Below are positions 1 to 64,000 of a DNA stretch of 64,000 nucleotides, piece after piece. Within the stretch, counting starts at the first letter, position 1. Every line of letters begins with the position of its first letter. The position numbers and the translations under genes were made by a program. Origin of the DNA: Heptranchias perlo (Eukaryota); the NCBI RefSeq assembly GCF_035084215.1, contig NW_027138451.1, positions 186,001 to 250,000 of the forward strand, written 5' to 3'. The notes beneath the pieces were generated by a model. The model saw only the letters and a program-made list of their open reading frames with translations. It searched no databases and had not been told where the DNA came from.

Positions 1-2470
1 TTGTGGTTCCGCATATAGATGACCTTGTTGATCCTAAAGAGGCCCTACTCTCTCCCTAGTTACTCTTTTGCCCTTTATGTATTTGTAGAAGCTCTTTGGA
101 TTCTCCTTTGCCTGATCTGCCAAAGTAATCTCATGTCCCCTTTTTGCCCTCCTGATTTCTCTCTTAACTCTACTCCGGCAATCGCTGTACTCTTCAAGGG
201 ATCCACTTGATCCCAGCTGCCTATGCATGTCATATGCCGCCTTCTTCTTTTTGACTAGGTCCTCAATCTCCCGAGTCATCCAAGGTTCCCTAATTCTACC
301 AGCCTTGCCCTTCACTTTATAAGGAATGTGCTTACACTGAACCCTGGATAACACACTTTTGAAAGCCTCCCACTTACCAGACGTCCCTTTGCCTGCCAAC
401 AGACTGTCCAAATCAACTTCTGAAAGTTCCTGTCTAATACCATCAAAATTGGCCTTTCCCCAATTTAGAATTTTAACTTTTGGGCTAGACCTATCTTTCT
501 CCATCGCTATCTTAAATCTAATGGAATTATGATCACTGGTCCCAAAGTGATCCCTCACTAACACTTCTGTCACCTGCCCTTCATTATTTCCCAAGAGGAG
601 GTCAAGTTTTGCCCACTCTCGAGTCGGTCCATCCAATTACTAAATGAGAAATTCCTCCTGAATACACTCAACAAATTTCTCTCCATCAAAGCCCCTAATG
701 CTATGGCTGTCCCAGTCAATGTTGGGAAAGGTAAAGTCCCCTACTATTACCACCCTATTTTTCTTGCAGCTGCCTGTAATCTCCTTACATATTTGCTCCT
801 CAATTTCCCGTTGACTATGTGGGGGTCTGTATTACAATCCTATCAAAGTGATCTCTCCATTCTTGTTTTTCAGTTCTACCCATATAGACTCAGTGGGCGA
901 ACCCTCGGATATATCCCCTCTCACTACCGCCGTGATGTTCTCCCTAATCAAGAACGCAACTCCCCCTCCTCTCTTACCTTCTGCTCTATCTTTCCGATAG
1001 CATCTGTACCTGGAACATTGAGCTGCCAGTCCTGCCCCTCCCTTAACTATGTTTCAGTAATAGCTCTAACATCACCCTCCCATGTACCCATCCATGCCCT
1101 GAGTTCATCTGCCTTGCCCATCAGAGTTCTTGCATTGAAAAAAATGCAGTTTAATCTAGACTTCCCTTGGTCTTTGCCCTGATGTCTCAGACCATCTGTC
1201 CGGTCATGTTCTGTACACTCTCCCTTACTGCCTTTTGTTTCTGTCACCACTTTACTTCCCACTGACTTCCTGCATCGGTTCCCATCCCCCTGCCACATTA
1301 GTTTAAACCGTCCCAAACAGCGCTAGCAAACACCCCCCCCAAGGACATTGGTTCCAATCCTGCCCAGATGCAGACCGTCCAATTTGTACTGGTCCCACCT
1401 CCCCCTGAACCGGTTCCAATGGCCCAGGAATTTGAATCCCTCCCTCTTGCACCATCTCTCAAGCCACGATTTCATCCTAGCTATCCTGTCATTGCTACTC
1501 TGACGAGCCCGTGGCACTGGTCGCAATCCTGAGATTACAACCTTTGAGGTCCTACTCTTTAGTTTAACTCCTAACTCCATAAATTCAGCTTGTAGGACCT
1601 CATCCCGTTTTTTTCCCTATATCGTTGGTACCTATATGCACCACGAGAACTGGCTGTTCACCCTCCCCCTCCAGAATGTCCTGCAGCCGCTCCGAGACAT
1701 CCCTGACCCTTGCACGAGGGAGGCAACATGCCATCCTGGAGTCTCGGTTGCGTCCGCAGAAACGCCTGTCTATTCCCCTTACAATCGAGTCCCCTATCAC
1801 TATAGCTCTGCCACTCTTTTTCCTGCCCTCCTGTGCAGCAGAGCCAGCCACGGCGCCATGAACCTTGCCGCTGTCACCTTCCCCTGGTGAGCCATCTCCC
1901 CCAACAGTATCCAAAACAGTATACCTGTTTTGGAGGGAGATGACCGCAGGGGATCCCTGCACTGCCTTCCTACTCTTCCTCTGTCTGTTGGTCACCCATT
2001 CACTATCTCCCTCAGTAATTTTTATCTGTGGTGTGACCAACTCACTGAACGTGCTATCCACGACTTTCTCAGCATCGCGGATGCCCCAAAGTGAGTCCAT
2101 CCGCAGCTCCAGAGCCGTCAAGCGGTCAAACAGTAGCTGCAGCTGGACACACTTCCCGCAGGTGAAGGAACCAGGGGCACAGGAAGGATCCCTGAATTCC
2201 CACATCCCACAAGAGGAACATGACACGGGTCTGGGATCTCCTGCCATGACTTAAACCTTAAGTTTGCTTAACAACAACTACAATGTCAAGAAAAAAAAGG
2301 AAAGAAAATCTACTTACCAGTCACCAGCCAATCACTTACCTGTTGGCTGTGACTTTGTGCCTCCTGCAGCTGCAGTAGCTCGATCCTCCTCCTGGTCAAC
2401 TTGCTTGCCCTCCTCACAGTGTCTCCTTTTTTTTTTGATTAGAGGAGGACGGAGGGAGGGAAACACAAGT
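1..2470 (-). mobile_element. CR1 LINE, 5' portion (5' UTR, ORF1, start of ORF2 endonuclease); relatively young; continues off the left edge
   Basis: ORF1 pieces 1600-2247 and 1323-1580 show an N-terminal zinc-finger motif (CSSCGMWE...CGKC) and SGNH-esterase motifs (VIGDSIVRG, VVHIGTND, DGLHL). ORF2 pieces show APE endonuclease motifs (LNCIFFNART, ITET, LDLLLGN, SDHNSIRF). Confidence 0.92.
1323..2247 (-). pseudogene. CR1 ORF1 (zinc finger + SGNH esterase), broken by a frameshift in an A-run near 1608-1615
   Basis: ORF 1600..2247 ends DIGKKTG*; the esterase continues in another frame (ELGVKLKSRTSKVVISGL..., ORF 1323..1580). Confidence 0.85.
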
Positions 2471-2660
2471 GTAGTTAACCACTTCTCAATCCATGCCAGT
2501 ATGTTACCCCTCCCAATTCCATGTGATCTAACTTTGTTCACCAACCTCCTGTTTGGGACCTTATCGAAAGCCTTCTGAAAACCCATGTCTTCCAATTTTT
2601 CAGCAACATAGTCAATTACATGAAAGTCTACATTGACCAGATCCATGCTGGCATTTTGTC
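2471..2660 (-). mobile_element. Older CR1 RT fragment adjoining the 5' end of the young CR1
   Basis: Translation GFQKAFDKVPNRRLVNKVRSHGIGRGNILAWIEKWL. Confidence 0.8.
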
Positions 2661-3157
2661 AATGGCTGCTTGGTAATATGTTGTAATTAGATTTGTTGCG
2701 CTTGTGGCAGAAGCAGCTGTGGTGGGTCTTTCCCAACTGACATTCCATACAGTTTGCACATACTTCATCACAGGAATTGCTCGGTGGAGAAAGACAAACA
2801 TCCATCTGGTTCACCTTTTACAATCCTGGTAGTTGCATGATACAAACATAATGAAGTTGTTGCCCAATCACAGCAATCAATCTCCATCAATTGGTCTACA
2901 ACAGACCCAGAAATGAGACGAGAAAAACCCGGATGGCGGAGAGCTTTTGGAACCACAGATCCAAAGTCACCTTTTACCTTCCAAGTATGTTGCACTTGAC
3001 ACATGTCATGACTGAAATTACTCATGTATTGTATCCCACAATATATTTTCTGAAAGAAATCGATCTAATTTACTTTTGAATGAATCAATTCTAATAGCTT
3101 TCACCGTCTCCCGAGGGAGTCTGTCTCATCGATTGACAACTCGCTCACTGAAATAAT

Positions 3158-3898
3158 GGGCCGGAATTTGCTCCGAGCTCTGAACGAATGCCATTTGCCG
3201 CTCTTTCGGTTTTTACTCACTCACAAACTTACCGCGGTCTTTACTGCGGGAACTTCCTCTCATGCAAACCTGAAAAGAGTCCAGCGATAACTCCAGCGAA
3301 GCTGGGAACCATGCGAGCGACCAGAGGAAATCACTCTCCGCTTGACCAATCAGATTGCAGCATTATTAACAAGCCGTGATGAGTCAGTGAAAATTGCAAC
3401 GACTCAAAACCTGGAAGTGAAAGCTGCAACAGTAAAGTCATTGTACAAACAGTTAGAGGCAGTAAAATAAAGGGAGGGCAAGAAATCTTGAAAAAGACAG
3501 AGATAATAGAGACAAAGAAAAAGTTTTTTTTTAATTATTTTTTTAAAATAAAGATGTCCAACAACTTTTAAAATTGCCATTTTAAAATTTAATTTTTTGG
3601 TGCCAGAGTGTTTGTTTGGCAGTCATTAAGACTTACCATGCTGGTAAAACTTAGTTTAGACATGATATAGTTGAGTGTACCTGCTTTGTGGCGATACTAG
3701 TTAGGTTCTAGTTGGGCAGGAGAGCAAGTTAGCGCTGGTCCATTGATTCTATTGATTGCATCCATGAATGTCCCTTTAAGGTGATACTTTCAGATCGCTG
3801 GCGAACCAGGAATAGCAAGTTCCGGATTTCCGAGTTTTCCTGCGCATGTGCAGTCGCGCTGTTGGGCTCAATGTTATTTTGAAAGCAATTTCCGGACC
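3158..3898. mobile_element. Non-autonomous DNA transposon (MITE, possibly Harbinger-like) with 15-bp imperfect TIRs
   Basis: Left end gggccggaatttgct (3158-3172); right end agcaatttccggacc (3884-3898), reverse complement ggtccggaaattgct, 13/15 match. No coding content. Confidence 0.6.
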
Positions 3899-4844
3899 AT
3901 TAGTTCTGATTTTTTTTCCCTTCAAGCCCAGGCTTTGCCTGTGGTTCTCACTATCTCTGTATCCTTGTCCAGTCCTGCAATCCCCCCTCCAAATCTGGGT
4001 TCTGGTTAATCATCCCTTCCTTTCGTCCCACCATGGGTGGTCAATCCTTCAGCTACCAAGCACCACGCTCTGAAATTCCATTCCTGAACCTCTTTGATTT
4101 TCCATCTCCCTTTCCTCATTAAAATCCACCTATTGTACCAAGCTGTTGGTCATCCGTGAAGCATGAGCAGATCCGAGGATTTTCCTGACCTATGAGTGCT
4201 AATGATATGGATGGACTTTATATTAAAACCCAAAAATGCAAGGGAGCAGAAATCAAACAGTTAAAGTGGCAAAACTGTTTACGTATTCTGGTTAGCAGCC
4301 ATATCTGCAGCAATATTAATTATGCAAAAAGACTGCATCTTAGCGGGGTGGGGGAGCACGCGGGACATGAAAATCCATAGGTTGTTCAGCAAAAATAATT
4401 GGGAACTTATCATGTAGGTAATTCATTTATATGGATACAGATTTACGAAATTTTACAGTTTTCAGTATTTCCCTATTAAAAAAAGGCTATTCCTGTATAA
4501 AATTAGATAATATGACTATTAATGGGGTGGGGTTGAGGTCAAAGTGGCTTTTTTAGTTTTAAGTATATAGCTTTAAACAATTTATAGCTCTTGAAATGTT
4601 TAAAAGTTAAACATTAATTGTGTAAAATGTTTAGCAGTTCGGATTATGCAATACAAAATGTGTCCTTTTGTGCTACGTGCTGTGTAAAATATCTGCTTGC
4701 TTTCTGGATCAACGTGGATGAATGGTTGCATTGTATTTACTATAGTCACTGACATTTTATGATCCTTATCATTCATGAAGTCTTTGAACTCTCTAGTGTT
4801 GGTCATATAGTCAAATAAAATCATTAACATCACCTGATAAGGGG

Positions 4845-5200
4845 GAACCAGCATCACGGACATGGATGCAGTGCAGGAAGAAGTTCAATGCTTTGACATG
4901 AGTGGTCAAGGTGAGTGAGGTCAACTGTGAAGTGGCGACTCATACCAACTGCACCACGCAATACATCCTCCTAACCCCCACATACCAACAAACTCTGTCC
5001 ATCAGTATTCAACCCTTCCAATCAAATGCTTCCTCTAACCCTTACACATTACCATTGTTTCAAGCTGCCCATCCACAACTCACAGGCCACACACACTGGC
5101 TGCTATTCAACCATTAGAGGCACATCAACCAAACACACGTCCCGTTTTTTGCAGGACACGGTGGCGCATATCAAGAGGCAGCAAGTGGCAATGTCAACCA
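4845..5200 (+). mobile_element. Remnant of a Myb/SANT-like gene of a PIF/Harbinger transposon, with a residual intron at 4911-5154
   Basis: RTWMQCRKKFNALT*VVK, donor AAG|gtgagt at 4911, acceptor ttttttgcag at 5154, then DTVAHIKRQQ. Contains an in-frame stop. Confidence 0.55.
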
Positions 5201-5344
5201 GCCCGTTGTTTCGGCGCTACACAGCCTCTGTTTCATCCAAGGTGGCGTCTTGGATGTACACGCACGTTTCCTGCCTGACGTGCACCAGGCACCATCTTGG
5301 TATAGCAGTTAGCGCAGGCGCAGATAATGACGCTGGAATCATGT

Positions 5345-6000
5345 AAACAATGGGCGCCACACAGCACAATTTAGTGACAAACGTTTCAAGCCTGTGCATA
5401 GTTCTGGTCTCCATATTATAAAAAGCATATAGAGGCAATGGAGAAGGTCCAAAAAAGATTCATAAGAATGAGACCAGAACGGAGGGTTTATAACTATCAG
5501 GAAAGACTCAACAGACTGGGACTTTTTTTCCCGAGAAAAGAGGTGACCCAATAGAGGTCATTACAATTATGAAGAGTTTTGATACGGTGAATGCAAAGCA
5601 GATGCTTCCACTTGTGGTGAATCCAAACCTTGGGTTCATCAATATAAAATTGCCACTAATCAATCGAATAAGGAATTCAAGAGAAACTTTTTTACACAGA
5701 GAGTGGATAGAATGTGGAACCTGCCACCACATGGGGTGGTTGAGGCGAATAGAATAGATGCATTTCAGGAGAAGCTAGATAAATATACAGAATCATAGAA
5801 TCATAGAATGGTTAGAACACGGAAGGAAGCCATGCCCCCACCGAGCCGGTGCCGGCTCTTTGTAAGAGCAAACCAGTTGGTCTGATTGTCATGCTCTTCC
5901 ATTTTATTCCCTTATCCAATTCCTTTTTGGAAGCCACGCTTGAATCTGCTTCCACCATCCGTTCAGGCAGCATTCCATATCAGAACTACTCGCTGGGAGT
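5345..6000. mobile_element. Two tail-to-tail CR1 3' fragments (+ ~5345-5790; - ~5790-6000)
   Basis: C-terminal CR1 ORF2 remnants (W-SPYYKK, FFTQRV-like) and an (aatcatag)n tail at ~5790-5808. Confidence 0.75.
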
Positions 6001-7524
6001 AACTGCCACATGCTGATTGGGTTAGATGAGGTGGGGTTTCTGTGTTGTAAATTCTATGCAGAATCTATGTAAAATCTTTGTATTGTTACATCCCTGGTTT
6101 ATGCCATCATAGCGTCCGATATTGGACAATTTAGAAACACGAATATCAAGTTCAGATTATCAGCATATTGTTACATCCCTGGGATATACTGGTGTAGTGT
6201 GAAATAGTGTACAATGCAGAAACACGACTATCCAGTGCAGATTATCACGGGGACCATGTCTCCATCACTGGGTTACAGAATTCAAAACTTATGCCACGGT
6301 CCACTTTCTTCCAAATGCCCTTAATTGTTGTCAATTTAAAATATTTATTCCATTTGCTCTTAAACGATGTAGTGGTTAAAGATGCAATTGCATCTTTTCT
6401 GTTTGTTCCATTCCCCGTAGTAAAACATTCCATGCTCCAAAAAACCGCTGCGTGAAGAATTTACATTTAACACTTTAACGATGAGCTGAAATTCTCACTG
6501 ATCCTATAAATCAGAGGATACAGTAATTCTCAATGACTCTATCAGACACCTTCATAATGGGAGTCTCCTCTTCTCAGTTCCCGTGGAAATAATCCCAGTA
6601 TTTCAACTCTTTCATAGTCGATTTCCCTTCCCTGGCCTCATTCGAGTCATTCTACATTGTGTCCACGATGGCTTTCATTTTGTTTCTGTAATTGGGCACC
6701 AAAACTGCACACAATACTCTGGAACTACGGGCTTTAACCATAGAGAATAATTAAAAGCAGCTTCATCCTGGTCATCATCCCCAGAGAGCAGTAAAACGGA
6801 CTCTTGCCAGAGAAAAAAAGCCATATATCGAATAAAGTTTCATCTTAGTCAATGTTGCTGCTCTCCTCTTAGATAAAGGACTCCCTGAAGGCTGATTCAT
6901 TGCTTTGCAAACCTAATTCAGTGGGAAGTCTGTAGATTAAAAAGTTATGCTGTTCGAACGAAACGATGCCCACGAGTAGTTTCCAGTGTTAATTTATCTC
7001 AACAAATCCGTCAATCATATAAGATCAATTTCTGGTACAAGAATATCAGCGTAGAAATTAGTTCTGCTCCTAAAATGGACAATAAATGAACACATTCCAA
7101 TGAAAATCAGCAACAACTTGCATTCATAGACCGCCTTTTGTACAATAAACATTCCCAAGGGGATTCACAGAGGAGTGAGGGAAAACGATCGGGTTTAAGG
7201 AGGGTGTAAAAGGAGGAGATATAAATGGAGAGAAGGAGATGATACGGTTGGTTATCAAGAGTAGAATTTAGATGTATGAAAGAATGGCCACCAATGGAGG
7301 GATAAAGTGAGTGGAGGATGACAAAACATACTTGCTAATAACTTGCATTTATATAGCGCCTTTAACATAGATAATTAACCTAAGACGACTCAGTGAGATA
7401 TCATTAGATACAAAATGGATCCCCGGCTAAAGAAGGAGATATTAGGAGGGATGGCAAAAGCTTGAAGCAAGAGATGAGTTTTCTGGAAGGTCTGAAAGAA
7501 GGTAAGGATTTGCATTTATAGATT

Positions 7525-8752
7525 GTCTTTCCAGACAAGGGCAAAGAGGGGGAGGAATTCCTGAAATGTGTTCAAGAGAACTTTGTGGAACACTGTGTTA
7601 CAAGCCCAAAGAGGATGGAAACAGTCCTAGATCTAATTCTGGGGAATGAGGTGGGATAGGTAGAGTATGTTTCAGTCGGGGATCATAATATCATTAAGTT
7701 TAGAATAATTAAGGGACAGGACAAGGTACATTCAAATGTGAAAATGATTAACTGGAGGAGGGTCAATTTCAGTTCGTGTCATGGAAATCTTGCCCAGGTG
7801 GATTAGAAACGAAATTTGTAGGCAAAACTGTAATTGAACAATGGAAAGCTTTCAAGGAGGAGTTGGTTCGGGTATAGAATAGAGACATCCCTACGAGGGG
7901 GAATGTAAGAACATCCAAAGCTAGAACTCCCTGGATGATTAAATATTTAGAGATTAAAATGAAAAAGAAAGCGGAGGCTCATGACGAATTTGAGCTTCAT
8001 AATACTGTACAGAACCAGGCTGAAAAGAAAAAATACAGAGGAGACCTAAAAAAGGGGCATAAGAGTGCGTATGAGAATCCATTAACGCTAAAATAAAGGG
8101 GAATCCAAAGTCTTTTTGTACATATAAATAGTAAAAGGGTAGTCAAAGGAAGCGTTGGTCCGATTAGGGACATAAAAGGAGATCCTATTATGAAGGCAGA
8201 GGGCATGGCTCAGGTACTGAATAAATACTTCACATCCGTCTTCACTTCAGAAGAGGATGCTGCCATTCGAGCTTTAAAGGAGACGGTAATAGCGATTTTG
8301 GAAAGGATGAAAATAGATAAAGAGGATGTACTTAAAAGATTGGCAGGACTCAAAGTAGAAATGTCATCCGCTCCGGATGGGATGCATCCTTGGTGACTGA
8401 GGGAAGTTGGAATGAAAATTGCGGAGGCTCTGGCTGCAATTTCCCAAATCCTCCTTAGATTATGGGGATGGTGCCAGAGTCCGGGAGGATTGCAAATGTT
8501 GCAACCTTGTTCAAAAAAATAGGAGAGGGATGAATCCAAAATTACAGGCCAGTCAGCCGAACGTCGGTGGTGGTGAAATTTAAGAGGAAATAATCCGGGA
8601 GAAAACTAATTGGGACTTGGAAAAGTCTGGGCCAATAAATGAAAGTCAGCGCGGATTTGTTCAAGGAAAATTGTGTTTACGAACTTGATTGAGTTCTTTG
8701 ATAAAGTAACGGAAAGGTTTGATGAGGGTCATGCGGTTGCAGTTGTGTTTAT
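7525..8752 (+). mobile_element. CR1 ORF2 5' half (end of endonuclease to RT motif 'AVAVV')
   Basis: LDLILGNE, MAQVLNKYFTSVFT, PDGMHP, YRPVS, NLIEFFD; many stops and frameshifts. Confidence 0.85.
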
Positions 8753-9865
8753 CAAGGCAGCATTTGACCGAGTGTGGCACCAAGGAGCCCGAGTGAAATT
8801 GTAGTCAATGGGAATCAGGGGGAAAACTCTCCAGTGGTTGGAGTCATACCTGGCACAAAGGAAGATGGTAGTGGTTGTTGGAGGCCAATCATCTCAGCCC
8901 CAGGACATTGCTGCAGGAGTTCCTCAGGGCAGTGTCCTAGGCCCAACCATCTTCAGCTGCTTCATCAATGAACTTCCCTCCTTCATAATTTCAGAAGTGG
9001 TGATGTTCACTGATGATTGCACAGTGTTCAGTTCCATTCGCCACCCCTCAGATAATGAGGCAATCCATGCCCTGAATCCAGGCTTGGGCTGATATGTGGC
9101 AAGTAACATTCACGCCAGACAAGTGCAACGCAATGGCCATCTCCAAAAATAAAGAGTTTAACCACCTCCCCTTGACATTCAGCGGCATTACCATCACCGA
9201 ATTCCCCGCCATCAACATCCTGGGGGTCACCACTGAGCAGAAACAAAACTGGACCAGCCACATAAACAGGGTGGCGGTAAGAGCAGGTCAGAGGCTGGGT
9301 ATTCTGCGGCGAGTACTCACCTCCTGGCTGCCCAAAGCCTTTCCACCATCGACAAGGCACAAGTCAGATGTGTGATGGATTATTGTCCACTTGCCTGGAT
9401 GAGTTTAGCTCCAACAACACTTAAGAAGCTCGACACCATCCAGGACAAAGCAGCCCGCTTGATTGGAACCCCATCCACCAGCCTAAACATTCAATCCCTT
9501 CACTACCAGTACACCGTTGCTGCAGTCTTTACCATCTACAGGATGCCCTGCAGCAACTCGCCAAGGCTTCTTCAACAGTAACTCCCAAAACCGCGACCAC
9601 CACCACTTCGAAGGTCAAGAGCAGCAGGCCCATGGGAACAACATCACTGCACGTTCCCCTCTATGTCACACACTATCCCGACTTGGAAATATATCGCCGT
9701 TCCTTCATCGTCGCTGGGTCCAAATTCTGGAACTCCCTTCCTAACAGCACTGTGGGAGAACCATCACCACACGGACTGCCGCAGTTCAAAAAGGCGGCTC
9801 ACCACCACCTTGAAAGGGCAATTAGGGATGGGTAATAAATGCTTGCCTTGCCAGCGATGCCCACA
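8751..9865 (+). mobile_element. 5'-truncated LINE of a second CR1/L2-group family ('family B'), lacking its terminal tail
   Basis: IKAAFDRVWHQG, GVPQGSVLGPTIFSCFINELP, FTDD; 3' UTR gggcaattagggatggg is shared with other copies in the window. Confidence 0.85.
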
Positions 9866-10119
9866 CCGGCGTTCTGTTTTAGACGAGCCACAACTTCCTC
9901 CAGTTGAAAATTGGGACGTCATGACCTTTGGCCCCACAATCTCCACATTCTTGCCACGGATTCCATCACCACCCCTGGCTTTTTGATTGGTGAGTCGATC
10001 ACCAATTATGCAAGCCTTTACTGACCTGCATTGGATTCCAGTCTCCTGAGCATGCTGTTCAATTTTATTGTTTTCTTTCAAATTAATCCACCAGGGCCTC
10101 GCCCCTCCCTAACTCTGTC

Positions 10120-10445
10120 AGAGGGTCAGTAATGAGGCAGCGCTTTACTGTTGGAGGTGCCGACTTTCATACGATGTGTTCATCCGCGGCTCCATCTGCT
10201 CTCTCAGGTAGATGTGAAAGATCCCACGGCACTATTCGAAAAAGAGCAAGGGTCCGCGGTGAATTGTCAATATTTATCCCTCAAACAACATTACTAAAAC
10301 CGATTTTCTGGTAAGTTATCTCATTGCTGTTTGTGGGAGATTGCTGTGTCAACATTGGCTGCCGTGTTTCCAACATTGCCACAGTGACTAGGCTACAAAT
10401 TGTACTTCATTGACAGTAAAGTGTATTGCGACGTCCTGAGGTACC
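10120..10445 (+). mobile_element. DeuSINE-like (SacSINE1/AmnSINE1-type) SINE, partial
   Basis: Aligns by eye with the fuller copy at 46957-47410 (aaagatccca...cattgctgtttgtggga...gctgccg). Confidence 0.7.
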
Positions 10446-10638
10446 ATAGTATTATAGCAGATACAGCACAGGATGAGGCTATTCGCCCCATCGTGAATGT
10501 GCCAGCTCTTTGAAAGAGCTATCCAATTAGTTGCATTGCCCGGCTCTTTCCTGATAGCCGCGTAAATTTTTCCCTTCAAGTATTTATCCAATTCGCTTTT
10601 TGGAAATTACCTTTGAATCAGCTTCCACCACCATTTCA

Positions 10639-10904
10639 ATTGTAAACAATTTTACAACACCAAGTTATAGTCCAGCAATTTTATTTTAAATTCGCAAGCT
10701 TTCGGAGGCTTCCTCCTTCCTCAGGTGAACGATGTCGACATCGTTCACCTGATGAAGGAGGAAGCCTCCGAAAGCTTGTGAATTTAAAATAAAATTGCTG
10801 GACTATAACTTGGTGTTATAAAATTGTTGACAATTGTCAACCCCAGTCCATCACTGGCATCTCCACATCTCCACCGGCATCTCCACCGGCATCTCCACAT
10901 CATG
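10639..10904. mobile_element. Short Penelope-like element: inverted pLTR arms forming a ~200-bp palindrome, with 12-bp TSD
   Basis: Arms 10637-10736 and 10737-10836 are centred on gatgtc|gacatc. Tail ccccagtccatcactggcatctccacat matches the reverse complement of 43635-43661. TSD accaccatttca at 10627-10638 and 10905-10916. Confidence 0.88.
10744..10782 (+). ncRNA. Minimal type I hammerhead ribozyme (Penelope-type); mirror copy on the - strand at 10691-10729
   Basis: Stem I ttcac/gtgaa, core CTGATGA, stem II ggagg-aag-cctcc, GAAA, palindromic stem III AGCT, then H=T. Confidence 0.75.
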
Positions 10905-11893
10905 ACCACCATTTCAGGCAGTGCATTACAGAACATTACAGCTCGCTGCGTAACAGAATGTTTCCTCATGTTGCCTCTGGCATTGTTGCCGATCTCCTTA
11001 AGTTTGTGCCCTCTGGTAACCGACCCGTCGACCGCTGACAATCGTTTATCCATTTTTACTATGTCAAAACCGTTCATGATTTTTCACACCTCTATAAAAT
11101 TTCCTCTTAATGTTCTTTGTTCCAAGGAGAACAACTCCAGCTTCTCCAGTCTCTCCACATAACTGAAATCCTTCATCCCTGTAACCATTGTAGTAAATCT
11201 CTTCTGCACCGTCTCCAAGATCTTGACATCCTTCCTAAAGTTTGGTGCCCAAGAATTGGACACAATACTCCAGCTGAGGCCTAACCAGTATTTTTCTTTG
11301 GTTTGGCATAACTTCCTTCCCTCTATTAATAAAACCCGGGATCCCATATGCTTTTTTAACAGGCTTCTGAACTTATCCTGCCAACTTCAAACAGATGTGA
11401 ATGCACACCCGCAGGTCTCTCTGTTCTTTCACTACTTTTAAAATTGTACCAGTTAGTTTATATTGGCTCTCCTCATTCTTCCGAACAAAATGCATCACTT
11501 CACACTTCTCTGCGTTAAATTTCATCTGCCATGGGTCTGCTTATTTCACCAGTCTGTCCATGTCCTCCTGAAGTCTGTTACTACTCTCCATATTGCTTAC
11601 TACAATTCTGAGTTTCGTTTTACGTGCAATCTTTGAAATTATACCCTCTATACCCGAGTCCAAGTCGTTAATATATATCAAAAAGAGCAGTGGCCTCAAT
11701 ACTGACCACCGGGGAGCACCACTGTATACTTCCCTCGAGTCTGTTAATCAACCGTCCACCACTGTTCTCTGCTTTCTCTCCCTCAGGAAACTTTGTATCC
11801 ACACTGCCACTGTCCCTGTAATGCCATGGGCTTTAATTTTGCTGACAAGTCTATCATGTGGTACCTTAACAAACGCATTCTGAAACTCCATAT

Positions 11894-13985
11894 TTTTTTT
11901 TATTCATTCATGGGATGTGGGCGTCGTTTGCAATTTCTGACCTTATGATGGAGGGAAGGTCATTGATGAAGCAGCTGAAGATGGTTGGGCCTCGGGCAAT
12001 GCCCTGAGGAACACCTGCAGCAATGTCCTGGTGCTGAGCCGATCGGCCTCCAACAATGACTACCATCTTCCTTTCTGCAAGGTATGACTCCAGCCAATAG
12101 AGAGTTTCCCCCCTGATTCCCATTGACTTCAATTTTACTCGGGCTCCTTGGTGCTACATTCGGTAAAATGCTACCTTGAGGTCAAGGGCAGTCACTCTCA
12201 CCTCACCTCTGGAATTCAGCTTTTTTGTCCATGTTTGGACCAATGCTAAGGTCTGGAGCCGAATGGTTGGCGGAACCCAAACTGAGCATCGGTGAGCAGG
12301 TTATGGGTGAATAAGTGTCGCTTGACAGCACGGTCGACGACACCTTCCATCACTGTGCTGATGATTGAGTGCAGTCTGATGGGACGGTAATTGGGTCGAT
12401 TGGATTTGTCCTGATTTTTGTCTGCAGGACACACCTGGGCAATATTCCACATTGTCGGCTAGATGACAGTATTGTAGCTGTACTGGAAGAGTTTGATCAG
12501 AGGCGCGGCTCGTTTACAACGTCTCCTCCTCCCGTTAGTTGCTTAATTGTCCACCACCATTCAAGACTGGATGTGGCAGGACTGCAGAGCTTTGATCTGA
12601 TCCGTTGGTTGTGGAATAGCTTCGATCTGTCTATAGCATGTTGCTTCCGCTGCTTCGCCTGCATGTAGTCATGTGTTGTAGTTTTACCAGGTTGGCAGCT
12701 CGCTTTCAGGTACGCCTGGTGCTGCTCCTGGCATGCTCTTCGACACTCCTCATTGAACCAGGATTGATCACCTGGCTTGTTGGTAATGGTTCAGTGAGGG
12801 ATATGCCGTGCCATGAGGTTACAGATTGTGCTGGAATACACTTCTGCTGCTGCTGATGGCCCACAGCGCCTTATGGATGCCCAGTTTTGAGCTGCTAGAT
12901 CTGTACTGAATCTATCCCATTTAGCACGGTGGTAGTGCCACACAACACTTCGGAAGGTGTCCTCAGTGTGAATCATAGAATCATAGAAGTTACAACATGG
13001 AAACAGGCCCTTCGGCCCAACATGTCCATGTCGCCCAGTTTAAACCACTAAGCTAGTCTCAATTGCCTGCACTTGGCCCATATCCCTCTATACCCATCTT
13101 ACCCATGTAACTGTCCAAATGCTTTTTAAAAGACAAAATTGAACCCGCCTCTACTACTGCCTCTGGCAGCTCGTTCCAGACACTCACCACCCTTTGAGTG
13201 AAAAAATTGCCCCTCTGGACCCTTTTGTATCTCTCCCCTCTCACCTTAAATCTATGCCCCCTCGTTATAGACTCCCCTACCTTCGTCTCCACAAGGACTG
13301 TGCGGTGATCATGCCTACCAATACTGTCATAGACAGATGCATCCACGTCCGGTAGATTGGTGAGGACGAGGTCAAGTCGGTTTCACCCTCGTGTTGGTTC
13401 ACTCACCACCTGCCACTCCTGGACATTCAAGACCCCCATCCAGCGTAAATTTTGTGACCTTGCCATACTCACTGCTGCCTTCAGGTGGTGCTCAACATGG
13501 AGGGGGGCTGATTCATGAGCTGAGGGAGTGCGATCGGTTGGAATCAACAGGAGGTTTCCTTGCCCATTTTTGACCTGATGTCATAAGATTTCATGGGCTC
13601 CGGAGTCAATGTTACGGACTCCCAGGGCCACTCCCTCCTGACTGTATATCACTGTACCACCACCCCTGGTCGGTCTGTCTTGCCGGTGGGACAGGACATA
13701 CCCAGGGATGGTGTAGGAAGAGTCTGGGACGTTGGCTGAAAGGTATGATTCTGTGAGTATGGCTATGTCATGCTGTTGCTTGACTAGTCTGTGTGATAAC
13801 TCTTCCCAATTTTCGCACAAATCCCCAGATATTAGTGAGGAGGACTTTGGAGGGGCGACTGGGTTTGGTTTGCCTTTTTCGTGTCCGGTGCCTCGTGGCT
13901 CCATGCCGTGTGGTCTGTCCGGTTTCTTGCTTATGATGACTTTGTGTAGCGAGATTGTACAACTGAGTGTCTTGCTAGGCCACTT
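11894..13985 (-). mobile_element. Family B LINE (endonuclease to mid-RT), joined directly to a 3' tail at ~11927
   Basis: LVKQQHDIAILTESYL, RQDRPTRGGGT, VWHYHRAKWD, NYRPIRL, AQFGFRQ, GVPQG...FSCFINDLPS; tail cccatgaatgaataaaaaaaaa. Confidence 0.88.
12972..13281 (-). mobile_element. Young CR1 3' fragment nested inside the family B LINE
   Basis: TRGHRFKVRGERYK...FFTQRVVSVWNELP with an (aatcatag)2 tail at 12971-12988; family B sequence resumes on both sides. Confidence 0.85.
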
Positions 13986-14169
13986 CAGAGTGTGATTAAG
14001 AATAGTTTCATGGTAGTTTCAGAGCCACCATTACTGATACTAGTTTTTTTTTATTCTAGATTTTATTTAACTAATTGAATTTAAATTCCCCAGCTGTTAC
14101 GGCGGGATTTGAACCAATGATTCCGGATTAGTTGTCCAGTAATATTACCTCCATGCAACCGTATCCTTA

Positions 14170-14585
14170 ATTTGAATGAGGAGGTCACGGGTCGGTTTGC
14201 TGTCGATGTGGAGATGGGACAGGTTGGGCAATGGAGAGATGTAAGCGAATTTTAAATTTGAGTGGTATGGAACTGTGAACCAGTGAGGGTCAGTGAGGTC
14301 AAGCTGGACTTGGTGGTGGTTAGAAGGTGGAGATTGTGTGGCCCGCCAGGAGTGCATTGGAGGAATGGAGCCTGGAGGGAGAGAGACATTGATGAGGGAT
14401 TAGTGGCAATGGGCCGAGGAAGGAATGGAGGCGGCTGAGGGAATCACAGGGTCTTTGTGATGGAGGTTAAATCGGGTCCTGAGCTCAGCTCCGTGTTCCA
14501 TGGCGACAATTTTACTGGAGCCGTTAACCAATGTAGAATAAAAAGGTAAACATTTGCAGTGAAATAGCGGAGAGAGGAGTGTCAA
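14170..14585 (-). mobile_element. L2-type LINE remnant
   Basis: Degenerate pyrimidine-rich minus strand resembling the L2 ORF2 region between endonuclease and RT. Confidence 0.45.
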
Positions 14586-14594
14586 TGGGGAACT

Positions 14595-14733
14595 TTCAGT
14601 GTCCGTCCCCTAATATCACCCACAGTCATTACTAGACTGCAATCCTCAACCTGCCCTTTAACACGTTCAGTGTCCGTCCCCTGATATCACCCACGGTCAT
14701 TTCTACGCTGCAATCCTCAACCTGCCCTTTAAC
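14595..14733. repeat. 71-bp tandem duplication (2 copies)
   Basis: ttcagtgtccgtcccct...gcaatcctcaacctgccctttaac at ~14595 and ~14666. Confidence 0.85.
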
Positions 14734-15224
14734 TGTCCTCGTATCAGAGACTCAAATTCATATTTTAACTGGGAAACTTCAGGAACAGAGTGAAACGGGT
14801 CTGTTTATGTCCCTGGATTCAGTGTACACTGCGGAGAAATCTCTACAAATTATAAATGAATCGCCAGGAGTGAACATCGTCAATACAATTAGAGGAAAAC
14901 TGTAAATGAAGCCTCTCATAATTGTTGGATCAGTCCTGTGTGATTACAGCTTTTAACTTTATTCCTGAGAGAGGTCTGATTAATTTAATGTCTTGGACTT
15001 TGAGATGCTTATGATATTTCGACCACATTATTTACATCGGAGTCATAGCTGCCTCTGTAATGTGTTTGTTCAATAGACTGTAAATGATGGCAGTCATCAG
15101 AGTATAACGTTGTCATTGGAGAATTAATCCCTGTTTATATCAGGGCTTGTTGGAATGGATCAGCTCAGATTGCCCGCCCGAGTTGTGGTGTCCAGACCAA
15201 CAGAAGTCAGTGCTTCTCACAGAA

Positions 15225-18200
15225 ATGGGATATCCAGTAATCCAACAGATAGAACGCATTTATTATCCTGTTCTTGCAGCCTTCGGAGTTCCGGGTAAGC
15301 CGTTTACCTCAGCTGTTAATGGTGTAAATTGATGACTCTGCTGCTGTACTTAGCAATTTATTTTCTCCCTGCATGTTTTACACAGTCGCCTGTTCTGTTC
15401 TATCTACTGAATGAAGGAATGTGTTAATTCTCTGCACTTTCAGTAGTGTAGGAGTGTCATTATATCTGTATTGACCTTTGTATGTCCAGCCGTGGCGTTG
15501 TTACTGGATAATTGTCTGTACTGAATGTTGTGTAATGGTATGTCCATAGATTCTAAACGTTCGGTCTTGTAATAGTTACATCATATCCTTAGTGACCTTT
15601 GTGTATCCAACTCTACCATTGTGACTGGGTTATTCTCCACTGAATGTATTGGAATCAGGTGTCTGGGCAAAGAGCTGGTATCAGACCATCAGAAGTTGTT
15701 AACAGTTTAATGCTGTAGAACTATCCTGTCCTGGAATATTTTTTCATTACTATGTTTTCAGTGATTGATTATGAGACAGCTCAGCGTCTCAGTGTTACAT
15801 GGAGGCAGTGCAATATCCTCCCTCCCCAATAATATGCTTCAGTTAAACTGGGATTACATTGTATTTATTGGTTAGGACTGTTGTGAAATATTATTTCATT
15901 ATGTGTGTATCTGACGCCGCTTCAGATGTCTGGTTACTGAACTGAGTTTGCTGCTGACACTTTCACATCTCCTCCTCCGCTTCACTGTGGATAAATTCAC
16001 GGACTGTCACTGGACTTCACTGTAAAATGAAAAGTTTTGAGGTTATGTTGTATCAGTTTGCACTGTACCAATTGGAATCAAGAGCCCTTCTTTTTATCTG
16101 TAGATTATAAGTATGATGTTGGCATTTTGTTAATTGAACAATCCCACCATCTAACACTTTACTTTATAATTACAGGAGAAGGAATCTCAATTATTGTGAA
16201 ATCTGTCTGGAAGAGGCATTTGATTCTGTCTTTTCCATGATTTGTAGATGAAGTGAACAGTGTAGGTGAACAGGTGGAGACTTGAATGATCTGTCGGAAC
16301 ATTAAACTGTTCAACAGAGGCATCACTATTTAACAAACTGACACTGAGAATAGGATCGGTGCAACAAGTGGATGGTGAGCAGAATGCAAGGGCAGGATGA
16401 TAGGATTTAATCGGATATGAAAATGAAGTTGAGAAGGAGATTAGAGTGAGTGATAGAGAGGGCGACTGAGAGGGAAAGCGAGTGGCTGTGGTGTGAATAA
16501 TTTATCAGAATGAACTGTTGAAACTTCTAGTACATTTAAACATAGAGAGTGTAACTTGAAGGTGTTATTATGATGTTGTCAGTTTGGGCGAGTTTTGATT
16601 CTAGGACTCGCTCCTCATGTTTATATCACTGTCAGGTCCTCACTCCGTTTTCGTGAATGTTCCTTGTTTCCCAACAAATCTCTGAACATAATTAAAATTT
16701 ACTTAAAGAATAGAATCTGTAATTTCGTCATCGCATTGGATTATTCGGATACTGCAGTTTTAAAGCTCGGAAGGATTCAATAAAAAACAAGGTCGATTTA
16801 ATTAATACTTTTAAATTTAATTTTAATTGAATGTACAAAGTAATGTTAATTAACACATTTTTTTACCCAACACATGTTCCCTGACACCAATAACCACAGA
16901 AATGAACTGTTAACTCTCCGAGTTGGATTGTGTTATTGGGACTTAAAGATTAGATTTCCTCTAACGCTCTGCTGCAGTCTCTCCATGTGAATCCCAGCCT
17001 CTCCTCCCACTGCAATTGAATCATCTGTCTCCTCATCAGTTGCTTCAGTTGATCAACATTCCCAAACCATCTGCTCCTGACTCCCCTCCAGCTCCGACAT
17101 GTTATTTTCCTTATCTGCTTCCCAATCTCACTCACTGGCTCGGTCTCCAGCTGCCTTTCCCGTTTACTGCCAGCCTCTATCGGCTGTCTTAACCCAGAGC
17201 AACAAACCAGCCGCATATCTTCCTGTCCCCTCATCTTCCCGACATTCGCTCCATTTCCCGTCCGTCTAGAGGCCAAATCCGGCTTTAATGCGCTCTATTC
17301 CTACTCGGTAAAACCCCTTCTTCCTTCACCACCGACACTGCGCCCTCACTCGGCCCTTCCAGTGGACACGGTGCTCACTTTGTTCACTTTCTGTATCGAT
17401 TTCCCAATTCATTTCTCTGCCCGGAAACGCTGCCCAATTCAATTAACTAGTTTCCACCGTTCGATGCAGCAAGAAAGCGGGAAATTTCACCCCAGATCCT
17501 CCCAAACTGCTGCTTTGGCTCCAAGTCTGATCAGTAATTTCCCCGCTTTCTTTTCTCTCTCTCTTACAGTTAACTTGGTGGCGATTGTGATTCTGTCCCG
17601 AGGAAAGTGCGGTCTCTCCAAATGTATTGGTCGCTATCTGTTGGCAATGGCAGTGGCCGATCTCCTGGTCGTTACAGCTGGTGTGATATTGAGGTGGATT
17701 GGTGCGATTTATTTCCGAGGTTCATTCCTGTTCATTACTCCCGTGTGTAGTTTTATTATTTTCTTGAGTTATGCAACCGGGGTTGTTTCTGTTTGGTTAA
17801 CAGTCGCTTTCACCTTTGATCGATTTGTGGCCATTTGTTATGAGAAGCTGAAAATTAAATATTGCACTGAGAAAACGGCGGCTGTGGTTCTGGGAACAGT
17901 GAGTGTTCTGGGCTGTTTAGAGAGTCTCCCCTGGTACTTTACATATGAACCTGGAGTTATAATGCATAATGTTCCCCTGGGTTGCATGCTTAAACTGAGC
18001 TACCTTACTTCCCCTGCATGGGCCGCATTTGACATGTTTCACCTCACTTTAACTCCTTTCCTTCCGTTCTGTCTGATTTTGCTGCTCAATGCTCTGACAG
18101 TCAGACGTATTTTAATCTCCAGTCGAGTCCGCGGGGGATTCCGCAGCCGGAGCAATGGAGAGATTCACAAGGATCCAGAGATGGAGAACCGAAAGAAATC

Positions 18201-18507
18201 CATCATTTTGCTCTTCAGTATATCGGGCAGTTTTATTGTGTTATGGTTGCCACGGGTTGCATTTTACATTCATCTGCGAGTAACAGACATTCGGTATTAT
18301 TACTCCTACACTGACCCTGTTTATATCACAGAAAACACATCAGTTATGCTGCAGCTTCTCAGTTCCTGCACAAACACGTGTATTTATGTCCTGACCCAGA
18401 CTAAATTCAGAGAGGAGCTGAAGAACGCGGTAAAATACCCACTCAATCTAATTGTTAAATTAGTGAGATCACAGAAAGAGCTGAAGGGTTTCAAGCAGGA
18501 GAACTGA
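15225..18507 (+). CDS. Class A orphan GPCR, GPR139/GPR142-like; 2 coding exons (15225-15294, 17570-18507), 335 aa, intact
   Basis: Exon 1 MGYPVIQQIERIYYPVLAAFGVP+G|gtaagc; exon 2 follows ctcttacag (phase 1) and gives VNLVAIVILSRGKCGLSKC. 70+938=1008 nt in frame. Seven hydrophobic segments; motifs LAMAVADLL, WLTVAFTFDRFVAIC, FIVLWLP, SSCTNTCIY. Confidence 0.92.
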
Positions 18508-18809
18508 ATCCCATTTCAGACTCCATCCTCAACACTTCCCAGGGGACGGAAAGTACATTTTAAATTAGCAGCACAGAGCCATGAAATGATCTTAAATCGG
18601 ATTCTGATGTTATATTTTATTGATTATCTGATATATTGAGGCAGGATTTGCTTTGCAGACAACATTTGAATTGTTGATCAAGATGGCAGCATTAAACAGC
18701 TCAAATGTACTTATCCTAAATGACCGCCCTGCAAAATGGGCAAATCTGGCAATCAAAGTAGCTGCGGTGGGCCTGATCGGAATCGGTGCACTCCACGTAA
18801 GTGGTGATA

Positions 18810-19400
18810 TAGAGAGACAGAGAGAGGGAGAGGGAGAAAGTGAGAGAGACAGATATACAGAGGGAAAGAGAGAAACAGAGAGAGAGAGAGACGAATCGAG
18901 ACACAGAGAGACAGGGGGAGAGAGAGACAGGGAGTGACAGGGAGAAAGCGAGAGAGACTCGAGAGACTGAGGGATCGCGAGACAGAAAGAGAGACAGTTG
19001 CAGAGGCATAGAGAGAAAGAGAGTGATAGATAGAGAGAGAGACGGGGGTAGAGGGAGAGACGGAGATAGAGAGAGAGGGAGAGGCAGAGAGACAGACGGA
19101 CAGAGAGTGAAAAAAGAGAGAGACACACATACAGAGAGAAAGAAAGACAGAGTGAAACAAGAAGAGAAAACAGGACCGATATTATAAAATTATAATTTGA
19201 CGCTTATTTTTTTTTTGGTTTACTGCACATGAACACACCATAACCAAAAAAAAAGAGAAAACAGGGAAAAAGAAAGCCAGACTGAGAGGGAGAGAGAGAA
19301 AGACCAAGAAACAGAGAGATAGTGGGAGCGGTGGCAGAGAAAGAGGTAAGCCGAGAGAGTAAAACAGAGCATGAGAAGGAGAGAGAGAGAACCAGAGGGT
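18810..19400. repeat. (GA)-rich low-complexity tract
   Basis: Degenerate agagag/gaca repeats; purine-rich + strand. Confidence 0.9.
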
Positions 19401-19609
19401 TGGGTATGGAGACCACTAGTGAAATGGTCAGTTGCAGGTGCCGTATAATGCTTCAAAATATAATCATTTTATAATCCCCCTATATGTAATTCCCTCTCTA
19501 TAATTATGGGTTTAAATTTATCCCGACCAACATTTCTCACCTGACTTATGGGAATGAACTTTCTTGATCTCCGGCCGTCGAACATTCCTCCCGTAGTGAT
19601 CACATAAAT

Positions 19610-20445
19610 GGAATCATAGAATCTTACAGCGCAGAAGGAGGCCATTTGGCCCATCGTGCCGGTGCCGGCTCTTTGAAAGACATATCCAATTAGTCCCACA
19701 CCCCTACTCTATTCCCATATCCCTGCAATTTTCTCCCATTCGAGTATGTATCCAATTCCCTTTTTAAATTTACTATTGAACCTGCTTCCACCACCCTTTC
19801 AAGCAGTTCTTTCCAGATCCTAACAACTCGCTGCGTAGAATAAAGCCTCCTCATCTCCCCTTGGTTTTTTTGCCTATTATCTTAAATCTGTGAAAATTGA
19901 TAACCGCCTCTCGGACCAATGGAAACAGTTTCTCCCTATTTATTCCATCAAAATCCCTCAGAATATTGAACAGCTCCATTAAATCTCTCCCTAACGTTCC
20001 CTGCTCTGCGGAGAACAATCCCAGCGTCTCCACTTTCTCCACATAAAAGCAGTTCCTCATGCCTAGTACCATTCTTGTAAGTATCTCCTGCACCCCCTTG
20101 AAGAACCTGACGTCTTTCCTAAAGTGTGGTGCCCAGAATGAGGCATATCGGGTGATTGATGAAGGTTTAGCATAAATTCCTTGTTTTTATACTCTATGTC
20201 TCTATTTATAAAGCCAGTGCTTTTTAATGAGACTTATCAATCTGTCCAGCCGCCTTCAAAGTTGTGTGTACCTAAACCCTTAGTATTCTGTACCTACAAA
20301 ACTTTTAAAATTGTACCATTTGTTTTATATTGCCTCTCCCCATTCTTCCTACTAAAATGCGTCACTTCACACTTCTCTGCATTAAATTTAATCGGCCAAA
20401 TGTCTGCCCATTTCACCAGTCTGTCCATGTTCTCCTGAATTCTGT
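19610..20445 (-). mobile_element. CR1 3' fragment
   Basis: VETLGLFSAEQ..., HRFKIIGKK; aatcatagaatc tail at ~19612. Confidence 0.85.
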
Positions 20446-20508
20446 TTCAATTATCATGTAATTGAATTGTATAGAACTACCCCTGCAGGATATTCACTGC
20501 TGCTTCTG

Positions 20509-20509
<1 letters not shown>

Positions 20510-20548
<39 letters not shown>

Positions 20549-21194
20549 CTGTGTGTGTGTGTGTGTGTATGAGAGAGAGAGAGCGGAAGAGAAAGAAAGG
20601 AAGAGAGGGAGGCATGGAAAGGAGGAGACACAGTTACACAAGGGGACATAATAAAACAGGCAGGCAGAAAGTGAAAGTGAGAGAATGGGAGAGTCAAAGT
20701 CAGAAACAGATATAGAGATAGAGGGAGAGATAATAGGGAAGAGAGAGACAGAAAGGAAGAGAATGAAAATGCATAATAATAATCAGTGACTAAGGAGGAG
20801 AAAGATAAAGACAGAAAAAAAAACATGAGAGGCCACTAGAAAGACATAAAGACAGAGAGAGATATTGCCGGAGAAACAAACAACGATAGTCAGAAATAAA
20901 CACAGAAAGGAAAAAGCATGAAGTGAAGAAACAGAGGGAAGGCAGCACGTGGGCCAGAGAAAAGAAGTGATATGGAGAGAGACAAAAATTAAAATAGAAA
21001 GACACGGAGAGAGAACACAACGACAAAAGAAATATAATGATCAAAATACAAAGAAAATTAAGACAGATTCACATAAAAGGCGGGGGGGGGGCAGTCTGTG
21101 TGAGTGAGATCGAATCAAAGAGGGGCAGAGATGGAGAAAAATAAGGAGATTTATTAAGACAAGAGAGAAAAATAAAGGAAGAAAAAAAGCGGAG

Positions 21195-21225
<31 letters not shown>

Positions 21226-22075
21226 GTGTCAGAGAGAGAGAGAGAACGCACTCATGAATGGAACCAGAGAAAGGTACACTGACGAGGAATTACAACGTGC
21301 TAGAATCGGAGAGATAAATAGACAGAAGAAATCAATTCAAAATAACCAGAGACTGATAGGGAGGCAGAGGAGGAGAGGGACAGACATGAAGTAAGACAGC
21401 AAGAGAGAGAAAGAAAGAGGACTAGAAAGCAAGGAGAAAATAGAAAACAGAAGAGAGGAGGAGAAATACGACAATTCAAACCGAGATTGAAAGAAATGGA
21501 ATGAAATACAGAACCAGATGAAAAGAAGAGATCAGGAAGTCAACTCGCAACAGAAAGAAAGAAGTAGACAGAAACAGAGCTGGAGAGAGTGGGACATAAA
21601 CAGAATGAAATAAAGACGGATGAAAAAAGGGAGAAGGAAGAACGAGGTAGAGAAAAGGAAAACGGAAAAGTAGATACACAGAGAGAAACAAAGAGCGAGA
21701 TAGACAGAGGGAACAAAAAGAGAGAGATGGATACGGAGAGAGAGGTGGAAAGATAAAAAGACGGATGAAGTCAGAGAGAGGGAGAGACAACGAGGGAAAG
21801 GGGCAGGGAAGCTGATGTGAAAAAAGACAGAGAAGGCAAAGAGAGAAGATAGGCAGCGTCATGCAGACAGAGAGAGAGGCGCATAGAAAAAAGCCAAGAA
21901 TGACAGGAAGAAAAAGATAGAGATACAAACAGTACCAGAGAGACAGAAATTAAAGTAGAAGTGTAAAAAACAAGATTGAAAAACACACAGGAGATAAACG
22001 GAGATAAACGATATACACAGAGGACAGACACGTAGAAACATGAACAAAGATATAACGTGACAGCAAGGTAGAGGC
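20510..22075. repeat. (GT)n microsatellite followed by a ~1.5-kb purine-rich low-complexity tract containing (TA)n at ~21194-21224
   Basis: Direct inspection. Confidence 0.9.
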
Positions 22076-25000
22076 AGAAACCATTAAATCGCCAAATAAA
22101 CTGTATGATCAGCCTGGAGTGTGAGGGTGCTGACTAGCAGAACAGCAACAGGTGAAGGAGGCCAGACAGTTCATGTCTGTTCTGGGGTTACATTTTTGTG
22201 GATTTAATTTTGACAGTTCGAAAGGTGATACCTGGAGGCTGCACAATAAAATCACTCAGTCTTATTTAACTGACCTGACCATTATTTTCTGTGGGAGATT
22301 CGCAGCTGCTCTCTGAGGCAAACATTCTTCCGATAAACGAAAGCCTGATGTTAAATCGGCTTCAGCACGTCTGAAGGTAAAGGACTTTTAAAAGGTGGAA
22401 GGACTGTTAATCGGATTGTTAATGACACATTGTAAAAGAAGATCACACAGCGGAGGATAGATCACCATGTCAACAAGAACGATTCCGGGGGGGGGGGAGG
22501 GGGGGCTAGAGGTCGTTTGAACACCTGCTGACTTAATTTCGTTAAGTTGTGGACACTGAGAGAAAACAAATTTGGTGTCAATCAATCGTGGGTTGCATTT
22601 GTTGGAACCGATTGTTGAAAAGTCACAATCCCAGAGGTGTGGTTCTGTATTCAAACGGATTTTATAAGCTGCACAGAAGTTGAGTGGGGTGAGACACAGA
22701 TCCACCACGACTGTCCCATCCTCACATTTCGCTTCCTGGCAGCACCACCTCAGCTGAACTGTTCATTATACTCACTAACACACAGCTTGGTGCCTCCATG
22801 CAGGTTTACAGATTGCCTGTGAAGCAGGTGACCTGACTATATGAGAAATGCACGCTACACAACTACCGTATCAATCAAAAAATATCTGCCACCTTCCCAG
22901 CAAGCTTGAGCCAACCATGAGTATATCACTTTCGTTATGGGGTTAGTTCAATGTGCACATTTGATTTCCAAACGGTTATGGATTTGGGGGATTCAGGATG
23001 TGTTTTTTTATTGTTGCTAAAGCAATTCTAAATCGGTCTTAAACCCAAGATGTTGATAAATTCTAATGTCATTTTTACTAGTGTATTACTGACAATAGTA
23101 AATGATTGTTTTCTTCATAAAGCCAAGGTTTATGCCTGAAGTTTCTTTCGGCAACATAGCTCATTAAGTTAAATGTAAAATTAAACCTTTTGCAAATTGA
23201 AGTCTAAAATCATTTTGCACCTATTTTATACCTACATTTGTACCATGTGAAACTCCCCCAATAAGTTATTGGATTCTGTAATAAATCACAATGTACTCTT
23301 AACCCTTCTACAGTTTTGCTAAACTAGACAGGACCCCGCAGCACTCTCCTGCTCTGTTACTTTACAAATATTGTTATTGTTTCAGCTTAAAGAAAAATAT
23401 GAACTTTGGAGAAATAAACTAAATCCCAGATCAGAGCAATATTTAGATTGAGTCCAACTTTAATCTGATTTATTCAATAAAAGCTACAACGACATTCTTT
23501 ACATAAAATGAGTAATTTGACCTTTCCTCTGAATGTCTGGTCTCTCCTTCTCCGTAAGCATTATGTTCAAATAACCAAATGTTAAATGTACATTTTCTTT
23601 GCAGAAATTCACCCTTTCTTGTTTAATTCCCTCACTGCACGACTGCACTTATGTTTCACAGCAACTAGTTCCAGTCTCACTCAGTTTGTATCTTTAACTA
23701 GAGTGGAACTGTGATTTAACAGGAGCAGCAAATGAACCTTCTCCGTGTCTTTCAACACAACAAGCATCCGCCTTGTCCCTCAGTTAGGTGGCCGCTTCAC
23801 CCATCAGTAAGACGGCTGCCTCACTGGCGGCCATTTTGTTTCATATTCAGGGCGGCTATTTTGTTTAAACTTCATGAATACACTTTTTTTAACATGGCCA
23901 CTTGTCCCTTAATAAATTGCCTCCGTGCAGCCGGCCATGTTGAATCCAGTTCAGGGCAGTGAAGCTGTTGTTCACAATATCATCGTAGGTACGGCACAAG
24001 AGGAGGTCATTCGGTCCATTATGCCTGTGCTGGCTCCTTTAATGGACAATCCAATTAGTCCCGTTTCGTCCTCTGCTCTTTCCCCACAGTCCGAATGGGG
24101 GCTTGTTGTAGTACTGGTTTTAATGTTTAAATACAGGTTATTTTTGTCTATCAAGGTCATTTCCCAATCTTTCACACTTTAGAACCATCTGCCTTATAAA
24201 CTGGGATTTGTTTCTGTGTAACTGAATGTTAGTGAGAGACTGAGCCTGAAACTAAGTGAGGGATCTTGCTGTGGATTTGATTTTTAAAAAATATTCATTG
24301 TTTTGGCACCTCTGAATGTCTAGAATTTGTTTTAACACGTTGGCTAATTGGAAAAAGCCACAAATTGGAAGTTGACCACAAACTACAGGCGTTTTATTCC
24401 CTGCTCCAGGAACAGAAGGGAAAACGAACACAGGGACCGTCTGGATTCTGCAGCAAACGCTAACAAGGACAGACAGACAGACCGGCACGTTTAAGGGGGA
24501 GTTTGTGAGTGCGTGGCAAAGCAGGAAAAAAAAAACCTGCAAACTTCAATTGCAGAGAGAAGCAACATGTGCTCTTCAGGCTGTACTGAGTGTCTTTCTC
24601 TTTCTCCCCATTCCCAACTTTTCTCTCTCCTCTTTAGATTCTCTGCTTTGTAAATGGGGATTTCGTTTGTCAATGGTGTCTGCTGAGAGATTGCCTGTGT
24701 AACGGAATGAGTGCGTGAGTGAGTGAGTGTGAGTTCGATCTGGGCTCTTGCTGTGCCTTTTTAATCCCTTGCTTTGATTTTAATCAATTCCTTTCTCTCA
24801 TTCTAACTCTCTCCAGAGGATTTTTTTGTGTAAATGCTGTAACATGAAGACGTGGAAAGCTAAAATTTGGGAGGACGAATCTTTAGACAAGGGGCTTTCT
24901 CTCCAGAGGGGATTGACCGAGGCATTCACCGGAGGTTGCTCTCAATGGGGCTCACGTGAGCTGTATCTGGTTAACTGTGCGATCACTGGGAGCACTTTGG

Positions 25001-25139
25001 GATCACTGGGTCACTGTGGGATCATTTTTTGATCATCGTGGGATCACTGTGGGCATTGTCGCACCACAGGGACACTGTGGGATCACTGGGACAACATGGG
25101 GTCGGTGGGACACTGTGAGCTTCCAATGTTTCCGATTTT

Positions 25140-25380
25140 ACTATTTTTATTCAACTGAGGATTCCCCTCCACTGCAGTTGAAAGGTACCTCGACCGTGTC
25201 TGCCCCATTTCCTGCATTCTGCCCTCACCTCTTCCCCTCCCTCCCAGAAGCACGATAGGGTCCCCCTTGTCCTCACCTTTCACCTCACCAGCCACCACAT
25301 TCAAGGTATCATCGTCCGCCATTTCCACAATCCCCAGCGTGATGTCACCACCAAATTCATCTTCCCCTCCACTCCCCCTG
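25140..25380 (+). mobile_element. Penelope-like element remnant (RT to GIY-YIG linker), followed by a family B tail at ~25380-25432
   Basis: Translation RVPLVLTFHLTSHHIQGIIVRHFHNPQRDVTTKFIFPS matches the PLVLTYHP linker motif of Penelope-like ORFs. Confidence 0.7.
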
Positions 25381-25527
25381 CAATAAATGCTGGCCGTGCC
25401 AGCGACGCCCACGTCCAATGAATGAATTAAAAAGGAGGTTCCTGAAACACAAGGGATTGTGGTTATTTTAGCGGCCATTCGAGACGGATTCTCGGTAAGT
25501 CTTTGTATAACTTCGCATTTCCGAATG

Positions 25528-25773
25528 AACGTCAGTACAGATAATATTAGTGGGACAGGACGCTGGCGAAGGGCTATTGAATGACACCATGAGGAGTTTG
25601 GGTAAACGTCAGTACAGATAATATTAGTGGGACAGGACGCTGGCAAAGGGCTATTGAATGACACCATGAGGAGTTTGGGTAAACGTCAGTACAGATAATA
25701 TTAGTGAGACAGGACGCTGGCAAAGGGCTATTGAATGACACCATGAGGAGTTTGGGTAAACGTCAGTACAGAT
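25528..25773. repeat. 77-bp tandem repeat, ~3.2 near-identical copies
   Basis: aacgtcagtacagata recurs at 25528, 25605, 25682, 25759. Confidence 0.95.
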
Positions 25774-25809
25774 ACAGTCAGTGTCGATTGGGTAATCCAG
25801 CCTGAGACG

Positions 25810-27320
25810 GGCTTTGTAATGGTCAGAGAGGTTGGGTGGGCTTTGTAATGGAGAGAGACATCAGGAGGGCTCTGTAATGGACAGGGAGTATCAAATAGGA
25901 TCTGTTGTGGGTCGGGGGGTGGATAGTTGTGTCTGGTGCGCTGTAATGTGCAGAGAGGATGTGCTGTCGTCTGCAATGGGGGAGGGGGAGGATTACATGG
26001 GCTCTGTAATGGACAGGGAGGATCAGATTGCCTCTGTAATGGGCGGGAGGATCAGATGGGCTCGGTAATGGACAGCAAGGATCAGGTAGGCTCACTAAAT
26101 GACAAGGGGGATTTGGCCGGCACTGTAATGGGTTGGGAGGATCAGATGGGTTATGTAATAGGCGGGGAGGATCAGATGGTCTCTGTAATGGGCGGGGAGG
26201 GTCTGGTGGGCTCTGTGATGGGCATGGAGGATCGTGTGGGCTCTGTAATGGGCGGGGAGGATCAGGTGGGCTCTCTGATGGGCGGGGGGATCAGGTGGGT
26301 TCTGTAACAGGCAGGGAGGATCAGATGGGCTCTGTAATAGGCGGGGAGGATCAGGTGGGCTCTGTAATAGGCGGGGAGGATCAGGTGGGCTCTGTAATAG
26401 GCAGGGAGGATCAGGTGGGCTCTGTGATGGGCGGGGAGGATCAGGTGGGCTCTGTGATGGGCGCGGAGGATCAGGTGGGCTCTGTAATAGGCGGGGAGAA
26501 TCAGGTGAGCTCTGTGATGGGCGGGGAGAATCAGGTGGTCTCTGTGATGGGCGGGGAGGATCAGGTGGGCTCTGTGATGGGCGGGGAGGATCAGTTGGGC
26601 TTTGTAATAGGCGGGGAGGATCAGGTGGGCTCTGTGATGGGCGGGGAGGGTCTGGTGGGCTCTGTGATGGGCGGGGAGGATCAGGTGGTCTCTGTGATGG
26701 GCGGGGAGGGTCTGGTGGGCTCTGTGATGGGCGGGGAGAATCAGGTGGGCTCTGTGATCGGCGGGGTGGATCAGGTGGTCTCTGTGATTGGCGGGGAGAA
26801 TCAGTTGGGCTCTCTGATGGGCGGGGGCATCAGGTGGGTTCTGTAATAGGCAGGGAGGATCAGGTGGGCTCCGTGATGTGCGGGGTGGATCAGGTGGGCC
26901 CTGTGATGGGCAGGGAGGATCAGGTGGGCTCTGTAATGTCGAGGGAGGATCGGTTTGCTCTGTTGTGAGTGGGATTATTGCCGAGCTTTTTGTGAGGTGG
27001 GAGGAAGGGCGGGCTCTGTGTGTGTGGGGAGCATTTGTGGGCTCATTTCTGAGGGGGAATATAGCCGAGCTCTGTTATGGGGGGAAGGGCAGCCTCTGTA
27101 GTGGGGACAGGGTGTGGGCTCTGTTGTGGAGGAGGGGATATTGATGGGCGGGTTCTGTTGTCGGGGGGGGGGAGTGGGCTATGTTGTGGTGGGGGTGTTG
27201 TTGATAGGCGGACTCTGTTGTGGTGGGAGGTGGTATTGCTGGGCGGGCTCTGTTGTGGGGGGGTCGTTGATGGGCTCTGTTGTGGGCGGGGGCGGTTGAT
27301 GGGCGTGCTCTGTTACCGAC
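25810..27320. repeat. 30-bp G-rich minisatellite (core ~25990-26940, degenerate flanks)
   Basis: Unit gggcggggaggatcaggtgggctctgtgat; produces the GGEDQVGSVM repeat ORF. Confidence 0.95.
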
Positions 27321-27589
27321 CGGCCTGTGATGTGTGGTAACATGGTTCGTGTCAGCAGTCGGCGCCTTCTGTATTCGGTGAAATGGCTTCAAACTTCTTC
27401 ATTTTGGGATATGGGAAGCGAATGGGATGGGGTTTGATGGATGCAGGTTTATGGGGAGAGAGCTAGAATTTTTAGATCTCAGTGCCTCCAAAAACTCTGA
27501 TTTTTCTTAAAGATCCGTTTAACTCCCTTGTTTCATTTGGAAACATTTCAGAATTTTGCAGTGACAGAAGACAGATTTGTTTAAAGGTT

Positions 27590-27760
27590 TTCACAAGTCT
27601 CATGTACAGACCAGGAATGACCCGGGTTTAATCCATATTCTGTGCTGAGTTATTTGATACCAGTTGGAACAATACAACTAGACTGATTGCCGCTGGGGTA
27701 TGTCAGATGTAAAATCCACCAGGGCTCCTGCTCTCGATGGCGATCCAGTGACCCCGGTAC
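27590..27760 (+). mobile_element. tRNA-derived SINE remnant
   Basis: gtacagaccagg...ctgtgctgagtta...aaaatccaccagggctcctgctc...atccagtgacccc resembles a common shark SINE. Confidence 0.45.
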
Positions 27761-27937
27761 CGGGTGAGAACACCATCAGTGAACTCCACAAACTCAAACT
27801 CAAAGCTCAGACACCTGGGCAGCAAACTGGTGGCAACCAGTGACTGTGGAACTGAACCATAGTCTGAGTTTGCACTTTAAGGGGAGGACGAAAAAATATT
27901 TGGAGAGTTGGAAAGAAAAAATAAGTGACCAAGTGAT

Positions 27938-28275
27938 GAACTCGCCAAGGCTTCTTCGACATCACCTCCAAAACCCGCGACCTCTACCAGCTAGAAGGAC
28001 AAGAGCAGCAGGCAGATGGGGACAACACCACCTGCACGTTCCCCTCCAAGTCACACACCATCCTGACTTGGAAATATATAACCGTTCCTTCATTGTCGCT
28101 GGGTCAAAATCCTGGAACTCCCTTCCTAGCAGCACTGTGGGAGAACCGTCACCACACGGACTGCAGCGGTTCAAGAAGGCGGCTCACCACCACCTTCTCA
28201 AGGGCAATTAGGGATGGGCAATAAATGCTGGCCACGCCAGCGACGCCCACATCCCGTGAACGAGTAAAAAAAAAT
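27938..28275 (+). mobile_element. Family B LINE 3' fragment with A tail
   Basis: SWNSLPSSTVGEPSPHGLQRFKKAAHHHLLKGN; cccacatcccgtgaacgagtaaaaaaaa. Confidence 0.9.
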
Positions 28276-28434
28276 TCAAACAATGAGCACAGAGAGGGGG
28301 AGGAGTGTGTGAGACGGGGATTTACAGCTTTGGGGGAAAAGGAGAGGAAAGAATGTTCCATAGATACTAGAATTTTCTGTTCTGAATTTTGATCCTCTAT
28401 TTACAGTGATGACGTTTGTAAACTCCATTTGCAG

Positions 28435-29050
28435 GGTATTGGAAGGGGAGGATTTGAAGACGGGAAACTCAAACGAAACATCACCTCAAGCTCTGACAGA
28501 GTCTCTCCATTCATCAGGACCTGAATATTAGCGGCCTTTGAATGTGGAAGGTGAATTGTTTGTCTGGTCTGTCTGTGGGAAGAGATTTCAAACATCAGTG
28601 TGACTGGAAAAGCACCGAGACACACACACCCGAGTGAGAGTGTTCCAGTGCATTGACTGGGGGAAGAGATTGAACCAGTCACAGAGCCTGAAAAAACATC
28701 GCACCATTCACAGCGGGGTGAAACCGTGCACGTGTTCTGTGCGTGGGCGAGACTTCAGCTGATCGTCCAACCTGGAGAGACACATGGACACCCGCACCAT
28801 GGAGAAACCGTGGAACTGTGGGCCTGTGGGAAGGGATTCAATGACCAGTCCCAGCTGGAAACTCATCGACGCAGTCACACTGGGGGAGATCGTTCACATG
28901 TTCCATGTGTTGAAAAGGATTCACTCTGTCATCCCATCTGCTTACTCACCAGCGAGTTCAAACTGAGGATAGACTGTTCGTCTGCTCCATGTGTGGGAAG
29001 GAATCACTAATTCATCCAAACTACTGAAGCACCAGCGAGTTCACTTATGA
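28435..29050 (+). pseudogene. C2H2 zinc-finger pseudogene, copy 1 (~6 degenerate fingers)
   Basis: CGKRFQTSV*LEKH; KKHRTIHSGVKPC; MEKPWNCG/CGKGFNDQSQLETHRRSHTG; HQRVHL*. Multiple stops and frameshifts; acceptor ccatttgcag at 28434. Confidence 0.88.
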
Positions 29051-29678
29051 CTGCAGGGGTTGGATTCTGCTGTTATTGCTGAAATCACCTCCAGGGCTGA
29101 ACCATGTTAATTCTGATAGATGAAGCTTGTTTCTGGTTATGTTACTAACACATGTAACTGGGCTGGGGTTTAATATTCTGGATAAATGTAAAGTAAATCA
29201 GCATTGTTTTAAAAACGTTGTTGTAGATTTTGGTATTTCCCACCTGAGTGTTCAGCATCACCGAACTGGAGCTCAGAAAGGACGATCCGGGGGCAGGATT
29301 TTACGGTGGGAACATAACTTTACCCTGGACACAGTCCTTTAGGGCCAAACTGAGAGGGGCAAACGGGATTTTCGTCTTTCTTGTCTCTCTTTACTGACAG
29401 CAAAGTCGCCTTGGGGGTCAATCTTGATGCGTCTAAGAAATGTGTCCGAGCTGCTCTCTTCCGTGGTTCAGAGCTCATGGACAGGGAAAAGAAGACTCCT
29501 TTACACCTGTGTTCAAAGCCGGGAAGAACAACGGTGAATGCTGCGAACGTGTTCTCAAATCAGAGATTGGAGCAAAACCGTGATCTGTTTCACTGAAACG
29601 GCAGGATTAAGATTCGAGTTTAAAGATGACTGGTAATTGTTCTTTAATTGGAACAATTATTTCCGCTTTAAATAGAAT

Positions 29679-29824
29679 CACTGCACCGTGCAGTGTCCAC
29701 CAGCGGACGGCGACATTTCCACCTTACTGGAACCACTGCACCGTGCAGTGTCCACCAGGGGAGGGCGTCATTTCCACCTTACTGGAACCACTGCACCGTG
29801 CAGTGTCCACCAGCGGAGGGCGAC
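29679..29824. repeat. 55-bp tandem repeat, ~2.6 copies, each with the palindrome cactgcac-c-gtgcagtg and a CTCF-like motif
   Basis: Units start at 29679, 29734, 29789. Confidence 0.9.
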
Positions 29825-30079
29825 AATTGTCTCCAATTGTAATCCTCGCAGCAGTGAGTCACTTCGACCTTTCAAGTTAAAAGAACCAATTAAAGAGCAA
29901 CCTGTGGAATTATTGTCACTGGGCTATATGCTATCAGTTTTTTTTTGTACTATCATTTCTTGTTTCTTGTAAAAGATTGACTACAACCTGTAGTTTTTGG
30001 TCATTTTACCAACTGTGCTTGGATGAAGTTTACACTTTAGCGAATATCGTCAACACAGTTTAATAAAGCCCTGATTTAT

Positions 30080-30480
30080 CAAGCGTATCAGAGAACACAG
30101 AGTGCATTCTCGGAGGATTGGACAGAATATGGGAAGAATTGAGTTATGACGATGGGTCATGAGGGATACAAGGAAGTAGTGGAGATGGCTTATCTGTGAT
30201 CGAGACTATGGGAATAGAGATGCCACATAAGATGACAAGGTCAAGCATGTTGCCGTGAATATGGATTTTATATGGAGCGAGAGGTTCATGGAGGACAGGA
30301 GGCCAGTGATTTGCGAGGAGAGAGGGCAAGTTCATTGATTTCAATTTCCAACCGAACTTATAGCCTGGTCGGAAATTTAAGAAAAGGAAGGAGACAGTCT
30401 GAGAGAGTCCAAGGTGGATGTCTGAGTCCTGTGGTGGGAAGAAATTGAGTTGCAGACCAGGTGGAGACAGCTTGAAGCAT
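30080..30480 (-). mobile_element. L2-type LINE endonuclease remnant
   Basis: HIHGNMLDLVI resembles the THxxGxxLDLV motif of L2 endonucleases. Confidence 0.55.
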
Positions 30481-30799
30481 CGACATTCAATGTCCGCCTT
30501 CGGGACAGTATGGGATAGGAAGTGATCCCAGGAGGTGTTCGACGTGCAGAGTATCAGTGGGCGTACAGCTGGAGGTGAGCGGGAAAGGTAACAGTGTCCG
30601 GGACTCCATTTACTGTTTACTGTTAAATAAAAACAGAAAACTCTGCAAACAATCAGCAGAAATGTTTAATATTTAATAATTAATATTTTGAAAAATAATC
30701 ATTTATTTAAAGGTAAATGAATAAACATCCCCGGCCCGTCTCCTTTAGTCTTTAAGACAAAGAGACACTGGGTTTGGATCCATCGCACTGGTCAGCAGA

Positions 30800-30960
30800 A
30801 TCCCGCCCCCTCCATACTGTGAGTGGACGATGAACAGACGATCGGACTGCAGTCCATCTCCGCGCTTACTATTGGTAATGAACTAATGTCAATCATCTAC
30901 ACCCGCAAAGTTTGATTGGAGCGTGGGGAGGGGGCGTCGGTGGGTGGAACTGAGGCCCCA
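30800..30960. promoter_or_regulatory. Putative promoter-like segment (GC box, two ATTGG/CCAAT boxes)
   Basis: cccgccccc ~30802, attgg ~30871 and ~30915, ggggagggggcg ~30925; CpG-containing. Motif-only evidence. Confidence 0.3.
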
Positions 30961-31035
30961 GAACAGAACTCCGGCCAAGCAACAGAATCGGTAACAATCG
31001 AACTTTCAATTTGCCAATTGAAATAAAGGGCTCAG

Positions 31036-31828
31036 GCGGCGGGTCACTCCGGGTCTCAGGTTTCTGATAGGGGACAGAGCGGCGGGTCGCTCTGGGTCTC
31101 AGGTTTCTGATAGGGGACAGGGCGGCGGGTCGCTCTGGGTCTCAGGATTCTGAAAGGGGAAAGGTCGGCGGGTCACTCTGTGTCTCAGGTTTCTGAAAGG
31201 GGACAGGGCGGCGGGTCACTCCGGGTCTCAGGTTTCTGAAAGGGGACAGGGCGGCGGGTCACTCTGGGTGTCAGGTTTCTGATAGGAGACAGGGCGGCGG
31301 GTCGCTCCGGGTCTATGGTTTCTGATAGGGGACAGGGCGGCGGGTCACTCCGGGTCTCAGGTTTCTGAAAGGGGACAGGGCGGCGGGTCACTCCGGGTCT
31401 CAGGTTTCTGATATGGGACAGGGCGGCGGGTCACTCTGGGTGTCAGGTTTTTGAAAGGGGACAGAGCGGCGGGTCGCTCTGGGTATCAGGTTTCTGAAAG
31501 GGGACAGAGCGGCGGGTCACTCCGGGTCTCAGGTTTCTGAAAGGGGACAGGGCGGCGGGTCACTCTGGGTGTCAGGTTTCTGATATGGGACAGGGCGGCG
31601 GGTCACTCTGGGTGTCAGATTTCTGAAAGGGGACAGAGCGGCGGGTCGCTCTGGGTATCAGGTTTCTGAAAGGGGACAGAGCGGCGGGTCACTCCGGGTC
31701 TCAGGTTTCTGAAAGGGGACAGGGCGGCGGGTCGCTCTGGGTGTCAGGTTTCTGAAAGAGGACAGAGCGGCGGGTCACTCCGGGTCTCAGGTTTCTGAAA
31801 GAGGACAGAGCGGCGGGTCGGCTCCGGG
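31036..31828. repeat. 43-bp GC-rich minisatellite, ~18 copies
   Basis: Unit ggcggcgggtcactccgggtctcaggtttctgaaaggggacag. Confidence 0.95.
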
Positions 31829-32089
31829 ACTCCATTGACTGTTTACTGTTAAATAAAAACAGAAAACTCTGCAAACAAATAGCAGAAATGTTTAGAGTCG
31901 CCTCTTCACTCGGCGCTGAAAACCCGCTTCTCGCCACAGTACATTTCAATCAGGAATTCGGGATCTCAATGGCGGGTGCTCGTACCCAGAATACCCGGGA
32001 GCTGGAAAACGGCCTATTCATACCAGTGGAACCCAGCTCTCAGGCTCAGTATCAGTTTGTTGCCAGGTGCAATGTTGTAAGGGGGTGCA

Positions 32090-32990
32090 GACAGAGATCG
32101 AGGACCGGGGATCGATACAAACCACGATGGGGTGGGGCGGGGGTGGGGGGGAGATAGAGTGCGAGGGCCGGGGATCGATACAAACCAAGGGGGTGGAGAT
32201 TGAGAGCTAGGGCCGGGGATTGATACAAACCACGGTGGTGGAGACAGAGAGCGAGGGTAGGGGATCATTGCACACCCCGGGGGGGTGGAGATAGAGAGCG
32301 AGGGCCGGGGATCATTGCACACCCCGGGGGGGGGGGGGGGTGGAGATAGAGAGCGAGGGTCAGGGATCAATGCAAACCCCGAGAGGTGGAGAGAGTGAGC
32401 GAGGGTCCGGTATCAATGCAAACCCCGAGAGGTGGAGATAATGAGCGAGGGTCGGGGATCAATGCAAACCCCGAGAGGTGGAGATAGTGAGCGAGGGTCG
32501 GGGATCAATGCAAACCCCGAGAGGTGGAGATAGAGAGCGAGGGTCGGGGATCAATGCAAACCCCGAGGGGTGGAGATAGAGAGCGAGGGTCAGGGATCAA
32601 TGCAAACCCCGAGGGGTGGAGATAGAGAGCGAGGGTCAGGGATCAATGCAAACCCCGAGAGGTGGAGATAATGAGCGAGGGTCGGGGATCAATGCAAACC
32701 CCGAGAGGTGGAGATAATGAGCGAGGGTCGGGGATCAATGCAAACCCCGAGAGGTGGAGATAGAGAGGGAGGGTCGGGGATCAATGCAAACCCCGAGGGG
32801 TGGAGATAGAGAGCGAGGATCGGGGATGAATGCAAACCCAGAGGGCTGGAGATAGAGAGCGAGGGTCGGGGATCAATGCAAACCCCGAGGGGTGGAGATA
32901 GAGAGCGAGGGTCGGGGATCAATGCAAACACCGAGGGGTGGAGATAGTGAGCGAGGGTCGGGGATCAGTGCAAACCCCGAGGGGTGGAGA
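32090..32990. repeat. 46-bp minisatellite, ~14 homogeneous plus ~5 degenerate copies
   Basis: Unit gagcgagggtcggggatcaatgcaaaccccgagaggtggagataga. Confidence 0.95.
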
Positions 32991-33184
32991 CACACTCTTC
33001 GGAATCACAACTGTGGGTCTGAGGACCCAGAGCGCTCGGAACCCGTGCGTGTCCAGAGGGCGGCATCTGCGATGATCTCTCCCCAGTGATGGCATCCGGC
33101 TTACCAGATAACCAGCCGCCATATTGGAAGAGGATGTTGGGAAGGGTTCAGCGACCAGCACGGCGCATGTGCGGCCCACTTGCT

Positions 33185-36170
33185 ACAGGAACAAAGAGTG
33201 GGCGCGGATTCAGGGTCTCAGTGACCAGGAGTAAAGTTTGGGCGAGGCTTCCGGATTTCAGTGATCAGAAGCAAAGCGTGGTCGGGGCTTAAGAGTCCTA
33301 GAAAACAGGAACGAAGAGTTGGGAGGCTTCAGTGTCCCACTAACCAGGAACAAAGCCTGGTCGTGGCTTCAGGATCCCAGTGGCCAGGAGCAAAGAGTGG
33401 GTGAGGCTTTAGGGTCCCAGTGACCAGGAACAAATTATGGGCTGGGGTTCCGGGTCCCAGTGAGAAGCAATAAAGCCTGGTCGGGGCTTCATGGTTCCAG
33501 TGACCGGGAAGGTGAAGTGAGAGTGACTGCCCTTGACATTAAGGCAGCATTTGACTGAATGTGGCACAAAGGAACCCGAGTAAAATTGAAATCAATAGGA
33601 ATCGGGGGAGAACTCTCCAGTGATTGGAGTCATACCTAGCACAAATGGAGATAGTGGTGGTTGTTGGAGCCCAATCATCTCAGCCCCAGGACATGGCTGC
33701 AGGAGTTCCTGAAAGCAGTATCCTAGGCCCAACCATCTTTAGCATTTTTTTATTCGTTCATGAGATGTGGGCGTCACTGGCAAGGCCAGCATTTATTGCC
33801 CATCCCCAATTGCCTTGAGAAGGGGGTGGTGATCCGCCTTCGTCAACTGCTGCAGTCCATGTGCTGAAGGTTCTCCCACAGTTGCTTCATCAATGACCTT
33901 CCCTGCATCATACGGTCAGAAATGTGGATGGTCGCTGATGATTGCACAATGTTCAGTTCCTTTTGCAGCCCCTGACATAATGAAGCAGACCGTGTCCGCA
34001 TGCAGCAAGAACTGGACAACATCCAGGCTTGGGCTCATAAGTGGCAAGAAACATTCGCGCTAGACAAGTGCCAGGCAATGACCATCTCCAACAAGAGAGA
34101 GTCTAACCACCTCCCCTTGACATTCAACAGCATTACCATCACCGAATCCCCTACCATCAGCATACTAGGGTTATCATTCAACAGAAACTTAACTGGACCA
34201 GCCATATAAATACTGTGGCTACAAGAGCAGGTCAGAGGCTGGGTATTCTGCGGCAAGTGACTCACCTCCTGACTCCCCAAAGCCTTTCCACCATCTACAA
34301 GGCACATGTCAGGAGTGTGATGGAATACTCTCCACTTGCCTGGATGAGTGCAGCTCCAACAACACTCAAGAAGCTCAACACCATCCAGGACAAAGCAGCC
34401 CGCTTGATTGGCACCCATCCACCACCCGAAATATTCACTCCCTTCACCATCAGCGCAACGTGGCTGCAGTGTGTCCCAAACACAGGATGCACTGCAGCAA
34501 CTCGACAAGGCTTCTTCGACAGCACCTCCCAAACCCACGACCTCTACCACCTAGAAGGACGAGGGCATAAGGCACATGGGAACAACACCACCTGCACGTT
34601 CCTCTCCAAGTCACACACCCTCCCGACTTGGAAATATCTCGCCGTTCCTTCAACGTCGCGGGGTCAAAATCCTGGAACTCCATTCCTAACAGCACAGTGG
34701 GAGAACCGTCACCACACGGACTGCAGCAGTTCAACAAGGCGGCTCACCACCACCTTCTCAAGGGCAATTAGGGATGGGAAATAAATGCTCGTCTTGCCAG
34801 TGACGCCCACATCCCATGAACGAATAAAAATAAAACTAAGAGTATGCGAGGCTTCAGCGCCCCAGTGACCAGGAACAAATAGTGGGCGGGGATTTCGGCT
34901 GCCAGTGAAACGCAACAAATAGTGGGCGAGGCTTCAGGGCCCCAGCGACCAGGAACAAAGTACGGGCGGTGTTTCAGGGCCCCAGTGACCAGGAACAAAG
35001 AGAAGTATGGCCTTCAGTGTCCCAGTGACCATGAACAAAGTATGGGCGGGGTTTCAGGGTCCCAGTGACCAGGAACACAGAATGGGCGGGGCTTCAGGGT
35101 CCCAGTGAGCAGAAACAAATAGTGTGCGGGGCTTCAGGGTTCCAGTGGCTAGGAACAAATAGTGGGCAGTTTTTCAGCGTCCCAGTGACCAGCAGCAAAT
35201 AGTGGGCAGGGTTTCAGTGTCCCAGTGACCAGGAACACATAGTGGCAGGGTTTCAGGGTTCCAGTGACCAGGAACAAATAGTGGGCAGGGTTTCTGTGTC
35301 GCAGTGAACAGGAACAAATATTAGGCAGGGTTTCAGGGTCCCAGTGACCAGGAGCAAATAGTGGGCAGGGATTCACTGTCCCAGTGACCAGGAACGCATA
35401 TTAGGCAGGGCTTCATGGTCCCAGTGACAGTGAACAAATTGTGGACAGAGTTTCAGTGTCCCAGTGAGCAGGAACAAATAGTAGGCAGGGTTTCAGGGTC
35501 CCAGTGACCTGGCGCAAATAGTGTGCATGGTTTCAGTGTCCCAGTGACGAGGAATAAATAGTGGCAGGGTTTCAGGGTTCCAGTGACTGGGAACAAATAG
35601 TGGGCAGGACTTCAATGTCCCAGTGACCAGGAACAAATAGTGGGAGGGTTTCAGGGTTCCAGTGACCAGGAACAAATAGTGGGCAGGGTTTCACTGTCCC
35701 AGTGACCAGGAACAAATAGTAGGCAGGGTTTCAGGGTCCCAGTGACTAGGAACAAATAGTGGGCAGGGTTTCGGAGTCCCAGTGACCAGGGACAAATCGT
35801 GAGCAGGGTGTCAGAGTCCCAGTGACCAGGAACAAATATTAGGCAGGGTTTCAGGGCCCCAGTGACGAGGAACAAATAGTAGGCAGGGTTTCAGAGTCCC
35901 AGTGACCAGGAACAAATAGTAGGCAGGGTTTCAGTGTCCCAGTGACCAGGAACAAATAGTAGGCAGGGTTTCAGGGTCCCAGTGACTCGGAACAAATAGT
36001 GGGCAGGGTTTCAGAGTCCCAGGAACCAGGAACAAATAGTAGGCAGGGCTTCAGGGTCCCAGTGACCAGGAACAAATAGTAAGCAGGGTTTCCGAGTTCC
36101 AGTGACCTGGAATAAATATTAGGCAGGGCATAAGGGTCCCAGTAACCAGGAACAAAGAGTGGGCGTGACT
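33185..36170. repeat. 40-bp minisatellite in two blocks (~33185-33510 and ~34835-36170), split by a LINE
   Basis: Unit gggcagggtttcagggtcccagtgaccaggaacaaatagt. Confidence 0.95.
33511..34834 (+). mobile_element. 5'-truncated family B LINE inserted in the minisatellite, with a nested antisense family B 3' fragment at 33745-33880
   Basis: GEVRVTALDIKAAFD through YKAHVRSVMEYSPLAW to tail cccacatcccatgaacgaataaaaataaaa. Confidence 0.9.
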
Positions 36171-36460
36171 TCTGCTTCCCATTAACCTGGAGAGAAAATC
36201 AGTCACACATTTATTGTATTCTCACTCTGCACACAGTGGGTGTAGAACTGAACCCAACCAGAGTAGAGCGAGGGACAGAACTGGGAGTGGAGGAGAGGAA
36301 TGTTGGAGATGGTGCGATAGGTTTGGATTTCAGCACAGGGAGGAGGGAGAGTGTGTGGGACGGGGATTTACAGCTTTGGGGGAACAAGAGAGGAAACATG
36401 TTCCATAGAAACTAGAATTCTGTGTTCTGAATTCCTATCCTGTATTTACAGTGATGACAG

Positions 36461-37077
36461 GGTATTAGAAGGGGAGGATTTGCAGACGGGAAAATTAAAC
36501 CAAACATCACATCAAGCTCTGACAGAGTCACCCGATTCATCAGGACCTGAATATCACCGGCCTTTGAATGTGGAAGAACAAATGTTTCTCTGTTCTGTCT
36601 GTGTGAAAATGTTTCAAACATCAGTGTGACTAGAAAAGCACGGAGACAAAAACCCGAGTGAGAGTGTTCCAGTGCACTGACTGTGGGAAGAGCTTCAACC
36701 AGTTACAGAGCCTGAAAAAACATCACACCATTCACAGCGGGGAGAAGCCGTACACGTGTTCTGTGTGTGGACGAGGCTTCAACCGATTGTCCGACCTGTA
36801 GAGTTACAGGTACAGCCGGACCACGGAGAAGCCGTGGAAATGTGGGGTCTGCGGGAATGGATTCAATTAACCATTTGAGCTGGAAACTCATCATCAACGC
36901 AGTCACACTGGGGGGAGGCTGTTTACCTGCTCCGTGTATGAGAAGAGATTCACTCAGTCATCCCACCTAGTGAAACACAAGAGAGCTAAAACTGGAGAGA
37001 GGCCGTTCACCTGCTCCGTGTGTGGGAAGAAATTCACTCATTCATCACACGTCTCTGCACAGCCAGTTGACATGTGA
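36461..37077 (+). pseudogene. C2H2 zinc-finger pseudogene, copy 2 (paralog of copy 1)
   Basis: CVKMFQTSV*LEKH; [38 protein letters not shown]; [15 protein letters not shown]. Frameshifts and stops; flanks homologous to ~28285-29230. Confidence 0.88.
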
Positions 37078-37379
37078 CTGCAGGGGTTGGATTCTGCTTT
37101 TATTGTTGCTGTCAATCACATTCAAGATTGAATCATGTGCATTCTGGCAGTTGGGCTATGGATCTGCTGATGTTAAGAACCCCAATAACTGGGCTAGAGT
37201 TTAATATTATGATATCGGTCAAATAAATCAGCTTTGCGTCAAACACACAGTGTGTGGAGTCCTTAATCTCTCCGGGATAAGAGGAGAATATTTGATGTCC
37301 TGATACTCATTTCCTGATATTGAGAAGAGCAATAGTTCCAACACCACTCTCTGTTTTCTGGCCTTTACCCAACTTCCTA

Positions 37380-37610
37380 TCCATGTTGTTATGATCTGGA
37401 ATTCGCTGCCTGAAAGGTGGTGGAAGAAGATTCAATAGTTACTTTCAATATGGAATTGGATAAGATGGATTTGCAGGGTTATGGGCTAAGTGGAGGAGAC
37501 TGGGGCTAATTGGATCGCTCTTTCAATGAGCCAGCACAGACACGATGGGCTGAATGTCCTCCTTCGATGCTGCAACATTTATTTGATTCTTTCTATGATT
37601 CTATGATTCT
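37380..37610 (+). mobile_element. CR1 3' end
   Basis: IWNSLPER; (ttctatga)n tail at ~37590-37607. Confidence 0.8.
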
Positions 37611-37679
37611 CCCTGCGTCTTTTCTCCTCATGCCTCTGCGTAATATCATGGCACTTTTCTCTCGAGTGCTCAAGTTCGA

Positions 37680-40600
37680 GCTTTGTGTTGCTGGTGTCAC
37701 TGCGGGGCATGCGGGAGGCTTAGAATTTCCTGGATCGCACGTTTCCCGAGGTGGTCACCCCACAGCTACAGAGAGTTCAGGAGGATAGTAAGTGGGTGGC
37801 CATCCGACAGCGTAGGAAGAGGCAGGCAGTTCAGGAATCCTCCTGGAGTGTGGCGCTCACGGACCGGTTTCAGTGCTGAATACCAGTGATGGTGACGCGA
37901 ACTAGGGGAATCCAATCTCGAGCACATCCACGGCACCGTGGGGCAAAGGACTACACAGTGGTGTGGGGGGGGGGGGCACAGCCATGTATAGAAATGCACA
38001 CAAATGATAAGTGATTGATAGTCAATGGGATTGTCAGGCGTTTCTGCAACCGCCGACATGAGTCCTGCAGAGTGCTGTCTCCCCGGTCCCAGGGTAATGG
38101 ACGTCAGGGAGAGGTTGCAGAAGATTATGCGTCGGGGAAGGGGAACAGCCAGAAGTCGTGGTCCATGTTGCAATCAATGATATGGGAAGGAAAGGGGTTG
38201 AGTTCCTGCACACAGAGTTTCAGGAGCTAGGGAGGAAGTTAAAGAGCGGGACCTCATGTGTGATAATCCCTGGTTTACTCCCAATGCCACGTGCTAATGG
38301 GTATCGGACCAATGTCATCGTGAAGTGTTTAACTGGTGCTGTGGGTGAGGATTTAAACTAAATTGGCAGGAGGAGGGGCACAAGGATAAAGAATTAGAGA
38401 GGAGAAACAAGGTGCATAGAGGACTGGGAAAGTCAAACAGCATTAGCATAAAGAGTAGTTCAGAAATAGGAGGGAGCATACAGGGGGCAACGTGAGGCAG
38501 ACTAAGATGAGTTTTGAGTGCATGTGCGTAAATGCACGGAGCGTGGTAAATTCAGTTCGTAAGCTGCAGTCGCAAATTACCACGTGGGATTATGAAATAG
38601 TTGCAATTTGGAGGCCTGGCTCATACATATCAACTTATTATTTCTGGCTACAAGGTATTCAGGACAGGTAGGGAAGGAAGACTAGGAGAGAGGGTGAGGG
38701 GGCAGGGTTGATCAGTGATATTGTTACAGAACTGGAAAGGGGTGATATAGCAGAGGGTTCAAAGACAGAAACTATTTGGTTAGTATTGAGGAAAAAAGAG
38801 AAGATATTTCGATCCTGGGTGTCTACTGTCGGCCAAAAAATAGTGGGAAGGAGATAGAGGAACAAATCTGCAGGCAAGTTGCAGAAAGGTGCAAGAAATA
38901 TAGAGTAGTGACAATGGGGGACTTCAATTATCTTAGTTTCGTCTGCGAAAGTAACAGTGTAAAGGGAAAAGAAAGGGATGAATTTCTGAAATGTGTACAA
39001 GAGAACTTTTTGACCAGTATGTTTCCAATCCAATGATGAAGGAAGCAGTGCTGGATCTAGTACTGGGGAAGGAATTGGCGCAAATGGACCATGTTTCAGT
39101 GGGGGAGGATTTGGGAAACAGTGTTCATAATATCAAGAGGTACTTATGAAAAATGACAACGAACATGAAATGTGAAAATACTCAACTGGAGGTGGGCTCA
39201 TTTCAGCGAGTTGAAAGGGGACGAGACACGTTCCCATTAGGGGGAATGGGGAAGCATCAAAAGCTAGAAACAGATGATTAAGGATATAGCGACTAAAAAG
39301 AAACATCAATAGGAGGCTGATGATAAATGTTAGGCTCATAATACAGTGGAGAATCAAGCTGAATACAGGAAGTACAGAGAAGAACTGGAAAAGGAAATAA
39401 GACGGGCAAAGAATATGTATGAGAATAGATTACCGGGTAACATAAAGTGGAACCCAAAAGTCTATTCTAAACATGTAAAATAAAAGGATAGTCAAAGGAA
39501 GGGTGGGGCCGATTAGGGAAAACGAGATCTTCTTGTGGAGTCCGAAGGCATGGCTGAAGTACTAAATGAGGAATTTGCATCTGTCCTCACCAAAGAAGAG
39601 GATGCTGCCAATGTTACAGTGCAGGCGGAGGTAGTAGAGCAATTTGAAAGGATAAAAATAGATAATGAGGAGGTACTTAAGAGGTTGGCAGCGCTCAAAG
39701 TAGAAAAGTTACCCGGTCCAGAGGGGATGCATCCTAATTTGTTGAGGGAAGTAAGGGTGAAAATTGCGGAGGCTCTGGCCACAATCTTCCAATCTTCCTT
39801 AGATATGGAGGCGGTGCGGGAGGACTGGGGGATTACAAATGTTACACCCCTGTTCAAAAAATGGAAGAGGGATAAACCTGACAACTACAGACCAGTCAGT
39901 ATAACTTCGGTAGTGGGGAAAGATTCAGAGAGAATAATTGGAGACAAATTTAATTTTCATTTGGAAAAAGCATGGGCGAATAAATGACAGCCAGCATGGA
40001 TTAGTTAATAGAAAATTGTGTTGTACTAAATTGATGAAGTTCTTTGCTGAAGTAATGGAGAGGGTTGAGGAAGGTCGTACAGTTAATGTTGTGTATATGA
40101 ACGTTCAAAAGGCATTTGATAAAGTGCCACGACATAGACCTTTTGCAAAATTAAATCCATTGGATTAAACGGGCAGTGGCAGCTTGAATAAGAAATTGGC
40201 TAAGGGACAGAAAGCAAAGAGTAGTGGTGAAATATTGTTTTTCAGACTGCAGCGAAATATATAGTGGTGTTCCCCAGGGGTCGGTAATATGACCACTGCA
40301 GTTTTTGATATATATTGATGACCTGCACTTGGGTATAGAGGGTATAATTTCAAAGTTTGCAGATGACACAAAACTCGGAAATGTAATAAACAGTGAGGAG
40401 GATAGTAACAGATTTCAGGAGGACATAGATAAACGGGTCAAATGGGCAGACACATGGCAGATGAAATCTAACGCGGAGAAATGTGAGGGGGTGTAGTTTG
40501 GTAGGAAGAATGAGAATAGGTAATATATATATATATATATATATATTCGTTCATGGGATGTGGGCATCGCTGACAAGGCCAGCATTATTGCCCATCCCTA

Positions 40601-40860
40601 ATTGCCCTTGAGAAGGTGTTTGTGAGCCGCCTTCTTGAACCGCTGCAGTCCGTGTGGTGAAGGTTCTCCCACAGTGCTGTTTGGAAGGGAGTTCAAGGAT
40701 TTTGACCCAGCGACGATAAAGGAACTGCGATATATTTCCAAGTCCGGATGGTGTATGACTTGATACAAATGGTTCACTTTTAAAGGTTGTGCAGGAACAG
40801 AGAGACCTGGGGTGCACGTACACAAATCTTTGAAGGTGACAGGGCAAGTTGAGAAGGATG
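37680..40860 (+). mobile_element. Long decayed CR1 (ORF1 esterase remnant plus ORF2), with (TA)n and a nested antisense family B fragment at ~40547-40762
   Basis: VHVAINDMG, CVIIPGLLP; GVYCRP, MGDFNY, PGPEGMHP, NYRPVSITSVVGK, QKAFDKVP, SKFADDTKLG. Confidence 0.88.
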
Positions 40861-43634
40861 CGCAGTAAAAGGGTCTCCACACCTGCCATATTCCCATTCC
40901 TGCTCCCTAATGTAAAGCAGTCAGATAACTATGTGGCCCTAGATTCTTCGAAACATTCCAAACTCATATTATTAGAGACATACACGTCTTCCAGTTGCGT
41001 TAGTATGTTTAGTTCTTCAATGAATCGTGTGTCGAAGTGCACACTCCTGGCGAGACACCTGAGAGCTGCGTTTTGATAACCCGACGCCGACCCGGAAGCA
41101 GGTTCCGATCTCTGAAGGGAAATGATGAACCAATTGGATCTTTGTGACAATCCGGCAATTTTTTTTTGCATATTCTTTTCCAAGATTATTATATTTAGCT
41201 TTCCAACTCGCAATGATATAATTGGACCTCACTGCCTCTGATTTCTAGTTCCCGATATTAATAAAGTACACAACACGGATTTACTTACAATACAGTAGTA
41301 GGACAGGCCTGAATATCCTCAATTTAAAACATGAATTAACTTATTTCAAAGATAGTCTGACTTCGTAATATGAGGTCCTGATATCACTGTAATAGTATAT
41401 TGTTAACGTGTGCATTTTTAACTTTCAGTTAACACCCTGCTGCATTTCCTATGCCCTATGCAAGGGTATTCGATATTTAGGCAGGACAGGCAAAAAGGAA
41501 AAGGAGGTGGGGTGGCGTTGTTAGTAAAGGATGAAAACAGAACAATAGTGAGAAAGGATATTGGCTCAGAAAATCAAGATGTAGAATCAGTTTGGGTGAA
41601 GTTAAGAAGCACCAAGAGGCAGAAAACACTGGTCGGGTTGTCTATAGGCCTTCAAACAATAGTGGTAATATAAAGGATGGGAACAAACAGGAAATTAGAG
41701 ATGCGTGTAACAAAGCTACTACAGTAATCATGGATGACATTAAGCTGCATACAGACTGGCCAAACCAAATTAGCAATAATATTGTGGAGGATGAATTCCT
41801 GGAGTATGTACGAGATTTTTGTTTTAGACAAGGACACTAAGGAGCCAACAAGGGAACAGGCCATCCTAGATTGGGTATTGTGCAATGAGAAGGGGTTAAT
41901 TAATAATCTTGTTGTGCAGGGTCCTTTAGGCAAGAGTGACATAACTTGATAGGATTCTTCATTAAGACGGAAAGTGAAGTAGTCCAATCCGAAATTAGGG
42001 TCCTAAATCTAAACAAAGGAAACAACGAAGGTATGAGGAGTGAGTTGGCTATGATAGATTGGGAAGCTTCATTAAAAGGCATGACAGTTGATAGACAATG
42101 GCTAACATTTAAGGAACAAATGCATGCATTGCAATAATTATACATTCCGTTCTGGCACAAAAACACAAAAGGAAATGCGGCCCAATCATGGATAACAAAA
42201 GAAATTAAGGATAGTATTGTAGCCAAAGAGGATATAAAGTTGCCAGAAAAAGTAGCAAGACTGAGGATTGGGAGCAGTTTAGCATTCAGCAAAAAAGGAC
42301 CAAAAGATTGATTGAGGGGAGAAATAGAGTATGAGAGTAAACTTGCAAGGAACATAAAAGTGGACTGTAAAAGCTTCTACAAGTATGTAAAAAGGAAAAG
42401 ATTAGTGAAGACAAATGTAGGTCCCTTGCAGTCAGAAACGGGAGAATTTATGATTGGGAACAAGGGAATTGGAGAGCAATTAAACAAATACTTTAGTTCT
42501 GTCTTGACGGAAGAGGACACAAATAACTTCCCAGAAATGCTAGTGAACCAAGAGACGAGTGAGAAGGAGGAATTGAATGAAATTAGTATTAGTGAAAAAA
42601 ATAGTGCTGGAGAAATTAATGGTACTTAAAGCCGATAAATCCCCAGGTCCTGATAATCTACATCCCAGAGTACTAAAAGAGGTAGCCATGGTAAGAGTGG
42701 ATGCATTAGTTGTCACCTTCCAACACTCTATACAGTGTGGAACAGCTCCTGCAGAATGGAGGGTGGCAAATGTAATCCCATTATTTAAAAATGGAGGGAG
42801 AGAGAAAATAGGGAACGACAGACCGGTTAGCCTAGCATCAATAGTAGGTAAAATGCGAGAGTCTGATATAAAGGTTGCGATAACAGGACACTTCGATACT
42901 ATCAACGGAATTAGGCAAAGTCAACATGGATTAATGAAAGGGAAATCATGTTTGACAAAGCTACTGGAGTTTTTTGAGAATGTAACTGGTAGAATAGATA
43001 AGGGAGAACCAGTGGACGTGGGTTATTTGGATATTCAGAAGGCTTTTGACAAAGTCCCATGTGGAAAACTCAAAGCACATGGGATTGGTGGTAATATACT
43101 GGCATGGATTGAAAATTAGTCAACATTCAGGGAACAGAGAGTAGGAAAAAATGTTTTTTTTTCTTGGTGACAGGCAGTGACTAGTGGGGCACAGCAGGGA
43201 TCAGTGCTTGGGCCTCAGCTATTCACAATATATATATATCAATGATCTGCATGAGGGAACCAAATGCAATATTTCCAAGTTTGTGACGACACGAAACTAT
43301 GTGGGATCGTGAGTTGTGAGGAGGATGCAAAGAGGTTTCAAGGTGATTTAGACAAGTTGAGTGAGTGGCCAAATACATGGCAGATGCAGAATAATATGGA
43401 TAAATGTAAAGTTATCCACTTCAGAAGGAAAAACAGAAAGGCAGAGTATTATTTAAATGGTGACAGATTGAGAAATGTTGATGTACAAAGGGACCTGGGT
43501 GTTCTTGTACACCAGTCTCTGAAAGCAAACATGCAGATGCGGCAAGCAGTTAGGAAGGCAAATGGTATGTTGGCCTTAATTGGAATGAGGATTTGAGTAC
43601 AGGAGTAAGGATGTCTTACTGTAGTGATACAGGA

Positions 43635-44427
43635 TGTGGAGATGCCGGTGATGGACTGGGGTGGACAAATTTCAGCAATCTTACAACACCAGGTTATAGT
43701 CCAACAGTTTTATTTAATTAATCACAAGCTTTCGGAGCTTACCTCCTTCGTCAGGTGAGTCGTTGGTGTTCAGACAGGTTAGCCACGGAAAACATTACAT
43801 CCCAGTATACTGAATACCCAATAGGTCAGATTACACAGACAAAGAGAGAAAGAGACCCGGAAGGCAGAGAGAGAGAAAGAGAGAATTTACAGTTGTATTA
43901 AAAACAGATAACTTTTTTTCCCCGCTGGTCGGGGAACACTTCAGCAGTCAAGAACATTCAGCCACCGATCTTCGGGTAAGCGTTCTCCACGGCGGCCTTC
44001 GAGACACACGACAACGCAAAATCGTCGAGCAGAAATTGATAGCCAAGTTCTGCACCCATGAGGACGGCCTCAACCTGGATCTTGGGTTCATGTCACGCTA
44101 CACATAACCCCACCAGCGGGAAAAAAAGTTATCTGTTTTTAATACAACTGGACATTCTCTCTCTCTCTGCCTTTCGGGTCTCTTTCTCTCTTTGTCTGTG
44201 TAAACTGACCCATTGTGTATTCAGTATACTGGGATGTAATGTTTTCCGTGGCTAACCTGTCTGAACACCAACGACACCTTTGATTGCTGTGACCGTCTCC
44301 CAGCCTAATATATGCTATGCGATTTTAGAACCTCACTCACCTGACGAAGGAGGTAAGCTCCGAAAGCTTGTGATTAATTAAATAAAACTGTTGGACTATA
44401 ACCTGGTGTTGTAAGATTGCTTACATT
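43635..44427 (+). mobile_element. 5'-truncated Penelope-like element: GIY-YIG C-terminus flanked by inverted pLTR arms, 15-bp TSD
   Basis: 43928-44107 encodes VGEHFSSQEHSATDLRVSVLHGGLRDTRQRKIVEQKLIAKFCTHEDGLNLDLGFMSRYT*. ~43665-43928 is the reverse complement of ~44113-44428 (minus ~60 bp). TSD tgtagt(g/t)atacagga at 43620-43634 and 44428-44442. Confidence 0.9.
44337..44373 (+). ncRNA. Minimal hammerhead ribozyme (Penelope-type); mirror copy on the - strand at 43722-43758
   Basis: tcac-CTGACGA-a-ggag(gtaag)ctcc-GAAA-gctt-gtga. Confidence 0.72.
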
Positions 44428-46055
44428 TGTAGTTATACAGGACCTTGGTGAAACCACACCTGGAGTATTGTGTGCAGTTTTGGCCTCCTGACCGAAGAAA
44501 TGATACACTTGACATAGAGCGAGTGCAGCGAAGGTTCACCAGACTGATTCCTGGGATGGCAGGACTGTCGTATGAGGAGAGATTGAGTCGAGTCGGCTTG
44601 TATTCACTCAAGTTTAGAAAAATGAGAGGGGATCTCATTGAAACAAATAAAATTCTGAGAGGGCTCGAGAGACTGGATGCAGGGAGGATGTTTCCCTGTC
44701 TGTGCGGTTTAGAATGAAGGGGTCACAATCTCAGGATATGAGGTAGGACATTTAGGACTGAGATGAGGAGAAATTTCTTCACTCAGAGGGTGGTGAACCT
44801 GTGAATTCTCTACCACAGAAGGCTGTGGAGGCTAAGTCAATATTTAAGAAGGAGCTCGATAGATTTCTTGACACAAAAGTCATCAAAGGGTATGTGGAGA
44901 GAGCGGCAATATGGTATTGAGATAGACGATCAGCCATGATCATATTAAGCAAGCTAGAAGGGCCGATTGACCTAATCCTGCTGCTATTTTCTATGTTTCT
45001 ATGTTTCTTTTTTTCCCACATACGAAATTCTGTGTTTTTTTCCGAACGTTGGCTCCACCAGTTCTGAAAGCACGCCTGGTCCGCACGGTTCCTATGGCTA
45101 CATGTATTCTGTCTATTCTCGGTGTAATTGAGTTGTGCATTGGGACTCAGGAGTCCAAATTCATTGGTTTGCACCTCCCTCCTTTGCCAATTGCATTGAG
45201 TCACATGTCAGGAACCCTCGCATGTATGACGCATGACACTAATTATATTCTCAGGCCTTGCAACGGCACCAACGCCACCTCATTAATCCAGTCCGGTATG
45301 GTATTGTTCCGTTACATTTTATGAGCAGTTGGGAAATGTCCCCTTTCATGAGAAGGTCTTAGTGTTTCCGAAAAGTACTTTTATCTTACAATGAAGACTG
45401 GTTCTGACCAGTCAGTGGAATTCCAGCGTTAAAGTGAGAAACTACGGAGGCTCACGGCCCTTTCTGAAATTGGGCACTCAATCTAACTGGACACACTGGC
45501 GCAGTACTGAGAGAGTGCTGCATTGCCACAGGACTTTTTGATCAGACGTTAAACCGAGGCCCAGTAAAAGGTGGACAGACAAGTTCCTATTGGGGTAGAT
45601 CAGAGATTCCCTCCCCACCTCGCAAATACCGAAACAGGATAGCTGGTCATTCATCTTAAAGTCTACATCATTAAAGCAATAGATAATATAGAAATGTATA
45701 AAGTGGTCACATGGAAGTGTCGGTGTGTCGCCCTCAGTGATACGGGCGCCAGCTCCCCAAGGGAACAAATTACTGACATGATTCTCTGAGGAGCTTATAA
45801 CATCTGCAACAATTCTATCCTAATCCTACACTTAATACATTCTCACTGGCAGTATCACTGTCCGTGCTGATCTATAGCCTGGAGATTACAGTTAGCTATA
45901 TATTTATATATAATATATCATTCAAAAGTTTTCAATTAAAGGACATCGTTTCATACAGAGAATATGCAATCCTATATGGCTCATAATACTTGCAGGTAGA
46001 TGCAGCGGGATTGAGCTGGTATATAGTTATAGAGTTCCAAATATTCGAGTGGGAG

Positions 46056-46511
46056 GCGCTCGGTGATGGGCCGGGAGTGCACTGATGTGTTAGAAGTCGC
46101 TGGGAAGGGGGATGTGAGTGATTGGGACAGATTAGTCAGCGGCAGGACCTGATCAATGTCCTGCGGAGCGCTCGGTGATGGGCCGGGAGTCTACTGATGT
46201 GTTAAGGGTTGGTGGGAAGGGGGAATGTGAGGGGCTGGAACAGATTAGTCAGTGGCAGGACCTGGTCAATGTCCTGCAGGGTGCTCGGTGATGGGCCGGG
46301 AGTGTACTGATGTGTTAAGAGTTGGTGGGAAGGGGGAATGTGAGGGGCTGGAACAGATTAGTCAGCGGCAGGACCTGGTCAATGTCCTGCAGGGTGCTCG
46401 TTGATGGGCCGGGAGTGTACTGATGTGTAAATTGATGCTGTGAAGTGGGATGTGAGTGATTGGGACAGATTGGGTCGGCGGCAGGAACTGATCAATGTCT
46501 CGCAGGGCGCA
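46056..46511. repeat. ~113-bp tandem repeat, 4 copies
   Basis: gctcg(g/t)tgatgggccgggagt recurs at ~46058, 46170, 46283, 46396. Confidence 0.92.
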
Positions 46512-46956
46512 GAGGATTTACAATGATATCGCTGCCAAAAATACCACCAACACTCCGAATGACATTTCCTTCATTCTCAACTCCACTGACATGCTGTGAA
46601 ATATAAGCAGCCGATTTATTGAATCAGGTGTCTCTTCCCCGGTGACTCTCACCTGTTTATTACCAGGTCGTCATTTCAGTTCTCCTGACCCTGTACCAGT
46701 GGACATTTTGTCCTTTTCAAACAACACTGTACGCTGCCACCTGCAATGATTTGGTTGTCGAAAACAAATATCTCAGTTCATTAATAATGTTTCCACACTT
46801 GAAACGGGCAATGAGCCTTTAAAGCATTGATCATTTGTGAAAGTCCTGCATAGTACAGCTCGGTACACAAAGGAAGCAAGCCAATTTCTTCAAACAGCGA
46901 CTCCATGGTGGATATTACTGACGGTTAACACTCGACACCAAGTACTGGCAGCAAAG

Positions 46957-47410
46957 TGTCAGCCGTGACTCTCTCACCCCTGGGGCAGAAGGTCATGGGT
47001 TTACTTCCTACTCCAGAGACTTGAGCTAAATACCCAGGCTCACCCTACCATGCAGTACTGAGGGAGTGCTGCACTGTCAGAGGTGCCGTCTTTCGAATAT
47101 GATGTTAAATCGAGGCCACATCTGCCCTCTAAGTTGGACGTCAAAGATCCCAAAGCATTATTTCGAAGAAGAGCAGAGGAGTTCCCTCCGGTGTCCTGAC
47201 AAATATATTTCCCTCAACCAGCATCACTAAAACAGATGACCTGGTCATTATCACATTGCTGTTTGTGGGATCTTGCTGTGCGCAATTAGCTGCCGAATTT
47301 CCTACATTACAACAGTGGCTACACTTGAAAAAAAGTATTTAATTGGCTGGAAAGCGCTTTGGGTCGCCCTGAAGTCGTGAACAGCGCTACATAAATGCAA
47401 ATCTTTCCTT
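46957..47410 (+). mobile_element. Near full-length DeuSINE-like SINE (SacSINE1/AmnSINE1-type)
   Basis: tRNA-like head (gtcagccgtg...ggtcatgggtt), body gcagtactgagggagtgctgcactgtcagaggtgccgtctttc...cattgctgtttgtgggatcttgctgtgcgca, L2-like tail gcgctacataaatgcaa. Confidence 0.75.
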
Positions 47411-49404
47411 AGACGCTTTTCAATAACATTTAGCACATGCCTGACAGCATTGATATCATAACCAGTAGCATTTGCATTATTCTCAAAACCAATCACCACT
47501 GAAATAAGCATTGATTTTCATACCTTTTAGAATTTAACCCTATCAAAGAGCATTAATCTATCCCTGAGATCAATGCAATAAAACCAAGGACTTTAATCCA
47601 TATGAATCAGGATTAATCCCATTCATATTTTCCTGGCGCATCCCATTCATCCCTGCTCCTAGCATTGCCGATATTCATACCAACATTCGCTAAACTATCT
47701 CCTCAGTCTCTCACAATATTGTTTGGTCCATTTGTCGATTTTTGCCATTTTTAAACATATGGAGCTTTCTGCAGATTTCAGCCTTGATATCATTATATTG
47801 CACCTTTCGCTGTTTCCTGATCATCGCAATCCACCCCCTCCAAGTTTACATGGTTCAGAAGAAATATGACTAAAACTATCAATTTTGGTTGCAGCTGTTT
47901 GAACCGCTCAACACGGGCGGGTTCGCCCCGAATTTACATAATGACTTATGTTTTCATGTCTGCAGGAAATCAGAACTAAGAAGTCTGTCACAAGTGTTGC
48001 CTCACCCAAAAACGCCATTTATTAATTCAATTTGTAAACTAATCGATTAAGCTGAAGTGAGATCAGTTAATGGACAGACAGCAAGAGTTGTTAATATGTG
48101 GCCTCACCTGTGTGTCGTCAAGTACAAAGCCTGATTTAAGATCTAAGCTTTCGGCCGAAGTCCTTGTTATTTTGCTGCAAAACAGCACTCAGCTCGCAAA
48201 ATGCAGGTCAATGGCCCATAACTGAGCACAGGTCCCATACCATTCATCTGTAGCGTCTCGTTATCTTGTGACCTGCAGCCGAATAAAAAAAGAACTGGTG
48301 CCGAGAAACATTTGAAATGTTGGGTCGTGGCTCTGCTGTGCGATTTGTTTGCAACGCTTTGACCTGTTCTCCAAGGTGATACATATTTTAATAATCATCA
48401 GTCTGTGCTTCACATCATTAAAACTGACCGATCTGTTTTTAGACACTTGCTGAATAACATCGAATCGGTTTAGCTCCGAAATATTTGATGCACTTTTCGC
48501 AATCATTTCCCACGAAGAAACTGCAGACCCGAGCTGTTTAACAGACGGCTACTTATCTCTGAAATTATTTGCTCTTAAACATGTACTCGCTTTAAGATCT
48601 GATCCTGGTTGAAAAGTTGTAAGAGGAACTGAAACAGCAGGATTTGGGCCCGGATCTCCCCCTCTCAGCCATAACTTGAAATGTGTATCTTCCATACAGC
48701 TTAAAGCCCACTTACTTTAAACCTCGTGATAAGGAGAGAGAATAGAATAGCTTTCGATAAATGACATAATCTTATTCCGTATGTATCGCAAGCCGATTGT
48801 ATTTTAATAAGTTGAGGAGGTTGTTCTGGACGGTGATTGATGCGAGGAACAGATGATGTTGAAGTAATGAGGTAATGGCGACAACGCACAACGAACGAGT
48901 CAGTTGCTTGTTTTAGTTCCCTAACGATACGAAAACGTCAAGCTATTAGTGGCACCGGGGGGAACCCCGCCTGTGTGTTGCGGTGAAAGCCGTCGAAATT
49001 AATTGGCTGAACTGAAGTCAGTATTTACTTATTAAAACCATTCGGATTGAACCTAGATCGATACTATTGATGGATTGATTTGTTTTATTATGTTATATTA
49101 TAAAAATGTAAATATATTAGCACATGTGTGAATGGAGAAATAAACCTCACTGTCCGGAGAAGAAGGAACATGCATTTCTATAACGCCTTTCACGGCCTCA
49201 TGACGTCCCAAAGTGCTTCACAGCCAATGAAGTACTTTTTGAAATGCAGTCATTGTTGTGTAAGGAACATGTGGATGTTTATATTGCTCAAATCTCAACA
49301 TTCCGGTTAAGAGACTACGTCGTGATTCAATTGGACAGGCATTCCTTGATTTATATTGACGGAGGAACATTCAGATATCAAAAGTGTTCAGTGCAACTTA
49401 GATT

Positions 49405-51045
49405 CATAGAATGGTTACAGCACAGAAGGAGGCCATTCGGCTCGTCGAGCCCGTGCCTGTTCTCTGCAAGAGCAATCCAGCTCGTCCCACTCCCCTGCCC
49501 TTTTCCCCGTAGTCCTGCAAATGTTTCCCTTCAAGTACTTATCCAATTCCCTTTTGAAAACCACGATTGGATCTGCCTCCACCACCCCCTCAGGCAGTCC
49601 ATTCCAGATCATAACCACTCGCTGTGTAAAACAGTTTTTCCTCCTGTCGCCTTTGGTTATTTTGCCAATCACCTTAAATCTGTATCCGCTGCTTCTCGAA
49701 CCTTCCACCAATGGGATCAGTTTCTCTCTATCGACTCTGCCTGGACATCAGGTGATTTTGAACACCGCTATGAAATATCCTATCAACCTTCTCTGCTGGA
49801 AGGTGAACAACCCCAGCTTCTCCAGTCTATACACATAACTGAAGTCCCTCATCCATGGAACCAAGCTAGTAATTCTTTTCTGCACCGCCTCCAAGTCCTT
49901 GACATCCTTCCTAAAGTACAGTCCCCAGAATTGGACACAATACTGCTGTTGTGGCGGAACTAGTGTTTTATAAAGGTTCATCATAACCTCCTTGAAGTTT
50001 GGAGATTCCCATAGCTCTGGCTAGGATAACACCGGGGTAAACAGAGACAGAGCTGGATACACAAAATCTTATGCATATTGTCGAGACAAGGAAGCCATGT
50101 TACCAGGAAACAGAAAATGAGCGGGAACATTGATAATGGCGTATGTAGATTATCATGGACAGGCCACACTAAACTGCTGGCAGGTTGCCAAATTGGCTGC
50201 TGAGGCAGAAAAAATAAGCAAACTCGCAGAGGCAAATACAGTCTATGTAAACCAAATTATACACCAGATCTCACCAAAATATTAACGTCTACAAATAGAA
50301 GAAGACTGCATAGACAACTAAATCACAGAATCGTTGCAGCACAGAAGGATGCCATTCGGCCCATCGAGCCTGAGCAGGCTCCCTGTAAGAGCAATCCAGT
50401 TAGTATACCCAGCTCTTTTCCTGTAGCCCTGCAGTTTTATTTCTCTTCAAATATTTATACAATTCCTTTCTGAAAGCTGCGAGTAAATCTTCTTCCACCG
50501 TCCTTTCAGGCAGTGCATTCCATATCATAACCACTCGCTGCGTAAAAAAGTTTTTCCTCACTTCGCCTTTGGTTCTTTTGCCAATCATCTTAAATCTCTG
50601 TCCTTTGTTTCCGGACCCTTCTGCCAATGGGAACAGTTTCTCTTTGTTTACTTTATTTAAACTCTTCATGATTTTGAACACTTCTATCGAATGCCCTCTT
50701 ATCTTTCTCTGCTCCAAGGAGATCAACCCCAGCTTCTCCAGTCTATCCACGTAACTGAAGTCCCTCATTCCTCGAACCATTCTAGTAATTCTTTTCTGCA
50801 CCCCCTCGAAGGCCGTCATATCCTTCCTAAAGGGCGATGCCCAGAATTGGACACAATACTCCAGTGTTTGATGAAGGCTCATCATAATCTGTTTGATTTT
50901 GTACTCTATGCCTGTATTTAAAAAGCACATGATTCCATATGCTTTTTTAACCGTTTCCTCAACCTGTCCTGCCACCTTCAAAGGTTTGCGCACTCATACC
51001 CCCAGATCTCTCTGTTCCTGCACCACCTTTAGAATTGTACCACTG
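49405..51045 (-). mobile_element. Two CR1 3' fragments (~49405-49995 and ~50325-51045)
   Basis: YCVQFW, RLEKLGL, FFTQRVVMIWN motifs in ORFs 49415..49711, 49748..49984 and 50400..50993. Confidence 0.88.
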
Positions 51046-51469
51046 GGCCACTGAATCATTATTCCTGAAATAAAGGTATTTATATTCAGCCATGGGAGCA
51101 AATGCCCTTACACTTGTTTATCTGCCTGCTTCACACTGTAGAAATTATGATATGCATTAGGCATCCAAGAACGAGGAATTCCATGGAAGGCGCAGCCAGG
51201 GTAAGCACATTGTGGAAAAGAGGGGAACATTCAGCATAAACATTGCTTTGGATTGATGTGGTTGTTGACACTGATGTTCGGGGTAATCAGTGCATGGGAT
51301 GGCCCTAATTGTGTTGGTAAATACAGGTAAGGTTAGCGTTAGTGCCAATATCAACAGAATACTGAGCAGACGCCTGCGGAGTGTGTCAGTGTTTCTGCCA
51401 CTGGGACTGGTGATGACATTGCTGATGTCATTGGGATAGAGGTCAGATATAAGTGAGAGAGGTATTCTA

Positions 51470-52010
51470 CTCTCCTAACTCACCATTCCTTAGAAATCCC
51501 AACTGCCTCTTTTATGATTCAAAGATTTTGCTTCCACTGCCCCACCGGAAGACCATTCCCATGAGTGGCCATTCTTTGTGGAGAGAAGTGCTTTCTTACA
51601 TCAGTCCTGAACTTTCCTTTTACCCGATTCCACCTGTTTCTTATTGACCTGCAGTCGTGGATTAACTTGAAGTAGAGCTCGGGTTTAACCTTTCCGCGTC
51701 CACTAATACATCCGCCTTCTTTAAAGTCCAAATAATCCACCCTTTACTGGTCTTAGCTCCGAACCCGGCCCTCTGACAGTAGAGATGACCTCAGTTGCCC
51801 TTCTTTGCACCGCTCCCAGGGCTTGGACCATTCTGCTGCGCCCCAATGTCCCGAATTGGAATCTGTATCCAAGGCGTGACTTGACCGGGTCACGATATAG
51901 CGTCAGCATGACAGTCTTTGAACTGTGCCTTACTGAGATGGCAATGTAGCCCAGCATTCCGTTTCCTTCATAAATATGGCTCTGTTCTCTACTATATTGC
52001 AATGGACCAT
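51470..52010 (-). mobile_element. Old CR1 3' remnant
   Basis: GMLGYIA...LYR...LGY, VQRRAT, FRTDVRKHFSPQR. Confidence 0.65.
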
Positions 52011-52699
52011 TGTTCTGCTTTAGCATCTGGCTGCAAATAATCGGCTGGATACAGACAGAAAGGAAAATCAGGTAGGGAGAATCTGTTAGTCAAGAAGGAG
52101 GAAAATCGGACGGGCTCCTTTACCAAGGAACGATTCTTTCCACCTGATTTTCCTTTTTCCGCTGGTGTTACTGTAGGCCCAGACCCTGAAGACACAAACC
52201 TACCCACCCCCAACCACCTCCATCTCTTTCAGCTTCTCCCTCATTGAGTTGCACACAATCAAGTAAGCTTGTTCTGCATTTTCCTTCCAATGTTAATTAG
52301 CTAAATGATATTTCATCTGTCGTAATCCGGCCCACATTAAAATATTACTGAGGTTTTCACGTAAGCCACGGATTTTTCTATTAGAGTCCCTTCCTTTTAT
52401 CAATGATTTGGACCAACTTACATGACTTTCTGAATTGGGGCCACTTTAAAACTCAGAAAATGTAAAACTCTTGATGACCATCCCTGGGGGACTGCGTTCA
52501 TCTTCCAAGCCCTAAATCAGTCCCCAAATTACTACCAGCTGCTTACCCTCATCAAGACAATGGCTTACCCATCTCCAGGTTTTACCAATGATAACAATGG
52601 AAAATAAAACCGAGCCAGGTGTAAAACAGGTTTTCGATTCGTTATCACCCGACATTCTCCCGGCAGTGAGTAAAAATTACTCGCCCCCCGTGAAGTTAC

Positions 52700-55600
52700 A
52701 ACACATTGTCATTCGGGATCGAGTGACTGAGCACGTGAACAAATATCAAATGTTCAGAGAGAGCCAGCACGGCTTTGTTAATGTAAGTCATGTCGGCCTA
52801 ATCAAGTCGAATTTTATGAGGAGGTCACTATTAAGTTAGACGTGGAAGTTTCTGTGGATGTTTTCTGTATGGAGGGCCAGAAGGCGTTCGATCAGGTTCC
52901 ACACAGGTGATTATTAGAAAAAATAGGTGTGAACGGAATTGAAAATAGCCCTTTGACAAAGGTTGGAAATTGGATGGGAGATCGGAGACAGGGAGAGGGG
53001 ATAACGGGTACGTTGTTAGATTGAGAGGATCTGAGAAGTGGTCTTCTCCAATGATCTATCTGTTTCTGGCTTCAACTTCTCACCATAGTTAATAATGCCT
53101 TGGGTGACGGAATGGAAATTTGTATCTCCAAGTTTGCAGATTACACTAATTAGGAGGGATAGTTTGTAGTGCAGATGGGAGCAGGGTGTTGAAAAGGACA
53201 TAGGCAGATTAAGTGAGTGGGAAAATCTGTGGCAGATGGAGTTCAAGACACAAGAATGATGAATCGGAGAATTGTCTAAATCGTAGGAAGCTTGGAACTG
53301 TAGAGGCGCATAGAGATTTGGGAGTCCAAGTGCACCAATCATTAAAAGCTAGTAGACAGTTACAAGAAGTAATCGAAATGGTGAATGGAATGTTGGCCAT
53401 TTCTCAAGGAGGGTGGAATACAAAGAGAAGGAAGTTACGCATCAGTTGTACAGACTCTTGATATAAGTCTCGGTGTCCCAGATAGAATAACTATAGTTAG
53501 CTATTAAAATATATATCCACATATTTTTACACATTCTGGAATAGCTATCTAAGCTTAGGTCTGTAATATTCGAGACAATGCTTCATTAACCGTCCAGGAG
53601 AAGATATAAGAAATATGAAGTAGTAAGTATATCATGAATCAGTCAATAAGACGGAGGGGAGGAAACGGTATGAATACGCTTATGTTATGCATGCACGGGA
53701 AAGAGACAAGGCTCCAAATGCTCAATCAAATGTGCAATGTCCAGAGTGCAAAAAAGAACCGAACACATCAAAGGCATGCACAACAAATGGTAGCAGCTAA
53801 CCTCACCACTAAACGAGCTCACGTGTCAACAGTATACACACAGAACGTGATGACATATGGTACCCACATTACCTAATTAAACATGTAATAGATAAAACAC
53901 ACTGGAGCTCATGGGGAACTTCAATTCTGAAGGATTCCTTGGTATGTGAGTATTGGTTTCGATATCGCACATGCACAGCGTGTAAGGGCTATTGTTTTAT
54001 TATCTACTTGAGTTCGTTTGATAACATTTATTTACCAGACGTTTCAGTGTTTCTTAGTCCTCGAAGAAATTTACCATTGTGGGGGAGTACAAAACTAGGG
54101 TAAATAAATATAATCGTAAATATAATATTAAATCCAATAATGAATTCAGGAGAAACTTCTTACTCAGGCAGTGGTGAGAATGTGGAACTCGTTATCACAG
54201 GGAGTGGTTGATGTGAACAGCATAGATGCATTTAAGGGGAAACTGGATGAATTCATGAGCGAGAAAGGAATAGAAGGATATGTTGATCGGCTGAGTTCAA
54301 GTAAGTTGCGAGGAGGCTCGTGTGTATTATAAATACCGGCATAGACCATTTGGGCCGAATGGCCTGTTTCTGAACTGTAACATTCCATGTAATTCCATGT
54401 AATAACGGTCAATATCCCATTAGCCTTTTTGATTGATTTTTGTACCCGTTCAGCAGCTTTAAATGATTTGTACACTTGGATTCCCAAATCTCGTTGATCC
54501 TCTACAGTTCCTAATCTCTCAGTATCTAGAAAATTCTCCGATTTATCTTTCTTAGTGACCTCCCACTTGCCCACATTGAAATCCATCTGCCATAGTTTTT
54601 CCCACTCACTTAATCTGTCTTAGTCGCTTTGTAACTTTCTGTTCCCACCCACACAACTTACTGTTCCTCATAATTAATGTCATCTGCAGACTTGGATATA
54701 CAACTCCCGTTCCTTCATCCAAGTCATTAATAAAGGTGGTGAAACTTTGAGGCCCCAGAAAAGATCCCTGGAGCACATCACTTATCAGATCCTGTCAATC
54801 TGATTACACACCTTTTATCCCAACTCTTACCTTTTCCCAATAATGTTTTGTATGGAACTTTATCGAATGCCTTCTGGAAGTCCGTTTAAATAATATCCAT
54901 AGAAATACCCTTGTCTGGATCGGAATAAAAGCTAATTTGATGGGGATGTGAATGGAACAAGGGCAGGTAAGCTCGAATAAAACTGACAAACAAAGAAATA
55001 GAACGGCAGTGGGAAATATTTAAAACGGTGATCAATAGTTCCCCGGATAAATATATGCCTCTTAAAATCCAGAACCAAATACATATACAACAAATGAAAG
55101 GATGACAGAAGGGAATACGAAGAGCTTCGGAAAGAAATACAAGAACAATTAGGAGGCGAAAAACAACCACGAGATTAAATTGTCAGGGATATAAAAAATA
55201 AATACTAACGTATTCTATAGAAACATAAATAACAAGAGAAAAATCAGGATAGGAATAGGGCCACTAAGCGAAGGACACGATAAACTCAGTGGTAATGACA
55301 GCGAAATGGTAGTAATATTGAATAATTACTTTGCCTCCGTATTTACCAGGGATACTAATAAGGTGGGCAGGACATTAGGAGAAGAGATCGAAAAAGCTAT
55401 GAAAACAATTAAGATGGAAAGGAGGAGAGATAATTGATAACATAATCAAACTTAAGGAGAATAAGATCCCTGGTCCGGATGGATTGCATCTGCGATTGTT
55501 TTTAAAGATAGGGAAGAGATAGCAGAGGCGCTATTGCATGTCTGTAAGAATAGACTAGAAATAGGAATAGTGCCAGAAGGCGAGGGGACAGCTTATGTTA

Positions 55601-58600
55601 GTGCTATATTATTTTTTAAAAGGGATAGAACAAGTCCAGGAAACGATAGAATAGTTAGTTTAACGTCGGAAGTAGGAACGATAATGGAATCTTTACTCAA
55701 AGATGAAATAGAAAGACATCTAGAGAATGAAATTATAATAAGGAAGATTCAGAAATGATTTCAGAATGGAAGGTCATGCTGACCAACCTTATTGAATTCC
55801 TTGAAGAAGTAACAGAAAGACTAGGCTAGGGTAATACAGTAAATGTAATATATTTGGATTTTGAAAAGGCCTTCGATGAGGTACAGCATTGTAGACTCAT
55901 GGTGAAGGTCAGAGCATGTGGACTCAGGGGGCAGGTAGCAGAATGGATTGCAAATTGGCTACAAAACAGAAAATAGAGAGTAGGGGTTAAGGTTTGCTTC
56001 TCAGGCTGGCAAAAGGTGGGAACTGGTGTTCCACAGATATCGGTACTGGGACAACTGTTCTTCTCAATGTACATGAACGAATTTAATTCAGGAATCGGAA
56101 GTACACTTTCAAAATTTATAGGCGACACAAAATTGGGATGTTTTAGTTAATACAAAGGAAGAATGCGTCAAAATGCAAAAGGACGTTAATAAACTCGCGA
56201 AAGTGTGTGTAATTGACAAATCAATTTCAATATTGATAAGTGTGAGGTGATGCATTTTGGCAGGAAGAATAAGGAGACCACATACTGCTTGGATAGTAAG
56301 GGTTAAATAGGATAGAGGAGTCAAAGGATCGTGGGGTAAAGATACACAAATCACAAAAAGTAGCGACACGGGTTAATAAGGCTACAAAAAGGCAAGTCAA
56401 GCACTAGGGTTCATTTCGAGAGGGATAGAATTGTAAAGCAGAAAAGTTACGTTGAACTTGTATAGAACCTTGATTGGACCACACTTGGAGTATTGTGCAC
56501 ATTTCTGGTCTCCATATTATAAAAAAGATGTAGACGCATTGGAGAGGGTGCAAAAAAGATTCGCAAGGATGATACCAGAACTGAAAAGATATCCTTATCA
56601 GGAAAGGCTGAACAGACTCTCTCGAGAAAAAAAGACTGAGGGGTGAACTGATACAGGTGTTTAAGATAATGATGGGGTTTTTAGAATTGATCAGGAGAAA
56701 ATGTTTACTCTTGTCGGGGAGTCCTAAACTAGAAGACATAAATCTAAAATTGTCGTTAATAAATCCAATAGGGAATTCAGGAGAAACTTCTTTACCCGAA
56801 GAGTGGTAAGAATGTGAAACGCGCTACCACAAGGAGTAATTGAGGCATAGATGTATTTAAGGGTAAGCTGGATAAGCACATGAGGGGAAATGGAATAGAA
56901 GGGTATCGAGATAAGCTTGAATGAATTAAGGAGGGAGGAGGCTCGTGTGGAGAATAAACGCCGGCACAGATCAGTTGGGGCGAATATCCTGTTTCTTTGC
57001 AGTAGTTTCGATTTAACTTGATATGCTTTATTCATGGCCGCCTCAAAAAAATCATCCAGATGAGCCAGATGTCACTTACCCTTAACAAAGCCATGCTTGT
57101 TCTTTCTGAACGGCTGCTATTTGTTCACGTGCTCTTTCACTCTCTCTCTAATGAAAGACTCTGGTAACTTCTTCATAACTTATGTTAAACAGCAAAGTTT
57201 GCAGTTTCCTGGTTTCTCTCTCTCAGCCCTATTAAATAATAAAGTGACATTAGCAATTTCCAATCTAACTGCACAATTACCGAACCAACAAATCATAGAA
57301 AGATTATGACGAACGCTTCTATATTTTCCTCACCTTCTTCCTTTAATTCCCTGGCCTGGAATCCATCCGGTTCAGGTGATTTATCTATCTTAAATCCCAT
57401 TATTACCTCCATACCTTTTTTTTTTTACCAATATTGAATACAATGAGATATACCCCTTGATTTATTTTTAGTTTCTCTTCCAACACTGATATTTTATCCG
57501 CTTCCTGTACTGTGAACACGGACACAAAGTGCTCGTTTAATAAATTCGCCATGAACTTGTTAACTATTACAGTATTAGTTGCATCTGTCTTTAATGGCTT
57601 GCATCTCACTGAGCCACACTCTTATTCTTAATATATTCAGAAAATCATTTACTATTAGCCTTTATATTACTTGGAAGTTTTTCATTATTCCTTTTTTACA
57701 GCTATTAATATTTTCTTTGTGACCTTTTGTTGTTCTCTGTATTGTTCCCAGTCTGCTGGATTACAACTTTTCTGGGCATTGATGTAAGGTTAATATCCTA
57801 CAACCGTGCTAGCAGTGAAACGTGTTTCAATAATTGTGCAGATCAGCTCAGTCAAGACAATAGGGAATCAATGAGTTGAAAAAGGGGGGAGTGGTCAGGT
57901 GAGGGGGAATTTAGAAATCTAAACAGAAAAGTCAAGGCAATAGAGCAGTCGAGTGATTTGGGTAAAGAGAAGCAGAGTGTGACAGGAAGGGATAGAGAGT
58001 TTAACGGTAATCGCGCGTCAGTGAATAAAGTCAAAGAAGGGAAAAAATGGTAAAAAATAAAATTAAAGGCGCTTTATCTGAATACATGAAACATGAAACA
58101 TTCGTAACAAGATAAACGAATTCGTGGCACAAATAGGGATAAGTGGATTTGATAGCTTTTACAGAGACGTGGTTGAAAGGTGACCAGGATTGGGAACTAA
58201 ATATTCCAAGGTAATTGACGTTTCGAAAAGACAGGCAGAACTTGGGATAGCCCTGATAATAAAGGATGACATAAGGACAGTAGTGAGAAAGGATCTTAGC
58301 TCGGAAGATCCGGAATTAGAATCAGTATGGGTGGAAATATGAAATAACAAGGGGAAGAAAACATTGCTGGGAATAGTTTATAGGCCCACTCATAGTAGCT
58401 ATACCGTTTGACACATAATTAATCAAGAAATAAGATGAATTTGTAACAAAGGGAATGCAATAATCGTGGCGGACTTTAATCTTCATATGGACTGGACAAT
58501 TCAAATTGGCAAAAGTAATCTGGAGGATGAGTTCATGGAATGTATTCGAGGCAGTTTTTTGAGAACAATGCATCATGGACCCAACCGGGGAACAGACTAT

Positions 58601-58605
58601 TTTAT
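52700..58605. mobile_element. Nested CR1 cluster: + 52700-53460/54060-54400; - 54405-54915 and 57030-57790 (one element split by the + element at ~54920-57010); + 57850-58605
   Basis: RT motifs in both orientations. The minus-strand element reads HGFVKGK...DFFE (~57040) and resumes at DKGISMDII (~54915) across the inserted copy. Confidence 0.8.
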
Positions 58606-59399
58606 TACAATCAGATGCGCAGTGGTGTGAAGTGTTTCGGGCTTTGCATTAGTTATGAAAGGGCCAGTGCAATGTTGGGGGTTAATGTGAAGAGTGCCCT
58701 CTGGGATGTATGATTGCAGCGGGTGAGATTGTCAATACAATAAATGAGAGTTGCAAAACCAGCTCCAAATGGCAGCACCAGTCACAGTATAACTACAGCT
58801 CAATAAGGAGCACGGTTTAAAGATGCCCAAATTGTACATGTGGAACTCGTACACGCTTTATTCTAATATTACAAAGTATCTGCCCGAGGGAAGGAGCTCA
58901 CGCAGCATCCCTTTGTCCCTGATCTTTAAGCAAGGTCCATGCGGCTGTGTCCCTCACTCAGGGAGCTGTAAATGCTGTAAATCACCCCACACATGTTGAT
59001 CTGACACTGCTCCCTGTCGCAGCATTGTACTCAGTGACTCCTCCTAGTTTTACTTCCTAAAAGTTATCTGAGAAACTCAGTCTATATGTCGCACGGGGCA
59101 GACCCGATCTTTGATATTAAGGCTCCGATAAGCACAGCAAATGGTTAATAATTGAGACTAGAACTGAAGAATATGAGCGGAGCAAACGAGTCCCTGTAAC
59201 ATTCCTCTTTCCACTACTTAACTGGGGAGTTCACCCGTTTAAAATAAACAAATCAAATTTTGTGCTAAAAAGGCGAACAGAGGAAACGCTTCCCAATGTT
59301 CAAAATGCTGATTCCCCAACGACATCAACACGAAAATCAAGGTTGTGATGTCAGGTGGAATTAATGCTCATGATATCAGCAATCATAACTCTGACTGAG

Positions 59400-60710
59400 T
59401 TGATATCAGTAATAATCATAGGGAGCCAGCATGGAGTTGTAAAGGATATGTCACGCCTGAGGAATCTGATTGATTTTTTTAAAGAGGTGTCTAAAGTAGT
59501 AGACAGGGGAATATTTCTATGGCTGTTATTTATATGGACATCCAGAAGGCATCCGATAAAGCCCCTCATAAGAGACTGTTAGCTAAAGTTGAAGCTCGTG
59601 GAATTAATGGGAAATTATTGACTTTGTTAGGAAATTGTCTGAGGGGTAGCAGACAGAGAGTAGGGATAATGGGCAGGTACTCAAATTGGCAGTATGTGAC
59701 TAGTGGTGTCCCACAGGGGCAGGGGTTGGGGCCTCAACTATTCACTGTAATTATTAACGACTTAGATGACGAGACAGAGAGCCACATATCCAAATTTGCC
59801 GATGACACAAAGACAGGCAAGATAACAGTATGGATGGAAGCATAAAATTACAGAGAGATATTAATAGATTAAGTGAATGGGTAAAATTGTGGCAAATGGA
59901 TTTCAATGTGGGCAAATGTGAGGCCATCCACTTTGGGCCGAAAAAAAAAATCAGAGTACATTCTAAATGTTGAAAAGCTCGAAACAGTGGAGCTCCAAAG
60001 AGACGGAGGCGTCCATGTGCAGAGATCATTAAAATATCATGGACAGATACAGAACATAATCAAAAAGTTTAATGGAATTCTGGCCCTGATATCTAGAGGA
60101 TTGAATATAAGGGGGTAGAATTTATGCTACACCTAGAGAAAGCCGTGGTTAGACCACACCTGGAGAACTGTGTTCAGTTCTGGGCAATTCACCTTCGGAA
60201 GGACATATTGGCCTTGGGGGGAATGCAGCGTAGATTTTCTAGAATGATACCTGGACTCCAAGAGTTAAATTTCGATGTGAGATTACACAAACTCGGGTTG
60301 TATTCCCTGTAATTTAGGATATTAAATGAGTGATTTGATAGAAGATTTCAAGATATTAAGGGGAATTGATAGTGTAGATCGGGAGAAACTATTTCCGCTG
60401 GTTGGGGAGTCGAGGACTAGGGGACATAGTCAAAAAATTAGAGCCAGAACTTTCAGGAATGAAGTTAGGAAACGCTTCTACACGCAAAGGGTGGAGGAAG
60501 TTTGGAACTCTCTTCCACAAACGGCAGTTGATGATTGCTCAACTGTTAATTTAAAAGCTGAGATTGATAGATTTTTGTTAATCAAAGTGATTAAGTGATA
60601 TGGGGCTAAGGCAAGTATCAGGAGTTAGGTCACAGATCAACCATGATTTCATTGAATGGCGAAACAAGCTCGAGGGGCTAAATGGCCTACTGCTGTTCCT
60701 AGGTTCCTAT
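59400..60710 (+). mobile_element. CR1 RT and 3' end
   Basis: SQHGVVK, GVPQG...SKFADDTK, PHLENCVQFW, FYTQRVEEVWNSLP; tail gttcctaggttcctat. Confidence 0.88.
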
Positions 60711-61689
60711 CTTACTAATTAGATCCGAAATAATTGTCATGCTGTTAACTCTACATTGTTCCATTAATACTTCCATGTTGCCAGGTTAAGTAGATGACCA
60801 AGGTTATGAGTGACAACCTCCAGTAGATGACACATATTTTCATTGCATGATTGATGATTGTGGTGTGAATCGAATAACTGGGCCCTCGTTCCAGCGAATA
60901 TCAATAACAAACAATTTGGATGGTAACGTCTGGGGAGATCATCGAGGAGTTTTTCCGCTCCGGGAGCGCGTATCGGATCATTGCCAGGCAGTGATTTACA
61001 CCCCATGGAAATTAATGGTCGCAAAAACACGAGAGGGGTGCGCAATTTCACGGTTTGCACTCCGGGAATATATGTACAGGGCAGCAGCGGAAAATGCACC
61101 CTTTGACTTTTACAGAGAGACCAGTATCTGTAGAATAACTCCCCAAGTCGGCGCCGTGAGTGCCGGTAGACTCGGTTATCGTGGAGGGGTGAGAAAGAAC
61201 CCGTCTCTCGTCTGATGGGAAATTTACACAATTCCAACGGGAATTTTGTTTGGTGCTTTTCAGGATGTAGTGCATGTTGTTTCAGTCAGATTTATTGCAG
61301 CTGGGGCCAAGTGTTCTGCCCATGAAGATAGACCAGCGGTGTCATCTCGAACAGACGATTGGACAGCTCCAGGCCAGATAACGGCTTTTAACAGATGAGA
61401 GCTGTTGTCGGACCTTCCAAACACCAATAGCACCCGCAACATAAATTGTCAGGCAGTCCGTCAGATTGGACAATCCCCTTTCAACCAGCAGGGGTCCATG
61501 TTCGGCTCGATCTTATCGCTGGTGCACAAAGGTTGCATTGATTAAATGTTAAGCCGCTAAAGTCTCAATGTGAAGTAATTAAAAGCACAGATGACAGCAA
61601 GCGAGGAGAGTTATGGAATTCGCTTATGCAGCCAAAATATTACATAGAATGGGCTCCGCGGTCTGCACGTAATACACAGAAATATATAA

Positions 61690-63140
61690 AAGTTAGAACA
61701 CGGAAACAGACAATTAGACTCAAGCAGACTGTGTCGCCGATTGCTCTCCAAACAAACGACGAGTTCTTATCACATTTACCCACCCCTTTTCCAGATCGCT
61801 AAAACCGCTTTTCTGCCTCCACCTGTCCAATCTAATTTTGAATGTTGACATAATTTATCTATGGGTTCTCGTCTTGACCCCTCAACCACTGGAAACAATC
61901 TGTTTCTATCTACCCTGTCCCATTCTTCAATCATTTTAAATATTAATATTATATCGTTCCATAATCGAAGTTGTTCCAACGAAGAAAGGCCCAATTTTCA
62001 AATCTATCATCATATTTATATTTCCTCACACGAAGCAGCATCCTAGTCAGTCTGTGTTGTAATATTCTTCCCACAGTGTGGAGCCCAATACTGCACACTG
62101 CATTGAAGCTGCATCCTAGTCAGTAGGTGCTGTAATATTCTTCCTATTGTCTGGAGCCCATTACTGCACACGGTCTTGCAGCAGCATCCTAGTCCGTCTG
62201 TGTTGTAATATTCTTCCTATAGTGTGGAGCCCAATACTGCACACAGTACTCTAACTGAGGTCTTATTAAGGTTTTATATCGGCTCATCATCACCTATTGG
62301 GTTTTATATTATGTGCCTCTTATAATAAACCTAGAATTCCATTAGCTTTTCCATAGCATTATCAACCTGACGCGCTGCCTTTTATGTCCTGTAAACTCAT
62401 ATCCCCAAATCCCTCTGCTCTTCCACAGCACTGTGCCTACTTCCATTCAGAGTATAATTGCTACTCTTGTCTTTATAAAAATGCATCAACTCACAATTAC
62501 TGATATTGAATTCCATCTGCCACTTTTCAGTCCATTCCCCCATTTTATTAATATCCCTTTCCAGCTTCCTTTGGCCCTCTAAATAATTAACTATACTCCT
62601 ATTTTGGGATCACGTTCAAATTTCGATACCACTTTCTCCAGTCCTAGATTCAGATCATTGGTATACGTGGTGAATGGAAGTGTCCCCAGAACCGAATTCT
62701 GTGGGATATCACTACCCAATTCCAACCACTCTGAATATAGTGAGCTCTCTGAACCGAATCCTGAGGGATATTAGTACCCACTTCCAACCACTCTGAATAT
62801 AGTGAGCTCTCTGTGGGATATCACTACCCACTTCCAACCACTCTGAATATAGTGAGCTCTCTGTGGGATATCACTACCCACTTCCAACCACTCTGCATAT
62901 ATTGAGCTCTCTGTGGGATATCACTACCCACTTCCAACCACTCTGAATATAGTGAGCTCTCTGTGGGATATCACTACCCACTTCCTACCACTCTGAATAT
63001 AGTGAGCTCTCTGTTTCCTCTCTTCTAATCTCTTTTAATCCAGTTTACCCTCCTCTCCTTATTTCTATGCTCCATAATCTTGACATAATTTCCACTGTGG
63101 TAACTTGTTAAAGGCATTCTTAAAGTCCATGTATTTTGCA
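61690..63140 (-). mobile_element. Old CR1 3' half containing internal tandem amplifications
   Basis: GLSSLEQLRL..., degenerate RT motifs; internal repeats at 62035-62250 and 62699-63014. Confidence 0.7.
62699..63014. repeat. 50-bp tandem repeat, ~6 copies
   Basis: Unit ctgtgggatatcactacccacttccaaccactctgaatatagtgagctct at 62699, 62761, 62811, 62861, 62911, 62961. Confidence 0.95.
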
Positions 63141-63573
63141 AACTGGATTAATAAAGGTCCAGAGGCCACAGCGCAAACCAAACTGCAGGTCCGGTGCTAT
63201 TAATGCGGCTGATGCGAAGTTTGGGTTTCGTGGTTACCGCGGGGCGGCCGCTCCGTTTGTCACCGTAAAAAATATATAGTAGTAATTATTTGAGAGAGCG
63301 CATTTTTGCTGTTTTCGATGGGTTGAACTGCCATATAAGTGCGGATATTATTCTTAATATAGCATTAAAGTGTCACCAAATTATTACACTGGGAGAAGTA
63401 TGGAAGCACAATCGACGTGGATGCAAAGTTCCCAACAGAGTTCCCATGAAGCGTGTGCTCCATATCTCCACTGATCTCTTCATGTTAATTGGATGAAGAT
63501 TTCACTGGCGTGAGTGACTATGGATATAGGGGACATGATGCAACACATCACAAACCGCGAGCTATACTCACTG

Positions 63574-63629
63574 CTAATGGTCTCTCCCTCTGCCCTATGC
63601 AAATCAGCTCACGCTCTCGCGATTTATAA
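63574..63629 (+). promoter_or_regulatory. Ig V-gene promoter: heptamer-like CTAATGG, pyrimidine tract, octamer ATGCAAAT (63597-63604), TATA-like TTTATAA (63623-63629)
   Basis: Exact octamer 127 nt upstream of the leader ATG, in the VH-promoter orientation. Confidence 0.75.
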
Positions 63630-63723
63630 GGACGGTGCTCAGATACACACGGTTACACAGCACAGTCGGTGTTGAGGTCTGGAGTTGGCCCTGTTTAAAG
63701 TGTTCACTGCTGGTGAAGAAACA

Positions 63724-64000
63724 ATGAATATTTTCTGGGTTTCGGTCCTTTTAGCCTCGTTACCGAGTAAGTGCATTTTATTAAAGAGATTAAATATTCC
63801 TTTAATAAAACTGTGTGGCTGCCTCCAAATTGTGGAAATTTCCTTGCTTTTAACTCTTGTATTGTTTCAGAGACGCGATGTATAAAATATATTTTTCTCC
63901 ATTCAGATGCCTTCAGTGGAAGAGTAGTCCAAACACCGACAACGGCAACGAAAGAGGCAGGCGAGTGGCTGACCATCAACTGCGTCTTAACTGATTCTGG
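63724..64000 (+). CDS. IgNAR-type variable (VNAR) gene segment, partial: leader exon 63724-63766, 140-nt intron, V exon from 63907 running off the window
   Basis: Spliced translation MNIFWVSVLLASLPNAFS-GRVVQTPTTATKEAGEWLTINCVLTDS matches the IgNAR pattern MNIFLLSVLLALLP..FT-ARVDQTP...KE.GESLTINCVL. Donor A|gtaagt, acceptor ttctccattcag, phase-1 split leader, first canonical Cys present. Confidence 0.92.

What the first reader, a model, noticed from the sequence alone, without database searches (positions are those of the whole stretch)
63724..64000. Germline VNAR (shark single-domain antibody) gene with atypical FR1 residues, missed by the ORF track
Seen: splicing 63766 to 63907 gives an IgNAR-type leader and FR1 with no defects so far. 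It has GRVVQ where ARVDQ/ARVEQ is usual, and GEWLTINC where GESLTINC is usual. Established: IgNAR genes occur as V-D-D-D-J-C clusters, and related V domains are also used by NAR-TCR. Inference: this is the 5' end of an IgNAR cluster, possibly a divergent VNAR type or one from a poorly sampled shark lineage.
Basis: partly seen in the sequence, partly recalled or inferred. Interest (0 to 1): 0.8.

Follow-up and report, generated by a model that had tools for sequence, protein, structure and literature searches.

The report
Start of a sevengill-shark VNAR gene
The last 400 bases of the window hold the promoter, leader exon, intron and first 30 codons of a real, transcribed shark single-domain antibody (VNAR-type) V gene with three unusual framework residues; it is an ordinary kind of gene from a little-studied shark lineage.

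Summary
The leader exon is 63724-63766. A 140-nt GT..AG intron follows, and the V exon starts at 63907. The frame is open to the window end and reads AFSGRVVQTPTTATKEAGEWLTINCVLTDS.

The best 30 PDB rows are shark VNAR domains (best E 9.8e-9). The first other classes start at E 0.08.

Contigs of three RNA-guess runs from one animal carry the 63766>63907 joint, and the DNA run does not. Two of these contigs match the window without a mismatch.

G1, V4 and W17 of the mature domain occur in 0 of 23 VNAR comparators. Position 17 is Ser in all 23.

Most RNA depth belongs to a paralogue that reads the canonical A-R-V at this point.

A neighbouring GPCR ORF places the genome in or near Heptranchias perlo.

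IgNAR against NAR-TCR cannot be settled inside the window. An octamer/TATA promoter, an IgNAR-like leader and near-identity to a very abundant paralogue favour IgNAR.

Unchecked first-stage notes of this scan describe the same gene from the overlapping window. They also list other IgNAR clusters on other pieces of this genome.

Verdict: a new member of a known kind, of modest interest.

The parts
63597..63604 (+). Octamer ATGCAAAT, 120 nt upstream of the ATG and 19 nt upstream of the TATA-like box
   Evidence: The count in the window (5) is not above chance (3.93 expected; 34 of 100 shuffles reach 5). Only its position in front of a V gene gives it meaning. That it is the Ig promoter octamer is recalled knowledge.
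63623..63629 (+). TATA-like box TTTATAA
   Evidence: Read. RNA-type contigs begin 33 nt downstream of its end (record 13).
63662..63723 (+). 5' untranslated region, as far as RNA-type contigs reach
   Evidence: X6 record 13 covers 63662-63731 with 0 other letters. Depth is 0 in all three RNA-guess runs from 62604 to 63608. A contig end is not a mapped transcription start.
63724..63766 (+). Leader exon, coding part: MNIFWVSVLLASLP plus the first base of the next codon
   Evidence: It shares 12 of 18 leader residues with the leader of P0127, an IgNAR cDNA-like protein (V plus start of C1). The count includes the 4 leader residues on exon 2.
63767..63906 (+). Leader intron, 140 nt, GT..AG, phase 1
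   Evidence: table 5: joint 63766>63907 in X6, X7 and X8, none in the DNA run X1. RNA depth is 0 in bin 63810-63876. DNA contigs (X1 records 6 and 7) run through the intron.
63907..64000 (+). Start of the V exon: last leader residues (N)AFS, FR1 GRVVQTPTTATKEAGEWLTINC, then VLTDS; cut by the window end
   Evidence: X6 record 15 and X7 record 21 cover 63907-64000 with 0 other letters and run on 153 and 79 nt beyond the window.

Best explanation
This is the 5' part of a germline, transcribed VNAR-type variable gene segment of a hexanchiform (sevengill-type) shark. It comprises a promoter with octamer and TATA-like box, a 5' UTR, a signal-peptide exon, a 140-nt phase-1 leader intron and the first 94 nt of the V exon. 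It is most probably the V segment of one IgNAR mini-cluster.

Shown: the gene structure, the splice, the presence of exactly matching spliced RNA-type contigs, VNAR-specific FR1 similarity, and three framework residues not seen in 23 comparators.

Inferred: the signal peptide is cut after AFS (Ala at -3, Ser at -1), giving a mature end G-R-V-V-Q. The V segment is joined by RAG to downstream D and J segments and spliced to IgNAR constant exons, making a heavy-chain-only antibody.

It is a divergent and, by contig depth, weakly represented paralogue of at least one dominant gene in the same animal. That dominant gene reads F-G-A-R-V at the leader/FR1 boundary and has Trp instead of Ser in the leader.
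For: 1. Sequence: an open frame with a canonical split leader and splice sites.

2. Family: the top 30 PDB rows are VNAR-type chains. Of these, 27 are named new antigen receptor or VNAR and 3 carry generic names. The best is 7fbk_C at E 9.8e-9. The first other classes are a de novo protein at 0.081, a llama light chain at 0.086 and TCR alpha from 0.17. Identity to 23 VNAR proteins is 15-22 of 27 mature residues. The window keeps 13 of the 14 positions that are invariant in those 23.

3. Expression: the joint 63766>63907 is in 3 of 3 RNA-guess runs and 0 DNA-run contigs.
- X6 record 15 (286 nt, depth 137.8) has 0 other letters on 63907-64000. It is the only X6 contig with the joint, with 39 nt on exon 1.
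- X7 record 21 (212 nt, depth 7.25) has 0 other letters on both exons.

4. Germline rather than somatic: the DNA run holds the intron-bearing form at about single-copy depth (record 6, depth 33.9, 0 other letters; unique flank record 4, depth 32.6).

5. IgNAR rather than NAR-TCR:
- (a) An octamer lies 19 nt before a TATA-like box.
- (b) The leader is of the MNIF... family. The window shares 12 of 18 residues with the leader of P0127, which continues into an IgNAR C1-like sequence (the C1 assignment is recalled).
- (c) Transcripts sharing this 5' UTR and leader, apart from 63758 C>G, reach contig depth 37,399 of 37,537 in X6. That level fits a secreted immunoglobulin. The DNA of such a copy is about 91% identical through the intron (X1 record 7: 13 other letters and 1 gap over 150 window bases), so this gene is a recent duplicate of it.
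- (d) No V-set, C1-set or ig domain was found among 288 stop-to-stop pieces of 68 aa or more across the window.
- (e) Unchecked leads: notes on the overlapping window report D, J and a secretory tailpiece about 19.7 kb beyond the window end. NAR-TCR clusters are noted only on other pieces.

6. Precedent: bamboo shark has seven IgNAR clusters. One supplies 96% of the blood repertoire and three have pre-joined D segments (PMC8692893, passages).
Against: - Nothing downstream of codon 30 of the V exon could be read. The second canonical Cys, the FR2 Trp, the RSS, D, J and C are unverified here.
- No NAR-TCR V sequence was available as a comparator. FR1 and leader similarity therefore cannot separate IgNAR V from NAR-TCR V.
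- The octamer count in the window is at chance level.
- A zero-mismatch match over 133 nt could also come from an identical copy elsewhere in the genome.
- X6-X8 are only guessed to be RNA and their tissue is not on record.
- Contig depth is a poor measure of expression, as the tool itself warns.
- The X8 joint contig (record 28) has 9 other letters in 58 nt of exon 2, so it belongs to a paralogue and not to this gene.
- Exact-match transcripts could be sterile germline transcripts rather than rearranged mRNA.
- Pfam's general V-set model does not reach E 0.01 on the 76-aa stop-to-stop piece that holds the 30-aa fragment.
Confidence: 0.8

Rival explanations
1. It is the V segment of a NAR-TCR cassette (VNAR-type V-D-J placed in front of a leaderless supporting TCR-delta V), expressed in T cells.
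For: [quoted passage not shown] The IgH clusters are linked near TCR alpha/delta (PMC12227049, passages). Exact-match contigs have modest depth (137.8 and 7.25).
Against: An octamer/TATA promoter of the Ig kind is present. The 5' UTR and leader are nearly identical to those of a transcript of very high depth, and the intron DNA of such a copy is about 91% identical. That argues for a young duplicate of an abundantly expressed Ig gene. No TCR or Ig V or C exon was found in the 63.7 kb upstream. Unchecked notes place a secretory tailpiece about 19.7 kb downstream and place NAR-TCR clusters on other pieces.
Confidence: 0.07
2. It is an orphan or decaying V: intact at its 5' end and transcribed from a working promoter, but without a usable downstream V remainder, RSS, D/J or C. 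The RNA would then be sterile transcript.
For: Only 30 codons of the V exon are visible. An invariant Ser is replaced by Trp and the acidic/Asn position 4 by Val, which could reflect relaxed constraint. Depth is low next to the paralogue. Three of seven bamboo-shark IgNAR clusters are incomplete (PMC8692893, passages).
Against: There is no defect in the promoter, ATG, signal peptide, splice sites or frame. Correctly spliced contigs run on 79 and 153 nt beyond the window without being flagged as unlike. The window keeps 13 of 14 invariant FR1 positions. Unchecked notes describe D, J and C elements downstream.
Confidence: 0.1
3. The unusual residues are not germline. They would be somatic hypermutation or an assembly error captured from lymphocyte DNA.
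For: IgNAR V regions mutate heavily after antigen exposure (PMC4279169, passages). All runs come from one sample, so there is no independent animal.
Against: The window carries the intron and unrearranged 5' structure. Logan DNA contigs agree with the window at about single-copy depth around the gene, and one search's table of other letters lists none for X1 between 63907 and 64000 (13 rows were not shown). RNA-type contigs in two runs repeat the same letters exactly.
Confidence: 0.03

Closest known systems
IgNAR V gene segments of bamboo sharks (Chiloscyllium plagiosum VNARs P0001, P0003-P0005; C. punctatum gene fragment P0002)
   Same: They share 21-22 of 27 mature FR1 residues, including QTPTT and KEAGE, which are minority forms among the comparators. 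P0002 has the same MNIF... leader family.
   Different: The window has G1, V4 and W17 where these have E/Q, E and S. It has VLTD rather than VLRD/VLKD. The rest of the domain was not compared.
Spiny dogfish (Squalus acanthias) VNAR, e.g. 4hgk / P0128
   Same: It shares VLTD after the first Cys and 20 of 27 residues. By recalled taxonomy, Squalus and hexanchiform sharks are both squalomorphs.
   Different: P0128 has T-R-V-D-Q, PRTAT and GESLTINC. It is a humanisation-study construct, not a germline gene.
Dominant IgNAR-type paralogue(s) of the same animal, seen only as RNA-type and DNA contigs
   Same: Same 5' UTR, same leader apart from one base, same splice sites and the same start of exon 2.
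   Different: The paralogue reads Trp for Ser in the leader (63758 C>G) and F-G-A-R-V instead of F-S-G-R-V at the leader/FR1 boundary. Other contigs, with 5 other letters over 63944-63995, carry a CDR1 Cys (T-K/N-C-G-L-D-S-T). Whether these are the same copy as the 63758G contigs is not shown. Depth of the 63758G form is 37,399 against 137.8 in X6.
Partly germline-joined IgNAR clusters (nurse shark type III with fused D1-D2; bamboo shark IgNAR2, 5 and 6 with pre-joined D)
   Same: Only by unchecked notes on the overlapping window, which say this cluster has a V end joined to D and one free D. These are known minor or early-life clusters beside a dominant one (PMC4622739 and PMC8692893, passages).
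   Different: Not testable here. The reported V-D join and the D- and J-encoded cysteines lie outside this window.
NAR-TCR V
   Same: It is a VNAR-type V domain with its own leader (PMC12227049 and PMC3457774, passages).
   Different: No sequence was available to compare. The promoter type, the abundance of the near-identical paralogue and the lack of TCR V exons upstream argue against membership.

Membership tests
VNAR-type V domain (V of IgNAR and NAR-TCR) | Conserved FR1 (R/W-V-x-Q-T-P ... T-K-E-x-G-E-S-L-T-I-N-C-V-L) with the first canonical Cys | tested here: met
   The window keeps 13 of the 14 positions invariant in 23 comparators, all but Ser17 > Trp. Overall 15-22 of 27 residues are identical. 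The top 30 PDB rows are VNAR-type, best E 9.8e-9.
VNAR-type V domain (V of IgNAR and NAR-TCR) | Split signal peptide with a short phase-1 leader intron in front of the V exon | tested here: met
   A 140-nt GT..AG intron. The joint is seen in 3 of 3 RNA-guess runs and not in the DNA run.
VNAR-type V domain (V of IgNAR and NAR-TCR) | FR2 Trp, missing C'' strand / short CDR2 region, second canonical Cys in FR3 | not testable with these tools
IgNAR mini-cluster | V followed by D segments (three, or fewer if pre-joined) and one J, each with an RSS | not testable with these tools
   Outside the window. The only evidence is unchecked notes s1-883187 and s1-883222.
IgNAR mini-cluster | Five IgNAR constant exons with secretory and transmembrane tails downstream | not testable with these tools
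   Outside the window. Unchecked note s1-883348 reports a secretory tailpiece 19,718 nt beyond the end.
IgNAR mini-cluster | Ig-type promoter (octamer plus TATA) and B-cell / plasma-cell level expression | tested here: inconclusive
   The octamer at 63597-63604 and the TATA-like box at 63623-63629 are present, but the motif count is at chance level. Exact-match spliced contigs exist at modest depth, and a near-identical paralogue has very high depth. Tissue and cell type are unknown.
NAR-TCR cassette | Lies within the TCR alpha/delta V array, followed by a leaderless supporting TCR-delta V | tested here: inconclusive
   Upstream 63.7 kb: no V-set, C1-set or ig domain among 142 pieces of 88 aa or more, or among 146 pieces of 68-87 aa. 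There is no second VNAR-like piece. The downstream side, which is the decisive one, could not be read.
VNAR types I-IV | Pattern of non-canonical Cys (and Trp) in CDR1, FR2, FR4 and CDR3 | not testable with these tools
   The window ends two residues into CDR1 (VLTDS...). Type definitions come from PMC4622739 and PMC12907318 (passages).

The most novel reading that the evidence does not exclude
This V heads a distinct IgNAR subclass of hexanchiform sharks that is kept beside the canonical, dominant IgNAR. The subclass would have its own framework signature: Val4 and a solvent-facing Trp17 on strand B (the orientation is inferred from general Ig-fold knowledge). As unchecked notes on the next window claim, it would also have a V end already joined to D, a single free D, and D- and J-encoded cysteines that hard-wire a CDR3 disulfide. 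That would be a semi-invariant, innate-like single-domain antibody outside types I-IV.
Probability: 0.3. Interest if true: 0.6.

Novelty: new member of a known kind. Interest (0 to 1): 0.35.

Why it matters
IgNAR is said to exist in all elasmobranchs (PMC3149040, passages). Published VNAR work rests on a handful of species, chiefly nurse, bamboo, wobbegong, horn and catsharks and the spiny dogfish (PMC12907318, passages). No held paper links IgNAR with hexanchiform sharks.

A germline, expressed VNAR gene from this deep squalomorph branch adds a data point for how conserved the VNAR framework is. Position 17 was Ser in 23 of 23 comparators and is Trp here. It also helps with primer or library design in new species, and with how dominant and minor IgNAR clusters diverge within one genome.

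The larger questions (reduced D number, pre-joining, new disulfide type) lie in the next window and are not settled here.

Tried and rejected
**Reading the DNA beyond base 64000.** The rest of V, the RSS, D, J and C were therefore not seen.

**Protein searches with the 30-aa exon-2 piece.**
- The representative library gave 2 proteins at E up to 0.001, P0001 and P0002.
- P0002 alone gave 5 of 5 candidates, all Chiloscyllium.
- A 3-row profile including the window piece gave 23 hits of 68 candidates. None had V4 or W17, and by the names none comes from this genome.
- Length limits (46-147 aa) mean full-length IgNAR or NAR-TCR chains could not be found.

**NAR-TCR comparators.** Criscitiello et al. 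2006 (PMC1458790) is not held, and no NAR-TCR V sequence came from any search. The FR1 and leader test between IgNAR V and NAR-TCR V was therefore not possible. The 'single D in NAR-TCR' point is recalled only.

**Scans that added little.**
- The bacterial promoter/terminator scan is irrelevant to a vertebrate gene.
- The octamer count test was negative: 5 found against 3.93 expected.
- A heptamer-like CTAATGG at 63574-63580 matches the recalled VH heptamer in only 5 of 7 places. I give it no weight.
- Pfam does not see the V fragment at E 0.01.

**Rejected reading.** I considered that the unusual residues are a hypermutated or mis-assembled allele and rejected it (see rivals).

**Paper searches.** The motif search found 0 papers with GEWLTINC or GRVVQTP, and 2 with GESLTINC. 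One search (any 2 of 4 terms) listed 15 of 795 papers, none with 'Heptranchias'.

**What I saw of the papers.** I read passages by 'find' only, in PMC12227049, PMC4279169, PMC4622739, PMC12907318, PMC3457774, PMC3149040 and PMC8692893. I did not ask for supplements. Supplementary figures of PMC8692893 (cluster numbers across cartilaginous fish) and of PMC12227049 (locus maps) may cover more species than I could see.

Full report
**What is there**

The last 400 bases of the window read as the front of an antigen-receptor V gene.
- An octamer ATGCAAAT lies at 63597-63604.
- A TATA-like TTTATAA lies at 63623-63629.
- An ATG at 63724 opens 14 codons, MNIFWVSVLLASLP.
- This exon ends at 63766, in front of GTAAGT.
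- A pyrimidine-rich tract and an AG at 63905-63906 precede an exon that starts at 63907.
- From 63909 this exon reads AFSGRVVQTPTTATKEAGEWLTINCVLTDS, open to the last base.

The codon split by the intron (A + AT) would be Asn. I read that by eye and, as the operators ask, sent no joined model to any tool. The mechanical ORF list shows nothing on the + strand here, only a spurious 91-aa ORF on the opposite strand. 'Missed by the ORF track' is therefore right.

**Is it more than chance?**

phmmer of the 30 residues against PDB sequences put 30 shark new-antigen-receptor V domains on top, with E from 9.8e-9 to 0.057. Of these, 27 are named VNAR or new antigen receptor and 3 carry generic names. 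The first other classes follow at E 0.08-0.17: a de novo protein, a llama light chain and TCR alpha chains.

A profile of five bamboo-shark VNARs, searched against all 1682 six-frame pieces of 25 aa or more, hit only this piece (E 2.7e-11; next best E 2.7).

Pfam's general V-set model does not reach E 0.01 on the stop-to-stop piece that holds the fragment. This is expected, because only 30 of about 110 domain residues are present.

**Is it expressed and spliced as proposed?**

One search found four DNA-type and three RNA-guess runs, all from one sample of one coded organism. I laid X6, X7 and X8 (RNA-guess) and X1 (DNA) on 62001-64000.

The splice:
- The joint 63766>63907 (skips 140, GT..AG) is present in one contig in each of the three RNA-guess runs and in no contig of the DNA run.
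- The RNA-guess runs have zero depth in the intron bin 63810-63876, and from 62604 to 63608.
- DNA contigs run through the intron (records 6 and 7).

Which gene the contigs come from:
- Two spliced contigs match the window exactly. X6 record 15 (286 nt, depth 137.8) has 0 other letters on 63907-64000 and is the single X6 joint contig, with 39 nt on exon 1. X7 record 21 (212 nt, depth 7.25) has 0 other letters on both exons.
- These run on 153 and 79 nt beyond the window, but the tool prints no letters there.
- The X8 joint contig (record 28) has 9 other letters in 58 nt of exon 2, so it comes from a paralogue with the same splice sites.

RNA-type contigs reach 5' to 63662 (record 13), 33 nt after the TATA-like box.

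Caveats: the RNA label is a guess, the tissue is unknown, contigs cannot give levels, and an identical copy elsewhere could supply the exact matches.

**A dominant, more canonical paralogue**

At 63758 nearly all X6 depth (37,399 of 37,537, in 7 contigs) reads G for C. This turns the leader Ser into Trp, the residue that P0002 and P0126 have in their leaders.

Contigs that end on exon 1 continue with a loose end that reads, in frame, N-A-F-G-A-R-V. That is the usual A-R-V start, where this gene has S-G-R-V.

Other paralogue contigs, with 5 other letters over 63944-63995, continue T-K/N-C-G-L-D-S-T, so they carry a CDR1 cysteine.

The DNA run holds a second copy of the leader-intron region with 13 other letters and one gap over 150 window bases (record 7). 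Summed DNA depth over 63475-63943 is two to three times that of the unique flank. This is suggestive only.

This gene is therefore a divergent and, by contig depth, weakly represented member of a small family. The pattern is the one described in bamboo shark: seven IgNAR clusters, one giving 96% of the blood repertoire, three with pre-joined D segments and three incomplete (PMC8692893, passages).

**How atypical are the residues?**

A profile search returned 23 VNAR-type proteins: Chiloscyllium plagiosum and C. punctatum, Squalus acanthias, Ginglymostoma cirratum, Orectolobus maculatus and four unlabelled. Many are selected or engineered clones and several are near-duplicates, so 23 is not 23 independent samples.

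Over the 27 mature residues, identity is 15-22 of 27, and C. plagiosum is best. Fourteen positions are invariant in the 23, and the window keeps 13 of them.

Three window residues occur in none of the 23:

| Mature position | Window | Comparators (n = 23) |
|---|---|---|
| 1 | Gly | A 17, E 3, Q 2, T 1 |
| 4 | Val | D 15, E 6, N 2 |
| 17 | Trp | Ser 23 |

Position 1 is variable between species, so Gly there means little. Loss of the polar or acidic residue at position 4, and Trp for an invariant Ser, are the real oddities.

By the usual in/out alternation of strand B, with L, I and C pointing inward, residue 17 should face solvent on the A-B-E-D sheet. That is inference, not a computation.

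No held paper prints GEWLTINC or GRVVQTP.

**Which organism?**

An intronless 7tm_1 ORF lies at 17464-18504. Its closest relatives are 'probable G-protein coupled receptor 139' proteins. Of the best 20 rows, 18 are from Heptranchias perlo, at up to 78% identity, and no identical protein is listed.

The genome is therefore H. perlo or a close hexanchiform relative. This agrees with earlier follow-up notes that speak of a sevengill shark.

No held paper combines IgNAR with Notorynchus, Hexanchiformes or Heptranchias.

**IgNAR or NAR-TCR?**

For IgNAR:
- The octamer/TATA arrangement. The motif count itself is at chance: 5 found, 3.93 expected.
- The MNIF... leader shares 12 of 18 residues with P0127, whose sequence runs from leader through V into what I recognise, from recall, as IgNAR C1.
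- The 5' UTR, leader and intron are nearly identical to those of a paralogue whose transcripts reach a depth expected of a secreted immunoglobulin.
- No V-set, C1-set or ig domain was found among 288 stop-to-stop pieces of 68 aa or more in the window, which holds reverse-transcriptase debris, zinc-finger fragments and the GPCR.

Unchecked first-stage notes on the overlapping next window describe the same gene as a 'reduced IgNAR cluster' with a V end joined to D, one free D, a D- and a J-encoded Cys, and a secretory tailpiece 19,718 nt beyond my window's end. NAR-TCR clusters are noted only on other pieces. I could test none of this.

Against certainty:
- I had no NAR-TCR V comparator.
- IgH clusters and TCR alpha/delta are linked in elasmobranchs (PMC12227049, passages).
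- A single-D cassette is, by my recollection, also the NAR-TCR layout.

I put IgNAR at about 0.8, NAR-TCR at 0.07, orphan or decaying V at 0.1, and a non-germline artefact at 0.03.

**How it most likely works**

Shown: a promoter-proximal region, 5' UTR, signal-peptide exon, leader intron and V exon start that are transcribed and correctly spliced.

Inferred from established Ig biology (PMC4622739 and PMC4279169, passages):
- Oct-factor-dependent transcription in B cells.
- Signal-peptide cleavage after A-F-S.
- RAG-mediated joining of this V to the cluster's own D and J segments.
- Splicing to IgNAR constant exons.
- Secretion as a light-chain-less homodimer whose single V domain binds antigen.

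**Comparison and novelty**

The gene structure and family are textbook. What is new is the lineage and three framework residues. I class it as a new member of a known kind.

The more novel reading is a separate semi-invariant IgNAR subclass with its own framework signature. It depends on the next window and is given as the novel case.

The scan has noted this gene before from the overlapping window, and has noted other IgNAR clusters on other pieces of the same genome.

**Limits**

- I saw the papers as passages only.
- I did not ask for supplements, and they may list IgNAR loci of more species.

Noticed in passing
window 17464-18504 (+): Intronless rhodopsin-type GPCR ORF (347 aa from the first ATG; Pfam 7tm_1, E 1.2e-22). 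It belongs to a hugely expanded shark 'GPR139-like' family: 2646 proteins at E up to 1e-10 among 8000 scored candidates, best 78% identity to Heptranchias perlo. No identical protein is listed, so this copy may be unannotated.
   Followed up: partly
window 63728-63877 and 63758: A second genomic copy of the leader-intron region, about 91% identical. Transcripts with 63758 C>G (leader Ser > Trp) and a canonical A-R-V start hold nearly all the RNA depth. Other paralogue contigs read a CDR1 Cys (T-K/N-C-G-L-D-S-T).
   Followed up: partly
window 25985-26963, 31035-31819, 32145-32990: Large G-rich minisatellites: a 30-bp unit x 32.8 copies, a 43-bp unit x 18.3, and a 92/46-bp unit x 9-14. The first produces long fake ORFs of GGEDQVGSVMG-like repeats.
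   Followed up: partly
window 62202-62536: High-copy interspersed repeat just upstream of the V gene. Summed DNA contig depth reaches 14,946 against about 33 in the unique flank 63140-63407. It is also present in the RNA-guess runs.
   Followed up: no
window 18600-21950: CT/GA-rich low-complexity tract that gives many overlapping Ser/Leu-rich or Arg/Glu-rich ORFs on both strands. It lies directly after the GPCR ORF.
   Followed up: no
window 28726-29010 (+): ORF fragment with a C2H2 zinc-finger-like motif, seen by eye. Pfam C2H2 zinc-finger hits are not assigned to a piece by the tool. Reverse-transcriptase and endonuclease fragments are scattered through the window (RVT_1 in 4 pieces, Exo_endo_phos_2 in 1).
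   Followed up: no
window 63701 (run X8): One RNA-type contig starts at 63701 with a loose end that looks like a sequencing-adaptor remnant. This is a library artefact, not a transcript feature.
   Followed up: no
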